DNA from: Trichosphaerium sp. ATCC 40318
Taxonomy: Eukaryota; Protista; Tubulinea
Assembly: GCA_038496445.1 (NCBI GenBank)
Contig: JALMLS010000376.1
Span: forward strand, 124,001 to 188,000
Reading direction: 5' to 3'
DNA: 64,000 nt
Notes under the pieces: generated by a model
What the model saw: the letters and a program-made list of their open reading frames with translations, nothing else
The model's database searches: none
Told to the model about the DNA's origin: nothing
Shown here: positions 1-64,000 of the stretch, piece by piece
How the letters are laid out: each line of letters starts with the position of its first letter
Position numbering within the stretch: the first letter of the stretch is position 1
Translations under genes and position numbers: made by a program

Positions 1-881
1 TTTACCTCGAAATATCGATAGCAGTCTGTATGAAAGCCCAAAGGTAGTCCAATACTTGCACTCTATATAACTTTGTTACTACAAACAAAGAGGCTTCAAC
101 TTACATGTGATGCCGTTGATAGCTCTTGTACAAGCCCAATACATAGCTCAATACCAATCGTTTTCTGTTGATAACATTAATAAATGTAACATTATCTTGC
201 TAGTACCAATGCAATAGATTCATTTGCTACTAGCTCTTCAATTTTCTTCACCACAAGCTGTTGTTAAAGAGGTTAATCACAAGATTTTACAATGACAAAA
301 CGCACTTGTTTAGTAGGTGACATTGGTTTGTTCTCCTCCTGTAGCCACCCTCTTTTGGCTAGTATTACAATCACGTGTATTGCTTTTGCGCGAACGTAAT
401 GTGTGCTAATATATTTGTTACTTTGGTTGAGCACTAGATAGTGTTGTTCGGACCACTTTTTGTTGATGGCAAATTCTAGAACGAAATTTTGCAGCTGTGC
501 TATTTCGTTTTTGTTTGTGGTTAGCCATTGACGCAGAGACGCTTCCTCTAGAGTGGAAAGAGCCACGAATTGGAGTGTTGGCAAGTCGCAAGCTTCTGGA
601 TTTTAAATGGTCAGATTGATTTAGTTGACTAAAAAGATTATATCGGCGTACCTAAGATGTAACGGCTTACTGGTATGGCGTATTGAGACTGTTTAAACGA
701 GAGTATAACCTAAAATGGTTTTAAAACCGCTGAGTGTCACTTCTTACCTCCTCTGCTTCCTTCGAGTGCGTTTGCTACGCTATGTCAGATGTTGTAACAA
801 AATTTATACAGTTTAACGCACGCTGAATGCGCCACACGCTTTAGTTAGCGTTGGTAATACATTATCAATGATTGCTTGCAT
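1..881 (-). CDS. XPO4: Exportin-4-like karyopherin, 5' part (continues beyond window start)
   Basis: Spliced translation MQAIIDNVLPTLTKACGAFS-QTHSKEAEE...LQFVALSTLEEASLRQW...YVRAKAIHVIVILAKRGWL...SASIGLPLGFHTDCYRYFE parallels the XPO4 N-terminus (YVREQILLAVAVIVKRG; SNIGLSMEFHGNCKRVF). Confidence 0.8.
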
Positions 882-987
882 CGAGTTGATGTGTTTCTAT
901 TATAACTTAACGAAAAATGCCAATTGTACATTAAGTACTGAACAAAATGAACCTGTAACGCAACAGCTTGCTAGACATTCACCAACA

Positions 988-3694
988 ATGTGGAAGGCAT
1001 GCCGAAAACAAGAGAAGGACATTCGTGGGTTAATGAAAGACTTTCGTCGCAGGGCTGAACGCAAGAAGGAGCTACAGCGTGAAAAAGTACAACACAGTGT
1101 ATTACTTTACATATTTACAACATCTCAGCACAAGGACCCTCTACAAGCCCTACGTATAGCAGGTACGGCTATGACTATAACGTCAAACAGAAAAATGCAC
1201 AATAAAGAAGAAAGCGCCCAGAATTTGTACGTCAGTTAACAAATTATGAAATTTGTAACGATATCGTTAAGAATGGCTTGGAATGGAAATCAAGACATCC
1301 AAATAGACAGGTAACTACCATGACGTTTTTTATTTTCGCTGACACATTGCAGATTTGACGTTCGCGCTCTGACAGATTACATACCAGCGCCACGGTACGC
1401 AATCTGAGTTTCTTTTTGAAAAAAAATCCAATTGATCAAATTACAGGCCACATGCCATCCAAAGCCTCACTGAAGAAGAGCAACGCATAGAAAGCGAAGC
1501 CAACTATGAGCGCTATAGAAATATCATTGAAAATCTCAAAAATAAAAGTACAAGTCGCAAATTTCCAATAACTGTTCGTTGTCTAACGTCACCTCTTAGG
1601 GAACGAAGATGAAGCTCTGGGCAAAGCATCAATACGAATGCTTGATATTGATCAGTCAGCAACTTATCGAGATATTCAGAAACAAAAGCACTTTAACACA
1701 GCCAAGCAAGCGTATGATCAAGATAGAGATTAGCTTTTTTATTTCACTAACAACTTTTTGCAGGCACCAAGCAAAACATAAAAAACCAGCTGGTGAGGGC
1801 GCATACAGTGCAGTAGGTTTTTCTTATGATAAAGAAGAACCTGAAAATTCAGAACCTCGGGAATCAGTTCCTCCACCGCCACCACCTCCACCTGAGGTAA
1901 CATCCATTTGAACTCGATAATTTTTTGACACTCTGATAGGAAAAACCTCCTCCACCTCCAGTTGAAGTGGAAGACGAATATGATCGTGACGTAGAAAAAT
2001 TAGAACCGATAAAAGAGGTAGAAAGTGAGCGTGAAACATGGTTAAACAAAATTGGTCGCGAGTTTGGTATTTATGACTATTGTCGTCTTGTACGCATGGA
2101 AAATAGAGATTTGAGAAGGTTATCACGTAAAAGAGAAAAACAAAAAATACTCTCAAAGGTGAGCACGTGATTGTTTATAATATTTCTCCTAACGGAAGTT
2201 ATAGACGCGAATATCACGTCGCCAAAGGCGTAGGCTTAGGGAACTCGAAAAGCGTAAGGTGGGCATCATACCTGGGTCTGACCTTAGCGCTGTCGAAGAC
2301 TTGAAAAGGAAAAGAGATAAAGAATTTTCCAATCTGAGAAACAAGTACCTCCTGACTTTTTTGGATTCTGTGTGGTAAATAAATAACCTTACTGTAGGTT
2401 TCACGACCTTTCTGACTCTGATTCTGACGGACGCAAGCAAAGGCGGTACTATGACGATGATTCTTGGAGCTCCAGTGACTCTCCTCGCCGAGGTAGATCT
2501 CCTGGTGGCGATATGGACACAGAGGATGCTTATGCTATGGCTAACAGGCTGGATGATGACGAAAAGTAAAGAGATTCAATTTTTTGCTAGGCCATTGTTT
2601 TTAATGTACTGCTAGATTCAAAGAGTTGATGCGTAAACAAAAAGAAAAGATGCAAAAGAGTCGTAGTGCAAAGGAAACAGCAAAGGCTGCTGCTAAGGCT
2701 CGTGCTGAATCAATGGATGAAAAGATGGAACGATTAGTTAGTAAACAACTCAATAGAAGCAGTACGATACAAATCAATTACAACTTGTATGCTCACATAT
2801 TTGATAGTCAAAGAAGATAGAAAAGTTACCAAAAAACGTCGCGAAAAGAAAGACGCTGAAGAACGCCAAAAAAGAGAAGAGTTGAAAAAGATACAAATGA
2901 AATATGGTACAGATTGGCCTTCTAGATCGAGATCGAGGTACAGTCATTATACTGCTGCTATGTCTAACTCAAAAATAGCTCTCCTATGTGGCGTAGTCGT
3001 AGTCGTAGTCGCAGTCCTAGACGTGGACGTAGCCCACGTGAGTATAAGGCAAATTGTATTAGATCTAACATTTTTGTTAAAGGACGCAAAAGGCGAAGGA
3101 GTTCATCTCGTTCATCCAGCAGTAGACCCAAAAAGCGACGCAGTAGCTATAGAAGATCTCGTAGTAGCTCACTAAGAAGGAGTACCTCGCGAGAGAGAAG
3201 CAGGAGTGATAGCAGGCGTAGAAGCCGAACTAAGAGGAGCAGAAGTAGAAGTAGAAGCTACGATGGAAGTAGAAGCCGAAGACGCTCTAGGTACATGATT
3301 ACTACGTAATGTCAACGTTAACGTTTATTTAGAAGTTATAGTCGCTCACGAAGCAGCGATCGCTACCGCAAAAAGCGGGGTAGAAGGTTGTGAAATACCA
3401 TGACATCGCATTCAAAAAAACTTTTTAAGTACACGAGTATTAATACCTCTTAGTTCAAGTAGAAGCGATTCCAGGCGCAGGTCAAGTGATAGGAGGTCGC
3501 GTGATAGAAGCAGATCGCATGATAGAGGCGTGAAACGTGCACGTCCTTCTTCAGCAACCAAGAGACCAAAAGCCAAAAAGGCAAAAAAATCTCGTTCTCA
3601 AAAGATTGATGATCTTCTTTCTGCTCTGGAAAACAAGCAAGCTGTGTCGAAGAACAAGAAGAAGCAAGCCTTAAAGAAGAAGCTAGGCTTGTAG
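988..3694 (+). CDS. CLASRP: CLK4-associating SR-rich protein (SWAP-type DRY_EERY domain, C-terminal RS domain)
   Basis: MWKACRKQEKDIRGLMKDFRRRAERKKE...DPLQALRIAG...MAWNGNQDIQIDRFDVRAL...NYERYR matches the CLASRP/SFRS16 N-terminus; long RS-rich tail about 2920-3600; multi-exon. Confidence 0.9.
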
Positions 3695-3991
3695 ACCTTA
3701 AAAAAAGGCGTAAAAGTAAGGAGTCTTTGCAATACACTTTGAAGTATCGCGCATGCCAAAATTGGCAATCTGACCAAAAACATAATTTTTTTTTACAAAT
3801 AACTCACGTGTATTAGGTAGAAACAGGGTAAAATGTACGTTAATATATGAATAAAAGGGTTATTCGTAAACAATAGAGTAGTTTGTATACAGAAAGTTTT
3901 AGTACTTTTCAAAAAACGTTACCACGTTTGCTACGAAGCTGTCTATTTACATTTTTTGTACATTGGTTGCTCAAACGGGTTGCTGGTGAGG

Positions 3992-4376
3992 TTAGTTTAC
4001 AGGTTTTAAACCAAAAGCTGTAGCGTTATTCCTGCCTTCCATTTCATTTAATTTCACTGCGTTTACGCGTACGGAGTCCTCGGTTTGTTTTTTAGTTGTG
4101 ATTATACGTTTTTGATCTAAAACGCAATATTAGCGGTTATTGTGCACTTATTGTAGCGGTACCATCTCTTATGACATCCTTTGCAAGACTAGTGTCTACT
4201 TTCACAAAAAATCCGCCCAAACATAGCCACGATTTCTCTTTCTTCGATTTGAGAAGTACACTGAGACCTTCTCTATTTTGATTAAGCTTTCTGTCAAGAT
4301 CTACAATCTCTCGCTTTTCTGTCATGACTTTCTCAGCCAAACGCTCCATATCTTCTAGTGCTTGCCTGTGCTGCAT
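3992..4376 (-). CDS. PDRG1: p53 and DNA-damage-regulated protein 1 (prefoldin-like)
   Basis: Two exons: ERLAEKVMTEKREIVDLDRKLNQNREGL...KSWLCLGGFFVK / DQKRI...LNEMEGRNNATAFGLKPVN*. Confidence 0.85.
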
Positions 4377-4486
4377 CTTGGTTGGTATGTAAAAACTACT
4401 ACCTTTCTACGAGAAAATAACGCAGAGATAGGTTCTAAGAACCACTTGAGAATAAGCGTAACAGTAACTCAGAAAGCCTGCCAATA

Positions 4487-7400
4487 ATGTCCACGCAAGC
4501 TGCGCGCTCACGCGCTAATTTTTTGAGGAACGCTGCGGAGAGCAACGAAGAGTATGATTTTACATTTGTTTAACCACCAACGTATTTAGGGACCCCAAGC
4601 GCATGTTTATGGAAGTTTTTTGGCAGCTTGCTTCGTTTGAAGAGAAAAAACGCAGAGAAGCTGTAATAACTCTTATGAAGCTTATTGATAGTGCCAAAGA
4701 TAAAAAAGAGAAGAGTAGCTTGCTTCAGTACAGTCTGAGGCGTTTGATACGCGGTACAACTAAATATTCGTTTCCACGCGTAATTTCGGTCAGGTTTGGC
4801 GTCACACAGAGATGCTGCGCGAGTTGGCTTCAGTATGGCATTAACACAAGTATGAACTTTAGTTTCAGTTTAAAACACTCTTTTCTTTCCACTGGCAACG
4901 CGTTTAGCACCATCAAGCGTAGTTTCGCAAATTTTTATCAAAATTCTCATGCCAACCTAATCCAAGCGTTTTATTAATTAATTTGCTGAAAAGCCTCCAA
5001 TGACCTTTAATAAATAATAATAGGTTTGTCGTGTATTTGACGTAAGTATACAATCTGTCACAGAACAACTCTATGAATCCCTACTTTCACTTGAAAACAG
5101 AAGTTACGAAATAGGTAAGCTCTTGTTTGACAGAAAAAACAAGAAAACAGCATCGTGTCAAAGCCATTTTTTGTTGACATTTTTTTTTTCTTTGTTAGGT
5201 TTCATCTTTGGTATAATGTCCCTCATACGCTCTGGTGCCTTTCAAAAGTATTTTGATGAAGGTCCAACGAATGCATCAAGATTTTTACAATACATGCTCG
5301 TACAAAAGGTTGTGAGACTTCTCGTTAAAGTATCACGTGGTGCTTGGGAGGATTTAGGTGTTCAAACAATTATTCAACTATTTGGCACAGTTCCAAAGGA
5401 TTTACTGAGTGACTGCGAAGAACCTATTCTTCACGTCCTCAAATTCAAGAAAGCACGTCACATGATGCCAAAGATCCAGCTGGCTCTCTTTGTATATGCC
5501 ACCTTCGGTGTACGTACAAACTTTCTTTGAACGTTAACCTATGTTGACAATTATCTAGCAAAACGTTCTACCAACTTACCTACAAGATCCACCAATAACC
5601 TCTAAATTCCTCGCACAACTCGAAAAGATGAACAAGGAGTGGCTTCCTTCGTACGTGTTTTATTGACATAATTAAAAAAATTGCAAGGCCACCTTTAATG
5701 TTACTAATTATAGCGTACCTCAACAATGCCAGTTGCACCCTGTACTACCATACTGCCTTGGCTTAATCGGCACCAATCCTGAAATGGTAGGCGATATCGG
5801 ATCTTACATATCTGGTACGTCCTTAAAGTTAAAAATGTCACTGGAGTTTAGTAATACTAATTGAAACTTTCTTTAGACTGCATTACCGGAGACACTGTAT
5901 ACAGAACTGATGCTTTGAAACTCGTCACAATGTTAGCTCAGTCAATGGAACTATCTCGTCTATCTACTGTGCTCACCAACCACTTCTTATACGTCATGAC
6001 ACAAATGTTACTCGGAGGACAGGATATCCCTGAAGTAGCAAAACAACCATACAAGAACTTGGTGCGTTTTATTTGTTTGTTGCTCAACCAAACTGACATT
6101 TCACAAGCTCTCAATCCTTAAAAAGAGAGCTGTATCCGTAGATGATAAGAGCAGTGTACTATGTTGTATTGTCGGACCAACAACTGTAGTTGGTAACATG
6201 CATGTACTTGCACATCGATTACAATGGGACATCACACAAGATTTGCTAAAAAACAAAGAAGCTGTTCGTAATTGCGTAAACAGATTCATTGAGGCATTCG
6301 AAGATCCTAAGCGTAAGCACTTGTCATTTATATACTTGACGTATTAACGACAAATCCTTGCTTTAGAATACCTCCCAGGGTTAAAAAGAAGAGCTGAAAC
6401 TATCGTGTTTAGATTACATATTGTATATTTGTTTTATAAGTTTCTTATGATGGACTCTATCGAAGATAGCATTAAGACCACTGTTGGTCAATTTTTAGTA
6501 TTTAATGCATACTACGAATGGGGACCAGAAACCGAAGAAGCTGGAGAGAAGGATAAAGCTCTCTTATCTGTACGCTTTTGTTTTTTGCATTTTTGAAAAA
6601 AATTTTGTTTATCGCACGTGGGCGAAGCTTTCAAGTCTAATGTTAATTACTAGTGGGAACCAAAGAAGATTGAACCTAAACTTGATGTTAAAGTATCAGA
6701 TGCTTGTTATAGATACTTGTTATCTCTTAATTCACCTTCTAATCAAGACTCTATTGGAAACAAGTTCCTTATTTCACAAATGGATTTCTTAGTTTCACTT
6801 TTCGGTGCTGATTCTGTTTGGTATGACATTGATGATGAAGAGGTTGGTGTTGTAAAACAAGCCTTAGCAGAATTGAAAAAACTCCATAACAAGGTACGTC
6901 TTTTGTATGTCTTTCTTTACATGTAGTTTAACGTTGATGTTAAGATGCGTAAACTTGAGAATAAGGAAGACAAGAAGAGCGTAAATAATCATAAATTTTT
7001 GACACAGCAATACAAACTCCTCAGTTATGGTATCTTACATGCACACTCACAAGGAGAGATATCTCAAGTCCTATCAGTACGTTTATTTGCTAGATATATG
7101 TGTTATACCATTATCATACTGACGTTCCAAAAAGGGTGTTTTGAAGGGTCTAGAAGACTTACGAGCATCCCAAAAAGGCGAAAAATGTGAGTGTATTTTT
7201 TGTTGTAGTTTCTTTTTTACTATTACTTACTCTTTTCAATAGACTATCCAACCCCAGCGTTTGTTGATGTTCTATTGGCTTTCTTGTACGTTGAAGATAA
7301 GAACACAAGGAAGATTGTACAAAACTTATTGAAGGTAACACAATCAAACAATTTGCTATATACCTCCCTAACGAATACTGTAGAGACTCACTTTAGATGC

Positions 7401-9253
7401 ACCATGTCTTGAGTTGTTAAGCGATGTATGCTATACTAATTTAATTTTACGTGACACTAACCTCGTTTAGGCTATTGAAGGCAAAGCTAGAGTTGAAAAA
7501 ATGGACAGAGAAGCACAGAAACTTAAAGCAAAAGGAGCAAGTGAAGAAGGTGATGAAATGATGGAAGATGCAAAGAAAAACGATGACAATGAAGACAGTG
7601 ATGATAGCGACGATAGTGACGACAGCGATGATAGTGATGATGATAGTGATAGCGATGATGATGATGATGATGAGGAAGACAGCGACGGTATGGACGTTGA
7701 CGACGAACCACTTAAAAAACCAAAATGGCCAGCTCCTGGTGAGACAGCTGTTGAATCAGAAGAGGACTTGGATTTCACGTACGATGATTACTTTGTTGAA
7801 TTGTTTTGTTTACTAACTGGTAATAGTGGTATTGACTTACCAGACTTAAATGATGATGAAATGGAAGCTTTTGATGAGAAGATTGCTGAAGTTCTTTCTC
7901 TTCAATTAGCTCACAACAACAAACAGAAAAATACAAGTACGAAAATAAAAGTCTAACATTTTCTTCTTTTTTTTGAGCTGATTGCTCGGTGCGTTGAATA
8001 TTAATACGTATTTTTAGATGAAGAAAAGAAGGCTATCTTATTCAGATCTTCGATACTGGAGATTTTTGAGCATATCAAGCGATACAATTTTGAAGAAAAT
8101 CCTTTGATTATTACAACTGTTTACAGTAGACTTTTAATAACTTTGATCAATTTACCACCTCCTTGTACGTTTACTGTCTATTTTTTTGGAATTATTACAA
8201 GCTTATAATTAATGTAGCCGCTGCACATCAAAAACGATTACACAATAAGATTACAAAGACGTTAACATTTAGACCAAAGTACGTATTTTACTTTCCTGCT
8301 TTTTTCTTGTTTTTTTTTTAAAAGCTCTACTGACGTCTCCATTACAAAGGGGTATTCCAAAGTTTGATGAGTTAGATAGAGAAAAATTAGAAGATGTTAT
8401 TGCACAGTACTTATTCTATTTGACAACTTCAAAAGTACAACAAAAGAAGCTTGGACGACTGATAGCACACACTCTACGATTTTTATTGTCAGTTGCAAAA
8501 GGTAAGGGTTTTTTTTGAAGAGTGTAAATAATGTCTTTTGGGTTGGTTTTTAAGTTGATATCTGATCGCCTCTTGTAGCAAATGGTATGCCTGATTTAGT
8601 TCCTGAAATCATTACTGTATTGTTTAAGAAGCCAGTAAACAAGATTAAATTTAGAGGAGGTCTCTCACAGTTGATACAAGTACGTAATACGGTCATTGAA
8701 AAAAAAACTAAGGCTAATGCCACCAACTAGGAAATTCCTGAAGTTTCAAGCGATTGTGCTGACTTGATTCTGGAACAACTAACCTCACAAATGGAAGCTT
8801 TAAAACCAAAAGATTTTGGAAACATATGGGTTTGGCAACTGCTTAAAACTCTAGCTGAATCAAAAAGATACAAAGATCTCTTCAGCTGGAATAAATTTGC
8901 ACCTCGTTTTGCTAAGTTAGTAGCTGAACAACCCCGCCCAGTAATAATCCGTGGTGTACGAGCTGTTATCAAGCGAAGCTTACAGCGCCATTCTCAAGCA
9001 AAGGCACGTGATTTTCTTATTTTCTTTCGTCAGAATTTTTTTGGTTTATTTTTAGCATGTGAACCTAACTCGATTTTTTTAGGTACAACGCGCATGGAAT
9101 TCCAAATCACTTATTCAAAAAATGCGTGAACAATCAAAGGGAAAGAAAAATAAGGACCTTGATTCTCTTGAGAGATTACTTCAACCACAAAATAAGAATA
9201 ACAATACGCCTAAAAATAAAAACAAGAAAAAGAAGTCTTCTAACAAAAAATAA
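4487..9253 (+). CDS. MYBBP1A: Myb-binding protein 1A / Pol5 (DNA polymerase phi family) rRNA biogenesis factor
   Basis: FWQLASFEEKKRREA...LQYSLRRLIRG-LASHRDAARVGFSMALT; acidic tract followed by LNDDEMEAFDEKIAEVL; Lys-rich C-terminus; about 20 introns. Confidence 0.85.
7581..7690 (+). repeat. Coding (GAT/GAC/AGC) low-complexity repeat encoding a DDS/poly-Asp acidic tract
   Basis: gatagcgacgatagtgacgacagcgatgatagtgatgatgat... inside the MYBBP1A exon. Confidence 0.9.
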
Positions 9254-9426
9254 AGACAACAAACAACATCAAATAAATAAACTCAATCCAAGTTTTTTTT
9301 GTAAAAACAACAGCATCTGTTTCTTGTTTGTTTTACCCTATAAGTCCATGCCGACTTTCAGTTTTTCCAGTTTTTTCTTCTCTAAATATCTGCACTTGTA
9401 GAGTTTGCAATGAGTTTATTAGTGAG

Positions 9427-11176
9427 TTACATGAAAAGTGCTAGACAAACAAGCATGAAAACAAGTGCAATGCTCATTTGAATTCCAGGTGATGGAACTG
9501 TATCAGAAGGAGATACTGGTGCAGATGTTGTAGCAACCGGCGCAACAGTACTTGGAGGAGGGGTTGAGGTTACGCATTCAGCGTAAATCTCTATGGCAAC
9601 AGCTCCTGTGTTTCCACCTGTAATACAAACATTTAAAAAACACTCCTTGACATCAAAAAATGTTCTGGTTTTTCGAAAACAAGATGATTACCTGTACTTT
9701 CTTCAACTTCAAATCTTAACTTGGAAGTAGTCACAGGCGCAGCTAGCTTGAATGTGTACAATTTCAAAGCATCTGGGGTGTCAAAAAGACCAAGCGAAGT
9801 GCCATCATTTAGCAAACGAAATTTTGTTGTAAGTGCAGAGTTTACCATAGTACGTGTCCAATAACCAACTAAAAAACATTAAAAAAATAAGAGGAACAAC
9901 ATATAAAAAAAAATTAAAGAGAAAGAAAAGTGTACTGTGAGTTATCGTTTCTTCCTTTGCTAATGTGATTTCAATCCATGCATTGTTTCCATCGCCATTA
10001 GAGGACCACTGTGTATTAGATTTTCCATCGATAGCATTGTTACCTCCAAAAGAACTAATGCAAACAATAAACAATCAAGCTACCAACGAACAAAAATTTT
10101 AAAGAGATCTATGTTACCTAGTCAATGATCCCATTGCCCAATTAGAGCTAACAGAAACAGATGCTCCTTTAGATAGTAAAGCCATATTCTCTCCAATACA
10201 ATCTTCAGATGGTGCTACAGCATCAGAAACATTTGTTTTGATGGTTGACATCAAAAACGACTTTTGAGGAGCCAACACTTCACCGCCTATTACCAACCTT
10301 AGCAGAAGCCTACAATGATTTTTTAAGGTATTGTACTTTTAGTCAACATGAGCAAGTTAATCTCATATTCAGTGTCAGGAGAAAGACCAATTAAAAGCAT
10401 CTTATGAGTAGTAACCAACTCAGTACCGCCATTTCTTGTATTCGAGATGTACTAGTAGAAATCAAAATTAATATTAATATCACGTGATTTCAAAACAAAC
10501 ATCCAGGGACTGTACCTCTGTTGCATTTGCTTTACGATAAGCAAGTGAGTACAACTGTTCTTCTTGGTCAACAAATGTAAGTTCAATTGATGTTGCTGTT
10601 GTTGTAACATCCATTGAGTCAGGTCCAAGAGGGCTCTGTGATGGTGTAATAACACTCTCAACAGCATTAGTTGCATCAAGCTCCATAAGACCAACATTGG
10701 TTGAAGGTGTAGCGGTAGCAACAAATGGTGACACGTTGATTACTTCATGGGTTGTAGGATCAAAGAACGTCATAGAAATGACATATTTATTGCCTGAGAC
10801 CCAGTTCTATTACGTTTTAAACCTTGTACACATTTGTGATAATAAACGTGCGTACGGAGAAATACAATTGCCTGAATGTAGCTGGGAGAGTCATATCTGT
10901 ATAAAGAAGCTCGGCAAAGGTTGCCTTGAAACTAGTTACGGGTTTGTAAGTTAAATGTTTGATTACCTGTCCTTCTGGTTTGATATTCATACCACAGAGC
11001 ATTGGACGCGTTGTGGTAACTTCTAAAGACCAATTTGTGCCATTGTAACGAAGACCATTTGATTCCTAAACAAAACGCTTAGTACGCCACTGGTAGCCAT
11101 CAAAACGCACAATAATCGCAGAATACGACACTTCGATCAAAAGCGCTACTATTGCTAATACACAAATAATCTTCAT
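9427..11176 (-). CDS. Secreted/GPI-anchored protein with FN3-like and F5/8 type C (discoidin) domains
   Basis: Signal peptide MKIICVLAIVALLIEVSYS; FN3-like TATSIELTF...HKMLLIGLSPDTEYEI; discoidin NAIDGKSNTQWSSNGDGNNAWIEITL...LRFEVEESTGGNTGAVAIEIY; S/T/P stalk and hydrophobic tail IALVFMLVCLALFM*. Confidence 0.75.
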
Positions 11177-11390
11177 TGTAGGAGTGCGGTTAAACCTGTG
11201 CAATAACGAAAATGCTTTCCGATCACAATAAAACAATTGACTACCAAATCCGTAAAATGGGTTACGCATTTGTTGATCAAACATTCCAAGTCAAACAATA
11301 CACAAGTACACAAAAGGCATTCTAAATTACAACTTATTGTTTTATTAATACAAGAAAAACTAAAATACAACCCGAGTTTGACACTCATAT

Positions 11391-12308
11391 TTATGCTTGT
11401 CTCCTAGGCTGATCATACAAGTTACCATTGTATGGTTCAAAACCTTCGTTAACCTTCGTCTTGTTCTCGTCTGATCCATAAACAAACTTTACTACAGTCG
11501 TCTCCATACGCTTCTCAATACCGAGTTTGAAGTCATCACAAACTTTCATTTTTTTCCGTGCGTGTATGAGCTCTGGCTCCATGTCATCAATGACTTGTTG
11601 AAGCCTTTGATTTTCTTGTGTTAGACGTTGATTACTTGATGTAAGTGTTCCAAGAGTCTCGTTCAAGGCTTGGTTTTTGTTTTGCTCCAATTTAAGTTGT
11701 CGTTTTAAATTTGCTATTTCTTGCTTTTGATTATTAGATACTGTATTTGACGCTTGTACCATACGATTCGCCGCTTCCTATTATTACTGTTAGACAGTAA
11801 GACAACACTGCTGGAGGTAGATTTGAATTTTTTGGCTTGTGCTAAGTTTAAAAGAAATAAAACAATGTCGGAGTAAAAGAACTGTTTGATACAGCAAAAA
11901 AGCAGGTATTCTTGACACGGCCACACAAAAGTGAGGCATCTACTGTTGAGTAGCGCTATTGTAAGCCACAAGTCCCCTTTCCACGCGTGGGCAAAGCGGC
12001 GTGCTTGGTCTCGTAAGAGTAACTTGATGTGCTTACAATTTAACCCAGTAAACCCAGTGGCTCAGGTATTGGCGCTCATACACGTTCCATTGCGAACAAG
12101 AAAGGATCGTACGGTTGTTAACCCAACCACCCAATCAATTAACGGTTCGTGTATTCACACCAACGGCCTCAAGCTTAGCGCGTATAGAATCGCTATAGTT
12201 ACTATAACGTGCCTGATATTTTGTAAAATTCGTAGCGAACTCAAAATCCCTCATGAACCTTTGTGCGCGCTTTATTTCATCAGAAACGTTAATTTCATTT
12301 CTTGCCAT
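11391..12308 (-). CDS. Hypothetical coiled-coil protein; possible pseudogene (in-frame TGA at 12135-12137)
   Basis: Exon-like segments MARNEINVSDEIKRAQRF... and a coiled coil QEIANLKRQLKLEQNKNQALNETL; no canonical intron found that removes the TGA. Confidence 0.4.
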
Positions 12309-12519
12309 CGTTTTGCGCGCCAAAAATTTTGAATTTGTTGAATTTGGTTCAAATAGCATCTGGCTTAGTTTTTATGTTTAAGGAGCATACTGGCGACCAA
12401 TTCAACGCCAAATAACGAATACTACTGTCGCACGAACTACTGCTGGCCCAATATGCATTGGAATCCGCTAGTTTTAGTACAACAGAAAAGATTGTCGCAA
12501 GTAAGTCGCAACCACATTG

Positions 12520-13296
12520 TTAGTTTACGAAGTACGCTATTGGCGCACTCTCTATATTTTGTTTACATATTGGGCACTCGCTCAACGGACCCGCACATTG
12601 ACTACAAACGCACACGTGCCCACAAGGTTGGAGTATGGAATTAATATCTCGCTCAAAGCATATGCAGCACTGCTTGAAGTCACGTTTCTCTTCTTCCAAC
12701 AATACTGCCAACTACAAAAATAAGTGCTTAAAAAAACCAGCTGAAGCACCTTCCGCTTTTGAATGGTTGACAAAACACGCTGATGCAACTCTTCTTGTTC
12801 TTGTAGTTGCTCAATCGTACATTGATTAACTAGTTCCCCGTTCTGTAGCTTAACTGTTTGCTCCAGGGTTTCCTTTTGTTGCTGCAATGCCATTACCTGT
12901 TCTTGTAATCTCTGTAGCTCTTGTGCTTGGTTGCTAATTTCTTGTCTATGTTCTCTGGTTTCGTTAACACGTGCGCGTTCATTTTCTACCATCTGTTGTT
13001 TTAAAGCAGCGTTCTCAGCGCGCAGGGTATTAGCCAATGCAGTGGCTTTGGACGTTGATTTGCGTATCACTTTTCGTTTTTTTGTGTGTTTTGGCGCTAC
13101 CTAACGTTTACATCAATGTGGTGATGAATATTGGATACGTAACGAAGTTTTCCATGTTTTCGTCATCATTATCTTGACAATCGTCACCATAGTGCTTTGT
13201 ACGAACTAATTTACGTCGTGGTCGCCCGTTAGTGGTGTTCTGCGCTGCCTTCGCAATTTCAGATAGTTGATGTGATAGAGAGCGTCTTCGTTTCAT
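12520..13296 (-). CDS. Coiled-coil + C-terminal RING-HC (IAP/MGRN-like C3HC4) E3 ubiquitin ligase
   Basis: CCICFERDINSILQPCGHVCVCSQCAGPLSECPICKQNI; Gln/Glu-rich coiled coil upstream. Confidence 0.85.
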
Positions 13297-13409
13297 CCCA
13301 CGCGATGAGGAGGTTAACAGCGCTCCAGTGGAATTGTTTAAGTCAAAAGTTGTCCATTCATTTAAAATTCAGCGTATGATTTTTTACTTTTGTACATTTT
13401 AAGCTTGTG

Positions 13410-14666
13410 TTACACTTGCAGCACTGAGGCTGGCCTGTCAATTTTGACTTTTTTACGTTTTAACGTCTTACTAATAGCGTATAGCACACCACCTGATTTT
13501 GTCAGAAACAGTAGAAACAAAGGAGATACGTACTAGCAAGACTAATAGTTATACTGATGCCACCCAATAGGTTGAAGGGTGTGTTAAAATATGCGACACC
13601 AAGTATGGTTAGCGGAATTTTGTTAAGAGCTCCGACAATACTACAACTGGAGTCAGCGTTGCAAGAGTGTGAGACTGTACCTGTAAGTTGTAGGGGAGGT
13701 AACATGAATTGCCCAAAAGGAAGATACGCTGATAAGCAAGCCTGTAAGACCACCGTAGAATAGCGTTATTCCAAACATTGGCGTCATTGCGTTATACCTA
13801 TGCAAGTATAAGCAGTGTGATTAGTGATGATATAGTTTGTACGCTGCCCAAAGACCTTTGTATTGACCAGAAACAAGTACTGCAATGCACATGAGAGGGA
13901 TAGATAACACATTATTATAATACACTTTTGACATATTATTCATCTTGGAACCAACTGATTTCATGTACAACTAGTGAAGTAAATACGTGAATATTGTCAA
14001 GGTAGCACGCACTATATACGATGCAGCAATACCGCAATTAAGCAACATGAAAAAGTAACCCCAAAAGTTGAATTCGAGATCATTTAGCCCAGAAACTACT
14101 GAACCACAAAACTTAACAAATGTCATTGATTGTTTTTAAAGTTAATTTAGACCGAACCATTAGAACAATACTCCCTGCTGTGAGTGCGGATACAGGCTGA
14201 TTGAAGAAAAAGTTATCACCAACACATATTGCAATTGTTTGAAAATTCTTAAGGATAGTAACCATCGCTACTGACAACATTCGTATACTACATACGTCAG
14301 CGATACTAGAGTAATTTTTATGTACCTGGGCATACTCGTAGCGAGCATAAGAACGAATAAGATGTTGAGAGGTGCCCACGTTTTTAATTTTTGCCACGAC
14401 AAAGGCTCTAATTTAACCATCGAATAGTGTCCTGCTAAAGAAACACTGAAAAAAGTGAAAGAATTCTTTCTGTGTTAGTTTTCAATTGACACATATGTAA
14501 AACTCCGTACCTGCCATAGTATTAGTAGCAGAGGGTAATTAAAGTCGTATTGGGTGAGAATAATTTTGTTTGAGAATGTAATTGACATAGAGCATAAGCT
14601 GTACATCAGGCACGCTATAATTACGCCTGAATATGTGCCCCAGTTATCCAGAAAACGTCGCTGCAT
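13410..14666 (-). CDS. Nucleotide-sugar transporter (GDP-mannose VRG4/GONST or SLC35D-like)
   Basis: YSLCSMSITFSNKIILTQYDFNYP; LSVAMVTILKN; SIVGALNKIPLTILG motifs; multi-pass hydrophobic. Confidence 0.85.
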
Positions 14667-14882
14667 TGTCAAAACGTTAAACTGGCTGAATTACTCGTTT
14701 TTACGCCCAAAACAACGATAGTAGGATAGCAACGTTAGCGTTGGGCGTCTTACAGAGCGGCTTAAGTCGTTAAGTGGCAGTGACGTAACCGTGACCTTCA
14801 GTTTTGTTCTGGTATTTTTCTTCGCTAGCACTTATTCGTAAGACGAATTCAGACCATAATTTCAAACGTACACTTACGAAAC

Positions 14883-17480
14883 ATGGCAGAACCAAAGGTA
14901 CCGATTTCTCGTGGCTTATGTATAGTAACACGTACAATAGGGAAAGGCTACAACGCCAAAAAAGTTCAATAGGAAAGAATTTGATGAATTGATGCGTAGA
15001 CGCTTCTTTTACATCAACTCCTTCGAGATTTACGGAGGTACCAACTTTAAAACAGTTACGGTTGTGATAATTTATCGTATAAAAAGGTGTCAAGGGATTG
15101 TATGATTACGGACCACCTGGAGCCGCTATTAAAAACAACTTCTTGCAATTCTGGCGTAAATGGTTTGTAATGGAGGAAGATATGCTAGAGATCGCTTGTA
15201 CTAACTTGACGCCTGAAGTAGTACTAAAGTACGCGAAAAATAGAAAGAATAAACGCTAACAATAACGTAGAGCTTCGGGACACGTAGAAAAGTTCGAGGA
15301 TAAAATGGTTCGCGAAGTTGGGAACAAAGGGGAGTACTTGCGTGCTGATCACTTACTCGAAGGTACAAATACATAAAAAAACGCTAGATAGTAATTTCGT
15401 TGTGAAACAGATAAAATGGAAGAGCTTCTCAAAAAAAAGAACCTAACAGAAGAGCAAATCATGGAGTACAAGACAGTACACGTAAAGGCAGATGCTTACA
15501 GTCTAGAAGAACTTGGACAAATGTTGAAAAAATATAAAAGTGCGCACACAAGACGCTTTTTGCGTCTAATTTTGTTACTAATCGCTTTGTAGTCAAGTCT
15601 CCAAGAGGAAAAGCTCTAACAGATCCAATTGGTTTCAACCTCATGTTTGCAACCCAAATCGGACCATCTGGAGTCTTCAGAGGGTAAATTATTGACTGAT
15701 ATAATTTTGTTGATGTGACTTTTTAGATACATGCGCCCAGAAACTGCTCAAGGAATGTTCCTTAATTTCAAACGCTTGCTCGAATATAATGCTTCCAAGC
15801 TTCCTTTCGCTGCAGCTCAACTCGGTAATGCTTTCCGTAACGAGATCGCTCCTCGTGGAGGACTCCTCAGAGTTAGGTATTGTGGTTACAATACCGGTTA
15901 AATTACTTATTCACTGTGCAGAGAGTTTGACTTGGCCGAAATTGAACATTTCGTTGACCCAAGAAACAAGAAACATCCTAAATTCCACACTGTCGCTGAT
16001 GTCGTACTTCCATTGTATCCTATTGCAAACCAACTTGGAGACAAGAAGTTAGTACATATGGCTATTGGAGAGGCCGTTAAAGCTGTACGAAGTTACCATT
16101 ATCTAAACCTCAAGTCTAACTCAATCAAAAGGGAATTGTTGACAACGAAACTTTGGGATACTTCTTGGCTCGTTGCCACGCATTTTTGATCAAAGTCGGA
16201 ATCATCCCAGAAAAACTCAGATTCAGACAACATTTACCAACTGAAATGGCTCACTACGCTTCTGACTGTTGGGACGCTGAAATTCAAGTTTCTCAAGTAC
16301 GATTGTCTTTTTTTTTTCTTTCTCCTGTGTTGTTTAGAAAATACGCTCACACTTTCGTTAAGGGATGGGTTGAGTGTGTAGGTAATGCTGATCGCGCTTG
16401 CTTTGATTTAGAAACACACAGCGTAAACTCTGGAAAAGACCTCGTTGCTTTTGTTCCATTCCCAGATGGTAAAACAGTACGTAGAAAAAATAAAAAATGA
16501 CGTTTGTGTGTTTGTTCTGTGTTTTAACAAAATGTTTAGGTCAAAGAAACTGCTTTGAAATGCGAGTTTAACCGTAAAAAAATCGGAATGACTTTGAAAG
16601 GTATTAATATTAACGCTTTTTGTCTTCTATCGCTAAAACGCTTCCTTAGCAAAGGCCAAGCCTGTCATGGCCCTCATTGAGAGCGCTGTAGCTGGAGATT
16701 CTCAACCTAGATTCAAGAAATGGAAGGAAGAGCTTGAAGCTAACGGGTACGAATTAACAAAAAATAGTTGAAGGAGTAGGAAGTAACCTTGTTTTTTAGA
16801 AAAGTTATGTTGGGAGGAGAAGAAGTCACAAAGGAGATGATGACATTTACTTCCTTTGAAAGAGAAGTTTGTGGAGAGAATATCCAACCTTCTGTTATTG
16901 AACCTTCTTACGGAGTGAGCAGAATCATCTACTGTATCATGGAACACGCATTTTGGAAGAGAGGAGACGGACAAAGGTATGACGAAAAGAAAAATCGTTA
17001 AAGTTCTTTTACTTATTATTCTATTCAGATTTGTTCTCTCTTTGTCTCCTATTGTTGCTCCTATTAAATGTAGTATCATCCCTCTTATCAGAGATGAGCG
17101 TTTGAGTCCTTTTGTTTCTCAAGTGAAGAAGGCAATGAACGAAGCTTTTGTTAGCGCAAAGGTTGATGATAAAGGAGGTGCTAAGATTGGACGTCGTTAT
17201 GCTAGAACTGATGAAATCGGAATACCTTTCGGTGTCACCATTGATTTTACAACAGTTGAAGATAAAACTGTTACATTGCGTGAGCGTGACTCAATGAAAC
17301 AGGTACGGACTTTTGTTTTTTGATGAACATTTTTATTTGAGTAGTTGTTTTTTAACATTGCTTTTCCCTTAGGTTCGTGTTCCATTGAAGGACATAGCAA
17401 TGGTAGTAAGGAATTTATGTGATGGATTCATGACATGGGAAGAAGTACTTGCAAAGTACCCTGCAGTTACATCAGAATAA
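14883..17480 (+). CDS. GARS1: Glycyl-tRNA synthetase (eukaryotic homodimeric type)
   Basis: [27 protein letters not shown]; [13 protein letters not shown]; [14 protein letters not shown]; [22 protein letters not shown]; [20 protein letters not shown]. Confidence 0.97.
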
Positions 17481-17501
17481 TTTAAAGTTAATAAAAACTC
17501 T

Positions 17502-18270
17502 ATCTTGATCTCCTTATATAATCTTGTTTTCGTTCAAACAGTTGGAGTGTTCTATAAACTCCGTAATTCCAAAAACCCACCGCTGCACTGTCAAGCTTAG
17601 TTCTGCATAAACACAATATTATCCTTTCTTGACGGAATTGCCGGATGTGCTTCAGACTGTTTATACCGATGTAAACTGATCGTATCTATAGCTAAAATTA
17701 TAGGATCAGTACAGATGACACAATCTTCGGCACATGCCGCTGAAACTTAAGTTTGAGATTACCAGTGAAAGAATTTACTGTAAATCTGGGTAAATTTCGG
17801 CTAGATTGGGGTAACATCGCGAACCCCAGCGTACCTATACGTGCTATTGCAATAGGGTTCTTACGAAAAATCACGGCGGTTTCCTTTACCTAACTGCGCG
17901 GTCAAAATAAAAACACCGAAATATTTTAGTTATCGCTTTGTTATATGAATAGAGCCTCACCCATTTCTGATTCTTTCCGGAGTACGGAATAATTAAGTAC
18001 CCGAGAGTGCAATTACCCGATCAAACCCAAAAAAAAATATTTTCGGAAACGCACGTGACACATTTTTCCTCGGGACTTTAGTGACGTCAACATTATCTCG
18101 ACCGTTGTAAGCGTACACTACATCTCCTACATTTATTTGTTTGTGTTACAGGTATAAACGCGCGTCCCTTTTTTGTTTGGGGTGTTTGTTGTAAATCTGG
18201 AATTTGGCCGCGTCAAATTATCTTTATAGCGGCAGTGGGTGTGCCACTACTTGTTTCGAACAATAAAACG
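17502..18270 (-). pseudogene. Possible degraded multi-exon gene remnant (vaguely LURP-one/Tubby-C-like)
   Basis: Exon-like pieces (SGTPTAAIK..KFQIYNKHP; DVVYAYNGRD; VIFRKNPIAIARI; VSAACAED..IILAID; GFWNYGVYRTLQLF) and intron-like gaps, but stops/frameshifts prevent one clean model. Confidence 0.25.
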
Positions 18271-18358
18271 TATGTCAAAATTATGGCTTTATTATTTATC
18301 CCTTAACGGTATTAAGGTTCGAAAACAAGCATAACACATTACTCGGTTCTTATATTGC

Positions 18359-21300
18359 ATGTCGGAAAAACCAGCGGAATCAGAAACGCAAAAAGAAACA
18401 GCAGGTACTAGTACTACTTTTATTAGTCCTATTGACTCCTATAGCGGCTGATAAGCCTATTGGCGACTCAGATATGGGAAATAAACAAGCTGTAATAGAA
18501 TCTCACCATTGTATTGGTTCTTTGACAATAACAATACACGAGGCGAAGGGACTACGCTCAGCCGATCGTATAACAGGTATTTGAATGTTTTCAAAACTAA
18601 CGGAGGAAATTAAGTTAGTAATTAACTTACAAAACAGGTAAAAGCAGCCCGAAACTGCGTGTGACGTTTAGTTCTGGAGAAAAGAAAACTTCTAAAACTC
18701 AAAAAACAACTTTGAATCCTAAGTGGGATTCTGCACGATTTTTCAGGTTCGTGAACAGTCGCAGTGATCCTGCTCCCGGCTCTCTTTCGTCAATTTGATG
18801 CATTTAACTGTCCTTTAGCTTTCTCAGCAAGAAGCCAATAACTGCAAAGATTGAAGTGCTACATTTTAGCAGGGTAGGGACTCCGCAAAGCTATAAAACA
18901 CTTACATAAATTAGCTAGACATTGAGCATCATCTTGGAGAAATAACATTGGGTGTCAAAGGTGATGACAATGAATCAGTACGAGATAATTTAACCCTAAG
19001 TTTAAAACAACTAAGTTGTATAACAGGTTGAGAATAAATGGTACAAGTTGTACAAAAAAGACTCTGACAAGGAATATAAAACCGCTGAAGTTAACCTTTC
19101 TTGGGAATACACTATGGTACAACCAGACAAACAGCCTGAAAGAAGTAGTGTTGGCTCTAGAGTAAATATAAGTATCATTGGAATGGACAGAGGCACTGTA
19201 CCTGGTGCTCACGTTATTACACTACACGCACGCCTCATAGTGTTTTATTGAGCTAATTACAACCACAGAACTTTAGCTCAGCTGAAATGATGAATATAAT
19301 TAAACGGCAGCATAAGCTGCCGGTTCGTACATTTGTACAATGCGGAAACAGACACGGGCACTGGTAAATAGTTTGGTTTTGATATCGCGTAGCTAACAGG
19401 TCGACTACGTAGGAAGTTCCACCACAATACAATTTTTTCACAAACACTGCTTGGTTCTATTGAGGAAACAATAGCGACGGAGCGTAAAGAAGAGCAGTAC
19501 CATGTATACAATTATCTAAAGCTTTTGAACGAGTACGTTTAAACCAAGCATATAACTGTCAGTTAATATGTGGTAAAGTTGTGGCTATGTTGGATATTCT
19601 GTAGTTGATGCAGCGTTGCCTTTGATACCTAGATTCCGTCTTGGTCTTAAAAGCTCTTTCCTTGTTATACAACGCAGTAAAAAGCTGGCACCACGCAGGT
19701 ACAGTATTTTTTTTATTCTTGTTTGATATTAATGTTGGCCTACAGAGACTACATCTGCCTTGCTGTCAAAGAAGTTGGCTATTATGTTAAGTCCTACTTT
19801 CATGAAAGTACGTAAAACAGTTGAACTGCCAGTTGGTGGTGTCTAACGCGATGTTTTTTCTTTAGACGAGAAATTCCAATTGAAACATGGAAGCCTTGAA
19901 CTCTATGTACGTCTTATTATCAAACAGTAACAATATGAGTTCTGACACAGTTAAAGGGCGTATCAAACGAGATTGTAGATTCTTTAAGCGAACAAACAGA
20001 ACGTAAATGGCACTCTAAGACGTCTTCTGCAAGAGATGCTACATTACTATGGTATTAAAAACGCTCCAGGAGCCTATTGGTTTGGTTTTGCTAAAAAGAG
20101 TCTTTTTAGGAACTCTCGGCTTCACAAGGACGATATTTTAGAGGAACGCGTCTTACAAGTATTCAACGTACTACGTGAGAAGGGATACGCCTATGATTCT
20201 CCTTTCAGAGACATGCACATATTTTCTACTTGCTTTGATAAAAAATGCAAGAAACCTTATATACTTGTTGGTCCATTAGGTGGATCACCTCTTGATGACT
20301 TTAGAATAATTGTATGACCTATTTTACTTTGCGTGGTGTCTAATATACATACAAAGGGTGACATAGAAGCCAAGGAGGTGAAGAATGTATGTAAGCTAAT
20401 TGGAGGTAAAAAGGAGAAAGATAATGTTTGGACGGTTTTACCTACAGATTTTGAAGGAGGTAATAATTATTACCCTATGGGCTTATCTGATAGTTGCTTT
20501 AACTTTATTTTAGATTTGAATGGAAGAGGTGCAACAAGTAGACAATCTAAGCTTCTTAAAATTATAGCGTTATTCACCAATAAAGGTATAACTATTTGTT
20601 TAGAATCGGGATTGTTTTTTTTTTTTGCTAACTATCTTTTTTTTGTTCAGGTTGGGCTCCTGTTATCAACACTTTGGATTATTTATTACTGTATAACTCT
20701 GGTAAAGAATCTACTGTAGTATCATTATCATATGACGAAAAGAATGCGTTCATTAATGTTGGCGTACGTTGAGAAAAATATTGCATGTTTTTTTTGTGGG
20801 ATTCAATAAGAATCATCTTTGACAAGCTTTTTAGGGAGACTTAACATCTGAAGACGCAAAGAGCATCCGTAGTAAACTCGGACCTGGGTTTATACCTTGC
20901 AAAGGCCTAGATAACTTATGGTGAGACAACTAAGAAGAAAGAGGTCATATTTCTTACAAAAAGGGTTTAGGGAAATTCAACTTGGTCACAAAGGAGAAAA
21001 ATTGAAAGCAAAATCGGTAGATTATACTCTTAGTCTAAGAATGCTAGCTCTTACAATGGATACACTAAGTTCACAGGGCCTTCGTCTAAAAACTACGTAT
21101 AGAAGTAATTGTTCTTATGAGGTAAGTGGAGAGCAATATCATTATTTAATTATACTTTTTTTGCTGAAGTATTTTTTTATTAGGCTGGTGAGTACTTAGT
21201 TTTTGTAAGAGATGAGCAATGTAAAAAGCAAAAACCACGGTCCCATATATTTGTATATACAAACAGCCGTAAAGGCCGTGATAAATCTGCAACAGAGCTT

Positions 21301-21713
21301 GTTGTATTGATGGTAAAAACTATTTTGTTATTTGTAGGTTTAGAAAACTAAGAGTTTACTGTAGGGAACAGAAGACGAAAAACTTCTCGAATATGCAAAA
21401 GGTAGAATAAAAAAAACTAATTACTCATTGGAACGTGTATCGGACGGATGTTGGGTTATTAAATTGCCAATGCAGAAATTTACTCCAGGAATACTAAATA
21501 ATGACAGAAAGCGCTGGTATGTGCTTTAAGACTTTTCATAAAACTAAAATACTGACACGCTTATGCAGGCTGTTTACTATGGATGTAAAGGACCATCAAG
21601 TTTCGATATTTAACGTATTGTGTATGCTCGGTTACTCAATGGAACTGATGTATGCTACACTCACAACACCAGAAATATACGTGTTTAGTAAAGATGCAAA
21701 AATAAAGAAATAA
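18359..21713 (+). CDS. C2-domain protein with a long uncharacterised, apparently repetitive alpha/beta C-terminal region
   Basis: GSLTITIHEAKGLRSADRITGKSSPKLRVTF...KTSKTQKTTLNPKWD is a C2 domain; downstream exons show recurring L..L...G[YWL]....Y.F motifs. Confidence 0.7.
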
Positions 21714-21763
21714 ACTGTTTGTTCATAGCCAAACATTTATTATGTACATTCAAGTTGTAAGGC

Positions 21764-23062
21764 TTAGATAGGCTTATACTCGTAAATAGTAGATGTCTTT
21801 TCGAACGAGAAAGCCTTTAGACCCAACCCAGCAAAGGCTCTGCCACCAACTTGAAACGTGGTACCATCAAGGTGCTCACCTTCTGGATAGTTTCCAACCA
21901 GGTCCCAAGAATTGGCAGCAATGCTGTACCGGTAAATTTCGCGTCTGTAAGTATGTCCAGGCATATCTTGATACCCAGTGCCTACGAAACCATACTCACC
22001 AACTGAGAAGCCAATGCCTTCTCCAACAGGAATAGGAATGGAGCTTGAATAGGGTTGTCAATATCAAAACAACAAACAGCTAAAAAATGTGTACCTTAGT
22101 TTTGTCCATCGTCTGGTGCTTAAAGTGTGTTCGAACTCATAGAAGTTGACATCAAGTTCTTTGTTCTTCTGGTGGATGCCGCCACCGACGAATATGCGTT
22201 CTCCAGAGCGAAACATGAAAGCTCCACCAACATTATGAGGGTATGAAGGTAAGACACCTTCCCAATCAAAGCCATTAAATGTGTAAAACTGCCTTACAGC
22301 GCCATGCTTTGCGAAACCCAACCCGACATACGCCACATTGTCGATAACAAAGGACATTAAGTCATGTTGCGGTGGCGGTGGAAAGTTCTTTGTGTGCAAC
22401 TCTTTCCATGAGTCTACAAAAAAGTAAGGTTCGGCCTTAGAGCGCAGCTATACGTACCGGTGCTGGGCGAGTACTCAAACAACGAATTGGTATTGTGGCA
22501 CGTAGCGTTACGACCACCAAAGATGTATCCTTTGCCATTCATTGTAAAGCCAGTAGCTTCAACGCGGCTTTCGGGCATTGGAGCAATTTGAGTCCAACTG
22601 TCTTTATCGGCACTGTAGTAGTAAAAATCTTGTGCTAGCTCCCCAGGGCAGTAATCTTCGCCTGTTGCACCAGAACCGACGTATGCCTAAAAAAAGGTTT
22701 AATTGCAACGTTTCATATTAGCTAGGCGGTACTTTGTCTCCAATAGTAAAAGAAGAGGCTCCAGTTACCGCCAAAGGGAATGACGCCTTTTCTTCCCACG
22801 AACCATGACAAGTATGTCTACAACAGCTTTAGATGCTTAAACTATGCGTAAATAATACCTTAAAAGAGTCATCATGTCGTCTGGACCCATATGCTTATCG
22901 CTAGTCAAAAGACCCTACCAAACGTTAACAAACAAGCCTCTAATGTATAACAAACTGTACCATGTTCAAGTTAAAAGTATTAGAAGCATATTCACCGTTT
23001 GTAGAGTGCAAGATGCATAGGACAATTGTAGCTGCTAAGAAAACGAAGCAACGGATCATCAT
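21764..23062 (-). CDS. Secreted Kelch-repeat beta-propeller
   Basis: Signal peptide MMIRCFVFLAATIVLCILHS; six repeats such as SFTIGDKAYVGSG..DFYYY...DSW, GFTMNGKGYIFGG, SFVIDNVAYVGLG, TFQVGGRAFAGLG. Confidence 0.85.
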
Positions 23063-23216
23063 GTGTTGTGAACGTATTTGATGTTACAAAAATAAACTCC
23101 CAAACGGTTTTTAGCCGAAAACCTAAATAAGTAAAAACTCCGCCAAAACTGCACAGAAATTCACAACACAAGCCGAAAAGGCCTATTTACATTTATTATT
23201 TACAATTTTCAAGGAC

Positions 23217-24563
23217 TTAGTTATGTTCCAATAATTCATACTCTGGCTGTGAAGTAATGCTCAATACACGACGTATAAAGAAAGCTACAAGCCCAAATAC
23301 AACCAAAGCAGCAAAACCTTCAATGTTATTAGCGAAAGAAACCAAAAAAGAAAGATGGTCGAATGACGTACCCACGATACCAGTGATGACAATGATAGAT
23401 TCTTTTTCAGCAACTAGAGTTCCACGAGGACGTTCATATGTCTCGTGTTTATGTTCAGTTGAAGTGATAGCAAACGTTCTCTTAGAGAACATATCCGTTG
23501 CTTTGAGTGCCTTTTGTATTGCATTAGTAAAGTCACATTTTAATTGGTATCAACGTACTGTTCCTGTGATGCCCAGTACGGTATCAATTTCGGAGGAAAT
23601 GTGTCTGATTTGGTCATTATGCGAGAAGAGGAGTGATACTAGCCTAGGTCCTGGTTGTCTTAAACCATCTAAATCAAGTCAGAAATAGTTTTTGTGAACG
23701 ATTTATCCAACTTACAAGACATTATTGTGATAACAATAAGAGTGTATTGCCTTTTGAATCTTTGTTGCAGTACAGCAACATTACTTCTCATCAAGTTCAT
23801 AGCGTCAATTACTTTATGCACTGCGTATTCTACTTCAGTAGAATCAATAGGGAAAGACTTTGTCGTTATAATCTCAATTGTAGTATCTGTTGAAAAACGG
23901 TAAGCTACGGGACGACTTACATGAAAATAACGTACATTGAATACACTCAGTATTTGGGTCGTTTCCAGAAAATGATAGAACGTTTTTCTACGAAGGATGT
24001 GAGATACATTGAGATGAACATACAATGCTTTAAAGTGCTGCTACTTACATCAAGGGTCCAGGTCGTTTCGCTCCCATCAAAGTCTAGCTCGAATCCACCG
24101 TAGTGAGGATAACGTTGTGAAGTTTTTGTAAACTTAGTTGGTTGAGGTTTTGATGGTTTTGGAACAATATTGTTGTGTTCGCCAATAGGAATATCAAGCG
24201 GAGTCTGAGCATACACGTGTGAGAAAACGGCGTCGAAGTCAATGTAAAAAACAAGCTTACCTTTGATACTAGGGTCCAGCTCAAGTATGCCCTGAACATT
24301 CCGTTATCCAATCGTGCTACACAATCGAGTTGTGGGATAATCTGTAATTCGAGTTAGAAGCGTGGAACCACAACAACAAAAAGTTCACAAAATCGTACAG
24401 AATTATCCCGTAAAGCTATTTCACCACCTTGAAGGTCATTTGCATTTGTAGAATAACAAATAACCAACAAAATCAAAATATTTAGAAAAACCTACACGAA
24501 CAGTCACGAAAATGCTAAAAAACGGAGCAAGCGTTCTATTCGAAAAGGCGTAGTATTTTTCAT
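23217..24563 (-). CDS. Hypothetical type I membrane protein (start uncertain)
   Basis: Signal-like ILILLVICYSTNA; C-terminal TM FAALVVFGLVAFFI and a short tail with YELL (YxxPhi-like) motif; multi-exon. Confidence 0.55.
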
Positions 24564-24954
24564 TTTTAGCCTTTTTTGCTAAAAAGGATAAATATGTGCA
24601 CTATTGCGTACCTTTGAACCAGTCATGATTAAAAGGTTATGGTTTGGTGGCGTTGATCGTAAAGTCGATAAAGTGACGATAAATAGTAACTTAAAAGAAA
24701 CTCTCAAGTAGTTACGGAGAAATCCCCGAAATAGCGTGATATTTAACCAAAAAAAATTTACTTGTGTCAAAAGAAACGGCACCTTGTGGCAAAACAGCAA
24801 AAGAGAAAAACTCCGAAAACGATAAGGATTAAACTGAGGGATTGTAAACGTATTTGACGCAAAGGAAACCTTTTAATGCTCTTTTTTTACAATTCTTTGC
24901 TCAAAACTAACCCAATGCAAACGATTTTGCGCCCTTGTGGTGTCAGAGCATTGT

Positions 24955-27729
24955 CTAAGCTAGTTTCTTATTGAGTTTACTGTTCCTGATGCCTAAAAGG
25001 TGTTTAATACGAAATCGCAAAAATACGATTTGTCTTTCGTCTAAAAATCGTACCATAGACAAAGTAAATGAGTAGTCCAATAAGAGACCATATTAAAACA
25101 CGATAAATCGCGTCTACAGGTAACTCAACAATCAAGTAAATATTGATCAACATGCCCTATAAAAAATCATCAAATTTACGACGTATAACTAACATCGTAA
25201 GCAAATATTACTCACCAACATTGGAATTAAAGGTACAAGAGGACATGTGAACGTCTTTGGAATGTCTTTAGGGCTAATAAACAAATCAACAATAAGAAAC
25301 AAAAAGACGCGTTTTGAAAAAAAAAAAAAAAGCTTGCAACTACGTTAAGCAGGTAAACTGCTCACTTGTGAGAGGTGTTTAAGCATTTTTGAAGAAAAAT
25401 AAAAATGACATACCGAAGGATTTGTAACAAGAAGTAGATGATAAGTAGTGGAACACCTGAGATAACTTTTGCCCACCTGCGTTTAAAAAAGTAAGCTTGA
25501 GTTGCACTAACAACGGTGAGGTTAGTGCATACCAATCTGTTTGAAGTTTGAATGAAAGAGAGAAGACAATAGAGAAAACAAAAAATGACATGACAAGAAG
25601 AGGAACACAAGGAAGTGTAGCTCTTGCAATAGGTTCAAGGCAGCTTAAGTAAGAGTCTAGAAAAAAAAATGTCAATAAGAATAAAAAGCCAAACCAGTGA
25701 GTACCAAGGTGAGCATGTTCGCGAAGCTCTACGTTATCATTTGCAATACTATCAACGCCAAAACCTGTTGTAGAAAGTTAGTGTTTAAAACATTTTACAA
25801 AACTCCCGTACTGTCAAGTTTATGACTTTGTTCGCGATAGCGTAGAATAATTACACCTCCACAAACAACACAGAACGCTAGAAGAGTTCCAAGAGAGATC
25901 ATGTAACTGAGTGTTCCCAAGTCAAAGATAAAAGCCAAAAGACCTGAGAGCAAGCCACTGATAATAGTTGCCCATACTGGAATTTGTCTGCTGTTTAGCT
26001 GTCCAAAAAATTTCCACAAGAGACCCTGTGATGTACTTGAGCACGAAGTAAGAACATAGATAAGGAAACTTACATCTTGCGCCATTTGATAAAAAATACG
26101 TGGTTGTCCAAGCAAAGAAGCAAGGGTTGTTGCTGTTAGCGTTGTAACAGATCCAGCTGCTACTATGGCAGCTGCCCAGTTGTATCCCACTATGGACACG
26201 TTGTTAACGAGAGATGTAAATGTATGTTTTTACCATCAGAAAATGATGTAGATAGAGGTGAATCCGCATTGAGTTCGTAGTAAGGAACCATACCAGTGAC
26301 AACTTGAAAAGGATGTAAGTAACGCCAAAAGATATCTTTAAAGAACGTACCAAGTGAAACAGCAATATATAAAAGAGTAACAACACCAAGAGTGCCAACA
26401 ATACCGATAGGTAAATCACGTTTTGGGTTTTTAACCTCGCCTGCTAATGTAGTAACTGAATCGAATCCAATATACGAGAAGAACACCAACCCGGCACCTA
26501 AAATCCGTTGTCAACAACGAGAACAATGACTAAGATATGAACTATTTTTTTTTTTCAATAAAAAGTAGTCGTACCTCTGAACACTCCTTGAAACCCGAAT
26601 GGAAAGAATACCTCCCAATTATATGTGTCTACTTTTGTAGATCCAAGTCCAATGATGAACAAAATAACAATACTACAAACAGTAAACAAGAAAGCAAAAA
26701 GAGAAAACAACGTACATATTTAAAACCGTCATAACGACATTAAACATTGCTGATTCTTTAGCGCCAAATAGTAGGACACATACGCCTAATGTGCTATTAT
26801 TTAACGCACTGATTTCTTTAACGTACATAGCACAATAATAATGACTGCAAGTGGACTCAATGAAAACGAAGCTGAAACAATAGGCGTTAATTAAAAACAA
26901 AATTTGAACTTTGACGCACCAAAAAGCTTGTAGTTATGTAACCAGGCAGGTGGCTTTGTTTTAAAAACAACCTCGATAAATGATACAATATAACCTGCCC
27001 ATCCTCTTGCAACAGCTATGGGCCCAAATAAGGAACAAACCAATACTGGCTATGTACAAATTTGGTAAAAAAAAAAAACATACCTGACGCAGAAATACTG
27101 TATTCTAGCGTTAGATTCCAACCAATCCTAACCACAAGTTAATAAAAAGTAATGTGTGTTTGAATTACATACAGCCATCCTACTAGTTCACCCAGTGCAA
27201 CATATGAGAAAGTGTACGCCGAGCCAGAAACTTGGAAAAAATTAAAATGCATTTTTGGGAAAGGGAATTGTTAAACCCATTTTCTGCCTTACCAGGTATT
27301 CTAGCAGCGAATTCAGAGTAGCAAAAGGCTGAGAAAAGGGAAGAAATCGCAGCAGTCAGAAAAGAGAAAACAATAGCAGGGCCGGCGTTATCCTTCGCTA
27401 CGACGCCAGTTACAACAAAAATACCTGCCTATTAAACGATTAAACGCTATAGTATGGATATCAATCGTACACCAACTGTAGCGGCTAAACCATACGCAAT
27501 TAGATCAACAATAGTGAGACTACGCTTCAATTTGGAGCCTTCTGGCTCACCGTCACCTATAACATAAAATCGGCCATTATTAATCAACACTCGAAAACGT
27601 ACCCTCCTCAGGCTTAATAGGCTGCGTGCGCATCAAATTAGCCACTGTATAAAATCTGAAAAACCCACCGCTTGACGGCTTTTCGCCAACATCTCCGTCG
27701 CTATTTATTAACGACGCTTGGTCCGCCAT
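24955..27729 (-). CDS. Cationic amino-acid transporter-like APC permease
   Basis: LKRSLTIVDLIAYGLAATVG-GIFVVTGVVAKDNAGPA; VFFSYIGFDSVTTLAGEVKNPKRDLPIGI; LLGQPRIFYQMAQDGLL; FTCPLVPLIP (AA_permease_C). Confidence 0.93.
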
Positions 27730-27889
27730 CTTGATTTAATATTATTAATTGTCCTTCTGAAGCAGACTTAATGCTGAATGCAATTCCTTAAACAGAAAAA
27801 AAAAAAAGAAACAATCGCTCTTTGAGAAGTAACATGGACATCTATTTTACAAAAATTACATAAACAACCTTCCTTATAATTTGATTGCT

Positions 27890-30800
27890 CTAAGGAAGAA
27901 GTACAATCGGCCGGTGTAATATAAGCTCAGGAGGGATATTCTTGTCATTTCGCACTAATACAAGGTTAACAAAAAAAACATGAAACAATAATTTCTTTTA
28001 CTACGTACCGATATGACTACGTGCTGTCTTTGACCGTAACTTATTCGATGAAGACGGTCCGAGAATCTCTTGAATTTTTAAAACCTTGCTGAGTGTTTCG
28101 CCTGGATCCATCCATTGTTTCATATCATCCAGTAACTCGGCAGATAAGCAATTCTGAGCCTAAACATATATGGTTAGATATGTTCAAAAAAAGATCCATT
28201 GTTTACGACTCTACGTACATCATTTGCCATAAATACAGAGAGTGCGAACATGTGGAGGGTGCAAACAATCGATTGGTTGTAAATACTCCTTTCCGAAGCA
28301 TCTAACCAAGATATCGTGCAAAAATGAGAAGGTTTGTAAATTTTCAATGCCATCGAATAAGATTGATAAAAGTGGTCAGCAGCTTCATCATAACGCCCTT
28401 GCAAGAAAGCAATATTTCCTGAGATACAGCGTTAGCAACAAAAGTAAATCAAACAGGTCATAAGTCATACCAAGCTGATGTCGGACTGTACTACCGTAAA
28501 CTTGAGTGTGTTCATCACAAATTGGAAGAGAACGCTCGAAATTACTTTTGGCTTTTTCAATATGTCCTTCATCCCCTTGAGATTTGCTCTGTGTAGCTTT
28601 TTTAAAGTATACAATGCCTTCGTTATGAGATAGTGCTGCCAAGTTCACATGTGTGGCGTTGAAAAATGTATTCATTATCGCCTTAGCCACTTGGAAAGCG
28701 TTGAGAGCTTCTTGTAAATTATCCTATAACAGGTTGTTAGACATAGAGTTTACTTTGTCCAATAGAGCTTGCGTACCTCAACAGTGTAAATAACACCAAG
28801 ATTATGGATTGCAACAGCCATTAGAGGGTGGAAAGGAAGACCTCTATTGTTACAGTTAATACTAATTAAAGTACTTAATAATTATTACGCACCTCAATTT
28901 AGAGTTCGAAGTAGCTACAACTCTACGTGATATAACAGCGTTTAGCCTATCACGTAAAAATTTGATACCCTCCCAAAGGGTAAGCTGAGCAGAAATCTTA
29001 TCTCCCTTGCGCAGAAGAATAGCGGACTAAAGAAGGATAAGACAAATATAACAAATGGAGTACCAAACGTACTCTTGTAATGTATAATCTACCAACAAGC
29101 ACAACGTTATCTTTTGGCAAGAGAGTACTCAAGTGCATTCCAAAACCACAAATCTTTGTTCCCTACAGAAACGCAGTGTTAGTAATCGGTTACGAGCTGA
29201 ACTTTTATCTTGCTTACCTCATCGTAGTGGGAGAGTGTTAGTAGCAAGCAAGCAACACAATTCAAAGATTTAATGATACTAGCCACCATTCTCTTCATAT
29301 TATTCTGCCTAGCCTAAAACAATCATGTCAATAAAACCAGGTGCCAGTGTAAAACAATTGTACCTGTAGCTCATCATTAGGATTTCGCACAGAAAGCTCT
29401 TCTTTCACATTTGCGAATAAAATTTCTTCCAGCTTTTTACGTTCATGTGTTTTACCACTCTGACCACGTGTTGCAAGCCACGTTTGAAGGCCACTTGCAT
29501 TTGCTGGCGATAATTGGAATAAGAGCTCTTTCTTCTTTTCAATGATACCAGGCTGTAAAAACTTCATTGTAACCGACTTTGTAGGATCGTAGTAACCTTT
29601 AAATAGATTGTATGCAGCCTTTAAGAAGTAAGTAAATGAATCTGAAGATAGTCTGATTAACACGAACCTCAAAGTCTTGTCCAAGAACATGTAGCCAAGC
29701 TAATGAATTTGCAGCCTCGAGGAGTGTATACAATACTTCCCGTTGGAGGTTATCTGTTCCTTTGTTAAGGATATCGTACAACTGATTCCGTGCTTCAAGA
29801 AGGAAGGTTTCAGCCTTCTGTAAGTAAGCATAAGATGTTGCACGGGTTATCTACACAATTTACCTTATTTGGTTCTCTGTAACAACTACGCCAAACTTTT
29901 CCTTGGCCCCAGAGACACTTGGCACGAAGTAAAGCTGCTTCTAAATACACAAGTTCCTTTGGATCAGTGTTACGCAGTTTGTTGTTTATTGCTTGGAGAG
30001 CAAGGTTGAAGTGACTAATAAGTTAGATTTTTCTAAATGGTTAAGGTATTATACGTACACTAAAGCATCCTCAGCCCTAGCACAGGCTTCGTACAAGTAC
30101 TCGCCCATATTATAACGAAGCTTTGCGGCTTCGTAGAGAATATCTACTGGATCATTGTTACCGGTAGGTACACGTGCAAGGTCCTTCAAGATCGTTAATG
30201 AAAAAACAAATGGTGTGGAGTACGTACCTTCGTTGCTGCTGTTACTGCTCTTGCGTGAGGGAATAGGGTATGGAAAACATCCCAAGCCATCAAATCTCTG
30301 AGCAAATGTTAGTAAAACTTTTTTCTCTTTACAAACTACGAAAATTACGTGAAATAAAAAACGTACTTGTGGTTTGCAAAACAAAACGAGTTTTGCATCA
30401 ACTCAATAGCATGATTGATATTAACAGCACCCCAAGATGTGCTATCATTAGCTTGGTGCCACAGCTTCCAACGAACAATTTCTTGTGTAAAGTACAACAA
30501 ACTTATTGTACCAGACTTGGTATCTTGCTCTACAATACCCCATTGCGCTAACAAATTGATGTATTTTTCTGTTCTTTCTCGTTGTTTCCTAAACGTTCCC
30601 TTTAGATGCGGGTCACATAAGTCTTTTAATTAATTTGTACCGCCACTCAAAAGCCTTTTTTCTTTGTTCCTTTGGTAGGATGTAGTACGGCACTTTGTCG
30701 AGCAAAAATAACGGAATATTTTCCCTGTAATTCAAATGTGTTAAACTATCAATTTGTAGCATAGTGTAAAGTACCTGTCCATAAAGGCAGCGAACTGAAG

Positions 30801-33597
30801 AATGAGGTTTCGGCTCTTTTTGCCAGCGCCAAGTTCTGTTTTAAGCTCATTGAGGGCCAAGTCAAGAGTTGGACACAAAGGAATATGACCGTCCATAAAA
30901 CCATCAATATATTCCTGTCCAAAAAGTGCCAAGTCGAAGCGAGGGCCTGACGTTGGATCATCAGGGTCCACCTTTTCTGTGAGTTTGGAGTATAATAGTG
31001 CTAGTGGATTCTTTTCATTGTGTTCATCATATTTTTGTAGAATGTGACTACTTTGTACAAGAGCAAGTGGTAGATAGTGAAGTGTTTTAACAATATTCCG
31101 AGCCAAATTAACTTGTTCATGATTATCCCAATCGAATTTTATATTCTTGACAAGTAATTGTATTGCATCGTTATCCTAAAATAATAATTGAGTTAAATTG
31201 TACATAAAGACAGAAAAAAAATATGACCGTTGGGAGATATTGGAAAATACACAGAATGACGTAAACGCACGTGTTTTAGAGGTTTCAAGTGGATTGTGTG
31301 AAGTTTCTCTGATAGTTGTGGTGCAAGTTTTGGATCAGAGCGAACAGAACGTCGTGATATAAATATTAAATGACCTCCTACCATTGGTGTTAAATAACAA
31401 CTTTTTATTGGTGAAGGAAAATAGTAAAAAAAAGAAATTACGAATTTACGGTTGCACTCACCTCGTTTTGGAAAATAACAAGTGAGGTCGTCGCCATTTC
31501 CTACGTTGGTAGTTTCTTGTTCAAAAATGAGTAACCACGGTCCATGATTCTCCAAGTGCCGTATTGTAGACTCAAGTTGTACTTTCCAATCGATAGCCTT
31601 CCAGCTACCAGATAGTGCAGCAGATAATTGGCCAAAGTTTTGTTTTATTTTACCCTATTAGACGGTTTAGAGCGTAAGAATAAAAGACTTTAGTTACTTG
31701 TTTCATCCACCAAATAACGGAGTACGAGCTTCGTTGTTCATGGCAATACTTTCGAACTAATTGTGTTTTACCGATACCACATCTCCCGAATATATTAACA
31801 ACTATCGTTGGAGACTCTGCCACTGCTGCCGCATCGCCTACGACCAAGTGTTACAATAAAGTTATTAGGTATAATAATATGGCGTACCCAACATCGTCTT
31901 GAGGGACGTGATCTCATCGGACCTACCAACAAAGTGTTTCGTTGGTATATCAAAATTGATAATTCTGCCAAGTTGTCCACCCACATGCGGTTGTGGTAAT
32001 GCGACCGTATTCGTTCCCGTGTCCATTGCTTGAGCACGTCTACGAGTCATAGTTCCAACCTTCATTGATGGTATTACTTTGGTTGGCGGAGCGTAATTCT
32101 CTGTCCTTTGTCGTTTTCTACGAAAAAGTAAAAAAAAAATTATGATAAAGCCAGTTTTGCAATTCCTTACCTAGTCGGTTGTTGCGATGTATCATTCGAA
32201 TTAGATCTACGACCATTCTGTTTCCTGGCCTTATATTTCAACTCAAATGGTTCAGAATCCCAAACCCAGTTCTGGTATTTAACACGAACAGCAACAAACA
32301 ATTGAACTTTAGAGTCACGAGAGTTTGATTGCTTAAGAATAAATAAACATTTTTTCGAAAGAAATTTTGGTTCGTACTTTTTGGTTCGTAGACTTCCTTC
32401 CAGAATACAAAAAGCAAATAGGTGTACACTGAGGAACAAGTTTCGTTATTTTAGCTGTACCGTTTTTTATTCCTTTCCAACTGAGACTTGGTGACGCTTT
32501 TAGATACGTAGCGTGGCGACCGCACATGGCAGGCTCAAGTGCAGAATCAGATCCACGTTTGCAATGAAACTGCAGTTCAACGTGATCCGCAGTAGCTAAA
32601 CATCTTGTTTACAGTGCACACTTATTCCTTAACGTACTGACAAAAGGTTCTGCAGCATAGCCTCCATCCGCATTGTATTTGTGGTGCATCATATCACGGT
32701 TATCTCGCGCATTAACAACAATCTGGTTGATGCTCTATGAATAAAAAAGTAAGGCGCCAAGTGGTATCAAGTGTTTTCGTCATACGGTTAAATACTCCAA
32801 AGAGATAGTTTTAGCATACGCAGGACTCGTTTCGAATTGAAGAAATAATTGAGTGCCACGACCAGCCTGAATTACAGATGCCTTTTGATTAACGGTGACC
32901 TATTCGAAGGAGAAAGGCTTATAAGCACACCACTTGGGAAAATGAAAGTTCACGGTACCTTCCCTACAATGTGTACGGCTTGTGCGTGCTGTGCTTCAGA
33001 TTCCGAGAGGTGTCGCTCCAATAACTGTGGTTGTAAATCTCGGGCTGCTTGTTGTTGTTGTCGACAGCGTACCCACTCGTCGTTGGGTAAATTCCAGTTA
33101 GCCCCCATGCCAAATTCGGGTGGTTGCATCATCGATGATGGTAGCATCTCTTCTTCGCCCATCCTTGTCAAGTTTTAGAGTTGGCCATTTAATTTTTTTC
33201 CGCAAATAATTTGTTCGTAGCAAAAAAGGATAATAGACATGGAACGTGGTTAAAGAAAATAACGTGGTATAATTTAAGCGTTGTTTGTTGCTTTTTAGAT
33301 AATTTAAAGAGTTGAAGAACCAAACATTTAAAATAAACATTTAATAAGGTAATACGCGTTAATAATGCGTACCGTTGCATATTTTGTGTAACTAAGCGAG
33401 CAACTGCTATATCGTGATGTGGGTTGCCGTGTATGCCCCAGGCATCAAGCCCTTGGTCCATACTACCTGTTCGACGCATAGAATTAATTTTGATTTGCTT
33501 TCTCCATTCTTTGGTTACCTCCGTATGTTTTCTGTGGGATCTGTTCCCAATGGGCATCATAACCGTCAACTGGCGCTTCTTCGTTTTTTAAATTCAT
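27890..33597 (-). CDS. NLR-like STAND NTPase: N-terminal putative p53/CudA-like DNA-binding domain, NB-ARC, TPR repeats
   Basis: FVGRSDEI; Walker A GRCGIGKT (about 31764-31787); SYSVIWW; Walker B-like WLLIFEQ; GHLIFISR; LHYLPLALVQ; TPRs (HPLMAVAIHNLGVIY, GRYDEAADHFYQSYSM); about 20 introns. Confidence 0.85.
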
Positions 33598-33737
33598 AAC
33601 CCTACAGTAGCATTTTAAAGTGTTCCCTTCTTTAATGATTTGGGAACGGTATTTTGAACTTTTTTTGACTTTTTTTTTTACACAACGGGCTTCTAGATGC
33701 CCTAGTTACAGTCGTACAAATCTATACAGACTCTTCT

Positions 33738-35445
33738 TTAAAATAGAGCGTTCTTTTTCTTTGTCGTGTGTGGTTGAAACTGGCAAGAAAACGCTTTCGC
33801 GCCATAGTTTATATACACGTCAATCTTTGATGTATTTCCGCTAGCAACTAAAACCTAAACGGAGATTCACATGTGTTTATTTTGTTTGTTTAAAACGGCG
33901 ACTTAGTTTTTCGTCAAGTTTTTTTTTTCGAAACCAAAGACTGCTTTCGTACCTTGTTGTTTTTGGCCATTGATAAAGAGAACAGTGATCTAGATGACGC
34001 TTGAGATCTTATTTTTAGTTCCCCGGAGATGCTCCAGTGCCACACGTGGCTATCAGGACCAACAGAAATAACCTACAAGCCTATTATTTTATAGAATTTC
34101 TCACTTCAATTATGTACTTTGTTGTCCACAGAATGCTTGTCAAACATCACACACTGTGGTGCGCCTACGGTGGGCATATATCTAAAGCATTCGTAAATAT
34201 GGGAACAACGACAATCCCAAAAGTCACACAAGACGCTAGAACTTACGCAGTGGTACTAAGCATTGGTAGATACCAAACTGAGAGACACTTTGACGTTCCA
34301 CAAACCTTTGAAGATAAAAATAAATACACCATGTCACAGAAAACAGAAATTTCTTTGTACCATCCAATTTCCATTTGCATCAATGTCGAGGCAGCCCACC
34401 CAGCCTGCTTGCGACTTCGCGTTGTCGTCATCCAATTGTATACCCATAAGAGGGTCTAACGTACAGACATTGTTCATTGAGCGCGCGTCTATGGCCCAGT
34501 GAGAGTTGTAGTTTTGTGTTACGTACCCCAAAATTTTACTGTGCCATCATTTGACCCTGACACAATTTGTCGCGTTATGTTATTGGACTTGACGCAATGA
34601 ACATAGTCTTGGTGCCCAGTGAATGAATGCATTGGTACCTGCTTTTCCAGGTCCCAACAATGTACATTGCCATCTCCAGTGCCAGAGAAGAGGTTTTGCT
34701 AGATATTTGATAAGTACTATTCAAGGATTTGTGTAAATGTCAATCTTTTAGATAACATACCATTGAGTCAACCGCCAAACTATTTGTTTCTGCTACAGGT
34801 CCTAAAGCGCCCATATAGCCCTAAATACAAGTCAATAATACACCTACAAGAAAAACCGCTCGTACGGTTTTTTGTGGGTTAACGAGTTTGCACAAAGTTG
34901 GTAGGTTGGCTGTTTTGACACCTGAAGAAATTGCATCGAGAATGTTTTGCCAATTCCAAACATTGACATGTGATTCACCTCCACTAAAAACACTAAGTTA
35001 TTATTTCACAGCAATAAAAGCAACTTTACCAAACCAATGTTACACCAGGTTGACGATCTATAAATGTTGACGTGTATATCGCTCCAATATCTGTTTGTAT
35101 GTAGAAATCCGGTGTTGGATTGTGCGCCATGCTGATAAATATTAGCATTGCCGTTACGTCTTTCTTCTACCTGTCTTTTGAGGTCCAAAATGCTGGATCC
35201 TACGTTGCAATAAGGGTTTGAACAGTAATTTCGGCAGTTGTACTCACAAAGAACGCTTTGATGTGCCATACACTCAATTGGCCACTATCATTACCAGCAA
35301 CGAGGTATTCGCCGTCTGGAGATAAAGAAGTAGTGTAAACTATGCAATTTTTTTCTGCGCGTTGCTGTTTCAAATATTGCTCGTATGTGTCTTCATCTAG
35401 AAAGTTTTCGAACCCTGACGGTGTTTTGAAAAGACTTTCGGCCAT
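33738..35445 (-). CDS. THOC6: THO complex subunit 6 (WD40)
   Basis: LSPDGEYLVAGNDSGQLSVW; PVAETNSLAVD; FTGHQDYVHCV; GWVGCLDIDANGNWMVCG; C-terminal IDVYINYGAKAFS. Confidence 0.85.
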
Positions 35446-35576
35446 AGTATTTATCAAGCGAGTTATAAACCGAAGTGTACCTCCCTCTTGCGTATAGCGT
35501 TGAAATAGGCATGTGCCACTTTTCAAAATAAGTCAATTTAACAGAGGCACCGCGGGTGACGTCGCCGCTGGCTGTA

Positions 35577-37342
35577 ATGAGCAATCAAGCTGACAAATCT
35601 ACCTTTACGTCTACACCGAGACCGTAGGCATTACATCTTTGTAACATGTCAATAACACACTGTAGGCAACTGTCACAGAGCGATTCACAGCGAAAACCTG
35701 CTCAGAGTGCGTTTGTGTTTTTGTAATAGTTTTTACCCATCGTTTAGGTGTCGGTAATGCGCCAGCAGCTAAATTAAGTGCTGTGGCGAAAGAAGGTAAC
35801 GTTTGTAAATAAATTCGCACCTAACGTACTCAAGCCGCCGCTATGCGCTTCTATAGCGCCGACAGATCAAAAGTTGACGTTTCAGCTGTGCCACAAACTG
35901 TAGAAGGTTTAAAAATTTTGATTGTACGGTTTCTGGCAATAAAACGGCGTTAACATGTACAAAATAGAAAAAAGGCGCTTGGAAATCGGTACTAAAATTG
36001 GCTGACACTTGTATTTCAAACGCCACCTTACCACACCATAAATTACAATTTCGCTTGTGCATTATTATTGCGTTGATGAAAATGCGAATGTACCAAACAG
36101 CATGGAATGAATTTGGTAAACTTGGAAACTTCGAGGACCCAGAGCATCAATACCAACACTACCCTGACGTGTATCCAGGACAAAAAGGTTTGTCAACTGA
36201 CACGCCATTTTTACTGAACCAATTTGTTACTAGGTTCAATGATTCCCTTTTCGATGCGTTTGTTATTAGCAGAATTACCATACTACCTTGGCAAAGACCC
36301 GAACCTAGATGCGCTGTATTCTTTGCTTCAGATGTGCACCGAGCAAGTTGAAGCCTTGGCCACACAAGATGTAAAAGATGAGAAAACACCAGAAAAAGAA
36401 CCCGAGAATACAGAAGAAGGTAATCAAACTACAGAAGAGAGCACAGAAAAGAATGATGAGTCGAGTGATTCAAAGGACGAAGAAAAAGTTGAAGACCTTA
36501 CAAGTGATGCTGCGCATGTGCCTTCGTTAGATTTGGGCGCTAAGGTAAATGATCCACTCTCAAATTATGTTGGCGTGTCATCTACAGGTATGCACCACTT
36601 ACAGTGTACAACTAATGTTTTCACAGACGAACCACGTGTTTGGATAGAGCGGCAAAATCGCGTCTTGTTATCACTTGCTACGCGACTAATAAGAAACAAT
36701 GAAGTGCTACTGGCGCTACAGTTGTTTAATAGAGTACTTTCAAAATGTCCTACTGATGCTGTGATTATTTCAGCTTGCGGGAGACTATTACTACAGGCAC
36801 AAAAATGTTAGAAATTCAGTTCGCTTACACGATTAGATTGGTAATGTTCAAAGCGCTTCTAGATTGTTTAAACGTGTGGAATCTATAGTAGAGAACCCAG
36901 AGAAATCAGTGTTAGTATGCGTGAACAAGTAGGTCATCTTTGTGCGAAAAAACATTAACACAAAACATTAGAGGTTACCTCGCGTTGGTTCAAGAGGAAC
37001 CTGGCGAGGCGTTAGGTTGCTTCGATAGAGCGTCTATGCTTGATCCATCTAGTACCGTTGTTGCGAACAATAAGGCCTTGTGTATGTTGTACAACGGTAA
37101 ACTACCGGAAGCTATCGAATTTTTAGGCGCGTTTTTCGGTTTCTGGGCGCGTTTTAACATTTTTTTCAGAATCGTTTGCAAAAGTCGACCCTGAAAGGCA
37201 CCTTACTGATGACTTGGTGTTTAATTTATGCACAATGTACGACCTGCAATCTGCCAAGTCTGCAGTGAAGAAAAAGAAGCTTTTGGAGCTCATTTCAGCG
37301 TATGCTCCTGATTCTTTCGATTTGACAGTACTTGGCTTGTAA
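35577..37342 (+). CDS. TRAPPC12: Trafficking protein particle complex subunit 12 (TPR)
   Basis: [73 protein letters not shown]. Confidence 0.92.
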
Positions 37343-37553
37343 ATAGTAATAAAAAGTGGTTGCTGTCTTTGGAAGCTCAAATTGCACTAAAAAACGCGGG
37401 AAGTACTCGACGAAACTTCATATTTTTCAATTCCCGCCAATTTTGCCAAGTCAGTCGAATTCAAGCGTCCCGCCACAGCCATTATTTAAAGATTCATAAA
37501 CTGGTGAAGTGTTGTAAACACTTCTTTAATTCTGTCCTAATAGTAGTTTTCAA

Positions 37554-39024
37554 ATGACCACAACAACCGTAAGCCTAATTTTGCGAGCCGTTTAAAAGTT
37601 GTTAATCCCTTTAGAATACCGTTAGTATCGACAACGCACTTGTGCAGCATTCACGCAGCTTTTTACTTGCTTATCAACCGGTAAGATTTAAAACGCAACC
37701 CTACAAATCTAATGTATTTCGCAGAGATGCCCTCCTAAACCAGACTTGTGGCAAAAATTTTATGAGATTGTTCTCTTCGCGCCTGCGCAACAGGTAAAAT
37801 TGCTGTTAGCCTTCAATTCTAATCTCTTTTAGGCAGCAAACCCTATTCCAAAGAAATCCACACCCAAAGCTCGTCGTGTCGCTTCTAAGCCAAAACCAAA
37901 GGCCCAGCGCACTACACGACAACCTTTCACAAAGATTATTAATAAATCACGACCAGCAATTCAAGCGAGCAAGCCTGCATCTAAAACTAAAGCCGTGCGA
38001 GCACGTAAATCAATTTTTGGAACACAAAATGGCGCCAGACTATCACAAACACCAAAGGCTCGTAAAGTCCTCGGCAGTATCAACGTTGAGCGTCATTGCG
38101 CTTCCGTTGGCAAGATGAAGGTATAATTCAGCACTTTCTCCTCATTTTGCTTATTTTTGCCAAAGTCACAGCAATCAAACGTTGGACGCGCTCAAATTAT
38201 ATACAAAGATAGAAAAGTTCCATCTAGCCCATCGACGTACGCATTTTTAAGCTTTTCTTTTGTACAAAAGGGATAGACTTTTAATTTTTTTTTGTAGATT
38301 TACAACTGCCTCTACTCGTGCATCCAGTTCTTCAAAGTTGAGCGCCCGCATCATGCCAGCACCTATGGTGCGTGTTGCACCTCTATCAGTCACTGGTGGT
38401 TGTGTATCTGTTGCGAAAGACGCAAGCCCACTCACCGTAAAGAATGTTGTTCATACAAAAGCCAGTAAAAAAGCGACACCAAGCAAATCGCGAGGAAGTG
38501 TACGTTAAATTTTTCAAATTATTTTTTTTTTGTATTTGGCGCGAAATTTCTTTATTGATTTTTTTGTTAGCCTGCACGCGAATCCAATGAACACAGACTT
38601 ACACAACGCCAAAAACAAATTGACATTGGCTATAATACCGTTGGATACCTTCGTCTTGTGGAATTATTCGCAGACAAGGAACAACGACCAAAAATTTACA
38701 CTCACCAACAAGAGGATGAGCCTGCCAAAAAATTGGCTGTACCAGCAACGCCAGATAAGTACCAAGGTATGTCATTACAATCTGTCTCTTTATTTGAACC
38801 ATACTCATCTCTTTTTAGTGTGTTCTAAGCGTTCCTGGGATGGCCAAGTCAGAAAATGGCGCAGACTCCTTCATCAATTCGATCCTGAAGATCTCGATAA
38901 ACAGAAATATGCTTCAAAGTTGAAGCCATTCGAGAGACGCGTAGTTACCCCAAAGGATCAGCGCACTTGTACTAATAAGCAAGCCCAAGAACAGACATCT
39001 CCAAGACGTCAACTAATTTTTTAA
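37554..39024 (+). CDS. SLBP: Histone mRNA stem-loop binding protein
   Basis: RLTQRQKQIDIGYNTVGY...PATPDKYQVCSKRSWDGQVRKWRRLLHQFDP is the SLBP RNA-binding domain; basic low-complexity N-terminal exons. Confidence 0.88.
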
Positions 39025-39386
39025 TGTGAAATATACCCTGTACTTTATTACTTGTTGTCTTGTTTTCGTGTTTTAGTTAGACTTTGGTAAACTTGTAATT
39101 CACCTCTCTGAAAGAACTTTTCGTTGAATTAATGTAAAGTGTACCGTGTTACACTTCCAAACGCACTTTATCTCAGTTTTGTTGCTTAGCATTACTAAGA
39201 TTTATCAATGGTCCATTCCTAGTTGCACTGTATAGTCTTAGAGTTCCATATACTTCCTGCCTGTATTCATGCTGATGCAACTGTTCGGTTACGTGTGAAA
39301 CGACATATAGAACAGGTAAATGCCTTATTTGTGTTGAATAACTTAAATGTGTCATTAAATTTTGAGGTTTAGCTTAGATAACGACT

Positions 39387-41169
39387 ATGAGCGCGTCTGA
39401 GATTGAAACAAAGCGATTGGAGAATATGAGAAAAGGCCTGAAAAAAATGCGTCCTTCAGCGACATTGGTTATGAATAACATCATGAAACAGCGCCAACAG
39501 AAAGGTTTGAGCGTCTACAAGTTTGGTTTTGGGCAATCTCCTTTTCCCGTTCCTGAAGAAGTTGTACAAGCACTGAGAGACGCTGGTGAGTGATACGACG
39601 CTTTCAAAACACCTTTTAAGCTTTTCAAGCTACAAACAAGCGCTTACATTGCTACAGCACCCGCAAAGGACTATTTACCATCCCTCGGACTGCATGAGCT
39701 GCGTGAAGCAATGGCAAAGTGGATGAATGCTAGATCAACTTACAAATACGCGCACGTGAATTCCAAACTTTTTTAGTGTTTGATTTACAGCTTGAGAAAA
39801 AAAGGTGTTGCTGGTTTTTCTCTTTTACTAATGTTGCGCTAGGAGTGATAATGTCGCCATTGGACCTGGTACCAAGCAGCTCATATATGGGTTGATGGTA
39901 TGTCTTGACGCTCACGTGATGATACCTAATCCAGCGCAAGTTGTCCAGTTTCCAAGGCATATTTCGTTGTGTTCACATTTACTAGTTGGGTGTCGTATGC
40001 TCCTCAAGCAGAACTTGCTGGACGTAAGCTTATCGTTGTACCTACCGCTGAAAATGATTGGAGAATGACCCCAGAGGTAAGTTCGTAAAACGACATTACC
40101 CTAAGTTTTTTTGAAGGCTTTAGAAGAAGCTTGTTGTAGTGACGAGAAAACCAAGCTGCTAATTTTTACTTCTCCTAATAATCCAACTGGTATTTCGTAC
40201 ACTACCGAAGAACTCGCTGCTTTTGCAAAAGTACTCGCAAAACATGATGTGGTTGTATTGGCGGATGAGATTTACACTGAACTCGGCTTTAGTACTATCT
40301 CAGTTTGGCACTGCTTTTATTCTTACATTTCCAATAGATGGCATTGTTGGTTCTTTGGCTGATCACTTACCTGAACGTACTATAAGAAGTACCGGGTTAT
40401 CCAAGTGGTGTGGTGCAGGTAAATCTTATCTGTCTCTGATTGGCGTTAACCCCTTTTATAGGTGGATGGCGTGTTGGTGCTATTTTTGTGCCAAACGAAA
40501 TCAAATTTCTTCTTGAACCTCTAGAGTCATTTGCAAGTGAGACCTTCTCTACTGTTGCATCACCTCTACAAGTAAGTTCGAGTATTGCTTATTTTTCTAT
40601 TACTAAACTTCCATCAGATCGCTACTATTGCAGCATGCAATACTGAGTCTGAACAGCTAAAAAAGTATATTGTTGATTCTCGCAAAGTTCTTCAAGCCTT
40701 AGCCAATGTTGTTATTCCTAAAATGCGTGATGCAAATATTACTGTAGCTACACCTGATGCAGCTTGGTATGCAATGCCTTCTTTCGAATACTATAGAGCA
40801 TCTTTGGAGAAGAGAGGCATAAAAGATAGTGAAACACTTGCAAAGTAAGTTACTTTGTTTTGTTTCGAAAACATGCAAATTATTCACCTTGTTTTTTTAG
40901 CCGTCTGCTCGAAGAAACTGGTGTCGGTATTCTTGCAGGTTTTTGTTTTGGTAGGGAAAACAAAGAGCTATCTGCAAGAATGTGTTTTGTAGATTTTGAT
41001 GGAAGCGCAGCCCTGAAACATGTCAATGTAATGTTACTTCTCAAACAAAAAATATGACTCACCCACGTTTTAGGAGCTACAATCTTTGGGTGACAAGAAA
41101 TGGGTCGAAAAGTACACACCAAATGTAGTTAAAGGATTAGACGTAATGATTAAATGGCTGAAGGAGTAG
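39387..41169 (+). CDS. PLP-dependent class I/II aminotransferase (bacterial aspartate aminotransferase Ib-like)
   Basis: SATL...FGFGQSPFPVP; YLPSLGLHELREA; PAWVSY; SPNNPTG; DEIY; GLSKWCGAGGWRVG (PLP lysine). Confidence 0.92.
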
Positions 41170-42577
41170 GACCCATTTGTAACGACAAAAGTGTTGACGT
41201 ACATAAAGCCGACTAATTTCTATTGTATGTTTTTTTTGACAACAACCACGTATGCATGAAACGACACCCCTTAAATACCTGAAAAAGGAAAAAAAACAGT
41301 TCGCTTCACAAGTTTATATCGTCGTTTTCCACTTTTACAAAAGTGACCGTCGAGTCAACATAGAAAACGTTTATTACAACTAGTGTAAGGCGATAAAGCA
41401 TAGTAAACGAATTTTCAAAAAGTACTAGCGTAAACGAGAATTAATCACTAGCACGTTTTACGAAACAAAACATCGCTGATACTCTTATAACGCGTGAATA
41501 TAGCTATTGCAAGGGTTTGTGAGCATTTTGAAATGTGCATTATCCATTTTTTGAGTACTTTTATGGATATTTCGGTGAAGTGTATCCCACAATTTATTTT
41601 TTGGAAGTTTGTGCGTGTATAAAAGTCGTATCAACTTTCTCAATTATCGATGAGCGATTCATCGGCCTAATGTATTTGCCTCATGTTCTAACCAAACATA
41701 TTTGCGCAGAGCTGCATGTGATTTAGCCACACAGCGGGCCTAGTATTGCGCTGTTACCTAGTTAGGGTACAAGATCGGTAGGATAGTAATGTAATCCCGA
41801 TTGCAGCGATCATTGTAGAATGATAAACAATATTGGGTTGACGATGGGGGAGTTCCGTAACAAAGGACATTCAAGCCTCCCACTGTTTTTGCTAAAAATA
41901 GTAAAATGAGCACTAAGATAAATGTCAAAAACAATGTAGCTCCTCGTTCACTCTTGATGTTTATTTGGGCTCTATTTATGATTTAAACGTGCGGCATACG
42001 TACAAATATTGTTATTAACCAGCTGAATAGATTGCAAATTGGCTTTTTTTTTTACGTTGTTAAGTACGAACACAGGAAGGTCTGAACTCCTTTTTTTTAA
42101 TGTTGTGTTTTTGCAAACTAAAATTACATTTCCGCTGTACACAACTAATTCTTGTCAGGACATGCTTCAGTAATACTCTTCCATAGATTGCTGTATACCC
42201 GATTGTTCAAGTTCCCAATCACTTGTATTATTAGTACGCACTTCCTTTGCAGGACTCTGTAAAATCTGCTGAAAAAGTTTTCCTAAATATTTTCCTTCTC
42301 CAGAATCACCAACATGTGGCATACCACATTGTCAACGTGTTCTCTTTCAGAACTTAATTTAACTGCCCCAATAGCGACTTGGTATGCAACTATAGATAAA
42401 TAATTAGCACATGAAAGAAGTAAGTAGTTTTACATACACCTGGCTGTAAGTTTGGTAAACCAATGCCAACACCAGCAGTGATGTTCCATGAGCTTACTTC
42501 TTTGTTGAATTCCATATCTTCTACGACTCAACATGGTAGGCAAAAGGAGACAATGTAATCATTTCTTCTGTTTCTTC

Positions 42578-44280
42578 CTATTTTGGTGCATGTAATAGAT
42601 TTACGGCTCTCCATAGACGCCTAAACCATAAAGTAATTAACACTTAGTTCAACTTCGTAATACTCTGATACCATTGTTTTGTTTTTTTCCCTTTCCAAAC
42701 AAATCTGTTCCACTCCCAGTCATACTCTCCATCTAAAATAGCAAGAGATTGTGGCCATGACCTTGCCATTATATCTCCACCAACATTATGGATATCATTA
42801 AACGAAAGTCGATACCTGAACCAATGTCAGCACACTCAAAGCAATAACTAGTTCTCAAGTAGACGTACCAGCTCTGGTTAGAGTTTAATGAGTATAAATC
42901 TTTCATATGTTCCAAGAATGATCTTTGATACTCTTCATCCATGCAATGACTTCTAGCAGAGTTTCTAACTTTGTAAGAACACCTCAAGGATTATTTTCGA
43001 GTACACAAACTGCCAAGGTTGCCACTTTTGTTCAGGGAATATATCAGACAAACAAGCAAATAGCGAGTTGTTATAGCGTGCCCTAAATGAAGAGTTACAT
43101 TCATCACAATTGGTGACACATACAATAAACTGTTTCCTCTATTGCTTTTAACATCATGTGAACTAACATGTAACCAATCATCCATTGACTTCAACTGAAG
43201 AGACTGACCAATACTTTCGCATAATTCACGTCGGTTCATTTTATCATCCCATGTGCGTTTAGGTACAAACCTAAGTCAAGTCATAATTTGTTAAGACGAA
43301 AAAAAAAGCAAGTGAGAATCACGTACGCGAACCGCCTTTTAGACCATGTACGAGGGAAGAGATGCATTAAACATTTTGACAACGAATTATCGTATGCACT
43401 GAGTTTGGGTTAGTTTGGTACAACAAAAGGACTCGGAAGATTTTTTGCCCAAGTGTCAAAATGTGTCACATTTTGTTTTTCTGAAAACGTACTACAAAAG
43501 ACCTCCACCTCCGTGTTCGATCACCTCATTGCTAGTTACCATGTACCAATCATCCAAGCACTTTACATTTAGCTCTCGAGCAATAGAACCTATTTTCTGG
43601 TAAACAGCATCTGTGTTGTGCCAATGGTTTGAGGGAGCTGCTCTACAATTACACAAAGTAAGGGTTTTTTGAACTGAATATGTGAAGTATGCGTACTGAA
43701 ACGCTCCGTTTATCCATTCAAAGTTTGGATATGCTGCCAGCAAACAAGAGGAAAGAGAGAAGTTGTATTGTCTTCTATTTCGATGATAAGGAAGATGGCA
43801 TTTGGATTGCGTAACGTACAAAAGTCTAGAGCCGCCACGTCGCTTAATCTCTCTGCCTGTGGTAGCGTACCAGTCATCCAGGCTTTTTATTTGAAGTAAC
43901 TGCGCAATGTTGTCAAGTTTTTGGCGTTGATTCTCCAATGAGTGCCAATACCTGTTTGGGGCGCATCTAGGGCATACGTGAGCATAATTTCATTATAGTG
44001 CTGGTATACTTGAATAATGATGGTTGCCAAGCGTGGTTAGGATACAAATGGGATAAGCATTGCGATATGGAGTCAGAATACTGATTGCTACGTTAAATTA
44101 ACGGTTTTTAAACGAAATGAGCTTGTACGTGACGCCTCGAGCTCCATGCTTCTTAACAGTATTTAAACCAACGCTGTACCAATCGTCCAAGTGCTTTAGT
44201 TCGAGAGTTTCACCAATGCGCGCGAATAACGCCCTCTTGCTATCTATACACCACACACGTTTCTTGAGTGCGCCTCTCAT
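42578..44280 (-). CDS. Tandem 'DWY' repeat protein (5 x about 70-aa units), uncharacterised family
   Basis: Repeat consensus P..W......R...I...L.I..LDDWY.V....V...GG..LL..Y..SL..CL...YP...W...F; the two phase-2 introns recur at the same positions in units 1-4. Confidence 0.75.
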
Positions 44281-44390
44281 GTTTATGTAACGATTTTGAC
44301 TTTTGTAATAAAAAATAGTTTGTTTCAAAATATGCTACACTTGTATATACATAGACAAGCAAGAAAATCTCGCATTGTGACGCTTTTAAT

Positions 44391-44767
44391 TTACATGTTG
44401 GGTTGGGTTGGAGTTTGTAGTACGGTTGGCATGCGTTCTACGCGGGGATTACTGTCTGCAAGCGTTGAAAGCCACATCAAGTTCTTTTGTAACAGTGTTT
44501 GAATTTTTACACTGTCTTGGTACCTACAACTGATGAATTGAGCGTAATGCGTTAAAAATGTACCGTCCAGCGCATTGATTCTCGTAAATGGCTGTAATTA
44601 ACTCTTTGTTTTCGTCTAGCTTCTACACTGTGTTAATTTGCTTTGAGACGCAAGGGTGAGACCTGTTGTATCAATTCAGGTGTAATTGGCTGTTCTGTTT
44701 GCATAACATTTGGGCGAGCACCGGAAATGCCGTTGGCAGCCTGTGGTGCCTGATTCATCGATTGCAT
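44391..44767 (-). CDS. SS18/SSXT-domain (GIF/SS18L2-like) SWI/SNF-associated protein
   Basis: Three exons: ITPELIQQ-KLDENKELITAIYENQCAGR-YQDSVKIQTLLQKNLMWLSTLAD; missed by the ORF track. Confidence 0.85.
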
Positions 44768-44871
44768 ACTCGTTGCGAATGTTAAGGCAGGTAGGATGAT
44801 GAGAAATTTAAAAATATTTATCCCGGTTCAAAAAAAGTAATCATCAACGCATCGACAACATACATCATCAA

Positions 44872-45534
44872 ATGCTACATTGGTCTGCGATTGTAACAAT
44901 TTTGGCGCTATGCGCGTACCACGGATCTAGTATTCGCTCTGTGGCGTCTACTTCTGGTGTGTGCGAACGTCCTGTGGATTTAATATTTTGCGATATGGTG
45001 AATTACACCGCATACAGGTACCAAGTGTATAAACATGAAGCGTTCTTAATCAAAATAGAGAAAATGACATTACGTTCTCTGTTTTAGACAGAAACGCAGA
45101 ACAAACAGCTCTTAACACCAACCCATACACGTTCGAGTGCTACGAGGAATATAAGGCATTGCTTTGCTCAAGGATATTCAAACGTTGTGATACTGGCGCT
45201 AACTCGACACTTGACGTGTTTCTACCTTGCCAGGTACATTGCAGTTTGCTCTATATTTATTTACAACGTTTGGTATGTAGGGTTTATGTGTCACCTTTTT
45301 AGAGTGCAGTAAACCGAGTGGAAGAGCAGAGGCAGAGACTGAGTGTAGCACTACAGAATTTGAGCCAGGTACAAGAGCGTGAACACAATTTGGATTTACT
45401 AATGAGTTGAAGATAATGGTTCTGGAGGTAACTGCACCACAGTAACGATTGGCTCTGGCGCACAAGGATTCCCTTCATTGTATGTAAGCACGATCGTACT
45501 CGCTATCATTAGTATAGTCCTTGCACAGGTTTGA
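44872..45534 (+). CDS. Small secreted/GPI-anchored Cys-rich protein, Frizzled-CRD-like
   Basis: Signal peptide; CERPVDLIFCDMVNY...CYEEYKALLCSRIFKRC...PCQGLCVTFLEC; hydrophobic C-terminus. Confidence 0.7.
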
Positions 45535-45831
45535 GGAGCCTAAAAAAAACCTCACATTGTAAAAAAGACAGTTGTGTGATTTGCAACTTTGACACCTCAA
45601 GTAACATCGTGGCCTCATGTAGCTCTACATGAGAAATGACATAAAAATTGTTAGCCAAACTAGCTCGTGCAGTATTTTTTTCGTTCAAGCTCTGAAAGCA
45701 CTGTGTAGTGAGAACAAAAATCCAAGATATCAACGAAAGTCAAGTTACCGATTAGACAAAAATTATATTGCCTTGTTATTCAACTATCCTGCAACAATGT
45801 TCAAGAATAGGGGTAAGAAGGAAAAGAGTTC

Positions 45832-47857
45832 ATGAAAGTCCAGGGAGTGGATGCTATAAACGTAACCAGTACGCAAACGCTAAATTTGTTATTGTTGTTA
45901 TCCTAAAGTAATCTTCAGTAATGTGCGCGCGTAACCTAGCTGGAAGAGAGAAAGGTAGGTCTATTCAAGTTACGTGAGTTGCTTATCTTTGCATAGGATT
46001 AGCAGACCCTTATTGCGTCATTGCGAGCAATTTTAACAACCAAGTGTTTAAAACAAAAGTAGCCAAAAAAACTCAAAGCCCTGAATGGAACCAACGCGTT
46101 CAATTGTGCGTAGATATTTTAATTAACAAGCTCATTAGTGATTTTAGCTGGACAACAGAATGCACCGGACATTTGTTTTTTAAATTGTTTGATAAAGACG
46201 GAGGAAACAAGAATCGTTCGTTTTTGGGCGAAATATGCATACCAGTAAAGTACTTGAATTCCAGAGGTATGTCAAAAAACATTACACCACTTAATAGTCA
46301 CAACATCATTAGAAGCGCATACTTCATGGTATAAGCTACAAAATGAACCAAAGATAAAAACAAAAGGTAGCCAAAAAAAAGCAAATGGCGCCTTACAAGT
46401 GAAACTCCACTTTCCAACAGCCAAGGTATGTCTTATCTAATGTATAAAACTGACATTACCTGTTTCAAAAGAAAAAAGAAGCCAAGAAGCACAAAGAAGC
46501 CAGACAAGAGAAGAGACTATTGCTTGATGAGTTTACACTCGGAGACATACTTGGAGAGTAAGTTTAAACATCATAAACTAAGTACATCGCGTATTAAACA
46601 ATATTTCAAAAGGGGTGGTTTCTCTATCGTCAAAAAGGGAACAAACATCGTTAATGGCGAAAAGGTTGCTGTCAAAATTATCGAGAAGAACCAAGCTGGA
46701 GATGAGTTGGAGTTATTATATCGAGAGATTGATATTATGCGTAAGCTTCAACACGACAATATTATAAGGTTGCTAGACGTTTTCGATGAGGAAGAAAAAA
46801 TATACTTAGTACTAGAGCTGTACGTCTTGTTGTTCAAACAGAAGTTATGCCATAAATGCTTACACCTTCTTAGTGTCACTGGTGGTGAACTGTTTGATCA
46901 AATTATTAAAAGGTGCTTCAAGAGGTGGAATAATTGTTGTTCTTACTGTTTTTTATAGAGGATCGTACTCTGAGGGCGAAGCTGCGGCTGTAGTATGTCA
47001 AATGTTATCTGCTATATCTTATATGCACTCTAATGGTATTGCTCATCGTGATTTGAAGGTATGTGCAAGCGAACTTGTCACTTATTGGATTTGTTTGCAA
47101 GAATAAGAATTCTAAAAACAACTTTTTGGCTTTAGTCCATTTTATCTCAAGCATTTTGTATCACTTTGTACGTTGTGCATTCTCGTTAATATTATTAGCC
47201 TGAAAACGTTTTGCTTCAAACAACTTCAGATGGCCGGGATCAAATTAAGGTAACAGATTTTGGATTGGCAAAAGAACAAACAGATCAAGATATTTTAAAA
47301 ACATCTTGTGGTACTCCTGATTATGTTGGTACGTATCAACCCTCTACCCTTTCGGTAGCATGTATCACAAATCCTAATACCTTCCTAGCACCTGAGGTAC
47401 TTATGGGTATGGCATATGACGAGTCTGTTGATATATGGAGTACAGGCGTTATAACATACATTCTGTAAGAATTTTGAAATATTTTAGTCCATTTTTACTC
47501 ACAACGTTTCAAAGACTTTGTGGATTCCCACCATTCTATGGTAATAATGATCAACAAGTATTTGAAAAGATTATGAAAGTCGAGTACGATTTTCCTTCAC
47601 CAGATTGGAATAATACAAGCGAAGAAGGTACGCACTTTGGCTTTGTTTTTTCGGCAGCTTGTAATTTCTTTTATTCATTTTTTTTCGTAGCCAAGGACTT
47701 TATCAAAGAAATACTCGTTAAGGAATCATCTAAACGGCCAACCGCTGATGAATGCCTTCAACATCCATGGTTACAAGGCACAGGGGCTTCTCATAATGAC
47801 TCACGTAAAGGAGCTGTTGCTAAATTGTCAAACTACAAAAAGAACAGACAGAAGTAA
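45832..47857 (+). CDS. C2 domain + CaMK1/MLCK-A-like Ser/Thr kinase
   Basis: C2 (ARNLAGRE..LADPYCVI..FKTKVAKKTQSPEWNQ); kinase LGRGGFSIV, VAVK, HRDLKPEN, DFG, CGTPDYVAPE, LCGFPPFY. Confidence 0.92.
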
Positions 47858-47995
47858 GGAAAAACGTATGTATTTGTACTACGTTTGTTCTTAATAATAT
47901 TACTGTATTTTTGCGTAAACTTTTTTGTTCCAGTTAAGTTTACAATTTTTTATTTTACATGAAACTATGCGTGTTGTGTAATACTACGTACAAGA

Positions 47996-49886
47996 ATGAG
48001 TTCCCAACCAGATTTACAAAGGAGCACATCTGAAGTACGTTAAAGAAAACTTTGCGTCTTACCCATCGTTTTAATTAGGTCGGTACTGCTTTTCGTGGCA
48101 TTTTTTCAGGAATATCAAGGCTAGGAGGGAGAATTAAAGCAACCATCACGCGAGAACCGGAAATATCACCAAACACACCTCCAGCTGCTCCTATTAGGTA
48201 AATTACAACAAAAATAGATTGTCAGTTGATTTTTCTCTGTTTCATACTTTGTTTAACCATAGTCTAGCTTAGAAGATGATTGGGCGCTCATCAGCGAGGA
48301 CGCCAAACAAAAAGCCGTTCCTAAACCAATTGTAATTGCTCAAACAAAAGCAAATGACATGCCACGCCGTGCCTATTCCTTACCAACAACTGCGCACCCT
48401 AAATTGGGTCACAGCGGAGCGGTTATTATTCAAGAAATGAAGGGAGCAAAACCAAAAGTCAAGTTGTCACTTCCAAAGAAACCAATCGGGCAATCAGTGA
48501 ATGATTCCGCTCGTTGCGCCACAGGTCCACATGCTACGCAATGCCAATATAGTTTATCTCGTCCAAAAGTAAATATCGTTCATTTGAAGCGTATCGGATG
48601 GGATATTGGATTACATCCGTTTAGTAGAGCGTCAGCTTGGAAAATGATGGTTGTACGTTACAAATTCTTGTTTTTTCTTCCTCCGGAGAGTGTCTGAAGT
48701 CTGAAGGTCTTTTCGGGCCATTACTTCGCTTTGTCGCTTACTTTTATCGTCAGGAGTATTTGCCACCATTTCCTTCATCACATGAGGCTGTTGGCAAACA
48801 AAAGAGAGATTTTTATATGGAGTACAAGAAGCGGTATCACGCGTTAGAACAGGAGATAGATAGGCAACTACGACAAACAGTATGTCTTTTTTTTTGTTTA
48901 TCTCCTTTCCTCTAGGCTAATTTTAAACCGTTTTTAGGTGCGCAAGGATCTTCTCAGCTTTGCAGCGAAAATAGAAATGTTTTGTCACAATACTCTCATT
49001 GATGCACGTGCTCGCTTGAACTGTGTTTTTTGTTTTTTCATGGATGTTTTCTTTTTTTATTCCGCTAAATTTTTTGTCAGGCTCTTGAGGATGTCTTTTT
49101 TATTTGTATGCGTGAGCATGATATTAATTCTTGTGGTTTGGGTATTACAAGTGTATTACTACCTATTGCATACACTATAATCTTGGATCACCTTCGCGAC
49201 TTGGGTAAACAGCTTTTTGCAGTTAATGACTCTAGCGTTAACCTCTTTTAAATTTAGATGTTGCTACCAAAGAGTTTGCTTCGTTTTCGAGTGATGAACT
49301 GTTTGTTATTGAAGCTGATTGTTTCTATTTGTTGCATCATATATTTGAGTGTGGGTTAAAAGAATTGTTTGTTAAATCTCCAGCTGATCAAGTCGCATTA
49401 CTTGAAAAAATTCTGCAAGAAAATGACAGTACGCCTATTATTTTCGTTTTATTTTTATCTAACTCTGTTTAAGAGTACCTTTATGACCATTTAAAGAAGA
49501 ATCACGTGGATCTATTCGCAATTGTGTATTCTTGGAGTTTAACAATGCTTGTACAACAATTGCGTAAGATGCCACTCTTGTCTTCTTTATGGGACCTTTA
49601 TATTATATCTGGGAAGGAGGTTTGTCAAGTTCATATGTGTATATGTGCACAACTGCTTCTTACATTATCACCTGTTATAAGAAAGCTGGAGAACGCACCT
49701 AGTATTCAAGATTATTTGATAAAATTGGAAACAATTGAATCTTGGGAATTCAAAGACATTGAACGACTTATCGATGGTAGTAAGAAGCTTATAATAGCTC
49801 AGGATATACTTAAAGCGGATTGGGAAGATTTTGATGTATATGTACCAAAGGTATACAAATATACGCTGAAGGAAGGAGAACTGTAA
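47996..49886 (+). CDS. TBC-domain protein (TBC1D22/Gyp1-like), catalytic fingers degenerate
   Basis: LKRIGWDIG...RASAWKMM; IEADCFYLL; LYDHLKKNHVD..AIVYSWSLTMLVQQ..LSSLWDLYI; HMCICAQLL. Confidence 0.8.
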
Positions 49887-50152
49887 TGGAACTGTTTGTG
49901 CTATACTTTTTTTGTTTCTCAGAAAAAAAAAACAAGCTTGGCACATTTTGATTTTTTTATGAAAAACGCTGTATGTGGCTTGTAGTGATTAAATTTCTTG
50001 TAAAGTATACTTGTGATGGTTTATGTTTACGTCTCTTTGTGGTTATAACAATGTTTATAAGCTTACAGTTTAGCAATCAATGAAATACAATAACTACGTT
50101 TTTTTTATTCAACTAATACTATTTTATTTACACTAACAACTTGATCACTGTT

Positions 50153-52797
50153 TTACAGAGGATTATTGGCAATAGCCTGTACGTTTCCTGTAGGGTTTGC
50201 TGTCTTAAAGAACATCTTGAGCGGTCCTAGTACAGGGGAGATAAAAGTTCTAAAACGTTATGAGCGAAGTGCTAAAGAAGAAAGTACTCGTACGAGAAGA
50301 AAGATAACATTGCGAATGCTGAGTGCATTGGAGAGAACAAGTCAGTGATGTTCAAACGTGATGGTTTCAACTGTTTGCTATTCTTCGCAGGCTTTTTAGT
50401 AATCAATTCCCACACAGTCAAGTCTTTTGGAACCGCTATGGACAACAAGTAAGTTACTACCATCAAATACAAGTGACGTACTTTGTAATACTATTTTATC
50501 TGTTTTTTTCAATCCCAGTAGTTCTCTGACATGTTCAACAGCCTTGTCCATTCCGCCAAGATCATCAACAAGTCCGTTTCTCTTAGCTTGCTCTCCTGTC
50601 CAAATACGTCCTTGTGCAACTACAAAATCAAATAAGTCGTGTTTTGAGGGTAATGTATAAAACCTTTTTCGACTTCTTCCAGTGACATGTTTCTGCCCTT
50701 TGATACATTTTCGACGAATTGGTTGTAGTAATAATTTAGCATATTTTCAACTCTTTCTTTTTGCTCTGGTGTCAAGTTATGAAAACTAGATAACGTGGAA
50801 GCTGATTCATGAGTCTAAATAATCATTGTGTAAGGCGTGATGGAACTTGAGATGGAAAGTAATTAGGTGCGTACAGCAACTTCGTCAAATGTGATGCCAA
50901 GCTTTTTGAACATATCCCTCATGACGAACTTAAAGATGAATACACCAATTGATCCAGTGATAGTCAGTGGTTCTGCTATTATTCTATCTGCATACATGGA
51001 TATCCAGTAACCGCCACTTCCAGCTACATTACCCATTGATACTACAATCTAAGACAAGAAATAAATTCGAAGAAAAAAACGGTGACGTTGGTTTGCTTTC
51101 TTACTTTTTTACCCTTTTCTTTGGCGCGATGAATCTCTCGTAGTATGAGATCAGACGCTACGACATCTCCTCCTCGTGAGTTTACCCTGAAAATAATAGC
51201 TTTTACGTTCTTATCATCCGTTGCTGCACGTAGTTCCATAGCAGTTGTATCAGAACCAATGCTTGGTCCACCGTTGTAAACAGGTAAACTGCTTCCACGT
51301 AGAATGTTACCCTCAGCTATTGGTTGATGACGTTAGTGCACAAGTACAACAATATCGTGATAACCTGTAACTACAGCTACTTTAGTAGATGGCCATATGA
51401 GAGAACGAGTTGGCCGACCGACTTTAGATAAATACACATCAATGTACAGCAAGTTGTATGCATCTTTGGATTTGTATCCTAGTTTACTGTGGATTATTTC
51501 ATCGTAAACCTTTTAGCTCCATGTTAATCCAAGAAAACGTGATAATTCGAAAAAAATGTAATACCTGATCTTGGAATACCAATCCATCCACAAACTTTCT
51601 GTCCATCATTGACTGTGCAGTATGAGGCCCATCTAAAAAAAAAGTTGTAAGTTTTTTCCAACAAGAAAGACTCCTTCTGCTCACCTTTGAAAAGGTTGTT
51701 GACAGCAGTTTCGGGGACGGATCTATCTTCTGCAATATCTCTTGTGAGTTGTCCAAGAATGTCATTCATAATAGATTCAAGAACTTCTTTGTGTTCTTTT
51801 GTAAATTTCTCTTCAAAGAACAAGTTCTTCGCCGTCTGATGTTTTTATGCTTAGTAAAATTGACAAGCACCATAGATATCTATCCTACCTTGTATGCCCC
51901 TCGAGCATTTCCTTCGGGTTGTATACCAAGTTTATTGAACATTTGAATCAAGAACGGATGATTCAACAGGATGCCATTCACCAAAGCATGACCAACTTTT
52001 GGCATGTAAATCTCATCGAATGAGCACGCAAGATAATACCTAGAAACAAATCCACTGTAAGTAGGACATGTAAAACATCGCGTGATGGCTGTAGAAATCC
52101 TAAAAGTGCGCACATGACAAGCGGGTTACCAGAGAAAGACTCAGCAAACGCAAAAGTCTTCTTGCCAGCTTTCCTGAAACGTTTTATTGCATCACGTAAT
52201 TCCTACCAAAGAAATCATTGACACCAAAGTTTTTCGGGTAGTAAGCTCCAGGAGAATATCTAATGGTACCTGAGCATGTGCGAATCCTATTTGAAGGGAA
52301 CTAAGTTTTGCTACAAGTCCTGTAATCCGAGAATCCTGCAAATGAGTTGAGCTTGGAGTGATAAAGTGATTTCAGGTACCTTAGCTGCAATGTCGATGGC
52401 ATCTATTAGATCGCGTAGGGCTAGTTTTTTGGGCGTGAGAGCTTTCAACATAGGATCCACAGGTGTATCAATGACCTATAAACATTAGAGTCAACATAAA
52501 AATGTTAAAAATCATGATGAGTTCATACCACTACTTGGTCGTTTAGTGTCATTTCAAGCACTGTTTTGTTTGATACCCATTTTTTAGATATTCTTTTCGC
52601 CATCAAAGCCGAAATGACGATGGCTAAAGCGAAATCGGTCAGTTTTTAAATGTCAGTTAAAAAAACCGTTTTAAAAGCGTACAAGGCACGAGCCACCATT
52701 TGTGGATTGATGCGAGCTCTGATGCTTGCTTCCAGTGATTAAGAAGAGCATCTGGCTGTAATTGTTGTACGATAGTTTCGTAAGTACTTATTGACAT
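50153..52797 (-). CDS. sppA: Signal peptide peptidase SppA (protease IV, 67K two-domain S49 type)
   Basis: [12 protein letters not shown]; [16 protein letters not shown]; [34 protein letters not shown]; [23 protein letters not shown]. Confidence 0.92.
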
Positions 52798-53182
52798 GTT
52801 GTGCTTTACTGTGTCTGTTTGTTTTATGATCTATTGTTGTCGGTCCGTTCTGGTAACTGGTGAGTTTATTGAACAGCAAAATGTGGTAGTACCACGTCAG
52901 CAAGGCTCTACAATATGCAGTGTGACCACTGATACGCTCGTGTTAAAAATATGGTGTTAACAGCGTCGCAAATTTCAAATAAAAAGTAAGAAGTTTGTAG
53001 GAAGAAGGTGTCATGTTTCTTTAATTCACGTGAATAGTAAATCTCGGGCAGTGTCAAAGTAGTACTGTATAGTGCTGTGTACTACCAGTTGAAAAGCGGT
53101 GTTGTAGGCCTTTTTGTGGCATAAAAAAGTACAAAACAAAAGTGACAAGATTTTTTTTGTATTTACATTTAATTTACAGGTT

Positions 53183-53652
53183 CTACTGATTTACCATTGC
53201 GTCTATGCTTTTAAGTGTCTCAGCGCACTTGAGAGTACATTTTCGTTGTTCCAGTGTAAGGGTATTACTGCTTAGATCTAAGGACTTGTAAGAATGTGAT
53301 GTCAAATAAAAACCAAAGTGTTTTTATCGCTGTGGCGGTATACTATGCGTAATTGTAAGCGCTCGGTACAATTTTAGAACGAAATGAGTTCAAAACGAGC
53401 TATAAAATACTGTGGCGCCGTAATTATGAACTTATACGCGTTTAAGGGCTATTGGCGTTGTTTTGAAAATAGTGTATTATGGTTACCTTTAATGCACATG
53501 TTGGCGCAAGTATCAACTAAATTCAGCGGTTGTTGTAACTGTGCAAGTTTTTGAGCTTGCCGTGTTCTTGAACATAAGTAAATATCCGCCTCTTCTTCAG
53601 ATAGCGTAGCGGGATACGGTACCCATGCTATTAGCGCGTGTAGATCACTCAT
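53183..53652 (-). CDS. Small Tim (Tim9/Tim10-like twin CX3C) mitochondrial IMS chaperone
   Basis: LVDTCANMCIK / DLSSNTLTLEQRKCTLKCAETL after splicing an intron of about 205 nt; twin CX3C motif with the typical spacing; N-terminus uncertain. Confidence 0.6.
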
Positions 53653-53744
53653 GAAGAGGTAGTGGTAATAGCCGCACAAAGAAAAAGTACTGTAAAAAAG
53701 TCAAGTTTTGGTCTTTGGTCTTTTAGATATCTTTGTTTTTAACT

Positions 53745-54797
53745 TCATTCTACAAACATTTTAACGAACACACCGTGGTTGTAAGTGACACGAGTATAGT
53801 TACCGTTGGGAGTCCAATAATCGTAGGAGCCATGAATCACGCCGTGGTCGTAAGTGCAACGCACGTGGAGCTGACCATGGCTGTACCACTCGATACATGG
53901 ACCGTTTTTTACGCCGTATTTGTACTTGATGGACTTGCGAATCTGACCATTAGGATGCCATTGCTTGCATATCTTTGTTTTGAGGTTGTTTAAATAGTAG
54001 TACTGCGCAGAAATCTGCCCATTTGTGTACCATTTTTGATAAATATTTTGCTTCATACTCTTTCGGTTTACCATTTGATACGTACAGTGCTCGGCTTTGT
54101 TGCCATTACTGTGCCAAGTGTCGTATGTACCCATCCTATACCCATCTTTAAACGTACTAATTTCGCGTACTTGACCGTTGTTGTAGTAGGTTTCTACAGG
54201 GCCATTTTTGATGCCGTCGGAAAAAGTTGTTTTTGATTTTAGTTGGCCATTGGCATACCATCTTTCTTGAACGCCGTGCATGAGGTTTCGTTGGAAATTC
54301 TTATGATTTTTAATCTGTCCATCAGTGTACCATCGCTTTGAATGGCCTTGTCTTAAACCGTGCCTGTACTGGGTAGCAAAAACGAGTTGACCATTTCGAT
54401 GCCACTCTTTTACTGTACCATGTATTTGACCTTCGTCGTAGCAACAGTGACTCTTTAGCTTCCCGTTGCTGTACCAATACGTGCATTCCTTATAACAGCC
54501 ACCATCTAGCGTCAAGTGCGCTACCAACACACCCTTTGTATTCCAATGCTTTAGATCTCCATGTAGTTTACCGTGGCTAAAGCAGTGCTCATCACATAGT
54601 TCCCCATTTTTTTTATAGTATCTCCTGAACAATCCATGTTTTTTGAGGTTGTCATCGTAGCGCGAGCTGATAGCTGTTAAGAAGCTGAGCTTTGGCCATT
54701 TGGTATAAACTTCATGGTCGAAGCTCATGAACGCGTGATGTAGCTCCACTGGCAGATCTAGTATGTGACCGCATAGTTTAGATTTGTTTTTAGCCAT
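53745..54797 (-). CDS. Intronless MORN-variant (YwqK-like) repeat protein with an F-box-like N-terminus
   Basis: 350-aa single ORF; about 12 repeats of W[YH]xNGQ[LI]....Y..G..HG; N-terminal ILDLPVELHHAFMSF. Confidence 0.85.
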   Translation of the reverse strand: MAKNKSKLCGHILDLPVELHHAFMSFDHEVYTKWPKLSFLTAISSRYDDNLKKHGLFRRYYKKNGELCDEHCFSHGKLHGDLKHWNTKGVLVAHLTLDGGCYKECTYWYSNGKLKSHCCYDEGQIHGTVKEWHRNGQLVFATQYRHGLRQGHSKRWYTDGQIKNHKNFQRNLMHGVQERWYANGQLKSKTTFSDGIKNGPVETYYNNGQVREISTFKDGYRMGTYDTWHSNGNKAEHCTYQMVNRKSMKQNIYQKWYTNGQISAQYYYLNNLKTKICKQWHPNGQIRKSIKYKYGVKNGPCIEWYSHGQLHVRCTYDHGVIHGSYDYWTPNGNYTRVTYNHGVFVKMFVE

Positions 54798-55410
54798 TTT
54801 CCTATTTTAAAGTCATCTCTACCCTCGTCTATTGTTTAATAGTACGTCGTTGTAACTCACAATTATTACGGGAGATAAGTGGCGACAAGTTTTCGAGTGA
54901 GTGATGATTGAATCGTAGCGACGTATGTTTTAAAAATCACGTGTAAATACATATTAAACAAACGAGATTTTTGTCTAAAAATACACGTCAAGTGCTTTTG
55001 CTGCATGGAGCTCTTCTGCGGTAATGACATGTACACAATGGAAAGCACAATTCTTAGCCATACCAAAATCACACTTCTGAATGTAAGGCTAAGAATTGCC
55101 CAAATTCAATATCGCCGTAGTACTGGCAGTCTGGAAATCAGTTTGAAAGAAAAAAAAACCCCTTTATATTTAGTTTTGGTGAAACTGGGCCAAAAATCCA
55201 TTATTCTTAGCCTTAGCAATCACATTGGCAAATACCCGATACGTTGTAAACATAAAATCCGAATATGTAAATATAGACTACGACGTGTCGTAGTTTTGTT
55301 TTTTATTAGTGAGGTGTAACAGATGAATGTCCTAATTACGCCAGCCGTATGATCTGTATTTATTACATACATTACAATCGTCACATATCGTCAATAGCTC
55401 GCATCGAAAA

Positions 55411-56214
55411 GTCACGTGACCCGTATTTGTAGGCTCCCTATTAAAGTGATTCATTGAGATAAATACGCGCTCAGCAAGTTAAAGCTGGTTCTGTTGTTGT
55501 GCCACAAAAACTACAAAAATACAAACTGCGGCCCAAAAAACCGAAATCAAACTTTAACAGAACCAGTTTGAATGCCTTGCTTACGGTGTAGTAAGTAGAG
55601 CTACCAGGGAAGCACAAGTTTTCAGTTTTTAGAATAACAATTGTTTTAACATAAAATACAAATGTGTCACATCTTGCGAAGAAAGCAAAAACTTAACCTG
55701 GAAACAGTATAGGCAGCGATGGGCTTTAAACGAAGTGTACTGATTGGGACAGGCTTCATAGCTGCCCTAGCGTGTGAACTCGTGTCAGGTAACATATTAA
55801 CGTTATTATTGCGTTATATTATTTAATTCCACAAGGGAGCTTACGTGGGACGTTCAACGCGTACAATGAAGGTAACTGGAGCGCTTTAGATTTTTTTTAA
55901 ATTAAATGATTTTAAGCGTTAAAGCAACAACTCTCGTTAGACCAACAACAAGTAACGTTACTTGGCTCTGTCAGTTTTTTTGGTACGTGTTTTTTGTGGT
56001 TTGACACTTCCTTCAACTTTGCTTCAGAGCAAACTGTTGGCAAGATTAATGGCCATGCCATCTTTCCATTTTTGGTATCTCTTTTGGAAAATGAAACAAT
56101 GGTCACGTGACCAATCCACGTGACTGTACACGATTTTTATGTATAGCAACAACTACAGTTTGTAGCGTAAATAGTTTTGTAGAGAATTATTTTGTTTTAC
56201 CTTTGTCACGTGAC
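55411..56214. promoter_or_regulatory. Cluster of GTCACGTGAC / CACGTGAC E-box (CLEAR-like) palindromes
   Basis: GTCACGTGAC at 55411-55420, 56102-56111 and 56205-56214; CACGTGAC at 56117-56124. Confidence 0.6.
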
Positions 56215-57845
56215 TCGTTAACATTTATTTTCATAAGGTTATTTTGCTTTGATAAATGGCTTTATCCATGATAAGGTCGGTCCAAAGTTTGCTATGCTGT
56301 TAGGAATGCTATTCGCTGTAACTGGTTACGCTGGCGTATGGCTAATTCTTAAAGGAGAAATAACTACATCGTACCCTCTCTTGTTGGCTTTTTTTGTTTT
56401 CATCGGGATTGGTAATGGTTTTGGTTTCTTCATTTTTGTGTCTCAGGTTCGTAGCTTTTGCTGAAAAAGCAAAGAATAACTGGTATTGCTAGGTAGCAAA
56501 TTTTCCATACCAATATAGAGGTAAGAGTGTGTATCGAAGCCTATGTTAATCAATGAATTACAGGATCTGTTATTGGATCAATGTCACTCATGTTTGCGTT
56601 GAGTGGTGCGCTATTTGCGCCTATATACACTCAAACGTATGGAAAGTCGATACAGGTGATCGAAAATGATGTAGCCGGGTTTATGCTTTTAATGGCTATT
56701 CTTCATCTAGTACGCTCTTTGTTATTGAATACTGCTTTTATAACCCGACCCTTTTCTGATTGATTCTATGTTTAGATAACATACTTCATTTGTATTGCTA
56801 TTGTCGATATATATTCTGTAGATATAACCGGTGGTAATTCTGTAAACGAAGGATTAAATCCAAAATCAGAAAAAAAAAAAGGTAATGTCAAATTAGTTTA
56901 ACCAAAGCGCTTCTTGGTATGACTTGCTATTAGATGCCACGTTACTGCAAGAACTTTCACGCATTGACTATTGGATAATAGTTCTCGCTCCTTCTAGCGC
57001 AATACCTTGCCTTGTGTTCATGTATGGTACCATGTTAAACGTAGATTTAAACTAACGATACTTTTGGTAGATACACGATTGGATTCGTTGCTGTTTCATT
57101 TTTCGGAAGAGACTCTACAACATCAAAGAGGATAATAGATATCGCCACTGTTCTTTTTGCAGTGTTTGGGGCTTTAGGGAGATTACTAGGTGGTGTGCTT
57201 AACGATCTAGGGAACAAACTGTGGCCACAGACTGGAAGTATTTGGTATTTGTATTTATCAATCTTATCGGTGTACTCATGTTTGTGTAGGTTTTTACTGT
57301 GCGTCAATGCTCTCAATGCACTCACAAACATCGGTTTGCTATTCTTAATGGACAAGGAGTGGTATTTGTACATTGCTTGTATTTCAGTAGGCTTGGTTTT
57401 TGGCATTTTTGGAAGCCTTCCTCAATCGATGATAGCGCACGTGATATTTTGTGTTTCTTAACCAAAAATAACACCGTTTGTAGAAGCTGGTACAATATTA
57501 AACACCTGGGCTTCCTCACTGGCATGGTACGTCAAAACAATCGCTAGCCATGCAAAGATAAAAAACAAACAAACTTAGGGTGGATTCTTTCTTGCCATGG
57601 CTTTCACAGCGGTGCAAGCAGCCTCTAGCGCTATGTATGATAGTCACATTGTGGGAGACGGCACTGATTGTTTTGGCAAAGGTATGCCTGTCCAGGAGGA
57701 TGTCAATGTAACAGTTTTTTTTCTAATGACGCTAGCGTGTTGGGAAGGCACTTTTGCACTGTTCACAGCGTTGTCGTTAATGGGTGTCTGGTTGACCATT
57801 GTATTGTTTTATGTTCGACCTAATAAGTCAACGAACCGCAAGTAA
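55719..57845 (+). CDS. MFS transporter, nodulin-like/MCH1-like
   Basis: GTFNAYNE-ALKQQLSLDQQQVTLLG; GFIHDKVGPK; NFPYQYRGSVIG; GALGRLLGGVLND; C-terminal DCFGKACW. Confidence 0.82.
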
Positions 57846-58094
57846 ACTGTTTTTTGAATGTATTGCAGCCAGTTTCAGACGTAATGATAATAAGGAGCAT
57901 GAGTTTGTAAGTAATAATAATTTTTGTACAGCAGGTAGTTATTCTACATATCTACGCGACACACGAACGCTTTTTACAGTTTGTAGTAAATGAACGACTT
58001 TTTTTGGTATGTTGCGAGATAATCGTCCTAAGTATCCGTGGCAGAATGAGTTACCACACGGGAGCGAGTAGGTTCATTTGGTGCATACAATTTT

Positions 58095-58269
58095 CTAAAT
58101 GGCGTTAGAATCTGAGCCTAACATGGTACTTTGGACTCTTTTAACTGTGTATCGGCAGAAGAGAGGATTATACGTACTTTAAATAATAAGCATAGTAGCT
58201 GATAATTACTGCTGTTACAAGTACAGCCAAGCAACTCAGCACGAGAATTACGAGTACAGACTCTCCCAT
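58095..58269 (-). CDS. Putative 44-aa single-pass membrane microprotein
   Basis: MGESVLVILVLSCLAVLVTAVIISYYAYYLK|VQSTMLGSDSNAI*, with one canonical GTACGT...AG intron of typical size. Confidence 0.5.
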
Positions 58270-58445
58270 TGTAGTTGCTTCCCTTTGGCGCAAGAAATTG
58301 CGCGACTAATCAAATTTCTCTCCGCTTTATTATTAGAACATCTTATCGACCTTACAGCCAATCAGTACGTATTTGCTTATCATATCCGCAATTAATATAC
58401 AGTTTAGTGTTGTACTTCCGCCAAACGTCGTGTGCTCTTGCGTTT

Positions 58446-59169
58446 ATGGTCATTTGTTTGTTGATTCCAGCTGTAACATGCGATGCTGGTCCGGATTCGC
58501 TCAAATGTAGTGGTATGAATAATTTATGGCGTGTAAATAGTGTCACCCAGTTTTAACGCTCTGGTTAGCGTGCAAGGCGTTGATGAACCAAATTGTAAGT
58601 GGCTTGACGGAAGACGTTGATGAAAAGGAAACAGTACGAATTGGTCATAAACTAGACGTAAATGGTAAAACAAAGAACATCAAGTACAAAAAGAGTGAAA
58701 TGCACATCATGGACGTAAGAAATTACAACTTCGAAAAAAAAAACAATCTCATCTATCAATAAGGTAATGGAACGCGCTTGCGAAGCTTTGCGCAATGGTT
58801 ATGGTGTCCAAACCGATGAGAATGGAGAGGATACCTATGTCAGTCTAAGCGGTGGTGTAATCGAGAATGTCAGCATCAATGGTGACACTGGAGCTAGCTT
58901 AGTTGCCACGGTAAAAATTGTTAATGGTTTTTTATGGCAAATATTGATGTTTTTCTGTTAGTGCTCCAAATTCATGGAGGAGTATGAAGAAACTATGGAA
59001 GAGTATTTTTATGGTGCTCCTGATGATTTTACAGTAGATGATGCGCTTACAGATCTATGTGTTAGAGACATGAATGGTACGATATTCTTCTTTTTTTCTT
59101 GGATTGTTATTTTTATCAGTTGATGATGCTTTTTTTATAGCTTGTGAGGCTTCTAAGGACGAATTGTAA
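58446..59169 (+). CDS. Canopy (CNPY/MSAP, saposin-like DUF3456) ER protein
   Basis: Signal peptide; KCSACKALMNQI; IGHKLDVNGKTKNIKYKKSEMHIMDVMERAC; CSKFMEEYEE; C-terminal KDEL. Confidence 0.85.
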
Positions 59170-59301
59170 ATCATAAAATATACGTGAGGAAGTGTATTCT
59201 TTTTGCATCTGTATTTAACATTGACAATCACCTCCAACCACCCAAGTCTACTCTCGCTTTCTTTTAGTTAAATTCTTGTTTCTTTTTATTCTTCTGTTAC
59301 A

Positions 59302-62300
59302 TTAATGTACACCGTTTGGTTCACTTAAATCCTTTATGAGTCTCACTAGCTGAGGGCTATCTCTAACGAATTGCATAGCGCTTAAAGCAGCGTTTGTCTT
59401 TGCTAACGATAAGCAATTGTTTTTGCCTACAGCTATCTTTCCGTGATCTTCTAAAAACACTGTAGCTGTACGCTCCATATCGTCCAGCCTGATGAGCGTA
59501 GTTAGCAAACAAGTATGTAAGGTGTATCAATAATTACATACTTTATATTCACTTGGAGACGAGCATGTTTGCACATCGTGTATAAGTGCCGCACAGAGAT
59601 TAAGTCAACCTAGTAAAAAATCAATACTTTTGTTAGGTTTTTTGCAAAAAACTTACTTCACCGTCATGCAGGGCATTCATTACAGGCATGAGTATTGGTA
59701 AGAATATTTTACCCACTGTATCCATATCTAGTCTACTATCCATGAACACAGCTGCTGCCAAGGACTGATCATAGTCGAAACAAGTTAGATTTCGTACTGT
59801 TTTCTTACGTAAGTACCTCCATAATATCACCAAGAATTTTTGGCGCTTTTCGTCGATGTGTCAATTGATTTTCGTCCGTGAACGACATAATAAAGGAGTG
59901 TATATTTTTGCGTATGCTTGTATTACTTTCAAGGATATATCGGTAAAGACCAAGGTTACAAATAACACGAGCAAAGTTATCATTACCAACAATGTGTGAT
60001 CTAAATTTTTTGTTTGTAAGTAATCTGGCTTTGTTGTTTGTAGTGTTTCTACGTACCGAAGTTGCGATAGCTGGCCCTCATCAGCGTCTGGGTAATCATT
60101 ATAAAATTTTGTTATTGTAATAACATCTAGAACAGCATCTCCCAAAAATTCCAAGCGTTGATAGCAAGGTGTTCTATACAAAAAACTTAGAAGAAAAAAG
60201 CCAAAAGGTTTGTAAAATACGAGTAACGAAACACGTACGCAGAGTTCCTGAAGGAAGAATGTGTTAATGCTTCCACAAGTAAGGATTTATCTCTGAATTT
60301 GTATTTAAGCATCCCTTCTACTTCTGCTAGGTTGTAATGCTCGTATACATCCTGGACTTTCTGACTAGAAAGAGGTTTTGGAACAAAGTCATTCCAAACA
60401 ACAGTCATTTTAGCAATTCTAGTGACAGTCAGTAACTAACAATATCATGCCATAAACTAGCACTAAAGAATATGAAACGTACTTCATAAATTCCATGGAC
60501 ATAGTCAAACCACCAGCAACATAATAAGCACCTTAAAGAAAAGGTAAAAAACACAGAGCTACGAAACAAAAAAAAGCTTTACCCATAAGTGCTTCCATGA
60601 CATCTGCCATTTGTTTTAACCCCACACAACATGACCTAGTCTCAGGTGTACGACCAGCTATATTCCAGTATTTAAAAGTCTATCATAGTGTTAGACAACA
60701 AAAAACTTGAAAAAAAAAGAAAAACGAAAAAAATCATCAATGAATAACGTGCCTTTTTTCTCATCCTTGATGTATCCAAGTTTGTAACACGTATATAATT
60801 TGGAACACACATTGCACGTGCAAGTTTAGTTAGGTTATAGTTTGATACAATCCTTGATCTATAAGTACTTAAGGTTGCTTCTGTTCCTTCAGGCTCTTGT
60901 TGGAAAACAGTAACACCTAGCCAGAAATTAGACATACAAAGGCGTATTACAACAAAACAAAAAACTCCAATATCGTACTAGATACAAGCTTCAAAATAGA
61001 GTCTCCAAGAGCCTCTTCAAATAAAATGTTAGTTCATACTTCTCCCAGATTTTTTGGCGTTCTTACCCAAGCGTTGGTATGAGAACGGACCGTCTTCTGT
61101 GCTGGCATTAATATACTCAAGTACTTGACTTGTTGTAAGAGTTTGCAGAGATACAGTTGTATCGAGAGGCATGCGAACATGATTCTGTATAAACTGGTCA
61201 CTTAATAAACAAGCCTCCATTCTCCATAGTATTGTTGGTAACACAAGTGCAGATACGTAATCAGCGACTTGAAAAGGGATCTAGTTCACATCGATAAGCA
61301 ACATCAAAAAACATTTTTGTACAACGTACTAGGCGACAAAATTCTGGAGGTAAAAGAATATCATGTTTTGAAGGCCTGACGTTTTTATCAAACTTAGAGT
61401 TCAATAGATTCTTTATTCTACGGTTAACTATGAGCACTTTGAACGAAGAATAAACCTTCATTACCTTCCAAGACGTTCAACATGTAGCATTCTTTGATTA
61501 GGGATCTAAAACAAGGATACAAGTAAGCAATTGTTGCGGTTCAAATTTAAACGTTAAGGAAAAAAAGTAGGATTTGAACGAATGGAACTGTAGGAGTGTT
61601 ATAGCTTTTGACTTTGTTTTGTACCGTAGTGTTTTTCTTATAGGTTTGTCTCCAATAATCAGCGTATGTTCTTGTTTCTTTACCATCTTCAGAAGGCATT
61701 ACATCATCAGGTTTATAGTCTGTAACTTTTAATATCTTCCAATAAGAACTGATGTGATCACCGCGTATGATGTATTTCTTCAAATCCTCATCAGGCACTT
61801 CTTTATCCTGGACAAAAAACCGGCCTTGGCCGTCAAGAAAAGAAGTTGTTCTATCTTCAGTTGTGCCATGATTTATGTACAATATAACAGCCTTTGCGAT
61901 TTTCGCCCAATCAATTTTAGTGATGTTGTCTTCATTGGTTATAAGAGGTAGTACAACATAACCTTTAGGTGACGACATCTAAATTGTTTAACACAATAAA
62001 ATACTATTGAATACGTACATCATAATTGACAAGTTTTACGTCCATGTCTAAGATCATGTGAAATAAGATAGCATGATATTTCATTCCGACTTTAAATATT
62101 TGGTCATTGAACTCTTCTTGGCCTCTTTTTTCGAACGATACAGTACCATGTGATGACTCAAATAAAGGAATAGTTATTTCCCATGGAGTGAGTATGCAAT
62201 AAGTTGGTCCATCTAAAGCAGAAAAGTCAGGTAATGTAAGTTTACCTTGGCGATAACTTACTCTTTGTTACAATGTCTGTACGATACATTTTGACTCCAT

Positions 62301-64000
62301 TTGACATGTCTGATAGATCAACACGAAGAAGGCTAGGTATAGCAGTCTCATGCCTCTCCAGTTCGGGATCTAAAAGGGCAGGGAATGAATAAAGGAATGA
62401 TCCATATAAATATACACTTACCAGCGGTGTTAAGGACTTTTCGATGAGCTCTATCGTACTTTCGAAAATCATCATCATCTATAAATGTAGGAACAATAGG
62501 GGCAGTGACAGACTTTGGCACCAAGTGATTACTAAGCTCTCCTTCCGCATTTAGAACTACACATGCCGACAAGGCAGCATCTCTCTTTGCAATATCCTTA
62601 TTCATCCGCGGTTTACCTTCGAAACTCCTACCGTTGGGTAGCTGAACTTGGCATACGAATCCTTTGGCTAACAATAATTTAGATATAGCCACAATGTGGC
62701 TACACATTCATTGAAGCTAAAGAACACAATAATGTTTTTCTATAACGTACGTGTTTGAAAGTGGTTAAAAGACGGCTCCGAGCCCTTCCCATTTCCTCCT
62801 ATTTTGAGTGTTTGACAGTATCGATGTATAAGCGGTACAACAGATTGCATTGTTAGCTTAGCGCCAGTTTCTTCTATCTAGAAAACAAGTTAGAATAAAA
62901 TGATTCTACTTAACATTTGACAAAGCATGAATATAAGTTACCAAATATGGATCATCCAGAGGCTCGAAAGAGTGTTTATCAATACCATGAGAAGCATCAG
63001 CATCTTTCATTAAATTTTTTACATTCGTCTCACTAAAAGAACAAGAATTTAGATTACAACAACATTACTTGCCCACGTACGCAGTTTTAAGCTTCTCTAG
63101 AACGTTTCCATAAGCTGTATCCATTACAATATAACGTGACTGTTTGTGTCGTGCTCTAGAAAGTAAATAAGGATCAAGTACATGTACAATAACTCAATAC
63201 CTTCCACGAGATTGTATGTAAGATTTCAGAGTACTTATTCCATCAAACTGTACGACCAAACGTACTGGTTGTACATCAATACCTTCCTCTGCAACATTTG
63301 TAGCAACAAGAAGATTATAACTTCTATCAAGACCAAAAGTATTCACAACAAGGCTTTGGGCTGATACATTCATACCAGAAGATGATGTTTTACCTGTACC
63401 ATGTCCTACAAGAACAACAGGCTATAAAATAAGAATTAAATAAGAAAAAAAAGTCGAAAAAAAGAGGTGCTAACCTTGACACTGTTTCTGAGTTCTGGAA
63501 TCGCTTTTAAGAAAGCTGCCATGATATGTACAATAGCTCTCTGTTTAGCGAATACAATACCGCAGAATTGTTCACCAAGCCGTCTGCTAGAGTCAACAAG
63601 AATGCGAACTAGCGTTAGCAACTTTGGTGTACAAAACTCTCGCGGATCGATACCATCTTCAACTACAACAAAGTTACGTCCAGTGTGATAAAAAGTCAAC
63701 TAGTACACTGTGGATTGTTCGTTTTTGTGAATTCTCTTTCAACAGCTTTCAATAGTACTTTTAGCTTTAAAACACGCATCCTTGGCCTTCAAGTAATATC
63801 AGAATAGAAGTGATAATAAAATAAATTATTTTCATACGTCTTTCGATTGGTTGACACTACTTCCTGTAATCTTGTTACTTCTTGCTTAGCAAGCTTATAA
63901 GCACACCACAAACCTATGTTCGAAATGTAAGTTATCAGTACTGGTGTGTGACCAAGGCATACCAAGTTCTTGATTGACAACGGAGAATTGTCTGAGAAAA
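59302..64000 (-). CDS. Dicer (helicase C - dimerisation/DUF283 - PAZ - RNase IIIa - RNase IIIb - dsRBD), 3' part
   Basis: CGIVFAKQR; LLVATNVAEEGIDVQ..LVVRF; YIQSRGRAR; AKRDAALSACVVL..GELSNHLVP; TYADYW; SYQRLE.LGDSILK; ADVMEALMG; CYQRLEFLGDAVLD; PKILGDIMESL. Confidence 0.95.

Follow-up and report, generated by a model that had tools for sequence, protein, structure and literature searches.

The 64,000-nucleotide stretch of DNA analysed here (the window), which derives from the marine amoeba Trichosphaerium sp. ATCC 40318, contains on its minus strand a gene of 27 exons at 27890-33597. Its product comprises about 1,383 amino acids, a figure that assumes translation from the ATG at 33597 and splicing of intron 1. 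GT..AG borders are present at all 26 introns, which measure 42-95 nt apart from one of 209 nt, and the spliced minus-strand translation yields a single open frame. The gene encodes an N-terminal tail, an orphan N-terminal domain (N-domain), a basic linker, a divergent NB-ARC-type STAND NTPase and a C-terminal region of TPR-like repeats (Table 1). The neighbouring genes are ordinary housekeeping genes, and there is no receptor cluster around the gene.

The spliced form is present in transcript contigs of three studies, and 15 of the 15 exon joints listed agree with the transcripts to the base, with a stated ambiguity of ±1. A 2979-nt contig of X4 starts at the 3' end of the gene and reaches across exon 9 as far as exon 8; the borders of exons 9 and 10 were set from a piece of an X4 contig. 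The joint of exons 7 and 8 is found in X3 record 13 and in X2 record 6, in which a 12-nt loose end representing the last bases of exon 7 is fused to exon 8. X3 record 14 and X2 record 7 both stop precisely at position 32331, where exon 7 has its 5' border, and continue for 26 and 78 nt, respectively; X2 record 7 retains intron 7. For the joints 3/4, 4/5 and 5/6, the evidence consists of GT..AG sites, the size of the introns and the continuity of the reading frame. A single mRNA spans the gene between exon 6 and its 3' end. The splice model, which the original prediction had proposed to check, agrees with the transcripts. The N-terminal exons are very unlikely to form a separate gene, since contigs join the last exon of the N-domain to the NTPase exons. 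The coding sequence is under purifying selection: all eight exonic strain differences between the window and the X2 and X3 transcripts are synonymous, including the two in the N-domain (codons 254 and 296).

At the 5' end, X2 record 8 follows the genome colinearly over 33372-33625 before it jumps, and retains the first intron (33467-33518). Candidate starts are the ATG at 33597, which requires splicing of the intron at 33518-33467, the ATG at 33560, which is in frame if the intron is retained, and the ATG at 33162, the first Met of exon 3. If intron 1 is retained, the ATG at 33597 opens a short upstream ORF only, and the start would be one of the other two. The N-terminal tail (aa 1-126) has a net charge of -9. 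The Gln-rich N-terminus of the original prediction is recovered in modest form, with 11% Q and one Q4 run at 33060-33049.

Table 1 Features of the minus-strand gene (positions of the window)
Feature	Position	Strand	Basis or remark
Whole gene model	27890..33597	-	GT..AG introns, open frame, spliced transcript contigs (three studies)
Exons 1-9	33597-33519, 33466-33373, 33163-32959, 32899-32786, 32734-32638, 32595-32378, 32331-32171, 32117-31888, 31837-31698	-	
Exons 10-18	31654-31462, 31377-31271, 31175-30775, 30724-30641, 30588-30367, 30297-30228, 30183-30059, 30014-29864, 29817-29668	-	
Exons 19-27	29618-29364, 29313-29218, 29162-29073, 29026-28893, 28843-28777, 28723-28471, 28418-28219, 28159-28009, 27954-27890	-	
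5' leader and uncertain start	33373..33625	-	X2 record 8, reading frames
Exon 3	32959..33163	-	forms, with exons 1-2, the acidic tail of modest Gln content (aa 1-126)
Orphan N-terminal domain, aa 127-310, exons 4-7	32209..32899	-	composition, motifs; no family or relative found
RKQNGRR	32226-32206	-	straddles N-domain end and linker start
Basic linker, aa 311-379	31949..32208	-	NLS-like clusters
RKRQR, NLS-like	32172-32105	-	read from model; split by intron 7
TRRRAQ, NLS-like	32047-32030	-	read from model
Divergent NB-ARC-type STAND NTPase, aa 380-800	30243..31948	-	NCBIfam/Pfam matches, motifs
FVGR (HFVGRSDE)	31936-31913	-	read from model
P-loop GRCGIGKT	31787-31764	-	read from model; conforms to Walker A
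Walker B WLLIFEQ	31537-31517	-	read from model
Sensor-1 region LIFISRRS (RNBS-B Arg)	31369-31346	-	read from model
GLPL-like HYLPLAL	31079-31059	-	read from model
RNBS-D-like	30794-30712	-	read from model
C-terminal helical repeat region, aa 801-1383, TPR-like	27893..30242	-	TPR_12 matches

The P-loop exon matches the NCBIfam family NF040586 (FxSxx_TPR) with an E-value of 4.2e-8, and exon 12 does so at a colinear position with an E-value of 0.21. The convincing match covers about 35 residues and is far off the whole-protein cut-off (300 bits). Pfam NB-ARC matches with E-values of 5.8e-4 and 3.6e-3 (best single-exon score for PF00931 19.6 bits compared to a cut-off of 23.5, exons scanned singly), and TPR_12 matches exons 24 and 25 separately (28723-28219; E-values of 3.3e-4 and 2.3e-4, cut-off 30.1 bits). 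All NB-ARC and TPR matches lie below the curated cut-offs because the exons were scanned one by one. TPR_1, TPR_2 and TPR_10 match more weakly than TPR_12, and the remaining repeat exons match no TPR profile. In a motif-level reading, the NB-ARC motifs follow in canonical order, and Walker B, sensor-1 and GLPL are spaced as expected. The MHD-type His is absent from its position as aligned by eye, which reads LLYFTQEIV (YFTQ, 30500-30474), and exon 12, which covers the HD1/WHD region, gave no match in the word search or among PDB sequences. The predicted order downstream of the N-domain was confirmed: RKRQR across the joint of exons 7 and 8, then the P-loop, then the TPR-like repeats.

The N-domain contains about 185 amino acids, is basic (net charge +12) and has four Cys and five His. 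Peptides quoted from this region in the original prediction (IVGK/VTVNQK..., VELQFHC, AMCGRHA, KITKLVPQCTPICF, QLFVAVRV and DSEPFELKYKARKQNGRR) are all present in the spliced minus-strand translation. The Cys and His residues include H207-C208 (32572-32558), C221-x2-H224 (32524-32513) and C253-x3-C257 (32428-32414), of which C221, H224, C253 and C257 are the proposed zinc ligands, and the final two strands lie at 32307-32230. Hydrophobic periodicity of the beta type prevails in 55% of the windows along the domain compared to 39-42% in the helical parts of the protein, which suggests that the N-domain is biased to amphipathic beta strands and is apparently beta-rich. The exact order of CxxH followed by CxxxC, a pattern chosen after the fact, occurs in 0.15% of shuffled N-domains. 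The linker that follows carries a net charge of +8 (binned as aa 311-399).

Searches for relatives of the N-domain gave no match in Pfam, NCBIfam or PADLOC or in a metagenome search. Among 1.84 billion representative proteins, no true relative of its largest exon was found; the proteins of this genome are evidently absent from that library because there was no self-match. In Pfam, no DNA-binding family matched exons 3-8 up to an E-value of 1, and none matched exons 4, 6 and 7 with the limit raised to an E-value of 5; the exons were scanned separately, which makes this a weak test for the profiles P53, STAT_bind, NDT80/PhoG, Runt, RHD_DNA_bind and CudA-type, none of which matched exons 3-8. Likewise, TIG and RHD_dimer did not match the N-domain exons in Pfam, no p53-like member was found for exons 6 and 7 by phmmer against the PDB up to an E-value of 10, and no helix-turn-helix, winged-helix or other DNA-binding family was detected in Pfam or NCBIfam for any exon scanned. 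AlphaFold models of single exons were of no use (pLDDT 41 for exon 6 alone, and 45). In an Atlas language-model feature search, exon 7 scored 0.81 to DUF4469 and 0.80 to RHD_dimer, values also reached by one third of shuffled proteins. This lead to Ig-like families is the sole positive signal for the N-domain, albeit a weak one below noise.

The original prediction regarded the N-domain as a p53/CudA/STAT-like, zinc-stabilised Ig-type DNA-binding domain and the protein as a one-component sensor and transcription factor. We found indeed a single expressed gene that combines an N-terminal non-NTPase domain with an NB-ARC-type STAND module and TPR-like repeats; for the p53/CudA-type domain itself, the Pfam and PDB searches returned nothing positive, without refuting it. 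Several features are in line with such a domain: the N-domain is of about the size of the p53 core and biased to beta strands, its CxxH and CxxxC appear in the order of the p53 zinc ligands and are followed by a beta strand and a basic stretch, the basic domain and linker carry the RKRQR and TRRRAQ clusters, the acidic, mildly Q-rich tail resembles an activation region, and the leads from the last N-domain exon include RHD_dimer. However, CxxH and CxxxC are separated by 28 residues compared to 58 residues in p53, a shortening already noted in the original prediction, and 11.5% of N-domain shuffles contain some pair of short Cys/His knuckles. In addition, RHD_dimer and DUF4469 represent generic folds of the Ig-like type, which do not read DNA, the scores for both are within the range of shuffled proteins, and the libraries searched provided no relatives on which the ligands could be compared. 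A zinc-stabilised Ig-like (p53/Rel-class) DNA-binding domain, which would make the protein a TPR sensor, an NB-ARC switch and a transcription factor in one chain, is therefore improbable in our view.

The same Ig-like leads and the beta bias could also point to a generic IPT/TIG-type domain for adaptor or oligomerisation functions, which on activation would recruit a separate effector protein without binding DNA itself. With its final residues (...SEPFELKY), the domain may resemble the closing C-terminal strand of TIG/RHD domains. Nevertheless, neither TIG nor RHD_dimer matched in Pfam, the feature scores lie below noise, and one TIG domain of about 90-100 amino acids would cover only half of the 185; we consider this assignment unlikely. 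Deaminases are known effectors of conflict systems, and H224-A-T, followed after 24 residues by P251-Q-C253-x3-C257, loosely recalls HxE...PCxxC of a zinc-dependent enzyme such as a degenerate deaminase-like module. Here, Thr takes the place of the catalytic Glu, exon 6, which holds the entire motif, gives no deaminase match in Pfam, NCBIfam or PADLOC, and its model (pLDDT 41, of low confidence) has a strand rather than a helix after CxxxC; as the domain moreover looks all-beta and not alpha/beta, an enzyme of this kind is very improbable. Finally, the unsettled 5' end and the retention of intron 1 in one contig and of intron 7 in another might indicate that the N-terminal exons are an untranslated leader or a mis-joined neighbour and that the real start lies near the NTPase. 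Against this, transcript contigs join exons 6-7, 7-8 and 8-9, the frame is open throughout exons 3-8, both strain differences in the N-domain are synonymous, and exons 9-10 hold only one in-frame Met, M444, located after the P-loop. Such a leader or mis-joined neighbour is very improbable.

We consider it probable that the gene, which is expressed and selectively maintained, encodes an NLR-like STAND protein with a TPR sensor, an NB-ARC-type switch and an orphan output domain. According to the established biology of STAND proteins, the TPR-type repeat region would most likely act as the sensor and the divergent NTPase as a nucleotide-dependent oligomerisation switch. The N-terminal lineage-restricted, basic, Cys/His-bearing and apparently beta-rich domain would serve as the output module, copies of which, as in other STAND proteins, might become active when oligomerisation brings them together. 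The positive charge, the NLS-like clusters and the acidic nature of the tail would be compatible with a nuclear or nucleic-acid-directed output, although we regard such an output as rather unlikely.

The protein resembles eukaryotic NB-ARC-TPR NLR-like proteins, such as fungal NLRs (PMC4986451, PMC9815663) and the products of NB-ARC-TPR genes of Acanthamoeba and Ectocarpus (PMC4053784), in that a variable N-terminal domain is combined with an NB-ARC NTPase and TPRs in a putatively cytosolic protein encoded by an intron-rich gene. The N-terminal domains of these proteins vary among paralogues; the N-domain described here differs in that it matches no Pfam, NCBIfam or PADLOC family, and the NTPase is very divergent. 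Among bacterial NB-ARC-TPR proteins, the FxSxx-COOH system TPR protein (NF040586) is the best family match of the P-loop exon and differs in its N-terminus. Bacterial STAND transcription factors include AfsR/SARP-type regulators and MalT (PMC4381067). If the p53-type assignment were true, the amoebal protein would share their logic of sensor repeats, STAND switch and DNA-binding output in one chain. AfsR/SARP-type regulators and MalT contain winged-helix/BTAD or LuxR helix-turn-helix DNA-binding domains, whereas none of the exons scanned here matched a DNA-binding family in Pfam or NCBIfam. Among eukaryotes, transcriptional control by an NLR has its nearest precedent in CIITA and NLRC5, vertebrate NLRs that act as transcriptional regulators in the nucleus and possess NLS motifs as well as an acidic activation region at the N-terminus. 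Unlike the present protein, they are NACHT-LRR proteins; they are not known to bind DNA themselves and have no beta-rich N-domain.

Outside animals, plants and fungi, NLR-like STAND proteins have been little charted; it is the N-terminal domain that sets what such a sensor does. The scaffold found here is ordinary, and the N-domain carried on it is uncharacterised. Overall, the gene provides a well-supported, expressed example of an NLR-like STAND protein, with an output domain for which the libraries searched contain no detectable relative. Should the N-domain prove to be a zinc-stabilised, DNA-binding Ig-like domain, the protein would be a eukaryotic counterpart of AfsR and MalT and a DNA-binding analogue of CIITA, and would represent a new wiring of innate sensing straight to transcription. 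If the N-domain is a new effector fold, it would add one more immune output domain.

The gene assembled on the minus strand comprises 27 exons, all of its introns running from GT to AG, and encodes 1,383 codons in a single open frame from an ATG at 33597 to a stop codon at 27890. These positions coincide with the gene ends given in the original prediction, and the peptides quoted there were all recovered in the spliced translation. From its N-terminus, the predicted protein contains a tail, a domain at residues 127-310 encoded by exons 4 to 7 (numbered from the 5' end; hereafter the N-domain), a linker, a putative STAND NTPase, and TPR-like repeats. The introns measure 42-95 nt with the single exception of one of 209 nt, and their lengths are concentrated at 42-59 nt. 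We observed that 15 of the 26 introns begin with GTAC, most commonly as GTACGT, compared to the usual GTAAGT or GTATGT; these donors look like a lineage-specific 5' splice-site consensus. No second copy or paralogue of the gene was found within the window.

Near-identical spliced contigs of this gene are present in four public runs from three studies. Comparison with RNA, which the original prediction had proposed for its splice model, gave agreement with the exon borders at 15 of the 15 joints listed (27954/28009 to 30723/30774). A contig piece from the transcript data set X4 spans 31461-31653 and places an intron at 31697-31655, across which the spliced reading passes from WWMKQ into GKIKQNFGQLSAAL as a normal NB-ARC segment. 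Record 14 of data set X3 and record 7 of data set X2 stop precisely at the exon 7 border at 32331, followed by 26 and 78 nt more. Record 6 of X2 carries a 12-nt loose end that matches the 3' end of exon 7 exactly and is fused to exon 8, and record 13 of X3 shows the same fusion from the opposite side. According to its record coordinates, a 2979-nt contig of X4 crosses exon 9 and extends 26 nt into exon 8. These overlapping contigs link the N-domain to the NTPase, which counters from exon 6 onwards the alternative that the N-terminal exons form a separate gene. The joints of exons 3/4, 4/5, and 5/6 are not among the 15 listed, and we infer them. Intron 7 (32118-32170, minus strand) is still present in X2 record 7 but has been removed in X2 record 6 and X3 record 13, and RNA-derived contigs include both forms; upon retention, translation would end directly after the N-domain.

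Record 8 of X2 is colinear with the genome across 33372-33625, and therefore the first intron (33467-33518) is retained in that contig. In this form, the ORF opened by the ATG at 33597 is merely a short upstream one, and it overlaps the ATG at 33560, which in turn is in frame with exon 2. The candidate start codons of the protein are the ATGs at 33597, 33560, and 33162. Within the leader (33595-33625), a 3-codon upstream ORF begins at 33613 on the minus strand. Retention of the first intron together with the upstream ORFs could represent translational control or just an unspliced leader.

Ten differences were found between the window and the X2 and X3 transcripts, two of them within intron 7. 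All eight exonic differences, including those at N-domain codons 254 and 296, are synonymous, which shows that the frame is read and that the protein is under purifying selection.

Read through, each of the introns that separate exons 3 to 9 would either introduce an in-frame stop or break the frame, and profile scans were therefore made exon by exon. The exon encoding the P-loop matched NCBIfam NF040586, a bacterial NB-ARC-TPR protein (E = 4.2e-8), and exon 12, covering the HD1/WHD region, matched the same profile weakly at the colinear position. Matches of the P-loop exon to Pfam NB-ARC (E = 5.8e-4 and 3.6e-3) were under the cut-off, and two C-terminal exons matched TPR_12 at about 3e-4 each. 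The motifs follow the canonical order of FVGR, P-loop, Walker B (LLIFEQ), sensor-1 (SRR), GLPL-like (HYLPLAL), and RNBS-D-like, and the protein has no MHD histidine. PDB sequence searches with exon 12 and with the read-through of exons 10-11 gave no match, nor did a word search with exon 12, the length filter of which makes it blind to full-length proteins; AlphaFold on exon 12 alone reached a pLDDT of 45. Based on the motifs and on partial matches, none of them above a curated cut-off, we accept the predicted arrangement, in which TPR-like repeats follow a divergent STAND NTPase of the NB-ARC type. NB-ARC-TPR genes have been described in Acanthamoeba and Ectocarpus (PMC4053784) and also in fungi (PMC4986451).

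The N-domain is basic (net +12). The tail before it is acidic (net -9) and mildly Q-rich, whereas the linker after it is again basic (net +8) and contains the NLS-like clusters RKRQR and TRRRAQ. Beta-type hydrophobic periodicity exceeded helical periodicity in 55% of N-domain windows compared to 39-42% in helical regions, so that the hydrophobic-moment test suggests a mild beta bias; a Chou-Fasman profile proved too coarse to tell the parts of the protein apart. Pfam, PADLOC, and NCBIfam scans of the N-domain exon by exon revealed no relevant match, the only rows returned (G6PD_C, zwf, and PreA; E 0.01-0.1) being judged noise. PDB sequence searches with exons 6 and 7 likewise yielded no relevant match, and the ESM Atlas gave no usable match for exons 6 and 4. 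For exon 7, the Atlas returned DUF4469 (0.81) and RHD_dimer (0.80), both Ig-like families. According to the tool itself, a third of shuffled proteins reach scores of about 0.80-0.81, and this only positive signal for the identity of the N-domain is therefore no more than a lead below noise. A phmmer search of 1.84 billion representatives returned three matches to exon 6 (E 1e-6 to 8e-4), all of them multi-copy repeat proteins scored across 5-8 stretches and judged spurious; as no self-hit appeared, the library evidently contains no proteins of this genome. In JGI metagenomes, exon 6 retrieved a single locus, L001. We rejected L001:6001-6117 as a relative: it lies on a contig of 63% GC, shares only the 8-residue seed DSALEPAM and a few adjacent residues, and lacks the rest of the protein nearby; it is a chance match of the pattern pre-filter. 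IMG/VR yielded no match to exon 6 or exon 7, and a sequence look-up likewise produced no look-alike of the N-domain. AlphaFold on exon 6 alone gave a pLDDT of 41, which, like the value for exon 12, is too low for the model to be used.

The original prediction had assigned the N-domain to a p53/CudA-type DNA-binding fold. The domain contains four Cys and five His, among them HC, CxxH, and CxxxC. The exact order of CxxH then CxxxC, a pattern selected after the sequence had been read, occurred in 0.15% of N-domain shuffles, and any pair of short Cys/His knuckles in 11.5%. Given this layout in an intracellular domain, a zinc site is plausible. In p53, however, 58 residues and four strands separate the two zinc knuckles, whereas the 28-residue gap in the N-domain leaves no room for these strands, and a p53-type site is thus not indicated. 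Hence, the two halves of the original prediction fared differently: the motifs and partial profile matches support its NB-ARC/TPR scaffold, whereas the p53/CudA reading is unsupported by the sequence searches.

The gene lies in an ordinary housekeeping neighbourhood with no receptor gene cluster (see table). The permease gene is located directly downstream; about 160 nt separate the start of its first exon at 27729 from the stop codon at 27890.

Features in the neighbourhood of the STAND gene
Feature	Coordinates	Strand	Match
Amino-acid permease gene	25795-27729	minus	Pfam AA_permease, E 2.8e-8
SLBP-type histone-hairpin RNA-binding domain ORF	38530-39024	+	E 4.7e-9
TPR-repeat ORF	36224-37194	+	domain match
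WD40-repeat ORF	35200-35526	minus	domain match
Kelch-repeat ORF	22064-22399	minus	domain match

The charge pattern, the NLS-like clusters, and the acidic tail make a nuclear output, or one directed at nucleic acids, a live minority possibility for the N-domain. The nearest eukaryotic precedents are CIITA and NLRC5, NLRs that act on transcription. Overall, the gene most likely encodes a conventional NLR-like sensor-switch that carries an orphan output domain.
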